In this document: piece after piece, positions 1 through 64,000 of the stretch | Position numbering within the stretch: position 1 is the stretch's first letter | Layout of the letters: every line of letters begins with the position of its first letter | Assembly: GCF_036365525.1 (NCBI RefSeq) | Contig: NC_090401.1 | Coordinates: 30,711,036-30,775,035, forward strand | Reading direction: 5' to 3' | DNA length: 64,000 nt | Source: Heterodontus francisci | Lineage: Eukaryota | Position numbers and translations under genes: made by a program | The notes under the pieces: model-generated | What the model saw: the letters and a program-made list of their open reading frames with translations, nothing else | The model's database searches: none | What the model was told of the DNA's origin: nothing

Positions 1-1984
1 CGAGGGGAACCTCACCTCAGCCCTTCAGAGAGCACCCCAACCTCCTCTTCCCCCGGCTCTATTTAATGGTGCTCGGGCAATTAATTGCCTGGCGCAGGGG
101 CCCCCATTCCTTTAAGGATAGGGTTCCCGCCTCCCAGAGCTGCTGACCAGTCAGAGGGCCGGCAGCTCAGTAGTATCAGCAGCAACACCAGGAGCGGTGG
201 CCACTTCCAGTACAAGCTGCCCAGGACCAGGACCAGCTCTGGTGCCCGGGACCTCAGGTAAGTTAATGAAGGATAGCCAGAACAATTTGAAAAGGGAGAT
301 CATGCTTGACTAATCTAATTGAATTTTTTGATGAAGTAACAGAGAAGGTTGATGAAAAGAATGTGGTGGATGTTGTTTATATAGATTTTAAGAAAGCGTT
401 TGATAAGGTACTACATAAAAGGCCGGTTAACAAAATTGAGGCTCATGGAATAGGAGGGTCAGTGTCCAATTGGATAAAAATTGGCTTAAGGACAGAAAGC
501 AGCGTGTTGTGGTGAATAGTTGTTTTTCAGACAGGAGGATGATAGACAATGGTGTTCCCCAAGGGCCAGTGCTAGGACCTCTGCTTTTTTTTTTACTATA
601 TATAAATGCCTTGGATCTTGGAATAGAGTAGAATTTCAAAATTTGAATATGACACCAAACTTGGAGGTGTGGCAAACAATGAGGATGAAATGAACTGCCT
701 GCAACAGGACACAGATAAGCTAGCAGAATGAACAGAGAGGTGGCAGATGGAATTTAATACTGACAAGTGCGAGGTGATGCATTTTGGCAGAAGGGAAAGG
801 CAATATATAATTCATGGCACAGTTCTGAAGAGTGTGCAGGAACAGAGGGGCCCATGGGTGCATATCCATCGATCTTTGAAGATGGCAGGACATATTGAGA
901 GAGTGCTTTGCAAAATATTTGGGATCTTTGGATTCATAAATAGTGGCATTGAGTACAAAAGCAGAGAAGTTATGCTGAAACTTTATAAAGCTCTGGTTAG
1001 GCCCCAACTAAAGTATTGCATCCAGTTCTGGTCCTCACACGTTAGGAAGGATGTGAGGGTCCTTGAGAAAGTACAGAGGAGATTTACCAGAATGGTTCCA
1101 GAGATGGCCGGGGGGGTGGGGGGGGGGGGGTTGGGGTTTAGTTACAAGGCTAGGTTGGGAAAGCTGCTGTTGTTCTCCTTAGAACAAAGGAGATTGAGGG
1201 GAGATTTACTAGAAGTGTACAAGATTATGACAAGCTTCGATAAGTTAGACAAGGATGTTCCCATTAACTAATAGTACAATGACTATGGGACACAGATTGA
1301 AGGTTTTAGGCAAGAGATACAGGGGGAATAAGAGGAAGATCTTTTTTGTGCAGCGAGTGTTAATGGCCTGGAATACGCTGTCCACAAGGGTAGTGGAAGC
1401 GGAGACAATCAATGACTTCAAAAGGAAATTGGATGGCCACTAGAAGGAAATAGACAGGGCTACAGGGATCAAGCAGGGGAGTGGGACTGACTGGATAGCT
1501 CTGTGGAGAGCCAGCATGGACTCGATGGGCCAAATGGCCTCCTTCTGTGCTTTAAATGACTGTATGACTCGATGTCTCTAGAAGTGTGACAGGGTCGCCA
1601 GGACCAGTACGACAGGCCTTGGCGAGGGGTGGGGGAGGCTAGTCATTGAGGGCAAGGTGGGGGGATTTTTGGAGGGGCAGCCTTTGCTGCCGGGGGCACT
1701 CTGTGGACCACAGATTGCCCACGGAGGAGGCCACCTCCAAAAGACCCCCGGAGACTACCTTGTTTTACTGGGTGACTTCCGCACATGGCATTCAACCAGC
1801 GGCAGCAGGAAGAGGCCCTTAAGGGCCTGAATTGGCCTCTGGGCGGGAAAGCTGTCTTCGACCTTTCCCTCCCCCAACAAAATCACATGATGAGGGGAAG
1901 GTGACGGGTTCTCCGCCTGCCGTTGCTATTTTTGGGGCCCCCCACCTCCATTTCTGTACCTAGGGGACCCATAAAATTCTGGCC
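1..1984. mobile_element. GC-rich PIF/Harbinger-type MITE (left end outside window), interrupted by a CR1 insertion
   Basis: Right end ATAAAATTCTGGCC (1971-1984) resembles the AAAATTCAGCCC-type terminal inverted repeat (TIR) of other copies here; internal motifs (gagctgctgaccagtcagagg, ggaagaggcccttaag) are shared with the elements at 24.5, 34.3 and 55.8 kb. Confidence 0.6.
284..1570 (+). mobile_element. CR1 LINE, 5'-truncated (RT and 3' tail), frameshifted
   Basis: ORFs 306-515 (DVVYIDFKKAFDKV), 747-1271 (LYKALVRPQLKYCIQFWS) and 1255-1443; CR1 3' tail gggccaaatggcctccttctgtgc...tatgactc. Confidence 0.95.
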
Positions 1985-2759
1985 AAAGTGCGCATATATG
2001 GGACATGGGAGCCTGGAGCTTCCTTCATGGGTGTAACCCCCAAGTTAGATCTAAAAACGTGCCAATGTCATACCCACTTTGCCAACATCAAAATATGCCC
2101 AAATATCCCTCCATTCTCACCATAATGCACCCAAATTTAAAATGAGTGTAAAAGGGCAGTAACCAAAATAAACAATTGCATCCCAAAGAAATGCCAAGCA
2201 TACACCAGTATATTTCTTCTTTGAGTTTTCAAATTTAAGTTTCATCTCATTTAACTGTCATTTATGCACATCAAGCACAGCATGTTTAGGAACCTGCAAT
2301 CAGGGAAGCTTTTCAAGCTTTAATGTGACTTATATTATTCCATTAAAATGCATTAACAGAAACAGAAAATACAGAGCGGGTCTCAGTGAGCATAATTTTT
2401 TTAAACGCTCAAAAAATTTGAACTAAAACATCAAGAAAATTACTTTGTTTCCTGCTGTGCCTGAAAATCTGTTTGCACTGTTGAGGGACACCGGACAATT
2501 TGTTAGTCGAGGCCATGGCCAGTTTCATTCAAATGCAGGGTTTGACTGACAGTCGTAAAAGATTGAGAAGGCTTGGGTGTGTTGTACTTATGAGCATAAC
2601 TCATTTATACCCAAAAATCTGCGATCCTTTAAGCCACATAATTTGTTTGCAGCCAGAAAACTCCAAGTTACAGGAAGGACAGGATTGGGCTCGGAAAAGT
2701 TGAGGACAAGTTGATGATATATCTAATCTTGATATATGGCTAAAACTTAATGAGTCCCC

Positions 2760-3020
2760 TCATGAATTGTTGAGTAACTCTCCACTCTGTATTACTGAGC
2801 GCACAGGCCAGAACACCACAGATTGGATGCCTGGGTTGTGCTGAGTTGGCTAACCCGAATTAGGGCTGCAACCGGGACACTACTGCTGACTAGTCAACTT
2901 TGGAGGTGATACAACCTGCCAAGTCTCTGTACCTGATTGCTATGCAATGACTCCCTAATGGAAATTTTGCATTTGTGGACATTGGTGAGGATGGGATTGA
3001 GCTTGGAATATCTGAGGACA
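2760..3020 (+). mobile_element. Ancient LF-SINE-like element
   Basis: tgtgctgagttggcta and cctgattgctatgcaatgac...tgtggacattggtgaggatgggattgagcttgg match my recollection of the LF-SINE consensus; highly diverged. Confidence 0.6.
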
Positions 3021-4103
3021 AGTCAGCCAGTGACAACTCATATGCGTCCCCTAGTGAGAATTTCAAGATGATCATTAGCAAAAGTTTGAAACCAGGTTGT
3101 CTGTCATTCGGCTAGTTCAGGAAGAAAAAATGTGACACAGAGAGTCACCATCTCAAGGAGGAAGGAAGGGAAACACAGAACGGGAACATATCAAAAGGCA
3201 CACTGTGGAGGAACATAAGATTGAAATGCCATTTTCAATGGAAAGTAGGGGAATGCTCATTAGGCTGTGTAGTTAACAACGCACTTATGAAATTACAGCC
3301 ATGTGTGATTTGAAACCATGCAAATTCTGAGAATGAAAATTCCTTAAAGCACGTTGGGTTTTTTTTAAACAGAGGAAAAATTTCACCCCACTGATCTTCA
3401 GAGAAATTTAAGAGCATGTCTCAGAAATTAAATGTACTACATCAAAAGCTAATCAAATTGTCAGGTACAAAAAACCCTACACTCCAGCAAAGCAGTAAAT
3501 GAAAGTCATAACTTACTACAGAACATGATACAGGTTCATAAATAAGTCATGGTGTTTATATTGCTCTTTGTAATTAGAGCAAAGCTTGTGTTTGTGTTTT
3601 CTTGTGTAGTAATAAGACAAAAGATGTAGCATCTTTATTACATTGTTAGGTTTGCTCTGCAGAGTTTTTATTGTGTACATTCTTCCTCAAAGTGGTTGGA
3701 ATGATATGCTTCCATGTCCATATGTTAAAAGGGATCCTCACCTATGAAGTTTCTTCTACTCTACAAATAATTGTCCAGTAACAAAACTGTAGGAAGCCAT
3801 TGCTGTATTTTTTCAAAAGATTATATCTATAAATGGAAACGGGAGTGCTTTCTTAATCCTGAAGGTTAAAACAATTATTATGCAGATTAGGAAATCTTCA
3901 GGGGCACAACCAAACATTGAGGTTCTTATGGTACTTAAGATGATTCTTTCACATGCAATTGTATTCTTTGTATACATGTATTCTTCCAGTGTACCTCATT
4001 CTACCATGAATGGACATTCAAATATTTTGCAACATACACCATTGCAAGCATTGGTCTATTCCCAAACCACCCACACGTATTAAGCATGTATCAGACCACA
4101 TCT

Positions 4104-5278
4104 CCAAGAAACCTGGTGACAGGGTTTATTGTGAAAGAACGAGTTGGTGATGCAGAGGTTATGATAGGTACACAACTCAAGCAGTCGCTGTCCATTCTCA
4201 TTCATCCTTCCAATGCCATAGCGCCCAAGGCAGGAGGGCCATGAGTCATGGTCGGCCCCAACCCTGGCATTAAAGTCCCCCAGCAGGAACAGATGTTCGG
4301 TATTGGGGACGCTACTAATGATATTATGGTCTTTAGCTTCAGGTGGGGAGCAGAGTGTTGGAGAATAGATGCTGAGTAGGTGTACTGGACCAGAGGCGGT
4401 GAGCAGTCGGATGGACAGTATGCGTTCTGAGCCACTTGAGGTTGGCTCTATCATGCTGAGCAAAGAGTTTCTGATGGCGAAGCCCACTCCATGCTATCTT
4501 GGTTCTTCAGGATCCCTACCCTGCCAGTAAAAGGTGTAGTCTTGCTCTCTTAGAGATCCGCTCGTAGGGAGGCGTGTCTCCTGAAGTGCTGCAATGTCTA
4601 CATTGAGTCGACTGAGCTCGTTGTTAATGATGGTGGTCTTCCGAGAATCGTTGATTTGTGTAAGGTCTTCCGACAGGCCAGGACACATAGTTCTGATGTT
4701 CCAGCTTGCAAAACGAAGGGCTGGTACCTTCTTTCCTTTTTTTTTCGTGCTGTTTGGTGCGGTGTTGCAGTCAACTTTTCGGGCAATGACCCTGAGCTCC
4801 AAGCACCCATTGAAGCAGGTGGACTGTGGCGGGACAGAACCTTATTGACTGGGGGCTTCCCGGTTTGAGGCGGGCGGTAGCTGTCCAGTGAGGTGCGATG
4901 ACCTCTCCCACCGACAAAGGCAACCCGTGGCGCCCAATCTCTACGCCAATTGAGCTGGACTTATAACCCGTAACTGCTGCCTTCCGTGTTGTTTCGGTCG
5001 CTGTAAGGTGACTATGGAGTGACCTCTCCATGGCGCATGCCTGGGCGAATTTATGGAGGTTGTGAGTTGCCCAAGAGTCAAAAGCCCCCTCTCGGCCTTT
5101 CTGGTGGGGTCCAAAGGAGTGCAGAGCATGACGTTTGGCACCGGCATGGCTGCAGGAACTGCCGGAAACATGCCAAAGGTGACACATGACCGCCTACGGG
5201 GTTCCGCTCCGGATTTTCTGTTAGGGTTTATTCCGTTCGCCTTGAACTCTCCAGAGATGCCCACAAGGCAGTGGGTTT
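4104..5278 (-). mobile_element. RTE 5' UTR and AP-endonuclease N-terminus (inverted segment)
   Basis: ORFs 4494-4802 (RFASWNIRTM, VDIAALQETRL) and 4080-4487 (LLGDFNARVG, GRMNENGQRLLELC) carry APE motifs of RTE-clade LINEs. Confidence 0.92.
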
Positions 5279-5284
5279 GTTGCG

Positions 5285-5475
5285 TGGAGGGAAGGAAGTG
5301 CGAGGGGGAGCTGGGAAGGGGGCTGCAGGGGAAGGGGGTGCGGGGGGAAGATGGTGCGAGGGGGGAGCTGGGAAGGGGTTGCAATGGGGGGAGGGGGTAG
5401 GGGAAGAGGGTGCGAGGGGGGAGCTGGGAGGGGGGAGTGGGGGGGGGAGGGTGGTGGTGGGAAGGGGGTGCAGGT
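5285..5475 (+). repeat. G-rich degenerate tandem repeat (G-quadruplex-prone)
   Basis: Recurrent gtgcgagggggagctgggaaggg unit with many runs of three or more G. Confidence 0.8.
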
Positions 5476-5639
5476 AATAAAACATTTCATCAGTTCCCAC
5501 CATCCCAGAAGACCTCGCTGTGCCTGGTGTGTTGGTTGCTGCTGTGTTTAACAGGATTCCTCATAAGGATTACTCATGGAGATGACAAAGGGAAATGGTT
5601 CATAACCCAGCACAAAACCACTGCCACACATCAATTGAC

Positions 5640-5700
5640 ATCAGCCTGGGAGAATGTTACCAGTGGAGTCCCACAGGGGTCTGCTTTGCAACCTGTTTCA
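5640..5700 (+). mobile_element. Short CR1 RT fragment inside the captured segment
   Basis: Translates SAWENVTSGVPQGSAL, the CR1 RT GVPQGS motif. Confidence 0.7.
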
Positions 5701-5732
5701 TATCTTCATAAAAACGTTGCAGCCAGGAGTCA

Positions 5733-5927
5733 CAGCTCATCCGCGTCCTCCGGGAGGTGGGCGACAGCCTTGGGCGCCAGTATCAGCAGAAATTCGCCAA
5801 CATTGCGCTGCAGATGCGCTACGAGCCGCACATCTCCCGCGGCCACTTTGAAATTGTGGCCAAGGAGCCGTTCTGCGCTGGAGTCAACTGGGGCCGGGCC
5901 GTGGCTTTTTACGTGTTCGGGGGCATC
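5733..5927 (+). pseudogene. Bcl-2-family gene fragment (BH3 through BH1)
   Basis: Frame 5712-6080 reads LIRVLREVGDSLGRQYQQKFANIALQMRYEPHISRGHFEIVAKEPFCAGVNWGRAVAFYVFGG, colinear without gaps with BCL2 [59 protein letters not shown]. No BH4 or BH2; in-frame stop upstream at 5709. Confidence 0.88.
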
Positions 5928-6419
5928 TTTTTCTCAATGCTTCCCCTCTGTACTAGGTCTTATTACCCTAGGGTTCCGCTGCTCCTTCCTCTCTGCCTCT
6001 CCTTCCTCTCTGCCTCTCTGCACTGGACTTACCGCACGCCGTGGCCGCGGACGCTCTGGACGATGAAGACAACAGGATAGAAGATCAGAGTATCACCGGC
6101 TGTACTTTGCAATGTTGTCCAGTAGAGAAGGGTAGCCCAGGCGTCCAGGAAACTGGATGTCAATTTCAGCAAAATTCAGTGCTCAATGAAGAAAGCAAAG
6201 AGCAGGTATGGCTGGGAGAGGGCAGTGGGCCCAGGTAACATTAAACTAGCTGTTAACTTGTAGTTAGGGCTACAATGTACTGATTAAAGAGCCAGGGGAA
6301 TTCAAAGAGTTTAAGAGGGTAGATTGGGGGAGAGAGCACTAAGAATGGGAGCAGATGGCCATGAATAGAGTTGCAAAGCAAGGGAGCTTCCTAGGGAGCT
6401 TGCAGTCCAGGAGCCATCT

Positions 6420-7030
6420 TGGATCATATGTCAGCCAAGAGCGACGTCTCAATTCATTCCATCTTCGCTGCCTCTGGAGAATCTTTGGCATCAGGTGGCA
6501 GGACCGTATCTCCAACACAGAAGTCCTCGAGGCGGCCAACATCCCCAGCTTATACACCCTACTGAGTCAGCGGCGCTTGAGATGGCTTGGACATGTGAGC
6601 CACATGGAAGATGGCAGGATCCCCAAGGACACATTGTACAGCGAGCTCGTCACTGGTATCAGACCCGCCAGCCGTCCATGTCTCCGCTTTAAAGACCTCT
6701 GCAAACGTGACATGAAGTCCTGTGACATTGATCACAAGTCGTGGGAGTCAGTTGTCAGCGATTGCCAGAGCTGGCGGGCAGCCATAAAGGCGGGGCTAAA
6801 GTGTGGCGAGTCAAAGAGACTTAGCTGTTGGCAGGAAAAAAGACAGAAGCGCAAGGGGAGAGCCAACTGTGTAACAGCCCTAACAACCAATTTTATCTGC
6901 AGCATCTGTGGAAGACTCTGTCACTCTAGTATTGGCCTTTATAGCCACTCCTGGCGCTGCTCCACAAACCTCTGACCACCTCCATGCGCTTACCCATTGT
7001 CTCCCGAGACAAGGAGGCCAAAGAAGAAGA
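6420..7030 (+). mobile_element. RTE LINE 3' end (RT C-terminus, terminal zinc finger, (AAG)n tail)
   Basis: ORF 6355-6975 contains RLRWLGHV and CSICGRLCHSSIGLYSH; very similar to the copy at 31427-32474. Confidence 0.95.
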
Positions 7031-7504
7031 AGACCACATCTACACATGGACTAACCATACATACCAAAGATAAACCACATCACACCAAATACCTGGGTAA
7101 TGAAGGTTGTGCAGTATCACAAGCCAATCATTTATGCATGTCTCAAATTATATATGGGCATACATGAACGCATAAACAATAAAAATCACTTAAAAATTGT
7201 GTCCAACTAATCAAGCAAACATGCCACTATGATATTTCAGTTAGAATGTATAAAAGTTCTGAGTTAAGTCAGCTTAATGGTGCCAATTATGCAATACATT
7301 GTAACATGTGGAGCCAGTGAATCAGGACAGTGTATACAAATATATGAAAGGACAAAAAAAAACAGTTGATCAATCAAGCCTGTCATGGTATAACTTACGC
7401 ATACCATGGACCTCCTTACCACCAACCAGCTGCTCAAACTCCTGGGAGGGGTACATATGTGAATATGCAAACAATGGCAATCATGTAGTAGCAGAATCCA
7501 ATGC

Positions 7505-7715
7505 AGAGAATCATACAGTACAGAAGAAGGCCATTCAACCCATCATGCCTGTACTGGCAATTTGAAAGAAATGGAATAAGTTCCACTCCCCTGTTCTTTC
7601 CCTGGAGCCCTGCATTTTTATCTTTTTCAAGTATATATCAAATTCCCTTTTGTAAGTTACCATTGAGTCTGCTTCCACTACTCTTTTAGGTAGTGCATCC
7701 TCGATCATATCTCGT
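7505..7715 (-). mobile_element. CR1 3' end fragment
   Basis: agaatcatacagtacagaagaaggccattcaacccatc is the reverse complement of a CR1 tail. Confidence 0.75.
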
Positions 7716-10700
7716 CACAATTTCTGCCCATAATTACTCTGCAATGAGCTCCCTATATCAACTAATCATCAGGAGAAGGTACTTACTGGGCACCCATTTT
7801 GACAGGGAAGGAACAATGACAATAAGAGCAATCAGGAGCTAAATTTCCCTAGCTACTTTTTTGGATTTCATGACTGCATGGGGTTACTGTTATAATCTGT
7901 GAGGAGGCCAGGGAATAATACATGGCATAAGGGAGCCTAAATAATAGCAGTACTGGGGGTGAGATAAAAATATTTAACAAATGGAACATTACATTCTGAA
8001 ATCATTACTAGTCAAAGTACCAAACAGTTAATTAGAGCACTTTCAACCATGTCAGGGAAGTTTCTATATGATAAGATTTTAATGTTGCAGCATCTAGCCA
8101 ACAAAGCTCATGAGACACATGTAGGAAACTAACATCAAAAGCCGAAGAAAGCAGTGATGATTAGAAAGCCATTTTACTTGGAAACTATCAGCTGGTTTCT
8201 CTTTTAACACTGTGCCTAATCTTTGAAAGAGAAATATGAGCCAATGATCCTTTCAATTGGACTGATTATAACCTTGCTTAAGGGTACAGAATACCAGACT
8301 TTCAGATTCTATTTTTTAGGATATAACCATAAGTTGCTAGCTGACGAGTGTGAAATGGGTTTCAAAGTAATCCCATGTTTGGTATAAACAGTGATGTCTT
8401 GGCTTATCTTGTGCAAGTCAGTCTTTAAGGATCAGCCTGTCCAGCAGATTAAACCATTCCGGTTTTGAGGGAGTTTTCAGATACTTCCTGTGATAACGAA
8501 TAATCTCCTTAGCCAATGGAAAGTTTCCTGTATCCTGCTTATCTTTATAATTGTAATGAGACTATCAATTAAGCCTGCTCTGAAAAGCTTAACATAAAGG
8601 CAGTGCAGGAACATCTTGCAGCATTAGATCACCTCTAGCACAGACCCTCTGAGATCCCATCCATTTTGTACTGCCTGCTGACACTGAGGTGAGATCTGCA
8701 GCAAATAGTGGTAAAAATGTCTTTGCTTTAAAGTAAATTCACTTTTGGAAGGTATCGAATGCTATTTTTTGTTTATAAAGCAGAATAGAAGAAAACCACA
8801 AAAAATTGTCAGGAAATCAAAATTTAAAGAAGGGTTTTAGTTCTGATGGAAGCATGCTTTTTTACATTTAATGTCATTAACTTACTGTCCATTGAGAATA
8901 ATAAAGGAGTTAGGAGTTGGTCAGGTCACATAAGAGGCTTTAGGCTCAATAAAGAAATATTTGCGTAAGATCCTTGTCGGTTAGAAGCTAATACTGCGTG
9001 GGCTTAGAGACTCCAGTAGCAGAATGTCAGATTCCTGTTCAGAAGTTCCAGCCTCAAGACAGGACAACTTCAATGGGAAAGATTCACTCTTTCTAACTTT
9101 GATAGGGCAGGAGTGTGGAAAAAAGAACAAAGTTAAAATCTCCCGGAACGCCAGTCTCCGCTCTGCACACCGCACCCCACCCCCCACCTTCCCCAAATAA
9201 AGTATAGGCCCCATAGTGAAGTTGGCAGTAGATATAGAAAGCTGCCACTCAGAAGTTCCAGTTGAATGATATAATGAGACGGGAAGGCAGCTAACAAGCA
9301 ATAAAACAAGTAGAGAGAATAGCAGATACCTCTGCACACAGACAATAAGCACAAGCTAGTTGCTTGTTATCTACTATTCGAGACTAGATTACTTTCTAGA
9401 TCCACAGGCTGGTATTAAGTCCAATATATACAAAAATCAACTTTCATGTAAGATGTAGTTTCTTATTGTGGTTGTATTTTTAGTTGTCATAGTGGCACTA
9501 AAGAACGGCTTCTGGAAATATCATCTTTGTGATATGACACCTACACTAGTCGGAAAATATTTTTCATTGTGACTTCAGGAAGAGGGTGAAAATCATTTTT
9601 CATGCATAAATATAAAGACACATAGCTTGGCGTGATTACAAGGAGATAACCTAATCACTGACAGCATCATGGAGGCAGAACAGCAGCTAAAAGAGATTGA
9701 AACAAGTAGCAGTCAGCAGAGAATAAGAGATGGTTCTGCATGATCTATGTAACTCGAAGAGGCAACTGAACTCTTCACAGATCACAGCACTGAAGAACTT
9801 TTTCAATGTTATATGGGGTGGGGGTGGAGGATGGTTATTTGCCATTTGATCTCTTTTGCTACCACTAGCAGTCAGTACCAACTGTAAGTACTTTCCCTGT
9901 AATTGGTATGTAATGACATTCACAGGAGGATTAACAATGGTAATGTTAGTACTGTGAGTCAGCTGATTACAGGGAAAGTCTGTTGCCAGTATGTATTAGA
10001 AGTGTAATTTTTTTTTAAAGAATTGATATCCCTTGTTCGTGTTTTTTTTTATTGACCTGGTTAACAGGAAACTAGACAATGAGTGCTGCACAAAAGTTGA
10101 GGGAGGTAGAGATGAGAAGAATAACCCATCTATAATTCCTGATTTTCTGCCATTTAATTGACAGAGGGAAAAGACAGAAGAACTGGTTGCCAGTCTCTCT
10201 ACTGCTGCTACTACTGTCCCCATTTTCAGAGCTGCTCAATGGTATGTTTGAAATGAGATTGTTTTACATTTTCCAGTTTTAAACAATTATCCTCCTTCAT
10301 TCTCAAGATAGGCAGCATTTTGTGTGTGCACTTGTTTGTAAATTGTAAATATTACTTTATTAATTAGATGCACCACTGAGATTTGAGATACTGTGGCAAA
10401 CTGCAGGATATTCACTTGGGACTAGTGTAGCATGATTCGTGTCTGGATTGAATAACATAAAAATGCTCCTATGTTACATTCAGTCAGCAAAAAGAAACAT
10501 GGCAACAGATCTGTTCCAAACTTGTAAACTACTGATATCCTGAAGATCAAATGATTTCGGAAAACATCATCTGCCAGGGAAATTTCTTTGCTACTGCTGA
10601 TGTGATTTCAGAATATCTTGACTCTCTGCCTTGGAGCTTTTGCCTGTTAGACTGCTATGCCCAAAACTTAGGGCAGAGAAAGTTCTGTGACTACTTTAAT

Positions 10701-12769
10701 ATCAATGAATTTCACAACTGACTGATTGTAACAAGGACTCTGTGGGCTCCTGGCACACATTCAGCTTTTGTGTTCAACATAATCCTTCTTCAGGTTCCAA
10801 TGAACTGTGGGTGAGATCTCTAGAAACCAGAGAAGCCTATTAACACAAGCAGATGGTCCAGCAGGTAATTCACCTTTCTTACACGATACACCACATGTTA
10901 TTGTTTCGGGCAATTTACTTGTTACATAACAGTGCAAATGGCTTAACAAGGTATCGATACTTGTTCCCGGGCTAGGATTCAGGATAAAGATTTGAGGTCG
11001 GCTCCACTGCACATGGTGATCCATATATTGATACAGGCCCATCATTTAGACTGTCTGCACTTATCACAGGCAACCACCTATATCTGGCAGATAGCACTAA
11101 CCATTTGTCAACACCATTGACACCAATTGCAAAGGCAGTGCTTATAATGTAATAACGACTTCCTCACCAGTTCAATCCCTGTACTTACCAAATCTTCCTA
11201 TTCTTCCTCATATTACAGTCATTTCATATTTTTTAAATTACATTGATAAACAGATATCATTCATTCAAAATTTCCCAGTCAGTACTGATATGTGATTGAT
11301 CGAAGAAGCAGAGCCCGGATCTGCTTTTGTTTATGTGCAAGATAGTTAATAGTAACAGGCGGAGACATGAACATCTTCTTATGCCGCAGATAGCCCAGAT
11401 TTGCCTATAGCGCTCAAACTGATATATTTGTAATGACTCCTTTTAATCATTGACTCTAATCTTTTGCCCAAACATCCTTTGTTGAAAGTTTTGCATTTTC
11501 TTTTGCCTGAGGACAATAAACATTAAACAATCAAGCCTTTTGCTTCAATTCTGTCATATTAAATCCTAAATTTGTAGAAAAAGTTTTGCCTGTGGTATTA
11601 GACGTAGTTTTGACATAAATCTGAGGATCTATCTTGTTCATGCACACACGTGTGCAATTGAAGCCCCACATTAATTTGAGACCACATACATCTTTAAAAT
11701 TCATCCATCCTGCTCATTATTTTCTGTGTAATGCAGTTACTGTATAACTTCCCAGTACGTCTCATATCATTGACCTCGCCTGTCAGATGAGAGCTACCTG
11801 AAGCAGTCAGCATCTTCAGCACAGGCAAGATCTAGAAACAATAAACAACAGTTGCACTGGACCTTACACCATTGTAGTCAGTCAGATGTGTAAAAATAGC
11901 TGTGAAAACAAAATAAATGTGGTGGCAGAATGCATTTCGGGTGTTGCGTAAACTTGGGAGCATAGATGTTTACAAATCACTGTGCTCTGCTCTGTCAGTT
12001 AATAACATCATTCCTACCCTTTGATTGTTAGATGAAGGTTTGATTATATATAGACTGTTAAAATACTGCATCCCCATTCACAGTAATGTCAACAGCTGTC
12101 TGCATCCATAGGTTTTGATACCATCAATTTAGCTGAGCAACTCCATCCCACACACTCATCAAAGCCTTTTTGATCTCTGTTAGTCACCATATGCCAAAAC
12201 AAAATTCCTATGTCAAGCTGTTAGCGAATACTTGGGAGGTTGTGGATTTACTATAAAGCCCAACATATCTTCTGTGATTTTATCCATGGTAAGTCAGGAG
12301 ATGCCAGAATTTTATAATGACGGTTGCATGACACCATGGGTTATTATATAACAAGGTGAGTGTTTATATCATGACTGCCCTATCATAATACACAGAATGG
12401 GACTGCCTGATGGAACACTCTTCACTGCTAAATGAAGCAGCATTTAACCTGGCTTGTCCTATTAAGGCCACATTTGGGAAAGTACTCTAAATAGGCAAAT
12501 CTCAATAGTTTGAAGTTAATTGTTATGGCTGAGAAGCGTGTGTCTTTGAAATGTAACTGCTTGTAAGTCCTCAGTTTCTGACCTTGGATAGAGGCCATGT
12601 TACCATTTCTCTAGCTGTCTTTTCTCTAAGGTGGCTCCCTAGTGCTTTGTTGCTGTTTTATAAAAATGATATTTGAGTCCAAGTGTGGCAAACCTCAGAT
12701 GTGTGATGTTTTAAAAATTTCCGCTTTGAGATTGAAAGGCAGTCTAAAGGTGAGACGTTTATGAAAAAA

Positions 12770-12910
12770 GGAAAACTGCAAATGCTAGAAATACAAAAAA
12801 TAAAAACAAACAGAAAATGCTGGAAATACTCAGCAGGTTGCTTAGTATCTGTAAAGAGAAAAGACAAGCTAGGACGTTTCAAGTGTGTTTCCTTCAGTAG
12901 AACTGAAGTT
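12770..12910 (-). mobile_element. Penelope-like element pLTR fragment, degraded
   Basis: acagaaaatgctggaaatactcagcagg motif shared with the elements at 29916 and 49300. Confidence 0.65.
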
Positions 12911-13049
12911 GGATTTTAGTAAGGCTGGAAAAAATAGTATCAAAGGGATAAGAAAGAATCAACAGATACACCGATGGGAGGAAACCTGCAAATTGCTCAG
13001 CAGAAGATCATAAGATGGTAGAAGCATCATCGGTGACATCATACAACAA

Positions 13050-13290
13050 TATACATAGTATTTGCAACACAACAACAGGCCAGTTGGCCCAACAGGTCCT
13101 GGTGTTTATGCTGCACACAGGCCTCCTTCCAACCCTCTTCATCTAGCCTTATCAACTCATCCATCTCTTCCTTTCTCCCTCATGTGTTTATCTAGCTACT
13201 TCAATTACTCCCTGAAGTTGTGTGTTCCACACACTCACCACTCTCTGGGTAAAGAATTCCCTATTGGATTTATTAGTGACTATCTGACAT
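13050..13290 (-). mobile_element. CR1 3' end fragment
   Basis: Reverse CR1 tail and ttccacacactcaccactctctgggtaaag (antisense to the FxQRVV..WN motif). Confidence 0.65.
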
Positions 13291-13384
13291 AAGAAATCAC
13301 AAGCAGTGGAGGGTAAAAAGACACGAGAGAAGATCACACAAGAATGTGAGAATATGAGGAAAAACAGTAAAACAAACTGCGAGT

Positions 13385-15300
13385 GCTAAATTGGGGCATG
13401 TAGCACCTTTTTTAGGTGCTGCGCGGCCACATGAGAATCGAATATGGGGTCCAAGATGCAGGTGCACACTTCCAATGGGAATTGTTTAAGACGGCATCTT
13501 GGTAAAGGGGTTTGTACGGGTGCGCCTAACGACTGCCAGTTACATGCAGATGCTGGTTTGACAATGTTGTCATTTTCATCTTCCACACTTCAGCCAACGT
13601 CCTGTCTTAACCTCACACAGCTGAACTTGACGTTAAATGGAATGAAGGATCCCTTACCACTGCCATTTAAATGGATCATGAACTACTTACAGCTTAGTTG
13701 CTGGATTCTTTTATTCTGGCTGCAGGTGCAATTGTATTTGTTTTTGGAACTTCTTTATACTTGGTTAATGTTTCAGCAGTCTACAGGAAGTTGTCTGGCT
13801 GGTGCTGAAGTTGCTTTTTGATCATTTAAAGTCTTTTGCTGGAAAAAATTGCTTCCAGAGCAGACTCGAGGGGCCGTATGGTCTACTCCTGATCCTTATT
13901 TCTTATGTTATGTTCCAGACATGGGTAGCTGGCAGGGCCTCCTCTGGGAATTATACATGACTGGGCGAATGAATGAGATGACGCAGAGCAGGACAAACTG
14001 CTAAAAGAGGGAGTGTGGGGCGGAGGAGTGCTCTCAGCAGAAGACCATATCCACTGAGAGTCTTCAGGGAGCAATTCTTTTACCTACTTTAGCAAGAACC
14101 AATGCTAGAGACATCTTTGCTTCATCAAAGAGGTTGTGTGAAATCTGCTAACTGCTGCAGTCACAACTGCAACCTCAAAGCAGGGCAAGGACCGCATTGC
14201 CTGTGGCTGTTAAGGTTACTGTAGCTCTTAACTTTTATGCATTGGCTCCTTGCAGGCTGCTGCTGGAGATACTAGTAATATCTTGCAGTTTGCAATGCAC
14301 TGCTGTATGAGGAAGGTCACTGAGGCTCACCAAACACTTTCACCCCATTCCCTTTTGCCACAGACAAGCAACTGGAGCGAGTAGGAGGGTTTGCATGGAT
14401 TGAAGGTTTTCCCAGGTATAGGGTACCATTGACTGTAAGCACATTGCCTTGCATGTGGCTCATGTGAACTCTCCTATTTTCATGAACCAAAAGGGATTCC
14501 ACTCCCTCAAGCTGGTGTGTGATCACAGGCAGAGTGTCATGCAGGTGAATGCCCGTTATCCTGGCACTAATCACAGTTCCTTTATTCAGTGCCAGCCCTC
14601 TTCCACCTGTATTTCAACCACCATGACAAGTCAAAGGCTACTGGGCAACACAGGTTATCCACTCACAGAATGGTTCATGACTCTAGTGCAGAACCCAGGC
14701 ACAAGTGCACAGCAGGCCTGTAATGAGAGTCACGCTGCCACATGGCATATTATAGAGCACATCATTGGCATCATCAAGCCACGCTGCTGTTGCCTGGACC
14801 ACTCTGGAGGAGCCCTGCAGTGCTCAGCTGAGATCAGCTCTGCTCAGATTTGTGGCAGTATGCTGTACAACCTGGTTGTTACGAGGGAACAGACCTTTCT
14901 ACCACTGATCAGGCGAGAAGCTGAGGAACTGGAGCAAAAAGAGGAGGAGGAAGAAGTGAAGGAGGAGTTGGTACAACAGGAAATGGTGGCACAAAGAAGA
15001 AGGAAGGCTACAACATTAACAGTCCATTTCTGCCTGGGGTCTACATGATTAGAACCTTAACCACATCTCCCCATTCAACAAAAGTCCCACATTCCTTACC
15101 TTTCCTCTATCACTGACCATCACATCACCCTCTTGCTGGCAACACAAAAATGAAAACCACCAGAAAACGCATTTCCCAATTCAATATTATAAATTCAAGC
15201 GGGGAGCTGTTCTGTTGGCACTTCACCACCCAAAGCCACTGCTTGCATTTATTTACCACCTAAAGTGACATTGGGTGAATAATATGCTCACCCCAAATAT
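13385..15300 (+). mobile_element. PIF/Harbinger DNA transposon remnant with decayed DDE transposase
   Basis: ORF 14449-15048: NQKGFHSL..VCDHRQSVMQVNARYPG...LLGNTGYPL...NESHAATWHIIEHIIGIIK (DDE_Tnp_4-like); upstream LPVAVKVTVALNFYA near 14197. Ends approximate. Confidence 0.85.
13860..13912 (+). mobile_element. About 53-bp CR1 tail insertion within the Harbinger element
   Basis: gactcgaggggccgtatggtctactcctg...ttcttatgttatg flanked by the direct repeat TTCCAGA. Confidence 0.7.
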
Positions 15301-16107
15301 GGGAGGGAACATTATAATGGGAGGCAAATTAGAGGAGGTCATCATAAGATGTATTTCCCATCATTTGGTGATGGGGTGCCAATGCATCCCTGGCATTCAC
15401 CATTGACATCGGCCCCAGGAGGGGAGGGTGGGCAGTTGGAGTTTAAATAGCTAGTTTGATCACTGAGTGTTTTGATTGAATTATGCAATATATCAAATTT
15501 TAAAAGTTAGAATTTTGTAAAAATCTTTTAAATCTAGGTCTGGCACTACTGGACAACTTGTGCTGTGGCAACACATTAATCACCATGATATCAGAAAATG
15601 GACCAAAATTGAGGCACAGCCAAGGGGCAGACGGGAAGTCCCACCCAACTGAAGATGTGCCACCAGAAAAATCCAGCTTCAATCTATTTACTTTCGGGAG
15701 TTGAGGCCGAGCATTAATCACTGACTGAAATGTAGATAAAGGAAAGTTGTTTCTAAAACAAGTAATTAAAGAATGCCTTTTATCTGTGGAGAGGTTCGCT
15801 GGATTAGGCCAAACTGTATGCAAAATAAATTTCAAAATTTAAATCACATCATTAAAAAATACACAATGTGCACACACCCATTCACGCATTGAATTATGGT
15901 CTTGTGGAGGAAGAAAACTAAGGTTCTAGGTTTTGAAATCAGTTCAAAGAGGGAATTTTGCTGTTAAGGCCACTCTTTTAATGAGAAAAGTTTAACATCA
16001 GGCCCTTTTTCAAGAAGAGTGCTCAGTTCCAAAATTTTTTCAAAGAGTAAGTCTGGGCATTGGAACCTTTTCAAAATCACAGTTTAAAGGTATTATACTT
16101 AATTTAA

Positions 16108-16590
16108 GGGCAGGATTTTCCCTGCGTGTTTCTGAACCCTGTCGTCAGGTTCAAATAGGGGTCAGAAGCCTGCACTGTGTGGAAAACAGTCACTCAATGT
16201 GACCCTGGAGTGGCCAAATAATGGCCAAAGGGTGAGCTTGCTGTTCAACTAAGGATGGTAGCTCTCGGAGCTGGAGGGCCAATCAGAGGCCTTCCAGCTT
16301 GGAAATGGAGGTGCCCTCTCTCCAACCTTTTCAAAGTTTAAGATAAGAAAATGGTCTTTGCCGCTGATATGGAGGGCGAACACTTTTTCAGGGCAGACTG
16401 TGACTGCTGCTGCACCCAGGTAGGCAGAGAGGACCTCATCAATAGCTGAGTCACTGCCCATTCACTGGAGTATAGAATAAGGTGACTATGTGTCCCTGTT
16501 TTCTGGGGACAGTCTGGGATGAGGTCCTGTGTCCCCAATCTTTGGGTGTCTAGGCCAAGATCTTGGTTTGAAACCCTCAATTAGGCCCAC
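16108..16590. mobile_element. Harbinger-type MITE fragment
   Basis: Starts GGGCAGGATTTT; shares aaatggaggtgccctctctccaaccttttcaaa with the element at 23065. Confidence 0.55.
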
Positions 16591-17167
16591 AAACATTATC
16601 ATGAAGCTAATACTCCTGAACATACTCAGCATAGCTACCTCCACATCCCTACTAAGTTAAGGGAGTGGAAGATCCCAGTGGATGGAGTCGGTGCCCTTCA
16701 ACTGACCTCCAGATCAGTAGTCTTTCTAGAGTGGGTGGAGGTTCCACCCTTTCTTATGGCCACAGGAAGCTCCATTGCAAGTCCAGGATCCAATGGAATT
16801 TGCGACCATTCCACCAAACGGCACACCTGAGTTACAGTGGAACTGCCAGCTTTGGGGTTGACATATTCTTGTTCAATTTAGTCCAACTCCCAATGATCAA
16901 TTTTCAATTGTGCTAAAGGAATTTATCAATAGATGGCTACTGTGGCTGTTCAGAAGTGTAATGCTAATTTATGATCCTGACAAAAGTGTAAAGTGGTCCT
17001 TTTTGGATTGGATTCATGATGTCATTTCTCAGTGCATTTCAGATTCTTGGATTTCAGCAAACTCTAACAGTGATTTATATTTCAAAGAATAGACTGAATA
17101 CAAATCTGGGATATTAATAAGAAAGAATCTCATTGAGAGATACCACAGTCAGTTCCTGTATGATGAC

Positions 17168-17942
17168 TTTTTTATTCATTTATGAGATGATGGCATCGCT
17201 GGCCAGGCCAGCATTTATTGCCCATCTCTAATTGCCCTTGAGAAGGTGGTGGTGAGCTGCCTTCTTGAACCGCTGCAGTCCATGTTGGGTAGGTACACCA
17301 ACAATGCTGTTAGGAAGGGAGTTCCAAGATTTTGACCCAGTGACAGTGAAGGAACGGCGATATAGTCTCAAGTCAGGATGGTGTGTGGCTTGGAGGGGAA
17401 CTTGCAGGTGGTGGGTTCCCATGCATTTGCTGCCCTTGTCCTTCTAGTTGGTAGAGGTCGCAGGTTTGAAAGGTGCTGTCTAAGGAGCCTTGGTGCATTG
17501 CTGCAGTGCATCTTGTAGATGGTACACACTGCTGTCACTGTGCGTCGGTGGTGGAGGGAGTGAATGTTTGTAGATGGGATGCCAATCAAGCTGGCTGCTT
17601 TGTCCTGGATGGTGTCGAGCTTCTTGAGTGTTGTTGGAGCTGCACCCATCAAGACAATTGGACAGTATTCCATCACACTCCTGACTTGTGCCTTGTAGAT
17701 GGTGGACAGGCTTTGGGGAGTCAGGAGGTGAGTTACTCGCCACAGGATTCCTAGCCTCTGACCTGCTCTTGTAGCCACAGTATTTATATGGCTACTCTAG
17801 TTCAGTTTCTGGTCAATGGTAGCCCCAAGGATGTTGATAGTGGGGGATTCAGCGATGGTAATACTGTTGAATGTCAAGGGGAGATGGTTAGATTCTCTCT
17901 TGTTGGAGTTGGTCATTGCCTGGCACTTGTGTGGCACGAACG
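17168..17942 (-). mobile_element. CR1/L2-group LINE 3' fragment (second family)
   Basis: ORF 17368-17778 LSTIYKAQVRSVMEY; 3' end ...HHLLKGN* followed by an A-rich tail; same family at 47710 and 60560. Confidence 0.9.
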
Positions 17943-18434
17943 TCCTCAATGAAATACTAAATCTGTGACGTAGTCACTGCAAAATTATTTACATTTAATC
18001 TGAGGTGTTTTACAAGGAAATAGCATATATTCTAAGGCAACAAACTGTGAGACCAAACCTTGACTGTTCAATAACCATCATTTGAACTACCAGAATCACA
18101 TTACTGCTTTGAAATTAGTCACTGATATGTTATTGGTAATAATATATGCAGTTTTAATTGCCTGTAAGGGCTTAATCACATTTCAGTTTGATTTTAAGTT
18201 GACAGTGTTTGTCAGTGCTCCTCAAGTTCTTGATGTAAGATGATACACAAAAAAGGATCAACAATATTGAAGTCAGTATTGCTAGTTTGTGAAGGAGCTG
18301 ATCATCATGCAGCTTTTTTGCCCTGCATATATTACAGTTTTTTAATTAAGTTGTCGCTTGAGTGATTAGTGGCACAGGTATTAAAAAAAAGTCATCCTCA
18401 TATAAGCAATATATGCCATGCTTACTAATCCTAC

Positions 18435-20242
18435 TCTTATGGACAGGTAGGAAATGGTAGGGGTTGTTTTCCCTTTCCACCTCTCAACTGATCACAGACG
18501 CTGTTTTTATTAGAATTGTGCTTTAATCCGTGAGCATTTTAATGATCAATAAACAGACAAATGGCAGGTTTTCTCATAGGTTTAAAGAAAGATAAATGTT
18601 ATTGAACAAAGACCTGATCATTCACAACTTCACCCACACACACACGAGAAAAGGTAAGAGATTAAAAGAGAGCATGCATTTAAGTCTGGTGTTTTTTTCA
18701 GAAGAGTTCATTGTGAAACCTTGTTTGTTTTCCCGGGAGGAAAATCTAAATGGTGTCGTCCTATTCTTCCTGTTCTCCTGGTTCACTGGAGTCATGCTGT
18801 GGAGAGTTTCAGGTGGACGGAGACTTTGCTGCAGACGTCTTTGGTTAAATCTCAGCTATAGTCCGATGGCGAAGATTCTGTTTCTGTCTCTCAGATGGGG
18901 AGCTTTTAAAGGTTATCTTTTGTTCTCCACATCTAGGTAGTTTTTAAAGATGGTTTTCAGCAAGGTCTTCTTCTTGGCCAGAATAGATCTCTCTCTTAAC
19001 CTCCCGGCTGCTGACTTTCAGTCTCTGTTCTGCTCTTGCTTTCTGCACAGAAAAGTCTCTTTTTTGAAAAAACCCTTATCAGGCTTGGTCTCTGTCAGGT
19101 GACCAAAGTTGCTGTCCCCTGATGTTTTTATACAATGGGCTGAATTTTAATGGCGGCGAGCTTCAAAAAGCGCACGGCGGCTCATTAACATGGAGGAGGC
19201 AGAACAACCACCCCCCCATGACGTAGAGGGGGTGGCCACTCCATCCTGGGCAACAGCGTCTGGCACCACTGCGCAGGCACGAGCTACCATTTTTAAAGGG
19301 CTTCAAGCCCTTCACTTATATTTGAATTTTCAAAGATCCTGCTCTCCGGGAAATTAAAATAAAATTTCATTACATCTTTGAAACCCCTCTCCCACTGCTC
19401 CCCACCTCCCCACCCAATGAATGATCGATGTATAAATTGCCCTGTCTCCCCAGAAAATACTTTCATTCATATCCCGGACATCCCCCCCGAACTTTATTCC
19501 CTTTGACCCTCAACCCTTTTCCACCATCCCCGCAACCAATTGTGTTCGTTTTTGCCATTCCCCCCCCCCCCCCCCCCCCCACCACCACCCTGAAAAATTC
19601 ACTCCTCATCCCTTCCCACCAGTGTCACACATTCAGATCTCCAAACGGAGATCCGAAGGCGCGGGAGTTCCGGCCACTGGCCGGAATATCGGCGTGGAAT
19701 GGCCGTCGGGACAAGGTAAATGTTTTTGCATGTATTTAAATGAAGGCTCCACTGCCAAGCACTGAGGGGGCTGCCCCAAGGCCTTGCCGCCGCCGGTAAA
19801 GTGCCACAGGGCCCTCCCGGCATCGAGGCCCTGGGCGGGGGCTTATAAAATTCAGCCCAATGTCTCTGGACATGTGGCCATTGTTAGACAATGGTGTTTG
19901 AATGTTGCTCATTTTGATAAAGTAGTGTTTGGTCACACCTATTATCCTGAGTTTGTGTCTGGAGACCCTAGGTCTGTAAAGGTCATTGTTAGTCCAATTG
20001 GTTGAAAAAGGTAATCATTAACATTGACTGGGGCCATTAACATTTCTAGTGCTTTCTTCAAGGCTGGTCCAGACATGGCTTCAGTCTCCAGCAGTCCAGC
20101 AATATGTATATTTGCAGTACAGAAGAGGTCACCTGACGCCTTACTCCATTTTGTCTTGCAACAAAATTGTGTTCGTTTTTTTGGAGGTTAATTCATCAGT
20201 TCATTTTTATAGTTCATAATTGCTTCTTTCATGATCGTGACA
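18435..20242 (-). mobile_element. Solo LTR (4-bp TSD, Gypsy-like) containing a MITE
   Basis: Ends TCTTATG...CGTGACA, flanked by CTAC (18431-18434 and 20243-20246); left end resembles the reverse complement of the 3' end of LTR 50383-51165. Confidence 0.7.
19137..19858. mobile_element. Harbinger-type MITE
   Basis: TIRs GGGCTGAATTTTA / TAAAATTCAGCCC; 3-bp TSD AAT. Confidence 0.9.
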
Positions 20243-20738
20243 CTACTTAAATGTGTAACAACTCTCTTGCAAACTAATTATCCATCTTATGGCATTCAAC
20301 CAAATTAAAGAATAGGGAAAGAATGCAATTAAGATTTTTCATTCACCATGTGTAGAGTGGGTAGCTTTCTATTAAACACTATCAACAGCTGAACTATCAA
20401 AGGAAAAGGGCAATTACAGGATAAGAATTTCCCAGTTGGCAGGATAGGTTAGGTAATGAATAGATGTACCTGTAAGACAAGATACCCCACCTTTCAAAGT
20501 TGAGATGGAAGCCTTCAAAATGCTATCAATTTGAATGAGTTTGGAGATAAATTAAATCCTTCATCTCTCTAAAGTGGCAGACACCATGGAGATTGGCATG
20601 TCAGTGCTTTCCTCTCTCTCTTCCTATCTTCAAAATCCTTTTGCTTAATGAGAAACAGAAATAATTAAACCACAGCAGTGAGGACAATGTTCACTTCATG
20701 TTTTATTTATTGTTTGCAAACGGCAACCTAGAAATCTC

Positions 20739-21542
20739 GGGCTGGATTTTAAGAGCTGATCTTGGCAGTGAGCTCAGAAAACGCCAAAGAGCCGCCACAA
20801 TCTCCTGCGCGGTGGTTCATTTAAATGGCTGGGACGGCCTGCCCATCCCGCAATCACGTGAAGGGGGCAGGTTGTCCGTCACCGGCAATGGTGTCTGGTG
20901 CCTGTGCGCAGGCACCATTTTTATAGGGCAGCCAGCCCTGCCTGCACATTTATATTTTAAAAGAAGTAACCCCCCAAAATTAAATAAATTAATTTATAAT
21001 GCCCCTTTCCCACCCTCCCAATAACAATTAAAGTAACTATTTGTCTTTCCCCCACAAAATACTTACCTTTTACATCTGGCCTTTCCCCGCAAACTGCACA
21101 AAGTTTAAAGGTCAATCCTTCCCACCATCCCCTACATCCATGATGTATATTTGACCCCATCCGCCACCCCCCACCCCAGCACTGTAAATCTTACCTCCTC
21201 CCCCCTCCCCACTGATGTGGCGCTGCCTTTCCCCGGATGGGGATCTGAAGGCACAGGAGCGCTGGCCGCCATGCTGAAGATCGTGGCGGGCCCTCAAGAT
21301 CGGAGGTAAGTCTATTTAAATGTATTGATTTTATTGATTTGAATATTTTAATTGAAGTCCCGTCAACTTAGTGGTGGGGGGCCGCCATGGAGTCTTGCTG
21401 CCGCCGTGAGCATGGGCTGGGCCCTCATGACATTCAGGTCCGTGGCGGGCCTCACCAAAGCCATCTTCAGACCCCCCTTCAGCCCCCCTCCCACCACCCC
21501 CAACATGGACCCCGATGCCTGGGTGAGAACAAAATACAGCCC
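20739..21542. mobile_element. Harbinger-type MITE
   Basis: TIRs GGGCTGGATTTT / AAAATACAGCCC; flanks CTC/CTG; interior homologous to the element at 19137. Confidence 0.8.
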
Positions 21543-22340
21543 CTGTTTTCCAAATTATATTTTGAAATATCCGCTGAAGTAATATGCAATGGTTATGACT
21601 TGCAGATAAGTACAATATGTAAAATTACTATATCTCCCTCTTCTATTTTAGCCAGATTTTACTTCATCTCCTCTCTTTAGCCTCAGAGAGGTTGGGCAGG
21701 TGATCTGATTCCACTCATCTGCCAGTGCTCTTGAATTGACCGCTGAAACATGTTTTGGAAAACATGGGAGGCGCACGCTCTAATTTGTTTTCCTCTTTGT
21801 GGGAAGTGTCTGGTACATACTCCGCAAATTCTTTTGTTGACCTGGCTGAGATTAGGAACTCACCATGTGGAAAATGACAGGTTAAAGCCCGTCCACTCTC
21901 TGGATTAGTGTTTGGGTTGATCAAGCTGGAGTGTGGTCTGACATTAACTTTGAGAAATATCCCACAGGAAGGAGTTTCAATGGCCTCAGTTGGATATTCT
22001 GGGGGAAAGTGAAGGAAAACTGGTTGATTAGCTGGGCAAGGGAGATTTCATCTCACCGAAACACATTTCTTCGTGGAATCACTGACAATTGATGGCACGG
22101 TATAATACCCCAGGGCAATTTTCTAATTAAGGAGAAATGCATGAGTGCAGAGTGTTGAATTTGGCATCAGTTCAGAAAAACAACTGAAAAGCAAAAAAAT
22201 TAAATTCTCCAATTATTCAATGGGTAAATGCAATGAATAATACGCTACTGAGGCACACAGATCATCTAGGGGTCAGCCTCAATCTCCAGTTTATGCATGG
22301 CATGGTACCGAGGTATACAAACCAGTGAGGTCCTGGCTTC

Positions 22341-23006
22341 AAAGAACAAAGAACAGTACAGCACAGGAACAGGCCATTCAGCCCTCCAAGCCTGCGCCGA
22401 TCTTGATGCCTGCCTAAACTAATACCTTCTGCACTTCCGGGGCCCATATCCCTCTATTCCCTTCCTATTCATATATTTGTCAAGATGTCTCATAAACGTC
22501 GCTATCGTATCTGCTTCCACCACCTCCCCTGGCAGCAAGTTCCAGGCACTCACCACCCTCTGTGTAAAAAACTTGCCTTCGCACATCCCCTCTAAACTTT
22601 GCCCCTCTCACCTTAAACTTATGTCCCCTAGTAACTGACTCTTCCACCCTGGGAAAAAGCTTCTGACTATCCACTCTGTCCATGCTGCTCATAACTTTGT
22701 AAACCTCTATCATGTCGCCCCTCCACCTCCGTCGTTCCAGTGAAAACAATCCGAGTTTTTCCAACCTCTCCTCATAGTTAATGCCCTCCAGACCAGGCAA
22801 CATCCTGGTAAACCTCCTCTGTACCCTCTCCAAAGCCTCCACGTCCTTCTGGTAGTGTGGCGACCAGAATTGCACGCAATATTCTAAGTGTGGCCTAACT
22901 AAGGTTCTGTACAGCTGCAGCATGACTTGCCAGTTTTTATACTCTCTGCCCCGACCGATGAAGGCAAGCATGCCGTATGCCTTCTTGACTACCTTATCCA
23001 CCTGCG
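22341..23006 (-). mobile_element. CR1 3' fragment, relatively young
   Basis: Uninterrupted ORF 22480-23001 (LYRTLVRPHLEYCVQFWSP); tail at the left end; TTCA on both flanks. Confidence 0.95.
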
Positions 23007-23064
23007 TTCAGTCTCTGATCTCTGCATGGTATGAGTGCTGTGACATACAGAACAGCTAGACCCA

Positions 23065-23760
23065 GGGTAAGATTTTCCTGCAGGCTTCAGGACCCTGCCA
23101 TCAGTCTCAAATGGAAGTTAGGAGCTGCACTGTGTGGGAAACAGGCACTCTGGCCAATTAATGGCAGAGGACAGGCTCATTGTCCAATTAAGGATGGCAG
23201 GCGGGCTCTCAAAGGAGGCCTTCCAGCAATAGGAGGCCTTCCAGCTTGCAAGCAGTAGCAGGATGGCATGGCAGTTAAGTGATGGAGAGGGCACTACAAA
23301 ATGGAGGTGCCTTCTCTCCAACCTTTTCAAATTGAATATAAAGAAGACTTTTGCAGCCATCATTTTGTGATAGGGGGTTGAGGGACAGGGTGGCCTGTGG
23401 CTGCTGCTGCTGAACCCATTAGGCATGGAGGGCCTCTATGCCTGTCTGGAGCACTGGCCCCCTGGTCTACTGCCAGGAGGCCACCTCCAGGCAGCTGCAC
23501 TGTCCCCCACTGTCTGCGGGGACCTGGAGGCCAACTGGAAAATCCCAGTCGGCCTCCAACAATAGATCTCAATAAGTCTTTAATTAATTCAGTTGGCTGC
23601 TCGCCCCTAGTGGGCGCGTAGCCCTGCCATCCCCCGATCCCGCCACCAGGAAAATGGCCCAGGGTGGGATGGAGCCGGGGAACCGGCATCCAGGCAGGTG
23701 GTGCAAAATTCCAGACATCCATCCCCGCCCCCAGTGGAGGCTAAAAAAAATCCAGGGCCC
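23065..23760. mobile_element. Harbinger-type MITE
   Basis: gggtaagatttt ... aaaatccagggccc ends; homologous to the element at 16108. Confidence 0.65.
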
Positions 23761-24049
23761 AGATCTACGATGATTTAACTGATCTCAACAGAATGGTAAT
23801 CTTCAAGCAAAGGGTCATCAATACCTGAGATGCCTTCTTGGTAAGGAGGTGGAAACAATCATTCAGGAGAAGTTATATCTTGTGATGGGGTATGGGGTAG
23901 GTGGTGGGGTTAATAGATTTCTTTAGAAGGAAAATTCTGGGCCTAGTATTTTCTACTTTGTGTATGTATCTCAAACAATCCTATATATTTCTGTAAAGCT
24001 CGATAATGTCATGATACTGAACAGACCATTTTTTGAGAATTGCTGAAAA

Positions 24050-24390
24050 TAGAGACATGATGTCGAAGCTTTTCGTCTTGCACTGATCAGGACAATACGC
24101 AAGAATAACCAATGTAAGGGAAAACAACAACTTATATTGCGTGAGAAGAAAGTGCTGATTGGTTGGCAAGTGAACTCGAGTAGAGGCGTTGCCATGGAGA
24201 ATGCACCAGTTTACAGCGACTGACAGCTTTGTTGAAATGTAAACCAGGCAGCTTGACTCTGATTGGTCAAGGCATTGCCCTGAGGAATGAACCAGCGAAT
24301 GGCTGTCACTTGTTTTGTTCAGCTGAAACAGGTGCAATGTGTGAATATGTTATCTCTGTCTGCAAAGAAAAGGGCCCTGTGTATTAATAA
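24050..24390 (-). mobile_element. Penelope-like element terminal (pLTR) fragment, second family
   Basis: Contains a minimal hammerhead and repeated ctgattggt boxes; no ORF recognised. Confidence 0.55.
24061..24094 (-). ncRNA. Minimal type-I hammerhead ribozyme with a G8-to-C core change
   Basis: Minus strand: TGTC CTGATCA GT-GCAAG-AC GAAA AGCT TC GACA; stem I TGTC/GACA, palindromic stem III. Confidence 0.6.
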
Positions 24391-24507
24391 TTTTTAGTTT
24401 TAGAAATTTAACAAAAATTACAGAATAATAGTTCCACCAATTTTTTTACTGGCAAAACTTTAATGTACTCAGAAGAATAATTTTTACATTTCCCAGTACA
24501 GAATCAG

Positions 24508-25206
24508 AGGTGGGAACTTTACATGGTGGCAGAGGCCCCACCCACTGGCCTAATAGATGGGGTTAAGCTCACCTCCACTGGGCCTGGAAGGTACACAGTA
24601 ATTTTAAATGGCCCAGGCCCTTAATTAGTCCTGGGTGGGACCTTCACTCCTCTGAGGCAGGAAGTCCCACCACAAAGAGCTGCTGGCCAAGTGGCCAACA
24701 GCTCTTCAATCCCAGCAGTGCCACCGGGAGCAGTGGCCACTGCTGGGACTGCATCCAGCGTGAGGAGCAGCATGGATGAAAGCCCCGAAAAAGTGGGGTT
24801 TCAGGCCTCGATGGGACAATCGTCGGGGCCCCATTGATGGGGTGGGGGTCAATCAGGAGAGCAGTGGGTGGTGCGCCAGTGGGGGAGGCTTATGCTGCTG
24901 GGGGGAGGGGTTGCCCTCTGTGGGGAACAGGATTCCAAATCAGGAGCCCACCCCGGCAATCCAGGCCTGCAAGGAGACCATTTGATATTATCAGGCGGCC
25001 TCCTCAGCTGAAGATGTGCCTGGCGGAGGCACTTAAGGGCCTCAATTAGCCTGTGGTGGGTGGGCTGTTTGCCATCTCCCCTGCTGCTGGTAAAATGGCA
25101 GCAGGCGATAGGAACAGCGCCCCTTGCCTCCCACTCAATTTTACGCCCCCCCACCTCCAGCCCACTCCAGGGGGGTGTGGTGGGGGGCAGCCAAAAAATT
25201 CCAGCC
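24508..25206. mobile_element. Harbinger-type MITE
   Basis: aggtgggaacttt ... aaaattccagcc; interior homologous to the element at 1-1984. Confidence 0.65.
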
Positions 25207-25660
25207 AAAGAATCATACAGCACAAAGGAGGCCATTCGACCCATTGTGCCCATGACAGCTCTTTGAAAGAACTGTCCAACTCGTCCCACTCTCCTGCTCT
25301 TGCCCTACAGCCCTGCAAATATTTCCTTTTCAAGTGTATATCTAATTCCCTTTTAAAAATTCCAACTGAATCTCCTTGCTCCTCCACCCTTTCAGGCAGT
25401 GCATTCCAGATCATAAAGCCAACTCTTTTCATCTCCCTTCTGGTTCGTTTGTGAATTAACTTAAAATCCCTTCATAAGTTTAAACATCACCATTAAGTCT
25501 TCCCTTCACTTTCTCAGCTCTAAGGAGAATAATTTCAGCTTTTCTATCTCTTGACATAACTTAAGTTCCTCAGCCCTGGTGCCATTCTAACAAATTTCTT
25601 CTTCACCCTTCTTAAAGTGTGCTGCCCAGAATTGGACACAGTACTCCAGCTGAGGCCTTC
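25207..25660 (-). mobile_element. CR1 3' fragment
   Basis: IWNALPERV..FKRELDIHL (ORF 25046-25432) and reverse CR1 tail at 25210. Confidence 0.8.
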
Positions 25661-27104
25661 ATTTTGTGATAAGATTAGGATACAATAGTCAGTTCCTTCA
25701 TAAATTCTTTTAAAAAAAATCACTGAAGACTTTTCAAAATGTACCAGGTAGTGTCCTGGTACCCAAAAGATCCACTTAGTTTTTGGAATCACCTCAAAGG
25801 CCTGTAAAAGAGCACAATTAGCAGAAATACCCAATGTTGATTAGTTCACCTGGGAGTGTGGCCAGTTTTGTAAGCAGGACCTGCTTTTGATGTGATGCTT
25901 TTAAAACTAGCATCGAAGATCACAGAAATGCATGTTGCACTGAATGGTGCTTAAAATTCTGCAATCTTTTGCTCCAGTTTCGCAGATATCAGGGGAATTG
26001 CACTGAAGAAACCATGCAATCAAGCGGAAACTCCAGGCCTTTGCCTTTGTTTAGAAAACCAAAGATACTGTATGCTTTTTTAACAGCCTTTGCAACTTGT
26101 CCTGCCATCTCCAAAGATTTGTGTATGCGTTACTGCAATAACAACAATTAATCTGCCACTGGTAGCCCTTCTGCATACATCACACCAGCTAATGCAAGCA
26201 TTGTACCAATTGATCCAACATTCAGAGAGGGTGCGCGTTATATTCAACAAGAATACTGCAATTTATAAACAGCACTGATTGACATCATACACTGAATAAA
26301 GCCCATCACTAACATGTCAATAAGCTAATTATTTAATTGAAGAAATCCTTTGTTTGTTGGATGTACAGACAGGGGAATCAAAACAACTTACTGCAATCAG
26401 TGGGCTAGTCTTTATTCTTTCCATCCAGAACCTATATTTCATGTAATCAATGCTCCCCATGCATTCGGTTAGTGTGGTGAGCTGATGGAGAATGTGCACC
26501 AAGTAACAACTGAGGAGATGTTTTGCCTTTCAATTTTAAAGGATTCATTATCCTTATTTTGTAGAAAATGAAAAATGAAAATCAGGATGGTGATAGAACA
26601 CAGTTTTGCTTTTCTTTCATGCAGTCTGAAACATTGGCTGATTTTCATCTGATGATGCTAATCGGGGGGCACCTGTAATAATGCTTATTGGCATTTGTCT
26701 AGCATGTCACCTGCCAATTAAAAAGTAAAAATTATGATTAATTCCTACTTCACACTGCGGCTGCTTATCAATGCTGAATGCCCCTCCTGAGTTCCTCATG
26801 GATACAGTCCTCAGGGGAGCTGCTGACAACTAATTCTGGGATATACTGAGCAATAATTTGCCTCCTCACACACAAGATTGGAAGGCGTTGTGGATGTATA
26901 GGAGTCTAACAGCTGGGTTGTGAGAAATTTCTGTTAGATCTGGTCTTTGGTACTCAAAGACTAGAGGCAGTTTCATTCTAATATGGTTATTACAGTTATA
27001 AAAGAAATTACAGCACAATAAATAAATAAGTTAAAATACAAAGATGATACTTCTAACATTACAACATATATGACATTGAGATGCAACCTGTTAACATCTA
27101 TTAC

Positions 27105-27620
27105 AGGAAGGACATAATTGCTCTGGAGAGAGTACAGAGGAGATTGACAAGAATGTTGCCAGGGCTTGAAAATTGCAGCAAGGAGGAAAGATTGGATCGG
27201 CCAGGGTTGTTTTCCTTAGAACAGAAGAGGCTGAGGGGTGAGTTCATTGAGGTGCACTAAATTATGAGGAGCTTAGATAGAGTAGACAGGAAGGACTTGT
27301 TTCCCCTAACAGAGAGGTCAGTTACCAGGGGGCACAGATTTAAGGTGCTTGGTAGAAGGATTAGAGGGGACATGAGAAAAGACTTTTTCACCCAGAGGGT
27401 GGTGGGTGTCTGGAATTCACTGCCAGGAACAGTGGTGGAGGAAGAAACCCTCAACTCATTTAAAAGGTACCTGGACCTGCACCTGAAGTGTTGTAACTTG
27501 CAAGGCTGTGGACCAGGTGCTGGAAGGGGGTTTAGAATGAGCGACTAGTTTTTTTAGCCATCGCAGACACGATGGGCTGAATAGCCTCTTTCTATGCCGT
27601 AACATTTCTATGGTTCTATG
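27105..27620 (+). mobile_element. CR1 3' fragment
   Basis: ORF 27264-27548 FFTQRVVGVWNSLP; tail ttctatggttctatg. Confidence 0.9.
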
Positions 27621-27903
27621 AGGTTTTAAGGTGTTCGATCTTGAATGGCCTTGCAGTATACTTGAGAGGTCCAGCTTCATTTAGAGAACATTTTAATATT
27701 CAATGCTTTTTAAGTCTGCTTTATATACATTAATTACTCAATAAGTTATGGGAACTTTTGCCTGCTTTTCTGCCTGTGTGTCAATCAATTTCAGGCACTT
27801 GAACCCTGCACCCATAATACACATTCCACAGCAAGGATAGAAACAAATAATAATGACTCCCATGCCACCATCCTATAACGACATGATGACAATATGGAGA
27901 TGG

Positions 27904-29217
27904 GGGCAGAATTTTGAACTGATAGTCCCAGCTGAAATGGCAAGTCCTATAGTGGGCCTGGAACCCAATAGGATCTGCAGAGGGCTCCATCCTGCTTCTT
28001 CTTCAACTGAGTGTGGTCCCTCCAACTGTGCACCAAGATGATCCAGGATCTCAGGAGGGAGGGAAAGGTGAGTGGCGTAACATTTTCAGGTATCAAGCCC
28101 GACACTCTGCCTTGCCCAGCATTCACCTGCACAGCAGTCCTCAGAACAACACACCTTGCAGCTGTACTCCTGCTCTCCCCAGGCTTCTCCTCACATCCCC
28201 ATCTGGACTGCCAGCACTCTCACTTACTCACACTCACCCTCATCCTATTACTCTCTCACACCCATGCCTCACAGTCACACTCTGAAAATGTTGTGCTTCC
28301 CTCCTCTCCTCACAATCCACTTCAAATACTTGCAGGAGAAGTGAACACACAACTACGGGAAGTGGCAGAGACTTCGGGGGTGGGGGATGAGGTGGCCCTC
28401 CAGTGACAGGCACTTTGATGACCACAGGCATGACTGCCCATTTGTCCCCTGGGAAGGGGGTCTAGTTCCAGTAGGCTGCAGTGAAAGCCTGATCCTTCTG
28501 AGGCACTGGTGCTCAGACATGTTGAAAGAGCTCATCCTCTGCCTATAGACCCTGTGTTTAGGGATCTTGTCTGCTTGGAGTGCAATATCTGTATCCAGCC
28601 CCTCTGCCCTGTGGAGTGGCATGTAGCTGAGGAGAAGGCTGCTGCTGTTGCTCCTGCTACTTCTGGTGCTGCTTCTCTTGTTCCTCATCAGAGGTGTAAG
28701 GTAGAGCTGTATAAGCTGCTCCCCTGCCCTGGTGAAGTCTGGCAGCAGGGAAGTGTAGTTCAAGGTGAGTGAAATACAAGGCAGGTGAAGTGGCTTTCAA
28801 GAAGCTAGCAGTCACCTGGAGCACTGAAAGCACAGTCTCATAAGAAGCATCTAGGCACAGCTGCAGCTCTTCAAGTTGAGGGTTCAAAGCCTTCCCAACC
28901 TGGCAGTTTCAACAAAGAAGCAAGCCCCGTTGTGCACTCACCTTGATGACCCTGGCAAGTTCCACACAGCTTGGGAAATAAGTGTGGGGCTGTTAAAGCC
29001 AGAATGATTAGTTAAATCAGCAGTTAATTACCTATATGCATATGGCAAATACTCACATGACAGCTCCAAGGGGGGCTCCCAGCTTGCCTGCAAACCCACC
29101 CGGGTGAAACTCAGAAGTGGGCAGATGATGCTGGGACCCGACTCAACGTTGCTTTTAGGAGATTCAACACCTCGCACACACCCAAACCCATCTCCCTTGG
29201 CAGTTAAGATTCTGCCC
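27904..29217. mobile_element. Internally deleted Harbinger with a Myb/SANT gene remnant (+) and a transposase N-terminus (-)
   Basis: TIRs GGGCAGAATTTT / AAGATTCTGCCC; minus strand RVYRQRMSSFNMSEHQCLRRIRLS; plus strand CTKMIQDLRREGK|gtgagt ... ttgcag|EK*THN resembles the spliced Harbinger Myb-like ORF. Confidence 0.75.
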
Positions 29218-29915
29218 AGGGTAGCTCATAATATGGGTTTACCGAGGAAAATACAAAATTGCTGAAAGTAGCTACTTTGATTTTAAAATAAAATTCAACT
29301 TTGAATAAAAATTTCTCAGGGAATAAGGTGTTAAGCCCATTACCTAGGTGTTAATTAATCAAATTAAGATTCAAGGTTTTGGCCTGAGTGGTCAGGTCTG
29401 GGTTCTTGATCCCCGTTTACTGCATGCTCATTGGCTTGATGGTGATGGCTTGAAGGCAATGGCTGGTCTTCGTTCAGGGCCTAGAAAACTGTGATCACTG
29501 GATCTTCCCCATCATCATATCTAAAAGGTTTATTCTACAGAAAATCCTGCAGAAAGTACTTTTCCCACATGGATATCCAGTTCAACCTACAACTGTGTTA
29601 CACATGGAGTTGCACAGCAGGAGCCATTGGTGCTAATGAAGTTATTGATATCACAGTGCCCTGCACAACTAGCTAAGTGCCCTCTCTGCAAGCAATGAAT
29701 GTACAATGACTCAAGCAAACGTTATCCCTAGCATTAATGCTGTTATTTCAGGGTTAGTCCCTGACAACAGCAGATGGCCTTTGAAAGTCCTTGGAACCGG
29801 CCAATTGGTTGAGAAGCCACTGTCCTCTTTACCTCCTTCAACTGGGGCCACAGAGCTTATAGTAAGGAGACATGCACAATAAGCAAGGAGAAATATATAC
29901 AACACAAAAGACAAA

Positions 29916-30722
29916 CAAAAACAGAAAGTGCTGGAAATACTCAGCAGGTCAAGCAGCATCTGTGGAGAGAGAAGCAGAGTTAACGTTTCAGGTTGGTGAC
30001 CTTTCGTCAGAACTGGCAAAGTTTAGAAAAGAAATATGTTTTAAGCAAGTGAAAGGGGTGGGGGATGGATTTGGTGGGGAAGAGAACAAAAGGGAAGGTG
30101 TGTAATAGGGCAAAGGGCAGAAGAGATTAAATAACAAAGCTGTCATGCAACGAAGGCAAAGAGCGTGTTAATGCTTGTGGTGAAAGACAAAGTATTAGTC
30201 CAGAGAAAGTGTTAATGGCCGAATAATGAGCAGCTCTGTCCACATGAAAAAAGTCACATGGTTAAAAAATAAAATAATAAAAAAAATTAGAAAAATATAA
30301 AAAAGGCCAGTTATGCTCTGAAATTGTTGAATTCAATGTTGAGTCCACAAGGCTGTAGAGTGTCTAATTGAAAGATCAGGTGCTGCTCCTCGAGCTTGCA
30401 TTGATGTTCATTGGAACACTAGCAGGTCAAGGACAGAAATGTGAGCATGAGAGCAGGGTGGCGAGTTGAAATGGCAAGTAACTGGAAGCTCGGGGTCATG
30501 CTTTCAGACTGAGCAGAGGTGTTCCGCAAAGCGGTCACCCAGTCTGTGTTTGGTCTCCCCAATATAGACGAGACCGCGTTGTGAGCAGCGAACACAGTAT
30601 ACTACACAGACCTGAAACATTAACTCTGCTTCTCTCTCCACAGATGCTGCCTGACCTGCTGAGTATTTCCAGCACTTTCTGTTTTTATTTCAGATTTCTA
30701 GCATCTGCAGTATTTTTCTTTT
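29916..30722 (-). mobile_element. Penelope-like retroelement: GIY-YIG C-terminus, pLTR and inverted pLTR piece
   Basis: Minus strand near 30600-30510 reads YCVRCSQRGLVYIGETKHRLGDRFAEHL; inverted arms about 29916-29992 and 30611-30690; 12-bp TSD ACAAAAGACAAA (29904-29915, 30723-30734). Confidence 0.9.
29978..30014 (-). ncRNA. Minimal type-I hammerhead ribozyme (intact core)
   Basis: AGTT CTGACGA A AGGT-CACCA-ACCT GAAAC GTT AACT: conserved CUGANGA and GAAA, stem I AGTT/AACT, palindromic ACGT stem III, GUU cleavage triplet. Confidence 0.75.
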
Positions 30723-31426
30723 ACAAAAGACAAATACACCAGCAAATCACATTGAACACATACATCCCTCAGTTCTTGCACCCAGATCTATTGTGAAAAG
30801 AGTTGCTGCAAAATCTGCTATAAGAATATGCTGAATTTAGTTTCCAGTAATTGAATCTCATACTGGAATGTCACGGCACAGTGATGTGCTTCTCTTAAGT
30901 GACAGGAGATACTTTACTTTTTATTCAGTTTTACACTTGGTTACCCATGATTCCTGCAATGCTTGTCAAATCAAGTCAAAAGCACACACACAACAGATGT
31001 CTTCGACTCTCCAAAGTTTGTCGTCATTACACAAGATCAGAATTGAAAGAAATAAAGTACAAGGCAGAAAAACTAGTCTCTTCCATTTCAGCCTGTCCAG
31101 AGGAGTGTTTGGAGGCAGACTTTATTTATAACTTAAAAGAGAAACTGTTTTCTTGTAATCTTATGGATATGAACCATCTGGTACAGTGCATCAATGGGAT
31201 TCACATAGATGAAGGCATTTCAGTATCTTTAATTATATTGGTGTTAATTAGTACTGCAGTAGTAACATACTGATTAATATACTTCCTTGCACACAATATT
31301 AGAAGGGACATGGGTGATGTGTAAGAGTCCAACAGCTGGATTTCGAGTACAGTTTCCAGCTGTGGCATGCCTTGAGTTGCATAGCAGCAAGCTCTGGTGC
31401 TCATGAAGACACACATCTTTATGAAA

Positions 31427-32474
31427 CTTCTTTGGCCTCCTTATCTCGAGAGACAATGGGTAAGTGCCTGGAGGTGGTCAGTGGTGTGTGGAGCAGCGCC
31501 TGGAGTGGTTATAAAGGCCAATTCTGGAGTGACAGGCTCTTCCACAGGTGCTGCAGAAAAATTTGTTTGTCGGGGCTGTTACACAGTTGGCTCTCCCCTT
31601 GCGCTTCTGTCTTTTTTCCTGCCAACTGCGAAGTCTCTTCGACTCGCCAAACTTTAGCCCCGCCTTTATGACTGCCCGCCAGCTCTGGCGAACGCTGGCA
31701 ACTGACTCCCACGACTTGTGATCAATGTCACAGGACTTCATGTCGCATTTGCAGACGTCTTTGAAGCGGAGACATGGACAGCCGGTGGGTCTGATACCAG
31801 TGGCGAGCTCGCTGTACAATGTGTCTTTGGGGATCCTGCCATCTTCCATGCGGCTCACATGGCCAAGCCATCTCAAGCACTGCTGACTCAGTATTGTGTA
31901 TAAGCTGGGGATGTCGGCCGCCTCGAGGACTTCTGTGTTGGAGATACGGTCCTGCCACCTGATGCCAAGTATTCTCCGGAGGCAGCGAAGATGGAACGAA
32001 TTGAGACGTCGCTCTTGGCTGACATACGTTGTCCAGGCCTCGCTGCCATAGAGCAAGGTACTGAGGACACAGGCTTGATACACTCGGACTTTTGTGTTCT
32101 GTGTCAGTGCGCCATTTTCCCACACTCTCTTGGCCAGTCTGGACATAGCAGTGGAAGCCTTTCCCATGCGCTTGTTGATTTCTGCATCTAGAGACAGGTT
32201 ACTGGTGATAGTTGAGCCTAGGTAGGTGAACTCTTGAACCACTTCCAGAGTGTGGTCGCCAATATTGATGGATGGAGCATTTCTGACGTCCTGCCCCATG
32301 ATGTTCGTTTTCTTGAGGCTGACGGTTAGGCCAAATTCATTGCAGAGAGCCACAAACCAATCGATGAGACTCTGCAGGCACTCTTCAGTGTGAGATGTTA
32401 AAGCAGCATCGTCAGGAAAGAGGAGTTCCCTGATGAGGACTTTCCGTACTTTGAACTTCGCTCTTAGACGGGCA
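31427..32474 (-). mobile_element. RTE LINE, 5'-truncated, young
   Basis: Uninterrupted 291-aa ORF 31478-32353 (FTYLGS, TLLYGSEAW, LRWLGHV, terminal CSTC...H...C); an LFPDDA variant of the catalytic motif lies just upstream. Confidence 0.95.
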
Positions 32475-32569
32475 CATTATTGCACATATATTGTACAAAA
32501 AACAGAGACCCTCAAAACATTTGCAGTGAAATTGGTATCTTTATTGCAACAGTACTTCTTTAAATCCTC

Positions 32570-33490
32570 ATCCCATGTCATTCCATCCTCCCCATACGAT
32601 CCCTCTCATGCCATACCCATCACATTACTTTCATCGCTCACATGTCATCCACATCCCACCCCTTCTTCCTATGCCATCCTCATCCCTCATTCCACATCTC
32701 CCAGGATGTCCTAGACCCGCCCCATGCCATTCCCATCTCTCCCATGCTGTCACCTCCCCTCCAACTCATCACCCCTCCTATGCCGTCTCCACCCCCCATG
32801 CCATTCCCCGTCCCCTTCTCTCCCATACCGCCTGCCCCTCCACCCTGCCTGCTATACCGTCCTCCACCTCTCATGGCCGTACCCCCTTCCCCACTCTTAT
32901 GCTGTCGTACCTCCTATATCCCCTCCCATGTTATTTTCCCCCTCCCTGCCAGCCCCTCCCCCTCCCATGCCGCACCCCCCTCCACCCACCCTCCCATCCT
33001 TTCCCCACCGCCATCTCATCCCTCTCTCCCCACTCCTGTGCCGTCCCCCACATGCAATTCCACCCCCATCTGCCCCCTCCCATGCTGCTGTCTCTTCCCT
33101 CCCTTCTGTACCATCCCCCCATGTCCTCTCCTCCTCCCCTCCCCCACTCATGCTGTCCCCCCTCCCATGCTGTCTCCTGCCCTTGCCCGCCATCCCCTCC
33201 CCCACCCCCTCCCATTCTATGCTCCCAACTGCCATCCCCTTCTTCCGTCCCCTTCTCATGCCATCTCCACCCCCCCCCAGCCCCCTCCCATGCCATCCCT
33301 TCCCTTCCTCCCATACCATCTCCCATCCCCCAAGCTATCTAAATCCTTCCCATGCTGTCCTCTCCTTCCCCCAACCCCCATGCCGTCTAACCCATTCCCA
33401 TGCTGTCTTCTCCCTCACCCACCTCCAATGCCGTCTCCTGCAACCCCCACCCCCCGATGCCGTTTCCCCCCTCCCATACTATTCCCCAGA
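32570..33490. repeat. C-rich low-complexity degenerate repeat (cccatgcY units)
   Basis: About 900 bp dominated by C-runs with recurring ccatgcc / cccatgctgtc. Confidence 0.85.
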
Positions 33491-33795
33491 GCCCAGTAAC
33501 CAAGACAGGGGAGCTGTGAGAACCAGGGGCCGAGCTCAGTAAGTGAAGCCAGAGAACGGTGGGGAACGTGTGCACCAGACACCGGCCACCAAAAATGGCT
33601 CTTCCCCATTCACCAGGTGCCTTGTCTTGAATCGATCAAAAAACTGTAACTCAAACCATACGCTGTATTCTAATGTTGCAAAACAATTTTACAATATCTA
33701 ATTAACTAACTGTCAGCCTGCAGGTGCAAAATGTCACTGGACCGTACAAAACATTCCACAAACCAAGACTTATAAATCCAACAGAAGTTGGATAA

Positions 33796-34125
33796 AGGGC
33801 AGCACAGTGGCGCAGTGGTTAGCACCGCAGCCTCATAGCTCCAGGGACCCGGGTTCGATTCTAGGTACTGCCTGTGCGGAGTTTGCAAGTTCTCCCTGTA
33901 TCTGCGTGGGTTTCCTCCGGGTGCTCCGGTTTCCTCCCACATGCCAAAGACTTGCAGGTTGATAGGTTAATTGGCCATTATAAATTGCCCCTAGTATAGG
34001 TAGGTGGTAGGGAAATATATAGGGACAGGTGGGGATGTGGTAGGAATATAGGATTAGTATAAATGGGTGGTTGATGGTCAGCACAGACTCGAAGGGCCTG
34101 TTTCAGTGCTGTATCTCTAAACTAA
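33796..34125 (+). mobile_element. tRNA-derived V-SINE (HE1-like)
   Basis: A box TGGCGCAGTGG, B box GGTTCGATTC, V-core GGGTTTCCTCCGGGTGCTCCGGTTTCCTCCCAC, CR1-like tail. Confidence 0.9.
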
Positions 34126-34137
34126 AAGTTGTCCTAT

Positions 34138-35847
34138 TGTTACGATCCCGTTAAGAACCATTGACTTTTAAAAAGAGAAAATCGAATTCCCTGTTATTAC
34201 TGAAAGAATTACACCACAAGATTTCACATTTTAAACAAAAAGCTTTACTGTACAAGAGTTGAACAAAGCAAAACACTATAAACTGAACAATACAATTTGA
34301 AAAAATCTGGGGTGGAATTTTATGCTCTCCCCTGTGGTGGGTTTGGAGGCGGAGAAAGCATAAAATAGGGTGGGATGGGGGCAGGGAGGACCCCGCCATC
34401 ATCCCGCCTCCGCCGAAATGTAGAGCAGGGCAGGAAGGCCAGTGAACGACCTTCCCGCCTGCTGCCAATTGAGGCCCTTAACTGGGTAATTAATACCTAT
34501 TAAGATCCTCTTCCTACTGCAGCAGCAATTACCATGCAACGGGCAGCCCTGTTGCCACACGGGAAGCAAGGCACAAAAAACAGTACGGTCTGCTTCCCAG
34601 CTGCGAGGTGGGGGTGGTGTTGGGTAGGGCTTTCGTTCAAAGGCACTTTCTGAGGGCCAACCCCCTACCCGTGCTGCTGACCCCCTCCCCCTTCCTCTGC
34701 AACACCCACCAGTGAAACCACGCCCTCCCTGGCCTACCTTGAGCCTGGTTCCAGTGCCGCTTCTCGGTGTCACGTCATTGCAGCTACAGCAGCAGCCACC
34801 GCCTCCACGGTGGCACTGCAGCTACCAACCTCTGATTGGCTGACAGCTCTCCAAGAGCAGGACTTCTGGCAATGGAGTCCTAAATCCTAAGGAAGGCCCG
34901 CCACTGTCCAGTTAAGTGCCTGATTGGCACTACATTTGGCGGGCCTTCTGCACAAGGGCCAACACAGGGATTTCAGTGTCGGTTTCCCCCGACATAGTGA
35001 CCTCCCCCCTCTCCCCGCCAGCATAAAATTCCTTATACTTTAAACTTAAAATCATAACAGAACAATAAGACGAATACTTTAAATTTAAAATCTCAACAGA
35101 ACACTCCTGTTTGACTGTTACTTCCACCCCAAAATTTCCCCTATATGTTACAGGATCTTGGTGGTTTGTTCACCTCTCCTGGGACCAACCCAAAGTCCAT
35201 CACAGCTCTTAGGAATTCACTTCGATTTCTTAACTTCTCAGCTGTCTTCTGAGGTATCAGATCTCCCAAATCTGGATTTTCCAGCTTAAGCATGGGTTTT
35301 ACTCAAAACAGAAATACCGCTGGTTCCCAACGGCCTCTTTGCTCCTGAGTCCGGCTGACTTCCAAAAGCCAACTGTTTTCTCTGTTAACTACAGCCTGTC
35401 TGAAGCCAACAGCTTTCCAAAATCCAACTACTTGTCTGTCAGCAAGCACATAGATCAAAACACCAACAGGAACCCCCTGCATCAACTATGTCCATACCAT
35501 AATGGTACACGTGGGATGTCCAATTGGCAATTTAGCTAATTATTTCTAACTCCAATTTTTTTCTCTTGGAAATCATATGATTAGTTTAAACCCCTGATCA
35601 AGAATTTCAGAGAGGTTCTCATTGTTTAGGGTCTTCACACTTCCATTATGACCTTGCTAAATAAACATAGGCCAACCTTTGACTTGTAACCCCCTCAGTT
35701 TCCACCCTTTGACTTGTAACCCCCTCAGTTTGTTTGCCTTCTCAAATCAGGTGTTTTCATTTGTGTTGCATTTTTAAAAATTCAATTCCCAAATTAAAAA
35801 TTATCCCTAGAAAATTAATACAAACCATGAACCAGGTGATCATAACA
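34138..35847 (-). mobile_element. Solo LTR containing a MITE
   Basis: Termini TGTTACGATC...GATCATAACA; flanks CTAT/CAAT; short internal tandem duplication near 35675-35731. Strand is tentative. Confidence 0.7.
34309..35032. mobile_element. Harbinger-type MITE
   Basis: GGAATTTTATGCT / AGCATAAAATTCC inverted ends; homologous to the element at 55814. Confidence 0.8.
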
Positions 35848-36318
35848 CAATTTTTTAAATGTGTCTCCCTCTGCGATCCCTATATTATATTGATTATACT
35901 CTATCTTATATTTTACCTCTGTCTCCCTCTATTTTATATTATATTGGCTATTTTAACCTCAGTCTCTACTTATTTGATATTATATTGATTACATGTTAGA
36001 TCAGTCTCTCTCAATTTCATATTACAGTCTCGTCAGTGTGTGCTAAACTCACCTGTGAAAACCTTGAACATATCTACTGTAGACCTGATCTCTTATTTGG
36101 AGCCTTAACTAAATGCCAAAAAGAGTTTTCATTTGCACAATTCACCTCCCTCGCAGTACAAAATGGGGCCAATAAACTTTGTGCTGTGTGCTGAGTGCTG
36201 GCTCCACCCACCAATTCAATCCACGGACCAATCAGAAAGTGCAGTCAGACAGAAACTATTATTATACAAGGTTATATTTCAAGTTTAATCCTCACAATTG
36301 TACAAGTTCTGTCCTGTC

Positions 36319-36675
36319 CGGCACAGTGGCGCAGTGGTTAGCACTGCAGCCTCACAGCTCCAGCGACCCGGGTTCGATTCTGGGTACTGCCTGTGCGGAG
36401 TTTGCAAGTTCTCCCTGTGTCTGCGTGGGTTTCCTCCGGGTGCTCCGGTTTCCTCCCACATCCCAAAGACTTGCAGGTTGGTAGGTTAATTGGCCATTAT
36501 AAATTGCCCCTAGTATAGGTAGGTGGTAGGGAAATATATAGGGGCCGGTGGGGATGTTATTGGAATATGGGATTCGTGTAGGATTAGTATAAATGTTTGG
36601 TTGATGGTCGGCACAGACTCGGTGGGCCGGAGGGCCTGTTTCAGTGCTGTATCTCTAAACTAAACTAAACTAAAC
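36319..36675 (+). mobile_element. V-SINE (HE1-like), near full length
   Basis: A and B boxes, V-core, tail (CTAAA)n. Confidence 0.92.
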
Positions 36676-39600
36676 AAATGCCAGTCAGGTACTGGTCAAA
36701 TGCAGGTCAGCAACTGATGAGGTTGCTCAAATGCCAGGTTCCCAGGTTGTTTTACCAGTTGTCTTGGGGATGCTATTTTGTCTTACTTGAGTAAGTATTC
36801 ATTTGCAGGCAGCAAATTAATAAGCCACATCAGGATTCCTTTCAAAAGCACACCAACAATCAGACCAAAACCATATCATCAGGTTCATCCAAATGCTAGC
36901 AAACATAACTACATCATACTTGCAAAATGTACCCAAATCGGTCCAGAAAAGTCATCAAAACCACATCAACACTGAAGCCATGGGCTCGGCAAATTTTTAT
37001 TTGGTTCACTTTAAACTAGTGTTATTGTTTAAGTAATGTGTACAGTTTTGTACGAGCAGACCTTTTGTGACATTTCTCATTGTGACTTGAAGGATATGTC
37101 TAGCTTGAGGGCTAAAGGAAGTAAGATTGGCAGGTACAGAAAGTGCATGCTATATGCATGACTTTTAATGTATACAAAAATTAAAACATCTGAAATATTT
37201 TTTATTTAGCTTATTTTTTGCTCAGTTTTGTCTGCTGCCCCACAGTCCCTAGGAGGGCAGGTGAAATGGCCCCAGGTCTCTACTGGAAGCACTTTATCTA
37301 CAACATGCTGCCAGAAAATGTAACTCTCCTTTCAACCTTTCTTTCCTTTCCACTGAATAAGTGTCTTGCCGCCAACCGCCCGCCACCTCCTTTACATATC
37401 CAAGACTTGAGATTAGGAGTTTGGAACATGGGAAATGATAGATGCAAACCATATCCTGAGAATACCAATGCATACAACCAGCATGCCTCTCTACTCTAAT
37501 GTGTTTCACATAGTAATCCAAAAACCTTTCTGAAATAACTGCAACAAATCTTAAATATTCAAGAAGGGAAAATATGGCAGTAATTTACCTTTCAGATTGG
37601 ATGTCTGGACTGACATTCCCTTCTAGAATGATACTACAGAATTCATGTCACTAAGCTTTCTGTCCAAGGGATTCAAGTCCATTGGGAGCTGCTGAACTAT
37701 TCATTACATATGTGAGTTGTGATCCTTAACAGCCTTCAGAGAGAGAACATTATTATTCCCCTGTCTGTGCTTATTCATTCTCAAAAGAAAAGCCTTCAGA
37801 ATTGCAATTTTTGTGCATTGATCTCCTGTTCTCTCTGTCCTTGAACTATACATCTCCACATAAAAGTTTAACCAGAGAGTAGCATTGGGAATGGGTGCCT
37901 TTAACCCAGCATTGAGAGTTAAAGCATATCCTCTGATCCCATCAGTATCGTTGCCAAGTGAAAAGCTTTTAAATAATGTTGTGCTTCCAGCTTTTGTAAA
38001 GTGTAGTCATTATACTGAAGTTCCAATTGTTCTGTGTCTTTTGTAAACCGAGGAAGCTTGCCAGATATAGAAATAGAATTATTGCGCAGTATTGATCTGT
38101 GTGTCTGGCCCATAGTTATGTTTGTATTCCAATAAGTCAGGAGCTTCATCATTTAATCGCAAAATCATCGAACGTTACCAGTGATTACCTTTAATATAAT
38201 TCAGCAACTCCACCACAGTTCCATAGACAAATAAAAAGTAATGTCATTCTGCTATGTATTTATTAAATTGTTTTACAGGAGTTCCTATACCGACACATCC
38301 TATGAAACTACTGCACATTTATTGTACAACTATATTTGTCATCAACAACAATTGCTTTCATTATATAGTGTCTTTAATTCAGCGTAACATTACAAGGCTG
38401 ATATTTTTAATGAAGCAGCGAAAGTGTGAAAATGGCCCAGGGGGGGAGAGGTCATGATCAGCGGGGAAGAGGCCGAAGGCCTACTGGAGCCGACATCTCC
38501 TGTGCCCCTTTCACTGCCGGGTTGCCCAACCCCTGGGAAACCTATACACCAGCAGCGAATTTTAAATTGGGCTCCCAATTTTACTGTAGGATCCCAATTT
38601 AAATATGTTAAACACTTGGAAGCCCAGATTTCTACCACCATAAAAATGGCAGCTGATGTGCGCGCAGCATGGCGGGGACACCATCCACGTATTTAAGTCT
38701 TTAACCCTCCTGCCCAGCTTCAGTGAGTTAATATTGGGGCCACTGAGTTTGCTGAATGCACATGCATTAGGAACAATGGAGGGGAGTTTTTTTATATTCA
38801 GCTGTATTGAGCAGGTGGACTGTATTAGTGTCTAAGGTCATGTAAGGAGTGTCATTGCTGCAGAATTTCTTGAAGAAGAAAATCGCATGTATCGAATAAC
38901 TGGTCCCGATCCACCATGAGCTACACTTCTATGCTGCGTTCTTTGAATACCATCTATTGCCTTCACTGGCTGGACTTTGATTGTATCTTAACCCATGACA
39001 ATATTCAGTACAATGTTCAAGTAAATGCAAGCCATTTATTTCTACACATATGTTATGTCTTAAAGTTGACAGATTGCATTGGCACTGCGCTTATGCTTTG
39101 TTTCAGACATGTCATACCTAACCTACTAATCGTTATAAGTGGTTTGCTCCAGAACAGAGTGTGTGTTGGCTGCTTGCAGAGATTCACAGACAGTCTATTG
39201 GGATTGCAGTAGCTCTGCACATCTTTGCACTATAGGTGAATTTGCTATGCCTGGAACTGCCATGGCTGACTAGCATCTGTCTGCTTTAAGTCACCTCTTC
39301 CCATGCTCGTGCTTCTTGTGGAGAGGGTTGTAGACACTTATTTTAAAAATTGTGTGCCTCCTCGCCCTGACCGCTTGCAGAAGGGTTTTCAGTCCATGGT
39401 TGATAGAACTAGCTTTCCTTAACCTCTCATTCCAAACTCAGCAGCGGTTTTGCTCAATAAACATTTACCTTTTCAGTGCTATTTCAAGGCTCCTTAATTG
39501 CAGTGCATGGCTGACTTAAGACAATCCCTTTACATTGGCTAGCTCCCATGTGGCAAATGTACCTTATATTTTAGCACATTGCCTGAAAGCAGCAAAATTG

Positions 39601-41592
39601 TGTGTAAACCAGCAGGCTTTGTTACTCCCCAAAACGTCTGGTAATTAACAATTAATTCCTGCCAACAGCAATTTCTAGATTAATGGCCTGTAAATGATGG
39701 AATTATGCCATCATTGGATTGCTTAATGTGCTTTGATCAGATTCCTCCTTCCATTATTATTTTAATGGGGGTGTTAACCTGTTCATTTTGAATAGGTTAA
39801 AGTGACTATTTAAATAGCAAAAGTGAGGAATTTGTTACAAATATTTCAATTGATCATACAGTAACATTGCTTATAGTTAATTTATGGCTTCTTTTTTGTA
39901 TAAATGGTCCTTGCTTATGTCATCATCAGTGGAAAGTAGTTGGGAGGAGTGACTCTGTCCATCATGCTGAAGCTGGTGATTTAGATCAGTCGAGATCACC
40001 ATACCCTAGTGCTCCAACAACTTTGGCTTATGTTGGTTTACTTTTTTTCGGGCAGTTGGGTTCTGTTGCTCACTCTTCTGACACAATTCACTCACTGGTC
40101 TAAATAGCATTTAATGGTTAAATGAAATATATTAAAATGAACTGTTTAAATTGTTAAATTGGGCCAGAGAGGTTGCTTGGTACTGCCTTAAAAATTATCG
40201 CATCATTAAAAAGGTAGTCACACTATTAAATTCCAGCCCTAACTTTCTGCAGTGAGTTTAATGGGAAATTAATATGCAAATTCAGCAAGTTCTGAAAAAT
40301 AACTCATGCTGTATCTTATAATCTCCAGCACTTGCTAGCCAATTTGCATATTAATAATGCTGTTATTTCTCCCACAAAATCTAGGGAGGCCCTTTAGTTG
40401 AAAAAAAACAATGCCATACTTGCTGTAGATGCTGGCAAATCCTCGATATTACAATTCTACTGCCTGCCAGGGCATTTCAAAAATAACATTTAATGAAGAA
40501 GCATTTTGAATGTAAGCAGACTGTAACCTGGTTCTGCTCTCGCCACAGGGTGTTATACAGTAACAAATAAGCTCAATGTCGTGTCTCCGACCTCAGGAGC
40601 TAAGGAGGAAATTTGGATCAGGAGTGTTAGATACACCATTTAGAAGAAGCAAAACGTAACACAACAAAAAAGCAACTTAATGAAAGCAGCATTCTCATTT
40701 AAACTGAATAATGCATTTTAAAAGCTATGTACACAGAGCAAACCTTTAAAGGATTTATTTGTTATGCATTCACAGCAGTGAGTGCTAATCATTAGCCCAG
40801 ATTTCCTGCTTGACCTGGGGGAACAAGCAGGTTATGTTAAAAAAAAACATTTCAGGAGAGTACACAGCATAAAAAAAATCTGGTACCTGCCCATCAATCC
40901 CAGAGAGAGTAAACAATCTGTTCTACAAATCATTGGTCTTATTCACAATCCAATTGACCTTTTTCTTTCAGTTTTACAGCCTTGGCAGAGTTATCAAATG
41001 CAGTCACATGCATTTAAGTTGAAGCAATATGACTTTAAAAAAAATACCAGATAAACTATCTAAATGTCTTCAATTTCTGCCTGCAGCAAGGTCATTGTAA
41101 CCTTCATCTCAAGGCAAGAGATGAAGATTGAAATTGATGGACAAAATTTCAGTAGGCTCCCAGGAGAAGGAGGAGGCAGAAGGAAGGGAAGCAAGGAGGT
41201 AATGAGGAGTCTATATTCAGCCTGCTCTCTTAATGATGGAATGATTAGTGTTGATTAATGTTGTTGGAGATTGAAAACCTAGACTGAAGTAGGGAAAGGA
41301 AGGAAAGAGAAAATGTTCAGAAGAGGAGACAAACAACACATGGGAAGAACCGCTTTTTCTCTTTCGTACACATGTTTACAGTAAAAATCTCGCACCGTTG
41401 CTAAAATTGTGAAGTGTAATTCTGGAGTCGGGACCCCACCTAACTTCACAGTGAATCAAATTAAGACTGTCGCCTTCAGCGAGTCACTTGGATTTAGGCT
41501 GCATTGACAATATAACCGTAGTGGTGATGCATAATATAAGTTCCTTCTGATTCTAATGTAAAAATAATAGTTAAGTGCAATTTAAAGACAGA

Positions 41593-41795
41593 GGGGGTGA
41601 AATTTGTTGTGCCGCTACGCAGACTTACATTGATTCCCCGGGGGCAGACAATGTCTACCTACCCAGCTCATGTGTGTTTCTTCCTTGATATTGAAGAATG
41701 TCATGGGAGCTGCTCAGGTAGCAGCTCACAGGGCTGCCTGTCCCCAGGGAATTGACTTAAGTGTGCGTGGTGCTACGCGAACAAATTTCTCCCCC
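41593..41795. mobile_element. Short MITE (Harbinger-like)
   Basis: TIRs GGGGGTGAAATTTGTT / AACAAATTTCTCCCCC; 3-bp TSD AGA. Confidence 0.8.
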
Positions 41796-42609
41796 AGACA
41801 TTTTTGGACCGTTTCTGTGCTTTGGGTGTGTGGACGTGACTGGAATATAATGGAGATCTCAGGAAGAGATACTTGTTTTTATTTTTGGCATACCTGTGTA
41901 TTTGATATACGAAACAAGTGACCATGTTTTTCTTTTACAACCTTGATTTTTTTATTTGAGCACTGGGTAGCTTAGTTGATTGAGGACTGGACTGGGAACC
42001 AGAAGGCACGGAGTTTGATCCCAGCAACATTAAACCTGCCTTTCATCCTTCAGAAGTGACTGGAGTAGACTTTGACTTTGTGGGATAGTTTAAAATGGAA
42101 ATAATAAAAAAAAGATGTAAAATGGGCTTCAAATTCACCATCACTTGTTAAAAATCTAAGTTTTAGGACATGGGGTTAGAGCAGGAAGCTGCAGGGATTG
42201 CATGTGCAATGCTGATCTATCTGCTGTCTTTGGACCCCTGACTTTTGGCAATAGAAACAGAGATTAGATTGCCTTATGCTACCATCTTGTGGTGACAAGT
42301 CTCTATTTTAAGGTTTTATTTTAAAGTTACTTGTAATTTGGCAGTTTAGCCTTCCTATTGCTCTATGGTTTGTGCAGTATAAAAGAGGACACTTAACATT
42401 CATAATATTAACCAATGTGACAGTGGCAGATTATCTCCTGCACTCCACTTGTACAGCTCTTGACTCCTGGCCATTTAGTTGCAGGTTCAAGTATGGAGAT
42501 CATTCCCAATTCTACCTCCCACAGTTGGAACGACCATCATTTCTTGGCCTAGCTGATAGATGAACTTTGCAATATTGAGATGGTCCCTAAGCAGCAACGG
42601 CAGATCAAA

Positions 42610-42995
42610 ATTTAATTTAGTGCCTTCATGCCCTCAGGGCATCCTAAAGCACTTCACACAAATTAATTACGTTTGAAGTGCAATCATCTTTTGTTACGTA
42701 GGCAAACATGACGAGCCAATTTGGACAAACCTTAAATGAGGTAATGATCATGTGTTGATGGTGTGGACCAGGAGGACACCAGGCTTCTTGCTGTCCTTCT
42801 CTGAATTGTGCTTTGGGATATTTTGCGTCCAACTGAACAGGCCCCAGTTTAACATCTCATCTGAAAGATGGCACTTCCAATAGCGTGCACTCCTTCAGTC
42901 CTGCACTGAAGCGCCAGCCTAGATGCTGTGCCCAAATCCTCCAGTGGAGCTTGAACCCAGAGCCTTTGGCTCAGATATGTGCCACCACTAAGCCA
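42610..42995 (-). mobile_element. Deu-SINE-like (SacSINE1/AmnSINE-related) element
   Basis: gtttaacatctcatctgaaagatggcac...cagtcctgcactgaagcgccagcctag and reverse B box cttgaaccc match my recollection of this family. Confidence 0.65.
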
Positions 42996-44244
42996 AGTTT
43001 GTAAGATAGACCAGCTCCCCTCCTCACTTTATACGAGGATGAGGATCATCAAGTATAATATTACATCCACGTAGTTAAGAAGTATCTAAATTAGACAGAA
43101 TGGACCTATATTCTGGTAATTTGGTATTTGCTAAACCCCATTGGTCTAACTGGAAGGTGAGGCAGTGCTTGGAATTTGGGACTTAGAGAGAATACACTGC
43201 TTTTATGCCACCTTTAAGTTCCATCCTAAATTCCACAGGAAATGAGGGTGACGAGAAGATGCACCTATCTTAGCTAAGGTGCAATATGCAATCATGGATT
43301 TAGACCAGAATGACACAGTCTGAGCTGAATTTTCCTCTGAATTTTTGTCAATTTTGGGGCAAGCTTGAGGCTGAATTTTGTCCAGGCGGCAGAGGTAGGC
43401 TTAAAGGCGGGTGGGCCAGCAAATTCGTGCTGCAGCACGGCGTGCCAGTTGCCCAACGTGAAGCCATCTCTGTACCATTTAACCGGAGGCAACTTTTCTG
43501 GGAGTGTGGCCTCCTGTCCAATAATAGCAGGCAGGCACTTAAGATAGTTAAGGAAGCACTTGACAGGCAATTATGTGAGGCATTGAAACTTTACCAGAAG
43601 TGCACGGGCCCCGTGCTGTGTTGGCAACTCATCCAAGCAGATTAGGCGGATGCACAGCGGGAAGCCCTTGATTGAAGTGGCAGACATTGAGAATTTTGTA
43701 GAAAACGATTAAACAGTGAGTAGAAACTCTTGCACATCCACTAACCTGCCATTCTTGAAGCAGAGCTGAACCATTGTGATTGGTGACAGAGAGGGAGGGT
43801 CTTGAAGTAAGTTTTCATCACAAAGGTGCAAAGGAAGTTTGGCAGCTGAGGTCCTAGTGCCTGACACTGTCTCTGATAATGGAGGCCACCTACTCAGAGG
43901 TGGGCTGCAACAGTGGGGAGGAGCAGCAACCCCAGCAACAAAGGCAGTCACATGTTGCACATGGAAGCAGAGGCAGGAGGGGCCAGAAGGCAATACCCGT
44001 GGAATCAAGTGTAGCACCAGAGGATCAGCTTCCTGAGCATGTTGGAGCAGCAGTACCACTGACAGCTTCGCCTGTCTATGAGATGGTGGATGAGTTGTGT
44101 GTACTCCTGGAGGATGATCTAATACCTCAAAACTCAGGGGACACCCTATGCCAGTAGCTGTCAAGCTGACAGTGACCTTGAACTTTCTAGCCCTGAGCTC
44201 ATTTCAGGGGAATGGCAGCTGACCTATGTGGAACCTCACAATCT

Positions 44245-45190
44245 CTTTCCTAGTCCTACCTATGTTGTTGGTACCTATGTGGACCACGACAACTGGATCC
44301 TTTCCCTCCCACTCCAAAGTTCCTCTCTAGCCCAGAAGAGATGTTCTTAACCTTGGCACCAGGTAGGCAACACAGCCTTTGGGACTCCCTGTCTTTGCTG
44401 CAGAGAACAGTATCTATTCCCCTAACTATGCTATCCCCTATTACAACTACATTTCTCTTTCCTCCCCTCACTTGAATGGCGCTCTGAACCACGGTGCTGT
44501 GGTCAGTTGGCTCATTCTCCCTGCAATCTGTGCCCTTGTCCACACTGGGAGCAAGAACCTCGTACCTATTGGATAAGGGCACTGGCTGAGGCGCCTCCAA
44601 AGCTAAATTCTGGATCCCCATACCTGCCTCACTCGCAGTCACACCCTCCTGTCCCTGACCACGGCCCAGATTGGATGTAATTAATCTAAGGGGTGTGACC
44701 GTCTCCTGAAACATTGTGTCCATGTAACTCTCCCCTCCCTGATGTATCGCAGTGTCCGCAGCTTGGACTCCAGTTCATCAACTCTGAGCCAAAGTTCCTC
44801 GAGCACCCAACACTTGCTGCAGATGTGGTCACTGTGAATCGCACTGGCATCCACCAGCTCCCACATACTACAGCTGCAACACATTGCCTGCCCAGCCATC
44901 ACTGTTCTATTTAATTAATTAATTTGGATCTCAGTATTTAAGAAAAAAGAATTATTTAAGTGTAGTCTTAACCTGTAATGCCGTCTCCTGATTTAAATCA
45001 CTTGGTCGAAACAAAAAGAGACACGGAAGAAATACCCACCAATCACTTACCAGCTCTCCTGTGACGTCACACTTTGATTTTTGTTGGTCAAGCAGGTCCA
45101 CGGAACAGAGCGCGCTCACCGCCACTGCTTCTGATCTCGGGCCTCGGGTCTCAGCTCTTTTATCTCCCGGCTCCTCTCACCTGTTCCCAC
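44245..45190 (-). mobile_element. CR1 5' UTR and ORF1 (zinc finger, coiled coil, SGNH/GDSL esterase); 3' part missing
   Basis: ORF 44681-44902 CCSCSMWE...HICSKC...LRVDELE; ORF 44256-44723 LSNRYEVL and VVVIGDSIVRG...CLPGAKV. Confidence 0.88.
45062..45069. promoter_or_regulatory. Palindromic CRE (TGACGTCA) in the CR1 5' UTR
   Basis: GTGACGTCAC at 45061-45070 in a CpG-retaining 5' UTR. Confidence 0.45.
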
Positions 45191-46960
45191 TCTCACTGCC
45201 ACCATCTGGTTTGTACATGGTCCCCAAGGCTCTGTACCTCTGGTGGGTAAGCATGGCTGGAGCTGCCCTCCGTCCTCCGATGAGGGCTGCCCACAGTGGC
45301 CTCTGCCTCCATCACCTGCTCCTGGTCACATGTGTCATGCTGTTCACCTTGTGCCACCCAATCTAAAGTCGCCTGAGCCCCACCAAGGTGCATGTATCTG
45401 CACTAGTGGACCGTGTGATTGACGCCTGTGGCGGTGGTTCGTCAGCATGCAAGCCATCCTCTGAGGTTACCCTGGCCTCCACACTCGGCTGCTGCAATGC
45501 TCCAACATCAGCCCTGTGTAAGAGAGAAAACATCAGTTATTTGACCTCCTTTGTCTCAGCTGGTGCTTCAGCTGACATCTTTCAACACATCAAGTGCCAT
45601 CCGCTGGAAAGTAGAAGCTACTCCATCAACATACACGGTTCATCCAATAAACTATCACCCGCCCTCGGCCACGCAGCACTCTTGTCATCTCTGACAGCCT
45701 GTAGTGCTGCTATCCTTGCAATGTCCATCAGCGTCAGTATTGCCAGGTTGACCACTCTATCCCCTGAACGACTCCTCTCTTGTGGGCATTATGTGCTCGT
45801 TTCTCCTGCAATGTAAGGATGGAGAGTCAGCTATGCTCAACCTTCCCATTTGCACATCCTGATCCACTATCTGAAGTGATGCTCGTCTCACTGTCTTTGC
45901 CCAGTGCTTATATTACCTTCATGCCAACGTTGCACCAATTTGATCACTTCACTTGTGTGAGGGTTGGCAATGTACAATAATCTTCTCAGTGTACCTATTC
46001 ACTGTTGGCCTTGAGGCCCTCCTATTCTGAGGTGTGACCTCCAGCCATGCCTCCTTTGTTTGCCTGGCAGGCTGCCTACTGCCCTCAGGAAACAAAATGT
46101 GGCCCCTGGCTCATTCCAGCTCTATCATCACCTCCAGGGAGACATCGGAGAACCTTGGGGCCATCCTGCCACAGCTGGATGTACTGCCCGCTTAGTGCTG
46201 CTCCTCTCTGCCTGCAAAAACTTTTAAGACAGACAGACGCCCTTTAAATGGGGCCTGCCACTTCCAGGTCCTGCCTCCTACTCGCACCCGCCTTCCTCCA
46301 TTGAACAGGTATCATGGAGGCGATCCACCAGTGGGTCATCTCCCACAAAATACTGCTGTTGCGCACTCCGACTTCCAGCAGGATCGGACCCGGAAATGGT
46401 CCCGACATCGGGATGCCACTGAGATCGGAAAAATCCAGCCCTTGGAGCATAAAACAGAATAAAATGGGTTCTCAATATTCTTAAAGGCTACCATCTCAAA
46501 GCTGATGCTAAGAACTGCACGAGGATTCCCCTCCCCGCAAATTGCCTGTGCTCTTCAAGGCCCACTGATAGCCTGATCCACCACATGTAAATGTGGTCAA
46601 GTAGGTGTTGCTAATCCCTCTGACATATTTCTCCCACTTCTACCCCAAATAATTATTTAGCTCTATCAATGGCAGTAGAAGCTGCAGGAATGTAGTCTGA
46701 AGGTGATGCCACAGTGAAGAGGCCATTTTCTGGGTTGCTACTCAAGATTGTTGTAACTTTGCCTGCATATTGATCTCCTCATTGCTTTGAAGAGCCAGTC
46801 AGGAGTTTTGTTATGAATTCTATTTGTCTCTGCTCAAAATAATGTTTTGGATTGTGAACATGGATTTCCCAAATGGAATCCCTCGATTATTATTCTATGA
46901 AGATGAAGATGAGGACATGGAAGAGGCTAGAGGAAAGGCTCTTAGAATATAACAGCAGAG

Positions 46961-47217
46961 AAGGGTATTGCTTGTGCGGAGTTTGCAAGTTCTCCCTGTT
47001 TCTGCGTGGGTTTTCGCTGGGTGCTCCGGTTTCCTCCCACATCCAAAGACTTGCAGGTGATAGGTAAATTGGCCATTGTAAATTGCCCCTAGTGTAGGGA
47101 GGTGATAGGAAATATGGGATTACTGTAGGGTTAGTATAAAATGGGTGGTTGTTGGTCGGCACAGACTCGGTGGGCCGAAGGGCCTGTTTCAGTGCCGTAT
47201 CTCCAAATAAAAAAAAA
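46961..47217 (+). mobile_element. V-SINE (HE1-like), 5'-truncated
   Basis: V-core and tail, ending in an A-run. Confidence 0.88.
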
Positions 47218-47709
47218 GGTGCCTGTTTCCTGTGTGTTTATGCCCACTCAACACGGTGTACAGTCTAAGGTGTTCCCTTAACTTTTCTGACCATCAGCGA
47301 CTTAAGAGGCTGTGTTTCACTTTGAAAACTATTGGGGTAATATGTCATCTGCTGGTTGAAGACCTGCTGCCCAACTCCACCAGGAAAACAACATGCCAGT
47401 AGCAGTCAAGGTATCACAGTCTTAAATTTTTTGGAACTGGATCTTTCCAGGCAGCATCAGATGATCACTGTTACACTAGTCAGGCTACTGCATCGACAAG
47501 GTCATGGTGCTCTATCTAGGAGAGCTGCACAATTCATATCCTTCCCATTAGAACCATACAAACAAAGAGGGAAAGTTATTTAGTTGACAAACTAGCAGGG
47601 TCCCCACAGGTGGCCCCATAGAGAGGAAACTGGAATCTTGTACATTGCCTTCAATGGGGCCCAGCCACATACGCTGAATTGCATTGCCAATGAGTTCCAG
47701 TTCAAAATC

Positions 47710-49160
47710 TTTTTTTTTATTTGTTCCTGGGATATGGTGTCACTGGCTAGGCCAGCATTGATTGCCAATCCCTAATTACCCTTGAGAAGGTGGTGGCGAG
47801 CTGCCTTCTAAAACCACTGCAGTCCATGGTGGGTAGGTACACCTGCAGTGCTGTTGGGAAGGGAGTTCCAGGTTTTTGACCCAGCGACAGTGATGTAGTT
47901 CCAAGTCAGGATGCTGCATGGCTTGGAGGAGAACTTTCAGGTAATGGTGTTCCCATGCATCTGCTACCCTTGTCCTCCAGGTGGTAAGGTCATGGGTTTT
48001 GAGAATGTGCCTAAGGATCCTTGGTGTGTTGCTGCAGTGCATCTTGTAGATGGTACACAATGCTGCCACTGTGCGTCAGTGGTGGAGTGAGTGTATGTTG
48101 TGGATGGGATACCAATCAAGGGGGCTGCTTTGCCCTGGATGATGTTGAGCTTCTTGAGTGTTGTTGGAGCCGCACCCATCCAGACAAGTGGAGAATATTT
48201 CATCACACTCCTGACTTGTGCCTTGTAGATGGTGGACAGGCTTTGGGGAGTCAGGAGGTGAGTTACTCGCTGCAGGGTTCCTAGCCTCTGACCTGCTCTT
48301 GTAGCCATGGTATTTATATGGCTATTCCAGTTCAGTTTCTGGTCAATGGTAACCCCCCAGCTTGTTGATAGTGGGGGATTCAGTGATTGTAATGCCATTG
48401 AATGTCAAGGGGAGATGGTTAAATTCCCTCTTGTTTGAGATTGTCATTGCCTGGCACTTGTGTGGCACGAATGTTAGTTACCATATATCAGCCCAGTATC
48501 TGAGGAGTTGCGAATGATGCTGAACATTGTGCAATCATCAGCAGACATCCCTACCTCTGACCTTATGATTGAAGGAAGGTCATTGATGAAGCAGCTGAAG
48601 ATGGTTGGGCTTAGGACACTACCCTGAGGAATTCCTGCAGTGATGTCCTGGAGCCGAGATGTTTGACCTCCAACAACCACAGCCATCTTCGTTTGCGCTA
48701 GGTACGACTCCAACCAGCGGTGAGTTTTCCCCCAATTCCCATTGACTCCTGTTTTGCTAGGGCTTCTTGATGCCATACTCGGTCAAATGCTGCCTTGATG
48801 TCAAGGGCAGTCACTCACCTCTTTTGTCCATGTTTGAACCAAGGCTGTAATGAGGTCAGGAGCTGAGTGGCCCTGGCAGAACCCAAACTGAGTGTCACTG
48901 GGCAGGTTATTGCTAAGCAAGTGCCGCTTGATGGCACTGTCAACGACACCTTCCATCACTTTACTGATGATTGAGAGTAGACTGATGGGGCAATAATTGG
49001 CCTGGTTGGACTTGTCCTGCTTTTTGTGTACAGGACATACCTGGGCAATTTTCCACATTGCCGGGTAAATGTTGTAGCTGTACTGGAACAGCTTAGCAAG
49101 GGGGCGTCTAGTTCAGGAGCACAAGTCTTCAGTACTATTGCCGGAATTTTGTCAGGGCCC
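47710..49160 (-). mobile_element. CR1/L2-group LINE RT and 3' end (second family)
   Basis: ORFs with YCPISLLSIISKVME, GIPQGSVLSP..SADD and YKAQVRSVMKY. Confidence 0.92.
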
Positions 49161-49299
49161 ATACATTATAGTCAAATGACATTTAGAAAACAAGTCTTTG
49201 TAATTTTCATCAATTAATGAATTGATGCTAGACTTTTTGAAGTTTATTGAACAGATGGAATCATGAGGTAGTTTAATTAACCCTACATAAAATAAACAC

Positions 49300-49480
49300 A
49301 ATAAAAACAGAAAGTGCTGGAAATACTCAGCAGGTCACGCAGCATCAGATGATGAAAGGTCACAGACCTGAAACATTAACTCTGTTTCTCTCTCCACAGA
49401 TGCTGCCTGACCTCCTGAGTATTTCCAGCACGTTCTGTTTTTATTTCAGATTTCCAGCATCTGCAGTAATTTGCTTTTAT
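49300..49480. mobile_element. Fold-back Penelope pLTR mini-element with a damaged hammerhead
   Basis: Inverted arms aataaaaacagaaagtgctggaaatactcag...gcagcatc / gatgctgc...ctgagtatttccagcacgttctgtttttatt around TGATGAAAGGTCACAGACCTGAAAC. Confidence 0.75.
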
Positions 49481-50382
49481 TAAATATACATAACTTTGAT
49501 TTCCATAACAGTTATCTTCTTTACATTGTATTAAAAAGTAACAAATTTATTAAAAACAAACTAACCAATTAGACTTTATGGAACATTCTCGCCCTTTGTT
49601 TCTCCTCTAGTGAGCTATTACTGGTAAAAGCAGAAAAATAGAAATCTGAAGAGTCTCCAGCAGTACTCAGTTAATATAATAAACAGTCAAAACTAAAACA
49701 TGTATACAGGTCACTAAAAAGAAGGGAAAAGCAGAGCAAAACAGCAGAGCAAGAAACAGAGAAAAGAACTTTAGAAACTTTTGGATGGTAACCAATTCAA
49801 TGCAGTGGAAAATCAGTTACCAGAGATGACAAAAGGTTCAAGGCAGAGATCGGTAGCTTGTGGCTTCTTCTAGCTGCCTCAGACCCCTACTCCCACCACC
49901 AAGTGCCCCCAGCACAGAAAGTTTCCGTGACTCCTGACATAACTAGGTAGTTACTGGTGGTTATTGTCCCATTGAGCAAAATTTTATTTTATCAAATCCC
50001 GTTCGAGAATCATAATACAATAAATCACTTGTCTTCCTGTGACAAAGAACCACAGCCAATTCCAAATGATTTGCTGTTGTTGTACTCACCATCAAATGGG
50101 ATTCTCCTCAACACTCTGCTGACCATGTAATAAACTGCTCATTTTGCACTTGTGCTTTCTGATGTCATTTGAAGGCCACTATTAGGTGACTGCCTCATAA
50201 TTCACTGCATTGCACATTTATGGATATTGCACCTAGTCTCTTGGTGATAGAAATGGCTAATTGCCACATTAATGAAAGACTGAAGTTAACTACAAAAATA
50301 CACACAGTATTTGTTGAAATAAACATTGCAATACAAAAGAACATCTGCATGAAAGATGTAAGTAAACACAGCAAAAATATAC

Positions 50383-51165
50383 TGTGACAGAAACCACACC
50401 TGCCAGATGGAAAAATGTTAATTTTGTCATAGGGAACATTATTTTCGAACTGTTACTGGACATTGAACAAACTTGTTTAAAACGACCACAGAACAGTTGC
50501 TGAAAACATGGCTACACATTTGCATGTCTGGTAAGTTGTGAGGAATCCACAAACCTCGCAGGCAAAGCTGTTCCAAACAAGGATCTAGTCACATGACTAA
50601 CCTGCTGGCCAAGCTGGAGGTAATTGAATTATGCTCATAGAACAGTTTTTGAAAGAGACTGCAATTGAACTTCAAGGAGGAAGATCTCCCTCTTTGTGTG
50701 TGTCTCTCTCTCACGCAAAGTTCCAGGGACCCACGGAAGTAACTTAAGCCTCAAGACAGAAGACCAGCGAAACAAGTGCACTAGACCCCAACGAGAACTG
50801 CAAGACTTAACTTCAAAGACTTTACATCCAACCTAAAACCAGTAACTGAACTCCATCTATTACTTCAAACCTTTCCCCTTTAATTCTTTCTCCTCCTCTG
50901 TCTCTATTTGCATGCGTGTTTATCATGTATGCATGCTGGCAAGGTCGCATCACGTTTTTTTTTGTAATTTTAACTGAATTAAAGTTTTGAGGTTAATAAA
51001 CTTACACCTTTCTTGTTTAAATCTGAGAAAACCTTTGCAATTACAATTAGAGAGCAGTGAGCAAGGACTGACTGAGGGGAAGCTAAAAACACTGTGTGTT
51101 AAAAGGCTAAACCAGGAAAAGGCTGAGAGCGGAGCCCTAGACCCCTTCCTCACCTGGTCGTAACA
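50383..51165 (+). mobile_element. Solo LTR (Gypsy-like)
   Basis: TGTGAC...GTAACA termini, perfect 4-bp TSD ATAC, AATAAA near 50995. Confidence 0.88.
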
Positions 51166-51836
51166 ATACATAAACAGAAATAGAACCAAATTAGGCTATA
51201 TAGCTTATGTAGATAACTTCAAGCTTAGTCAAACAACTGTTAATAAGAAAAAAAAGCCACAAAATTCAGCACCATGATCAGTTTTTATTGCTGAAATATA
51301 TGGTGCAGGCATATTTACTGCCAATATGCAATTGTTTCTGTAATAGTATCTGCAATACCAACCATCATCTCTGCTGAGATGTTGAATTACCAACTTGACC
51401 CCAATGTGGGCGAATTAACTTCAATTGGCTCCATATTAAACAAGGTGAAAAATATGGTTTGAAAAATGGCTTTGTATTTATGATTTAAATCTTCTCCTTC
51501 TCCATGGAGACCCCTTGTTTGAGACCTCCCCTCTCTGCAGGAAACCATTGAGTAGCTATCAACTGCAGGAACTTTAGTGAATGGCTCCATGAGATTGTTG
51601 GTGTCTGCATTCTTTCCCATTCTGGGTATTGACTTGGATGAATCCAAGCCGAGAAACTGCATGACATGGCAGTACCCAGGAGGCAGGAAAGTCTCCCTGT
51701 GTGAAGACCTTCCGGGTTTGAAAACTAATGTGCAGTGGCATGATGAATGATTTAAGTGTTTTTGTACATCTTGTACATTTTATATATGTACATAATATGC
51801 AAGTAAAGCTTTAGAGCCATTAAAAAAAGAACAAAA

Positions 51837-51915
51837 GACCACAGATCAGACATGGTAACCCACTGAATTTAAGCATATTACTAAGCGGAAGAAAAGAAAC
51901 TAACAAGGATTCCCC
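51837..51915 (+). pseudogene. 28S rRNA 5'-end fragment (dispersed pseudogene)
   Basis: gaccacagatcagacatggtaacccactgaatttaagcatattactaagcggaagaaaagaaactaacaaggattcccc matches the 28S start GACCTCAGATCAGACGTGGCGACCCGCTGAATTTAAGCATAT...GCGGAGGAAAAGAAACTAAC. Confidence 0.92.
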
Positions 51916-52287
51916 TTCTGGTCCTTGCTATCAATTTAATTATGGTTTATTTTTCTTCAAAAATGAGCATCATTAAAAATTTAAACCATTTCCGGTGAAA
52001 AGTACGCTGGAATAGTTCACAATTAAGCCAATATAACACAAACATTGCTGGCAGGCAACACAGAAAATTAAAAATGAGATTTCAAAGCAGGGGTATAGTG
52101 ACAACTCTAAGACCTCATCCTGCCTACAAGCTCCCCAAATGCATAATGGTGTGTACCCATTGCCCTAGTTCTCATCCAATAGCTGACTTGATGCTTCCTG
52201 TGACAGCATCAGTAATACGTTATTCATTTTTAAATGAACTATTATTATTCATGGCCCATGTGATGATCATATTCACAATATCAGATT

Positions 52288-52301
52288 GTTACCATGGTGA
52301 C
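52288..52301. promoter_or_regulatory. RFX X-box-like palindrome in non-repeat DNA
   Basis: GTTACCATGGTGAC versus consensus GTTRCCATGGYAAC. Confidence 0.35.
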
Positions 52302-52659
52302 ATGAAGTTTATTCCAAGGAGGGCAGACTTTTCTCCAAAACAGGAACAGAGTTAAAGCTCTCCGTCAGATTCAATTATTTCTGTTTCTGTTGGTCCTGTT
52401 TAATGAAAAGCTTGCTTTGTTTTAATGACTGGTGCAATAAGCTGCTCCCATGTTTACAGGCTCTGGTTTTCCATTAAAATAATAGAGGAGATAATTTGAA
52501 CAGCTTGTGGCATCACATTACACTGTTTATCTCGATGATTAACAAAATGTCATTTTATGCTATCAAAATGATTCTGCTGTGGTACTTAAAGGAGTCCTGT
52601 CATTTGGCAACGTGCCTTGTAAAAAGCTTTACCGAGTCTTAGCCATCATCATTCCTCTC

Positions 52660-54360
52660 CACAAAAAAAACAATCCTTGACCCCACTGTCCTTGCAAACT
52701 GCAACCCCATCTCCAACCTCTCTTTCCTCTTTAAAGTACTTGAACATGCTGTTGCTTCCCAAATTCCTGGAACTCCATGTCTGAATCCCTTCAATCAAGT
52801 TTCTGCCCATGCCACAGTACCAAAGCAGCTTTTATCAAAGTCACAAATGACATCCAATGTGACTGTTACCATGGTAAACTATCACTCCTCATCCTTTTCG
52901 ACCTGTCTGCAGCCCTTGATGTGGTCGACCACGTCATTCTCCTCCAACGCCTCCCCATCACCATCCAGCTGGTTGGGACTGTACTCACCTGGTTCCATTC
53001 TTATCTATCCAGTCACAATCATAGAATCACCAGCGATGGCATCTGTTTCCACAACTACACCAATATCTCTAGTGTTCTTGGTCCCTCCTATTTCTCACCT
53101 ATATGCTGCCCCTTGCCGACATCATCAAAAAAGGTAACATCTGATTGCACATGTACACTGACAATATCCAGCTCTACCTCACCTCCACCTCTCTTGACTA
53201 CTCCACTGAATTAAATTGTCAAGCTGCTCCTGTGCTGGATGAGCAGACATTTCCTCCAAGTAAATATTGGAAAGACTGAAACCATTGTCTTTGGTCCATG
53301 CCTCAAACTCCATTCCCTATCCACCTCACCCTGGTAACTGTCTGAGGCCGAACCAAAAGATTCGCAACCTTGGTGTTGTATTTTAACTCAAGATGAGCTT
53401 CCAACCACATATCCATGCCTTCACTAAGACCACTTATTTCCACTTGTGTAACATCACCTGACTCTGCCCCTGATTCAGCTTATCTGCTGCTGAAGCCCTC
53501 ATCCATGTATCTGTTCCCTCTTGACTGTACTCTGACACACTCCTAACCAGCCTCCCATCTTCCACCCTCCGTAAACTTAAGCTCATCCAAAAGTCTGCTG
53601 CCTTTCTCCGAACTTGCGTCAAGTCCCATTCAGCTCTGTGCTGGCTGATTTGCATAGGCTCCCAGTTAAGCAACACCTCAATTTTAAATTTTCATCCTTG
53701 TTTTCAAATCCCTCTATGGCCTTGTCCCCTCCCTATCTCTGTAACCTCCTACAAGATATCTGTGCTCCTCCAATTCTGGCCTCTTACGTATCCCCAGTTT
53801 TAATCACTTCAGCATTGGTTACCATGTCTTCATCTGTCAAGACAGATGGGGTGGCACAGTGTCACAGTGGTTAGCACCACAGCCTCACAGCTCCAGGGAC
53901 CAGGGTTCGATTCTGGGTACTGCCTGTGCGGAGTTTGCAAGTTCTCCCTGTGACCGCGTAGGTTTTCGCCGGGTGCTCCGGTTTCCTCCCACAGCCAAAG
54001 ACTTGCAGGTTGATAGGTAAATTGGCCATTATAAATTCCCCTAGTGTCGGTAGGTGGTAGGGAATATGGGATTACTGCAGGGTTAGTATAAATGGGTGGT
54101 TGTTGGTCAGCACAGACTTGGTGGGCCAGAGGGCCTGTTTCAGTGCTGGATCTCTAAATAAAAATAAGACCCTAAGCTGTGGAATTCCTTCCCTAAACCT
54201 CTCTGCCTCACTACCCCTCTCTCCTGCTGTAAGATGCTCATCAAAAGATTACCTCTTTGACCAAGCTTTTGATCATCTGCCCTGTTATCTTTTTAAGTGG
54301 CTTGGTGTGCCTTGGGTTGTTTTGCTATGTTAAATGGCTATGTAAATGCAAGTTGTTGTC
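52660..54360 (+). mobile_element. L2 LINE RT and 3' end, interrupted by a V-SINE
   Basis: PISNLSFLFKVLE, HSTKAAFIKVTND, LILFDLSAALDVVDH; L2 tail atgtaaatgcaagttgttg. Confidence 0.88.
53848..54165 (+). mobile_element. V-SINE (HE1-like) nested in L2
   Basis: B box GGTTCGATTC, V-core and tail. Confidence 0.9.
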
Positions 54361-55024
54361 ATTGAAATGGACAATGACACCACTGATAACACCACAGTCT
54401 GACAATCATTCAGAGCAGGAGTTCAAAACAGCTATTATTTAAAGAGTGTGTCCTGGCTCAATCACTGCTCCTGGCTCTCAGAATGGCAAATTCAACAAAA
54501 TTGTGCTCAAGGAGCAGGATGGCAGTTCAGTGAATTGAGGTGATGGTGTTATAGTCCTATCTCCTTCATGAGCTTCTGTCTCATTGAATTTGCCCTGCAC
54601 TGTAAATACAAAGATACATGGAATTATTCATCCTGTTTACTAGATGGCTGCACAGTTTGAGACATTAGGCATAAATATATGAGGCTCCACTGCCAGTTAG
54701 CGGCCTTTCTAGTTCAGAGCTCAGATCAGAAAATCACGGCTATAAAATCACTATATGTCCAACCTGTGCTTGCACCTAATGACACTCTAAGCTGGCTGCA
54801 AAGCCTCACAAAATAACCATGAGTATGTACACTAGCTGCAGTTGTTTTTAGCAAATAAGTCACCAGGCTTCATTGGTGATGTAAAATCTATCTTTAGGGA
54901 TTCAGGAGTTTTTATGCATAACTTTTCCTCAGAGGATGACCTGGTATAACGTTCGCATTGTTTGTTATGCCCTGAATGGCCTACTTTTATATGTGCTTTT
55001 GTACGTGCTATAAAGAAAGAAAAC

Positions 55025-55205
55025 AAGTCTTGCATTTCTTGAACTTAGGACATCCCGAAGCGCTTTGCAGCCAATGAATTACTTTTGAAATGTCGTCACT
55101 GTTGTAATGTAGGAAACATGACAGTCAATTTTCACACAGTAAGCCCCCACAAACAGCAATGAGGTAATGAACAGATAGTCAGTGTCAGCGATATTGGTTG
55201 GGTGA
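55025..55205 (-). mobile_element. Deu-SINE-like 3' fragment
   Basis: ggacatcccgaagcgctttgcagccaatgaattacttttgaa...gtcactgttgtaatgtaggaaac, homologous to 42640-42740. Confidence 0.6.
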
Positions 55206-55813
55206 ATAGTGGGGCATTTGCAATGATGCAAACATTTCCAACAATGCAGGATTTAAAATGAGTTTTTAGAACAAGCTGAGCCTGCCGGTTTCAGAAACTG
55301 GACTTGCTCAAAATCTCACCAGTCCTTTGAAGACCTTCTGGGAAACTAGTTGCAACTGTGGTGACACGCTGGCACAGGGCACTGGTTTTCTGTCGTGCTG
55401 TGACAGAGTGTGATAAGATGCAGATCCAAAGAGCCAACATTCTATCATCACTTTCACAAATGACCTTGAAAGCAAGAGTTAGTGGAAACATAAAAGCAGT
55501 GTTCTGCTGCTTCTCAGTTGTGAATAGAACATTTTTGGATTGTGGGGAACAGGAGTGCTTAGGTTGTGGGGATCTGAACAAAACAGGGAGAAACTAACTT
55601 AAAAATTAGAAGTACACTATTGGTACCCCTTTTCATCATAAAAAAATTACCATGAATTGTCCTCTGCTTTCCTGTGTATTTCCATTTAAATGATCTGATG
55701 GCACTATCAAGGAAAGTATTTATTGAATATCACCATGTGTCAGAGCTGCATTAGCTGCACAGTTGAAGCTCAAGCATCCCTGATTTATTGTTTTGATTTA
55801 TACCAAAGATGAT

Positions 55814-56564
55814 GGGAGGAATTTTATGCTCTCCCCCGCATTGGGTTTGGAGGCAGGGAGAGCATAAAATCGGGCGGGATGGTGGCGCGGGGGCAGGGGG
55901 GGGTCCCCGCCACCACCCAAATTAAGACCAGGGAAGGAAGGCCTGTGAAGGGCCTTCCTGCCACACCGCCAATTGCAGCCCATAAGTGGGCAGTTAATGC
56001 TCACCGCTGCCACAATTAGCCCTGCAGTGGGCAGGCCTGTCACCACACAGGGAGCATGCCAAGCAAACCAGTGTGGGTTGCTTTCTGGCTCGGGGGTGCG
56101 TGGTTGGGGGGGGGGGTCCCTTGTTAATAGGCACCTAGTGTCTGAATGAGGGACCTGGCATTTGGAAGGGGGGGCCCATTGAGAGCCATCCCCCTGCCTT
56201 TGCTGCCAACCCCCCCCCAACAACCCCCTCCCCCGCAATCCCCGCCCCACAAAACCCCTACCACCATGACTTACCTGTGGCCTGGTTCCAGGGCTTCGGG
56301 TGAGTCCAGTACCTGCTGCAGTCACTGCCTCCACGGTGGTGCTGCTAAGTTAAACAGCTGCTGGTCTCTGATTGGCCGGCAGCTCTCAGCAGGTGGGACT
56401 TCTGTTGCCAGGGTCCTTGATCCTGATAAAGGCTTGCTGCTGTCCACTTAAATGCCTAATTGGCGCTTGATCTGGCAGGCCTTCTCCAGCAGAGGCGATG
56501 AGGAGCTCTCGTTGGGGCTTTTGCTGGTGGTCGGGATCCCCTTTGCCAAGACAAAATCCAGGCC
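55814..56564. mobile_element. Harbinger-type MITE
   Basis: gggaggaattttatgctctcccc ... aaaatccaggcc; homologous to the element at 34309. Confidence 0.75.
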
Positions 56565-59089
56565 AATGTATCTGCTTCACTTGGTCAACCTCATTCACAT
56601 CTTCCAGCAGTGAAGGCCTCAAGCCTGAGCACCCAAAAATAATATTAGGCACCTTAAATTGCATTTATTAGCCCCAGTAACTTCTTCATAATTTTCAGCA
56701 ATTCTATTTTACAATGTGATATTTCATTGGACATTCCATTAATTGTATTTGACAGGAATTTAATAGTTTTTATTTCCTTAATAACTGATGGAACATTTTA
56801 TTACATGAAGTAGGAAAACAGTTTCAATGAATAAGGCTGTTGAATATTATGGTAACAAAAGGCATGAAAATTGGTTTAGATGTCACAATTTATTCATGCA
56901 AGCCAATGACAATTACAAAATAGATACAGATGATTTACTTCAAACCACTGATACATATAGTGAGTTTAATTTTAATTTTATTTCGCTTTTGGTCAGCTGG
57001 ATGTCTGACACATAGTTATGAGTCATCAAACCAATGTAGCAAGTCATCCAGGTGAAGTTTCTGTTTGCTTGACATAAGGGTAATCACAATTTTTGGGTTT
57101 TTATTTAGAAAATCTCTTGAGTTGAGTGTTATTTGTCACTCCCTTAAGCAATCTCACATCCCATATGATCCAAATACACCTTTTTTCTGCTCAGTAGCTA
57201 ATTGAAATGATAGCATGACCCTGGGATTATGACAGAGATACTGGCTACTGGAATATATCATGTCTGGCCATATAAATTCTCTCTTTATGGCTAGATAACC
57301 ACTCTTACTGAATTGAGACATGGGCTTCAAACCATCAAGTAGTTTTATTTATATAAGATAGATGAACGACCAGTACACAGTTTCATATTGTAAGGTGTAG
57401 TGTTCCCTATACTCCTTTATATATAGAATAACAAAATGCAACTTGCTTTCCTTCTAAACATGGAAACTTAATCTTATATTTAGTTAATAAAACCTTAAAC
57501 TACCCCGACTTTGTTTGCCAGGCTGGCATGAAAAGGCTTGTAGATCCTGCTTGGGTGTTGCACCCACAGTCTGATTGCTCTGTCTTTTTTATAAGAAATG
57601 CTAATGTCAATCTTTGAGATGAAGTGACTGCCCATCCAGCTGTTGATCACAGAAGGCTCCAGTTAATCAATGACTGTCTTTTCGAAGGACTCAAATAGCT
57701 GTCAATCAAAATTCAGATTGGAGCCTATCTTTTGCAACATGAATAGGGGACTTTGAACATTCCTCACCTCCACAAATCCTGAAACAAAGGCAGTAGAGAA
57801 TACACCTCTCATGTTTCAATTAAACTAAAATTGCGAATTATCAATATTCAAAGACAGCAATCTGTACTAATGACTAAAGGTGTTTCTCAGTGAATGCTAT
57901 CAATCCTACTAATTGACACATGGAACTTTTCATTGTCTTCAGTTTTATCAGTTTACAGATATGAAGCACACCATTGCCAGTATATCTGGAACTGAACTGA
58001 TGTATCTGCCTTTCAGAAGTACCTTGGTTGATACTGATTTAACCCTTTACATGCTGGTTTTTAACACAGGATGAAAGCCATTTTATTGCAAGGATCAAAA
58101 TTTCAGCATGCAGGAACAATTCAACCTGCTTAATTTATGAGAGGCAACTGGTAGATTGTTCCATCATGAAGTTGCAGCATTTCCACTTCAATTGCGCACT
58201 GGACCATTCCCCAGCCTAGGTTTCCTGCCAGTTGCTATAACTCTTGCACAAATTGCCTTATTATGTCTGCTTACTGAATTTAAATAAGGGCATTGATAGT
58301 CAACTGTACAACTTCCAAGTTTCTGGTGGAAAATCAGCCCAATGTTGGGTCCGGTCAAAGTGGGCCTGAAAGACAAAGACAAATAGCAATCCTTTATGTG
58401 AAGAAGGGAGTTCTTAAAGGGGCACATTCTTTTTGTGAACAATGGCAATTTTTACTTTTACTACTGGGGTTCACATTCAAACTCCTGCTACCACTGTGTC
58501 CGAATGCACAAACTGGTTGCTAGATTTGACCATGTAACAGCAGAAACTGCACTTCCAAAATAAATTCATGTCTGTGAAGCATTTTGGGATGTCCTGATGA
58601 TGTCAGGGGTGCCATACAAATGCATGTTTGTTCTTTTCCTTTATTTTCTGCTGTATTCCTGACCACTTAATTGTGCGTTTATTGTGTGGTGAGGGAGACT
58701 GGATGACTGGATGTGTCACTGTCTCTCAAGACAATAAGTGCAAAGCTCCTACTGCTGGACACATCCTCAACATTTGTATCCCTCTGTGTGGGAGCATACC
58801 TGCGTGTAATGATGATGTCAGTAAAGTCCTCCATCACAACTTCCTCCATGTAAATCCCGAGCATTTTGCAGCACGAGGCCACTGTAGCATAATTTTACAC
58901 ACTCAGCAGGGAAGTGCATCTTTGGGGGCTACACTGCAGATGCCTCTGGACTTCCTATGTGGTCTGCAGTGTTGTAGTGTTTTGAAATTGAAATTGCATT
59001 GTACATTGTGTACTCTAGAGGCTGCGTAAAACATACATGCTCGCAAAGATAAAGTGAAACTAAGACAGAATAAGTGGGGGAGCCTTTAT

Positions 59090-59370
59090 GTTAGATTAGA
59101 TTAGATTAGATTAGATTAGATTATGAATACCAAAATTTTGAATACCTCTATCAAACCTCCTCTTAATCTTCTTTGTTCTTAGGAGAACAAACCATTTCTC
59201 CAATCTCTCCACATAGCTGAAGTCCTGCATTCCTGGTACCATTCTAGTAAATCTCTTTTTTCACACTTTCCAAGGCTTTGACATCTTTTCTAAAATGTGA
59301 TACTCAGAATTGAACACAGTACTTCAGCTGTGACCTAACCAGCATTTTATAAACGTTCAGCACAACTTAA
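59090..59370 (-). mobile_element. CR1 fragment next to a (TTAGA)n microsatellite
   Basis: (TTAGA)n at 59091-59123, followed by antisense CR1 RT C-terminal sequence. Confidence 0.65.
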
Positions 59371-60559
59371 TTGTGTGGGAATGAATGAATAGGAGGAGAA
59401 AACATAGTAGGGAAGGACAGTAACCTTGAGCTCAGCTTTCATCCTCCCTCACTCTCCCTGGGTTTTCCTAGAATAGGATCATAGAATCATACAGCACTGG
59501 AGACCCTTTGCCAATCTTAACATAAAACTTCTTGTTCTTTGCTCCATCATTAGTGGTTCCTTATTCCTGGTACTCCCTGTCAAGTTCAATCCATTTTGTT
59601 AGCTCGCTTCCTGCTCCGCAAAACCATATTTTTTACAGCTATGCATTTGTTTGCCCTTCCCATATCCTTTCCATTTTTCCTTTCCACTCCTGCTCAGCAT
59701 TCACTGTTCTCTCCTCCTAACGTTTAATAGCTCGAGACATTCTCCTGCACTTGATGAGCACTGCCTAAAAGCATGCTCTTGTTTGTTAATGGTCTTTTCT
59801 TGCTGGCAAAACTGCATCACAGTCCCCAATTTATTCCCAACACCGGAATGAATCCCAAAACCATTGAAAGCAAGGCAAAGCTGAAAATGATCCATGTAGG
59901 TCCTGAGGTTGGGTCTAAATGATGGAGTGAGTTCAAAGAACTAAATGGACTTTTCTCAATCAGACCATCTTATGATCTTTTGGTCTTCTGCACTGAACCA
60001 AAATAGGGAAGTTTTGTAGAAGAAATTGCTCTAGAAAAGAGTTAAATTGAAGTAAGATGGAAGATACTAGCGACAATCTTAGTTGAAGCAAATGTGCCCC
60101 TTTTTGTATTTTAATGGACTTTCCAATTTTGTTTGATATTAGTGTTATTTACTCTGTTTAGTTATAAACTGGCATTAGTGGCTGACAGGCACTAATTTGT
60201 AGCTTCACAATAATACCAGTGCAGTGAATGCAGTAATTAATGTTTCCGATAAAAGTGCCCTGGTATAGCTGTGCAATTACTGCCTGCAACCAAGTGTTAA
60301 ATGACTTCCTGTAACCAAAACCTTGGAGGAAGGTTGGAGAGCAGCTGTTGCTTCATCTTTCATTTCATCACTCCTGTCCTAAAGGCAATGGCCCCGATTT
60401 TAACACCCTGCCCACCTCCACACCGTTCTGGGCCCGGCAAAAAGCCAGCAGTTTAAATGGACAGGTGATCCTTTCCCGCCTGATCGGACAGACTACAATT
60501 TTAACTTGCAAACAGCTATAACACACACCCCAAATCAGTGGAGTCCTCTTTAAATATGT

Positions 60560-61232
60560 TACCATCAATATTCTGGGGGTTACCATTGACCAGAAACTTA
60601 ACTGGACCAGTCACATAAATGCTGTGGCTACAAGAGCAGGTTAAAGGCTGGGAATTCTTGTGCAATTAACTCCCCCCCTGATTCCCCAAAGCATGTTCAC
60701 CATCTACAAGGCACAGGTCAGGGGTATGGTAGAATACTCTTCACTTGCCTGGATGAGTGCAACTCCAACAATACTCAAGACGCTCAACACCATCCAGGAC
60801 AGAATAGCCTTCATGATCAGCACGCCATTTTAAATCCACTCCCTCCACCACCGGCGCACAGTGGCAGCAGTGTGTACCATTGACAAGACGCACTACAGCA
60901 ACTCGCCAAGGCTGCTTCGCCAGCACCTTCCAAACCAGTGACCTCTACCACCTGGAAGGACAAAGGCAGCAGATGCATGGGAACACCACAACCTGCAAGT
61001 TCGCCTCCAAGTCACACACCATCCTGACAGTATTTTATCACTACTTCTACACTGTCACTGAGTCAAAATCCTGTAACTCCCTTCCTAACAGCACTGTGCG
61101 TGTACCTACACCACATGGACTGCAATGGTTCAGGAAGGCAGCTCACCACCACCTTCTCAAGGGCAATTAGGGATGGCAATTAATGCTGGCCTTGCCAGCG
61201 ATGTTCACATCCCGTGAACGAATAAGAAAAAA
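60560..61232 (+). mobile_element. CR1/L2-group LINE 3' fragment (second family), inserted in an old MITE (about 60389-61693)
   Basis: ILGVTIDQKL...YKAQVRG...HHLLKGN* and an A-rich tail. Confidence 0.88.
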
Positions 61233-61714
61233 ATGCACATCAGGTTTTGATGTCAATACCCGATCTACTGTTTTATCGCAAGGCCTGAGCACGGGAGCAG
61301 TGCTGGATTCCCTGCCAGGCGCTGCATTGAGAGTCAGAAAAGGTGTCAAACCCTCCTGACCTCAGCAGGAGGCTGCCATCCAGCAGCTAAGCATTGGTTG
61401 CCAACAGCAAGTTGTGCGAGTGGGATTTGGAAATTGGAGAGCTTGGAACTTTCCTTGTTTGGGTCTCTTCTGACCCTGAATACTCTTCATCTGCTTAGGC
61501 CACTGTTAAAATTACAGTTATGGCCTGATGACATCCTTGAACCCTGTTCTGCATATTTAAAGAAGGACCCTGCCGGTTTCAGATTGGTGTCCTTGCTGCC
61601 TACCTGAAGTGCAGGTTAAAGTAGAAGATATTAGTATCTATGTGGCCAGTAAGTCACACTGTCAATTTTAAGTGCCCAGTTTCCAGTTAAAATCACAAAA
61701 ACATTGTCCTGCAT

Positions 61715-61900
61715 GGATCAAGAACCCAAACTGATTTTCATTCCCTAGTCCAAGGTCAGTAAGGCCTATTGTACTGTGTCATGTCTCCATGAGATGATAT
61801 GAACTTGCTCAGTACCAACTAAGGATTGAACCTAGGACCTTCTTAGTCTGGATAATGCCACACCAAACCAAACAGTGCTTTTACCCAATGAGCTATCAGG
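61715..61900 (-). mobile_element. LF-SINE-like 5' fragment
   Basis: ctgattttcattccctagtccaagg...aggcctattgta...ggattgaacctaggaccttc (reverse B box); a further piece at about 62920-62975. Confidence 0.5.
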
Positions 61901-62059
61901 TCAGTCTTGAGTTATTATTTTTATTATGGTAAATTTAGTCAAAGAGTTTTATGCTCCTCTCATTTCTCTCTCTTCACCCAAATGTAGTAAGTTCCTGCAC
62001 TACTGTAGCTTCTCCCCTCCTAACTGATGCTCTGAACAATTTTCAGATTGAGAATCTGG

Positions 62060-62715
62060 AGGTTTCAGGAGCAGATAAGCTGAGACGGGGCAGAGTCAGG
62101 CAATGTTCTGGCATAAAAATAGGCATTCTTAGTGATGGCTCAGATATGTGGTCAGAAGCTCATCTCAGGGTCAGATATGACACCGAAGTTGCAAACAGTC
62201 TAGTTCAGTCTGAGGCAGTTGCCAGGGAGAGTGATGGAGTCAGTGGCCAGGGAACTGAGTTTGTGGTGGGACCAAAGACAATGGCATACAGAGTTGGAGG
62301 AAATTTCTGTTCATGCAGTACCGGATGTTGGGCAGGCAGTCTGATAATTTAGAGACAGTGTAGAGGTCAAAAGAGGGTGGTGGTGAGATAGAGCTGGGTA
62401 CATGTGAACATTAACAATGTATTTTTGGTTGACGCTGAGGGGCAGCATGTAGATGAGAAATGTGAGGGAGAGGAGTGATCCTTGGGGGACATCTGAAGTA
62501 ACGGTGTTGGAGTGGGAAGAGAAGCCATTACAGGTGCTTCACTAGCTATGACTGGATAGATAAGAATGGAACCAGACAAATGCAGACCGCCCACCTGGGC
62601 AATAGTGGAAAGGCATCGGAGGCAAATAGTGCAGTCAACCATACCAAAGGCTGCAGATGAGATGGGATAGTTTACCTTTGTCACAGTCACATAGGATGTA
62701 ATTTGTGACTTTGAT
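62060..62715 (-). mobile_element. L2 LINE fragment
   Basis: Antisense to the same L2 RT region as 52800-53500 (SAAFGMVD, aagaatggaaccag). Confidence 0.75.
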
Positions 62716-62977
62716 AATATTTGTGTCTTTCGGTGAGAATGAATATAGAATCTTGCTTTAAAAACTAAAAAGAATATTTATGTTCTATAGTCCCCAGTGT
62801 CTCTCTTGTTAGTTTTTTTCCCCTGAAAGTGCTAGTTACTATCCAGTATCTTGTAAGAATGGTCATTTCCCAGCTGTGAATCTTGATAATTTGTGTTGGC
62901 AGCAATTTAACCGTGAGAGCCATGACAGCCAGGTCCAATTCTCTTCTCATTCAATGTCCACACATGCACACTTCCAC

Positions 62978-63303
62978 GGTAGCATAGTGATTATGTTACT
63001 AGGCTAATAAATCAGAGGCCAAGGCTGCTTATCTGAAGGCTTGAGTTTAAATCCCACCATGTCAGTTGGGGAATTTAAATTCAGTTAATTAAATAAATGT
63101 GGAATAAAAAGTTAGTATCAGTAATGGTGACAACGAAATTACTGCATTGTTGCTCTTTAGGGAAGAAAGTCTGCCATCTTTACAGAGTCTGGCCTACATG
63201 TGATCTCAGACCCAGTGATGTGATTGATTCTTAATTGCCCTCTGAAATTGCTTGACAAGCCACTCTGTTGTAGCAAAACTGCTGTGACAGACTCCAGTGG
63301 TTC
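62978..63303 (+). mobile_element. tRNA-head SINE (third family)
   Basis: A-box-like tagcatagtg, B-box-like gagtttaaatccc, body tttagggaagaaagtctgcc...tctggcctacatgtga. Confidence 0.6.
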
Positions 63304-64000
63304 ACAAGAACACAAGAAATAGGAGCAGAAGTAGACCATATGACCCATTGAGCCTGATCCACCATTCAATACAATCATGGTTTCAACTCCACTTTACTGC
63401 CCGCTCCCCATATCCCTTGATTCCCTGCAAGACCAAAAATCTATCTAACCCAGCCTTAAATGTTTTCAATGATGGAGCATCCACAACCCTCTGGGGTAGA
63501 GAATTCCAAAGATTCACAACCCATTGACTGAAGTAATTTCTCCTCATCTCAGTCCTGAATGATCAGCCCTTATCTTGAGATTGTGCCCCCGGGTTCTAGA
63601 TTCCCCGACCAGTGGAAACAATCTCTCATCTTCTACCCTATCAAGCCCTTTCAGAATCTTGTATGTCTCAATTAGATCACCTCTCATTCTTCTAAACTCC
63701 AGAGAATATAGGCCCAATTTACAGTCTTTCATCGTAGGACAACCCTTTCATCCCAGGGACCAATTTAGTAAATCTTCGCTGTACCGTCTCCAGTGCAAGT
63801 ATATCCTTTCTTAAATGTGGAGATTGAAACTGCACACAGTATTCCAGGTACAATTCTCACCAAAGCCCTGTACAATTCTAGTAAGACTTCTTTATTCCTG
63901 TACTCCAATCCCCTTGTAATAAAGGCCAACATGCCATTTGCCTGCTGAACCTGCATGTTAACTTTGTGTGTTTCTTATACGAGAAACCCCAAGTCTCTCT
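63304..64000 (-). mobile_element. CR1 3' portion (runs off the window)
   Basis: LGLYSLEFRRMRGDLIETYKIL and ANGMLAFITRGLEYRNKEVLLELYRALVR; tail at 63305. Confidence 0.93.

What the first reader, a model, noticed from the sequence alone, without database searches (positions are those of the whole stretch)
4093..7041. One RTE insertion with 5' inversion and about 1.1 kb of captured foreign sequence
Seen: the 11-bp repeat AGACCACATCT flanks the whole block. Inside, in order: antisense RTE from mid-endonuclease back to its 5' end (4104-5278), a G-rich tract, a CR1 RT scrap, a Bcl-2 fragment, other CpG-rich DNA, then the sense RTE 3' end with its (AAG)n tail. Most of the RTE middle is missing. Known: this geometry matches twin-priming inversion, described mainly for L1. 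Inference: the gap was filled from several unrelated templates by template switching or end-joining during integration, so this RTE family may move host gene pieces.
Basis: partly seen in the sequence, partly recalled or inferred. Interest (0 to 1): 0.8.

Follow-up and report, generated by a model that had tools for sequence, protein, structure and literature searches.

The report
Jumping gene carrying host gene scraps
The odd block is one flipped copy of a retrotransposon family whose front end is built from pieces of host genes, including the cell-death gene bcl2, and has been copied well over a thousand times in this cartilaginous fish genome.

Summary
The geometry is real: an 11-bp target-site duplication, an inverted 5' part and a sense 3' end. 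The idea that the gap was filled during this insertion is wrong. The 1.15-kb 'cargo' is the fixed 5' extension of an amplified RTE subfamily: all 40 scored loci match it, and 15 of 39 other copies are collinear, near full-length elements of about 4.95 kb. The window copy is a twin-priming inversion of that RNA, with 2 kb lost and only 2-4 extra bases at the inner joint. Such inversions are common here (15 of 39), although the papers read describe them mainly for mammalian L1. The Bcl-2 scrap comes from the host bcl2 exon (88% identical) and lies antisense in the element. The family's 5' tip occurs 1,576 times; two of three young copies have an intact ORF. A sister lineage carries separately acquired pieces of bcl2, a KCTD8-like gene and a TFIIB-repeat gene, two running into intron. 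So this RTE lineage does move host gene pieces, as heritable 5' ends of master elements.

The parts
4093..4103 (+). Left target-site duplication; its last 2 bases (CT) are shared with the inverted element (second-primer microhomology)
4102..5278 (-). RTE inner 5' UTR and most of the endonuclease domain (element positions about 1146-2349); in-frame stop near 4494, so this copy is dead
5279..5474 (-). C-rich (G-rich on +) variable tandem tract, part of the family's 5' UTR
5475..5504 (-). Short conserved core, nearly identical in all extension types (A, B, C, D); different distal extensions join at its outer edge
   Evidence: 39 of 39 B-sample loci cover it
5505..5733 (.). 229-nt insert that defines subfamily B (about 90 loci) and replaces 12 nt of type A; holds a weak CR1-like RT motif at about 5596-5694 (+); donor not found
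   Evidence: joint 5504/5734 also seen in contigs
5734..5925 (+). Piece of the host bcl2 coding exon (BH3 to BH1), antisense to the element
   Evidence: 88% over 192 nt to G000:C2:70329768-70329958 (L121); Pfam; nearest protein skate Bcl-2 XP_078276420.1, 69%
5926..6424 (-). Distal extension and true 5' tip of the family (starts CAAGATGG); donor unknown
   Evidence: no donor
6423..6426 (+). Inner inversion joint: 2-4 extra bases between the element's 5' tip and the sense 3' piece
6427..7030 (+). Sense RTE 3' end (element positions 4356-4953, ORF residues about 867 to stop at 6975), short 3' UTR, AAG tail
7031..7041 (+). Right target-site duplication, overlapping the AAG tail

Best explanation
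The block is one dead copy of subfamily B of an autonomous RTE LINE lineage whose RNA starts with a 1.15-kb mosaic extension. SHOWN: the extension is inherited, not made here; the copy is inverted from the RNA's 5' tip to position 2349 and joined head-to-head to the last 600 nt. INFERRED (standard model): first-strand priming on the AAG tail, second-strand priming inside the RNA at a 2-base match, the second cDNA ran to the RNA's 5' end, and the two cDNAs were end-joined; 2 kb were lost either because the first cDNA stopped early or because the template was already deleted. SHOWN: the lineage has exchanged its distal 5' end several times for pieces of host genes on at least three contigs (bcl2 on C2, KCTD8-like on C1, TFIIB-repeat/BRF1-like on C9), in both orientations, two of them crossing an exon end into about 40 nt of intron. 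INFERRED: the reverse transcriptase jumps from the element's 5' end onto unspliced host transcripts (sense pieces); twin priming inside the extension then flips pieces (antisense ones); a copy that lands behind a usable promoter becomes a new master. Order: bcl2-antisense type A, then B by a 229-nt insert and C by erosion; C is the young, large, probably recently active branch.
For: Inherited cargo: 40 of 40 scored loci match, 32 besides the window over at least 800 of 956 nt at 89-94%; of 39 fetched copies 19 run collinearly from the extension to the 3' tail, 15 are head-to-head inversions, 5 unclear; each sub-block 5475-6075 is covered in 38-39 of 39, the distal block in 26 of 39. Independent insertions: adjacent 9-12-nt duplications, all different, in 10 of 14 inverted copies tested (window included) and 9-13 nt in 6 of 18 uninverted. 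Twin priming: in 11 of 16 inversions the two breakpoints lie within 106 nt of each other on the RNA; primer microhomology in the 10 copies with a duplication is 0,3,1,0,1,4,2,1,3,2 nt, P 5e-5 against a geometric null. Donors: bcl2, KCTD8-like, 94%, 7 RTE-linked copies among 11 hits, TFIIB repeat, 95%. Polarity A to B: the 12 nt that B lacks continue the bcl2 match. Separate bcl2 captures: D majority 0 of 113 differences from the host, A 13 of 205, B 13 of 193, mostly shared, at similar copy ages of 4.0-5.3%. One backbone: bodies A-B 0.6%, A-D 1.1%, C 4.4-5.3% apart. Autonomy: 2 of 3 C copies have an open frame of at least 1047 aa with endonuclease and RT. Inversions inside the extension are seen directly (L165, L180; L188).
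Against: The capture step itself was not observed; RNA and DNA templates cannot be told apart by exon-plus-intron pieces. Donors of 5505-5733 and 5926-6424 were not found. The window copy is one of 5 of 16 inversions with a large loss (891-3461 nt), which simple twin priming does not predict. Inversion rates are conditional on copies that keep the 5' end and differ between samples (15 of 39 B; 5 of 30 C, seen with only 1.5 kb of flank). The A-type bcl2 piece differs 6% from the host while A and D bodies differ 1.1%, which is unexplained. The empty site was not seen and no contig is listed across the inner joint.
Confidence: 0.85

Rival explanations
1. One reading: the gap of this one insertion was filled from several unrelated templates during integration.
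For: The block does hold unrelated pieces between two RTE halves.
Against: The same pieces in the same order with the same junctions occur in uninverted full-length copies elsewhere; the B-specific junction at 5504/5505 is also in contigs of a second organism (X5, 5475-5668, 4 differences); the true inner joint has 2-4 extra bases.
Confidence: 0.01
2. Same family structure, but the host pieces were gained at the DNA level: read-through from a promoter upstream of an inserted copy (5' transduction), end-joining of genomic scraps at the 5' end, or recombination with older copies, not template jumps onto RNA.
For: Captured pieces include intron bases; extra bases at 5' tips are common; the distal 500 nt begins with a YY1-like motif and holds a splice-donor-like GGTAAG (both recalled motifs), as a promoter-first-exon region would; both routes are discussed for plant RTE in 10.1101/2022.11.04.512097.
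Against: No RTE lies within about 5 kb of the host bcl2 exon, nor beside the KCTD8-like or TFIIB-repeat donors in the 3.1 kb and 1.6 kb fetched, so simple read-through does not explain those pieces; all three donors found are coding exons, a small part of a 6-Gb genome, although coding pieces are also the easiest to recognise.
Confidence: 0.3
3. bcl2 was captured once as a whole exon in an ancestral master, and all sense and antisense pieces are deletion or inversion products of it.
For: Pieces tile host positions 4686-5081 of L121; several begin at 4750-4762; inversions inside the extension occur; L122 and L124 share two differences from the host.
Against: D has 0 of 113 differences from the host where A and B share several; the one difference L122 shares with A/B (host position 4952) and those shared by L122 and L124 could be later changes in the host gene.
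Confidence: 0.3
4. Mis-assembly or two independent insertions with a chance repeat.
For: No contig listed spans the inner joint or the whole block.
Against: An exact contig bridges the left junction with 33 nt inside the element (X1, 3300-4136; may be the source sample, so not independent); the duplication length and geometry match 9 other inverted copies.
Confidence: 0.02

Closest known systems
L1 5' inversion by twin priming (PMC2912911 and PMC4245944, passages read)
   Same: Inverted 5' part next to the left duplication, microhomology at the second primer, breakpoints close together on the RNA, duplications of about 10-12 nt.
   Different: Here the element is an RTE-type LINE in a cartilaginous fish. 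PMC4245944 saw inversions only with L1 in human cells except one Nimb-2_DR insert; PMC2912911 says early top-strand cleavage could be nearly exclusive to L1. Neither tested RTE.
5' end switching of SolRTE LINEs in Nicotiana (10.1101/2022.11.04.512097, passages and section 12 read)
   Same: RTE subfamily with a conserved body and proximal UTR and several non-homologous distal 5' UTRs; template switching and host-mRNA fusion are proposed there.
   Different: In the parts read no host donor gene is named; here donors are located, are coding exons with intron bases, and one gene recurs.
L1 5' UTR replacement in vertebrates (PMC5381506, PMC3600994: search listing only; content otherwise recalled)
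   Same: Serial recruitment of new 5' ends by master elements.
   Different: Different clade; mosaic of recognisable host coding fragments here.
Pack-MULEs, Helitrons, SVA 5' transduction, U6-L1 chimeras (recalled; PMC4476161 seen as listing only)
   Same: Host exon-intron fragments amplified by a mobile element; chimeras made by template switching.
   Different: Pack-MULEs and Helitrons are DNA transposons; U6-L1 chimeras are mostly dead ends. Here the fragments are the standing 5' UTR of an autonomous LINE.

Membership tests
RTE-clade LINE | Single ORF with apurinic endonuclease and RT, about 1,050 aa, no ORF1 | tested here: met
   Open frame of at least 1047 aa with Exo_endo_phos and RVT_1 in young copies; relatives are mostly 1,040-1,050 aa. 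No ORF1 domain was found in the extension frames scanned.
RTE-clade LINE | Short 3' UTR ending in a microsatellite, not poly(A) | tested here: met
   About 55 nt then AAG repeats
RTE-clade LINE | Target-site duplications peaking at 10-12 bp (PMC4245944, citing Ichiyanagi and Okada) | tested here: met
   9-13 nt in 16 of 32 copies tested; none adjacent or unclear in the rest
RTE-clade LINE | RT phylogeny with named RTE/BovB references | not tested
   No named RTE reference was available; hits carry no clade names
Twin-priming 5' inversion | One duplication flanking an inverted 5' part and a sense 3' part | tested here: met
Twin-priming 5' inversion | Microhomology between the duplication's 3' end and the internal RNA site | tested here: met
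   2 nt in this copy; 8 of 10 copies have at least 1 nt, P 5e-5 for the sum
Twin-priming 5' inversion | Breakpoints close together on the template | tested here: inconclusive
   Met in 11 of 16 family copies; this copy lacks 2,007 nt
Insertion-time templated filler | Cargo unique to this insertion | tested here: not met
CR1 RT fragment (5505-5733) | Clear match to a CR1 family of this genome | tested here: inconclusive
   39% amino-acid match to the RT motif; only 172 DNA candidates, the 40 scored all covering nearly the whole insert as B copies do
Host bcl2-derived fragment | Closest to the genome's own intact bcl2 exon rather than bcl2l1 or a virus | tested here: met
   88% DNA identity to L121 with BH4 and Bcl-2 domains; best of 58 protein hits is skate Bcl-2; the bcl2l1-like locus L086 is far more distant by eye

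The most novel reading that the evidence does not exclude
This RTE lineage works as an RNA-based gene-fragment sampler: it jumps onto nascent host transcripts, flips the pieces by twin priming and keeps them as its 5' UTR, and bcl2 was taken more than once because it helps the element, for example by shielding it from silencing or because antisense bcl2 RNA from more than a thousand copies changes apoptosis in germ cells.
Probability: 0.12. Interest if true: 0.88.

Novelty: new variant of a known kind. Interest (0 to 1): 0.62.

Why it matters
First, it shows frequent twin-priming-type inversion in a non-L1 LINE outside mammals, with hundreds of natural junctions available to test what allows second-strand priming (duplication length, host repair). 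Second, it names host donors for LINE 5' switching in a vertebrate, so the template and the timing can be tested. Third, at least 144 non-genic copies of the bcl2 BH1 segment and many eroded ones can inflate gene-family counts and confuse bcl2 expression or small-RNA mapping in this genome. If the antisense bcl2 sequence is transcribed in germ cells, it would link retrotransposon success to apoptosis control.

Tried and rejected
Viral Bcl-2 origin: rejected, the host exon is 88% identical. A second repeat family as Bcl-2 donor: the roughly 100 hits without the B insert are a sister subfamily of the same RTE (16 fetched, all RTE-linked). Word-based protein searches for the Bcl-2 scrap and for the D core found nothing (weak tests). 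Donor of the B insert: not found. Donor of 5926-6424: no Pfam family in 10 frames and no hit outside family context in about 1.05 Mb held. Rfam: one HOTAIR_2 match at 23.7 bits against a cut-off of 60, taken as chance. Empty site: flanks were not covered in runs X5, X6, X9 and no joint skipping the block is among those listed; this says nothing either way. Expression: no RNA holder listed; X6 and X9 are only guessed to be RNA, so their cover of the extension is not counted as transcription. Contig depth was not used as a copy number. Earlier findings: none. The name slc35e3 for part of the D core is recalled and was not confirmed by any search.
Full report
Observation. The 11-mer flanks the block at 4093 and 7031 and occurs nowhere else in the window. 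GC rises from about 0.35 in the flanks to 0.5-0.7 inside.

The cargo is not unique. A search of the own genome (G000, 6.0 Gb; window at C31:30711036-30775035) with 5475-6430 scored 40 of 1,961 candidates; all 40 matched, 32 besides the window over at least 800 of 956 nt at 89-94%. I fetched 9 kb around the 39 other loci and mapped them on one real full-length copy, L033 (4,953 nt). Read on the window's minus strand, the element starts at window 6424, runs through the cargo (positions 1 to about 1145) and on into the RTE UTR, ORF and AAG tail. Of 39 copies, 15 are near full length and collinear, 4 collinear with an internal deletion, 15 head-to-head inversions and 5 unclear. The window holds positions 1-2349 inverted and 4356-4953 sense.

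Inversion mechanism. Adjacent duplications of 9-12 nt, all different, were found in 10 of 14 inverted copies tested, window included, and of 9-13 nt in 6 of 18 uninverted copies. In 16 inversions (15 plus the window) the two breakpoints lie within 106 nt of each other on the RNA in 11 and 891-3461 nt apart in 5, the window among these. One of the five (L029) fits a short internally deleted template also seen uninverted (positions about 1440 joined to 4890), so the window's 2-kb loss may also predate insertion. Primer microhomology in the 10 copies with a duplication sums to 17 nt, P 5e-5 under a geometric null. The window's inner joint has 2-4 extra bases. In a second sample, the first 30 exact 5' tips on contig C1, 5 of 30 are inverted (two loci are a duplicated pair; only 1.5 kb of flank seen). 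These rates apply only to copies that keep the 5' end.

Bcl-2 donor. The best of 58 protein hits is skate Bcl-2, 69%. Its part beyond the fragment found the intact host exon at C2:70.33 Mb, with BH4 and Bcl-2 domains. Window 5734-5925 is 88% identical to it over 192 nt; nothing else of the element matches within about 5 kb. The piece is antisense in the element.

Subfamilies. The Bcl-2 peptide matched 150 of 150 scored places (930 candidates). Sixteen fetched are all RTE-linked; 14 are type A, which has 12 nt where the window has 229. Those 12 nt continue the bcl2 match, so B, the window's type, is derived. B has about 90 loci (99 rows, 97 at 63% identity or more, 7 of them second rows of one locus). 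An exact BH1 16-mer occurs 145 times, one being the host gene. The 19-nt tip occurs 1,576 times, control 0; all 30 sampled are type C, with an eroded bcl2 remnant, 98% identical pairwise in 12 compared (the exact-match search favours young copies). Two of three C copies fetched have an open frame of at least 1,047 aa, the third one frameshift. Body majorities differ by 0.6% (A-B), 1.1% (A-D) and 4.4-5.3% (C to the others); copies lie 3.4-4.2% (A, B, D) and 0.3% (C) from their majority (105 rows kept after dropping those covering under 85% of the stretch).

A sister lineage, D (178 candidates, 30 fetched), shares the body and the 30-nt core but has other distal ends: bcl2 in sense in 13 of 30, other bcl2 pieces in L124, L128 and L122, a KCTD8/12/16 H1-domain piece in both orientations (L131, L137) and a TFIIB-repeat piece (L139, L152). 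The KCTD donor is an intact gene at C1:132.28 Mb, 94% identical; 7 of 11 hits are RTE-linked, 1 the donor, 3 paralogues. The TFIIB-repeat donor lies at C9:6.857 Mb, 95% identical. Both pieces run about 40 nt past a GT that follows the end of the domain match, with stops soon after; I read this as intron (the names KCTD8 and BRF1 and their exon ends are recalled). The D bcl2 majority equals the host at 113 of 113 sites, whereas A and B differ at 13 of 205 and 13 of 193, mostly the same sites. That favours at least two captures of the same exon, but one old capture with unequal later change is not excluded.

Other samples. Runs of three coded organisms hold parts of the cargo. Laid contigs show the B junction in organism B (5475-5668, 4 differences) and the whole B insert with both junctions in X6 (5462-5763); organism C covers 5503-5636 and has depth over the other extension bins. 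So the extension is not an assembly product and is shared with at least one related organism. Expression is not shown.

Literature. PMC4245944 (passages): inversions only with L1 in human cells except one Nimb-2_DR insert; RTE duplications peak at 10-12 bp. PMC2912911 (passages): twin-priming model, near-exclusive to L1. 10.1101/2022.11.04.512097 (passages and section 12): at least six 5' switches in tobacco RTE, host-mRNA fusion proposed. PMC6007223 and PMC5389967 (passages) cite twin priming only in their reference lists. 10.1101/2024.09.09.611499 (passages) has no RTE term and no BCL2 gene mention. Eight searches listed no paper on RTE inversions or a bcl2-bearing LINE in cartilaginous fish; only listings were seen for most. 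Ichiyanagi and Okada 2008, which treats RTE junctions, and Repbase were not seen, and preprint supplements were not read; either could lower the novelty.

Verdict. The single insertion is an ordinary product of its family. The family is the finding: an autonomous RTE-type LINE with frequent 5' inversion and serial 5' ends built from host exon pieces, one bcl2-bearing version amplified more than 1,500 times. It works like L1 twin priming plus plant RTE 5' switching; I file it as a new variant of known kinds. No function of the bcl2 piece is shown.

Noticed in passing
window 31427-32026 (-) and beyond: A second copy of the same RTE 3' end, 92% identical to 6427-7026, continuing further into the ORF.
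   Followed up: partly
L039, L090, L095, L096, L106, L107, L109, L115, L158, L167, L168: Short internally deleted derivatives joining element positions about 1420-1560 to about 4740-4895; several share breakpoints (1443 to 4894; 1477 to 4751), so they look like mobilised non-autonomous subfamilies.
   Followed up: partly
L122 4854-5135 (G000:C2:3.10 Mb): A longer antisense bcl2 piece that stops exactly at the host exon's end, in an inverted D-related copy.
   Followed up: partly
L142 about 1300-1520: The D core holds further coding-looking scraps; one resembles slc35e3 (recalled name, not confirmed).
   Followed up: partly
window 5249-5282 (-): This copy lacks about 45 nt between the C-rich tract and the inner UTR that other copies have.
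   Followed up: no
L197 ORF residues 450-800: The RT region is 70-77% identical to proteins of oyster, amphioxus, shrimp, crab and bony fish, as expected for an RTE that moves between aquatic animals.
   Followed up: no
A/B bcl2 piece, window 5734-5925: The shared A/B changes leave CpG sites intact and most alter amino acids (read by eye), so they look like change in active master elements, not decay of a methylated copy or an orthologue from another species.
   Followed up: partly
L086 (G000:C16:21.53 Mb), L193, L194: Host bcl2l1-like exon next to a tandem repeat; KCTD12/16-like paralogues.
   Followed up: no

Follow-up and report, generated by a model that had tools for sequence, protein, structure and literature searches.

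Host first exons joined to the 5' end of a retroelement have been described in primates. The human subfamily SVA_F1 carries exon 1 of MAST2 and the chimpanzee subfamily pt_SVA_D6 carries exon 1 of STK40; they comprise 84 and 94 copies, respectively, according to the available sections of PMC6139936. Chimeras of an mRNA with the 5' end of LINE-1 are also known from humans. The available part of PMC13174262 reports 17 of them, mostly single insertions, and 15 of the 17 have no intronic source copy, the same pattern as found below for BCL2 of a shark. Target-site duplications of RTE elements are mostly 10-12 bp long and start with A, and the elements have an A-rich tail (PMC6007223, as far as its available text goes).

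The stretch analysed here (the window) comprises 64,000 nucleotides of the shark Heterodontus francisci (NC_090401.1, positions 30,711,036 to 30,775,035). It contains a copy of a LINE whose 5' untranslated region (UTR) includes a piece of BCL2 in antisense orientation. We consider it probable that this arrangement arose by serial exon trapping through splicing, followed by inversion, and that the BCL2 piece is carried in the LINE 5' UTR as a non-coding passenger. None of the papers listed in literature searches describes this LINE family or a mosaic 5' UTR of about 1.6 kb made of host exon pieces.

Anatomy of the insertion and of the LINE family

The element copy in the window is bounded by an 11-bp target-site duplication, the left copy of which (4093..4103, plus strand) recurs as the same 11-mer at 7031..7041 (plus strand). 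This one duplication encloses both an inverted 5' part of the LINE (4102..6423, minus strand; element positions 1-2348 of 4952; 92% identity to the full-length copy L052) and an upright 3' part with a (GAA)n tail (6427..7033, plus strand; element positions 4355-4952; 91% identity to L052), which makes them a single insertion. Two to three bases are shared at the internal priming site (4101-4103), a case of microhomology. The breakpoints lie at 2348 and 4355 of the element with 2.0 kb lost between them, and such a gap, with breakpoints that are not close to each other, is unlike simple twin priming. Breakpoints do adjoin in the inverted copies L065, L018 and L004, where they are 2-44 bases apart in the element. 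A 5' inversion was present at 8 of 20 window-type loci, in a sample with 1.5-kb flanks that favours copies retaining the 5' end. Automatic search of seven other copies found no clear target-site duplication. The window copy, 5'-inverted and missing 2 kb, is dead. Two further copies, L003 and L055, show clean internal deletions of 1.5-3.2 kb with both ends upright; these could be spliced element RNAs.

Read on the minus strand from 6423, the element consists of a distal segment, the antisense BCL2 piece, a 229-base insert, C-rich repeats, the core UTR and the ORF. Its 5' end (6413..6423, minus strand) carries a CAAGATGGC motif, presumably of the YY1 type, and 14 of 20 copies begin no more than three bases from here. 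The distal segment includes, in sense to the element, the end of exon 1 and six intron bases of a SIMPL-domain gene (6027..6068, minus strand; 93% identity over 43 bases to host G000:C3:147639176-147639218; PF04402), which we take to be IRAK1BP1. For the remainder of 5926-6423 no donor was found by Pfam, PDB or motif search. A 17-bp tandem duplication (5983..6017, plus strand), identified as private by repeat search and comparison of copies, changes the reading frame after the Bcl-2 piece. The 229-base insert (5504..5733, plus strand; joint 5504-5734) occurs only in the window's subfamily; part of it (about 5596-5694) resembles a CR1-type reverse transcriptase, with 36-42% amino acid identity to other LINE copies. 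It is followed by a C-rich short-period repeat (5284..5474, minus strand; G-rich on the plus strand) whose families D1-D4 vary between copies, by the core 5' UTR (4842..5283, minus strand), common to all subfamilies on comparison of copies, and by the start of the LINE ORF (4102..4841, minus strand). The latter encodes the endonuclease and is broken in the window copy, with a match to Exo_endo_phos that is weak here and strong in L053. Elsewhere in the window there are broken reverse transcriptase frames (291-1443, plus strand), presumably of the CR1 type, and a DDE_Tnp_4 match (14422-15045, plus strand; E 7e-13) representing a piece of a Harbinger-type transposase or nuclease.

Full-length copies of the LINE are about 4.95 kb long and code for an endonuclease and a reverse transcriptase. 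In L053 an AP endonuclease (PF03372, E 9e-12) precedes the reverse transcriptase (PF00078, E 6e-32); the reading frames are broken in individual copies. Named relatives of the endonuclease carry the label 'craniofacial development protein 2-like', which we assume to be typical of RTE endonucleases. The (GAA)n tail and the 11-bp duplication beginning with A in the window copy agree with the RTE features given in the available text of PMC6007223. The carrier appears to be an RTE-type LINE, apparently autonomous. The top named relatives of the endonuclease (L053:2844-3773) outside the species come from sea urchin, amphioxus and crustaceans, at about 56-64%, and the 120 matches listed include no other named shark. 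Horizontal transfer of the LINE is a possible explanation for these marine-invertebrate relatives, and so, equally, are unannotated shark copies.

The earlier note on this DNA, made from the letters alone, implied a single capture. Judging from exact matches, the window copy is a member of a family with at least 113 further copies: a 29-base BH1 motif was found 114 times in the genome, once in the host gene, with no match for a control. The motif was present in 21 of 40 fetched element copies, from which about 200 or more BCL2-bearing copies are estimated. The fragment does lie in a retrotransposon, as had been claimed, but it is not cargo specific to this copy; it is a fixed feature of the family and runs antisense to the 5' part of the element itself. 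When the host genome was searched at the DNA level, 1409 first-look candidates emerged, a figure that includes flanking repeats and is not the BCL2 copy number; the best 40 were scored and all had at least 86% identity. Counts favour well-kept copies, since only the best 40 candidates per search were scored. In a genome search with PF00452, 150 of 290 candidates were scored, all of them above the cut-off, and 30 fetched loci comprised 21 element copies and nine host-type genes.

A tree of the core sequence, for which 64 of 77 loci were long enough, gave no order for the older subfamilies. Diagnostic core changes were confined to the window's subfamily, and remodelling has therefore been fast relative to point mutation. 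Contigs of two other organisms cover the stretch, and one of them spans the junction specific to the window's subfamily with two differences in 99 bases, so that the family predates at least one species split.

The BCL2 piece and its donor

At 5712-6080 an open frame of 122 codons encodes LREVGD and NWGRAVAFYVFGG. Residues 13-74 match positions 1-63 of the 100 positions of PF00452 (E 5.6e-10) with 40.1 bits, above the curated cut-off of 31.4 bits, and the top matches of a PDB search with this frame were BCL2 constructs. The Pfam match and the single duplication around the insertion bear out the recognition, in the earlier note, of a Bcl-2 fragment with BH3 and BH1 inside a retrotransposon. It is not a complete Bcl-2 fold: homology is confined to 192 bases, BH4 and BH2 are absent, as the note had stated, and so is the C-terminal membrane anchor. 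The stretch is also CpG-rich as described, with an observed/expected ratio of 0.96 compared with 0.29 for the whole window.

On alignment, 5734-5925 (plus strand, antisense to the element) is a 192-base piece, reaching from BH3 to BH1, of the first coding exon of the host's BCL2 (88% identity to G000:C2:70329768-70329958; PF00452). The host exon is intact (G000:C2:70329595-70330080) and extends from the ATG through BH4, BH3, BH1 and BH2 to the GT donor. The protein it encodes does not differ from the one labelled BCL2 of Heterodontus francisci at NCBI, and the next BCL2 exon lies 168.5 kb away. In a tree of 19 rows the window piece sits among chondrichthyan BCL2. A divergent chondrichthyan paralogue or a viral Bcl-2 had been suggested as donor, and neither can be upheld. 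Identity to the host BCL2 is 88% over 192 bases, and the next paralogue reaches 74% over 58 bases; a viral origin is ruled out by nucleotide identities of 88-96% to the host exon and by nesting within chondrichthyan BCL2, in a tree that had no viral sequences. The divergence from BCL2 that had been read as the mark of a distant donor is no such mark, for in two older subfamilies only two of 180 bases, both at silent sites, depart from the host exon. A retroposed BCL2 mRNA was likewise ruled out: the exon-exon joint is absent and the bases after the donor are not those of the next BCL2 exon. Besides BCL2, the host genome has two Bcl-2-type exons that are presumably BAK-like (L026 and L048; G000:C25:33843166 and C18:51773654), the one on C18 appearing more diverged, and three more intact Bcl-2-family exons that are divergent from BCL2 and BCL-XL (L023, L024 and L028; G000:C38:9264668, C38:28977891 and C37:25626844). 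No host gene around the window was found in 150 of its 175 non-repeat frames of at least 62 amino acids, a screen that short exons would escape.

The coding capacity of the piece was judged from changes common to at least 70% of 20 copies, over 138 replacement and 42 silent sites. Family-wide changes in the Bcl-2 frame number 10 replacement and 3 silent (dN/dS about 1), compared with 4 replacement and 8 silent over 591 codons of the LINE ORF in the same lineage (dN/dS 0.15). The two differ with a Fisher p of 0.047, or of 0.009 when the 10:1 subfamily-specific changes are used. Neutral drift of the Bcl-2 frame beside a constrained ORF suggests a source element that was producing its own protein at that time. 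The first Met of the window frame falls after BH3 and no ATG lies ahead of BH3; together with the neutral drift this agrees with the expectation that the fragment is most likely non-functional. The BCL2 piece likely yields no protein. Over 60 tested Bcl-2 codons an in-frame stop was found in just one of 20 copies, and two full-length copies keep the frame open over 164 codons; such a near-absence of stops can arise by chance in copies as young as these. A Leu-to-Pro change ahead of BH1 is present in 18 of the 20. EPF, thought to be a possible copy-specific change, is a family-level one (18/20 copies), whereas GRAV is indeed private (1/20). The hydrophobic stretch said to form an in-frame tail before TAG does exist, although it is not terminal, for 19 further residues precede the TAG. 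Its first part, VPLLLPLCLS, is family-wide, and everything from FLSASL onward is the product of the private 17-bp duplication. Nor is there a usable acceptor in the ttgcag before BH3: 14 of 20 copies have TAG as the next codon, and the CAG of the window is private.

It might be thought that the many CpGs of the piece reveal a recent capture, as had been proposed. They are as expected of copies 3-6% diverged that inherited a CpG-island exon, and do not date the capture at this locus. CpG transitions make up none of nine fixed changes in the BCL2 piece, against 77 of 136 copy changes, and the LINE ORF behaves alike (1 of 22 fixed changes against 248 of 1001 copy changes). The idea that the BCL2 piece in particular retains CpGs was therefore rejected; their retention characterises the source lineage. 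Contigs from three runs that we guess to be RNA cover the stretch, partly as the host BCL2 transcript; they give neither strand nor level.

Probable exon capture by splicing and its alternatives

The host exons captured by the LINE are GC- and CpG-rich. For five of six donor genes the piece stops exactly at the host GT donor, which is as splicing predicts. BCL2 ends there in all four copies that reach the donor (three sense, one antisense), and none of three non-host loci with the BH2 end of the exon continues into the intron. Sister subfamilies carry pieces of the first coding exons of UBIAD1 (PF01040), a QSOX1-like gene, TUBGCP4 and RASSF5, all in sense orientation and ending at the donor in 2/2, 23/24, 14/14 and 11/14 copies, respectively. 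The sixth piece, the 43 bases of IRAK1BP1 in the window, runs six bases beyond the donor. On the element side, 7 of 30 copies that lack BCL2 have CAG ahead of the site where BCL2 joins, and at the RASSF5 site 5 of 9 other copies show an unspliced form with CAG.

BCL2 is found in both orientations. Sense copies include L073, L074, L078, L079 and L090, and the window's subfamily and two more of those sampled have it in antisense. In L073, L074 and L090 the sense piece ends exactly at the donor and is joined to the acceptor segment, L090 keeping only six BCL2 bases. The outer end of the antisense piece in L072 is that of the sense copies, and at six loci the BCL2 piece begins at the same outer base. 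Antisense copies rejoin the acceptor segment six bases downstream of the sense junction, by way of a 20-base filler. Upstream of the acceptor segment, L103-L114 represent a subfamily with a shorter sense BCL2 piece and then a 61-base insert, and in L260 (G000:C6:25089126) a sense BCL2 piece precedes the RASSF5 piece in a rearranged order. SLC35E3, considered as donor of the acceptor segment because of a likeness, found no confirmation in a search, and no other gene emerged: all 30 fetched matches were element copies and another 20 of 20 continued into the element.

The most likely course of events would begin with transcription of BCL2 exon 1 from the host's CpG-island promoter and splicing of its donor to a cryptic acceptor AG in LINE RNA. 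The partner may have been an intronic LINE copy in cis, since lost, or LINE RNA in trans. The chimeric RNA would retain the complete LINE ORF and retrotranspose. A twin-priming inversion confined to the 5' UTR would then flip the BCL2 exon, and the geometry of the antisense junctions can be understood in this way. Because such an inversion spares the ORF, its product could have founded new subfamilies. Deletions would trim the BCL2 piece to BH3-BH1, and new 5' ends would be added, some of them in turn trapped exons, namely RASSF5 in one subfamily and IRAK1BP1 in that of the window. With each capture the element likely gained a host promoter free of methylation from which to be expressed. As the core tree cannot order the subfamilies, the order of sense before antisense rests on junction logic. 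Some observations count against this model. Copies with the acceptor segment are absent from the 168.5-kb BCL2 intron, where an antisense 3' fragment of 231 bases is all that was found, and from the 30 kb behind UBIAD1 exon 1. A source element in cis is thus unsupported for BCL2, and either that allele was lost or splicing occurred in trans. The six intron bases of IRAK1BP1 are not predicted by plain splicing, and the 20-base filler and the common outer start of BCL2 are not accounted for.

The same observations could be explained without splicing if the reverse transcriptase switched templates onto host RNAs, or if twin priming took place on them. The family inverts and rearranges often, BCL2 occurs in both orientations, fillers are present at some joints and the intronic source copy is absent; antisense mRNA/L1 chimeras have been ascribed to twin priming in the available part of PMC13174262. 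Template switching predicts arbitrary ends, however, and exact GT donor ends in five of six host pieces, together with two pieces joined where other copies have a preceding CAG, make it an unlikely explanation.

A different question is why the BCL2 piece has persisted. It could have been kept because antisense RNA or piRNAs from it reach the host BCL2 mRNA, which would make silencing costly or shift germ-cell apoptosis. The orientation is antisense in the three most-sampled subfamilies, perfect matches of at least 25 bases to the host exon exist in 34 of 40 copies, and the piece has outlasted several replacements of the 5' end. Precedents come from Drosophila telomeric LINEs and a maize model (PMC13534243 and 10.1101/777037, in their available parts). 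Fixed changes in the window's subfamily tell another story: they affect 9 of 192 sites in the BCL2 piece, compared with 8 of 455 in the core UTR and 8 of 419 silent ORF sites, the opposite of what preserved complementarity should give; the distal segment, with 13 of 266 sites, resembles the BCL2 piece. The other donors have housekeeping or signalling roles and are unrelated, and position alone explains the survival of the piece. Retention for its antisense effect is thus quite improbable. To judge from its substitutions, the BCL2 piece looks to be no longer constrained, and a passenger left by a promoter-borrowing event fits best. The most far-reaching version, to which we give little credence, would have the LINE renew its promoter by serial trapping of CpG-island first exons while inversions yield an antisense-BCL2 cassette; small RNAs from hundreds of loci would then hit BCL2 mRNA and tie transposon silencing to germ-cell survival in the horn shark.

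Insertion of an element into the BCL2 exon and acquisition of flanking DNA by read-through (genomic 5' transduction) would fit the IRAK1BP1 piece, which passes its donor by six bases, and antisense read-through from a CpG island seems plausible. It is nevertheless very improbable, for BCL2 intron sequence is present in no copy, the sense copies halt at the donor and the host BCL2 exon is intact. That the fragment is viral or from a divergent paralogue and might give a BH3 peptide, as the earlier note allowed in case of exonisation, has next to no chance of being right: the open frames speak for it (one stop in 20 copies over 60 codons, 164 open codons in two full-length copies), but the donor is host BCL2, dN/dS is about 1, Leu is replaced by Pro before BH1 in 18/20 copies, the first Met follows BH3, a TAG stands behind the proposed acceptor in 14/20 copies and no host exon was found in 150/175 non-repeat frames of the window.

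Comparison with known systems

Replacement of LINE 5' UTRs is a known phenomenon, yet one seldom sees where the incoming sequence originated. In the shark six donors can be recognised, mostly with exact splice junctions, and unspliced, sense, inverted and trimmed intermediates all survive in one genome with the core almost unchanged. Promoter capture by exon trapping thereby becomes testable in an apparently autonomous LINE outside mammals. There is also a practical side: with well over a hundred loci above the Pfam cut-off for Bcl-2, counts of apoptosis genes in the shark will be inflated and the mapping of BCL2 reads confused. Should antisense small RNAs indeed reach BCL2 mRNA, the gene-capture conflict of flies and maize would have a vertebrate counterpart.

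The Drosophila telomeric LINEs (TART-A with nxf2, piwi and aub) resemble the shark element in carrying host fragments of 140-235 bases with 76-95% identity in non-coding parts. Their captures are mostly of piRNA-pathway genes with small-RNA evidence, whereas those of the shark are unrelated CpG-island first exons with donor ends (PMC13534243, available part). With RTE-clade (BovB-like) LINEs the element shares the endonuclease and reverse transcriptase, the A-rich microsatellite tail and an 11-bp duplication starting with A, but it differs from those covered in the available text of PMC6007223 by the 1.6-kb mosaic 5' UTR built from pieces of host exons.

Human L1 chimeras are similar in having sense first exons that end at donors, lie before long introns and are joined to near-full-length LINEs; the antisense cases have been ascribed to twin priming and promoter co-option has been proposed (PMC13174262, within its available part). 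Unlike these, the shark chimeras gave rise to subfamilies whose copies number from tens to more than a hundred. In this they are like SVA_F1 and pt_SVA_D6, where a GC-rich first exon was likewise joined at its splice donor to the 5' region of a retroelement, the capture founded a subfamily and more exons were added upstream (PMC6139936, available sections). SVA, however, is non-autonomous and restricted to primates, while the shark carrier is an RTE-type LINE with its own ORF under purifying selection; moreover, the latter has drawn on at least six donor genes, and its BCL2 piece was inverted, trimmed and amplified in antisense. The shark element works like SVA_F1 and the L1 chimeras but is neither SVA nor L1.
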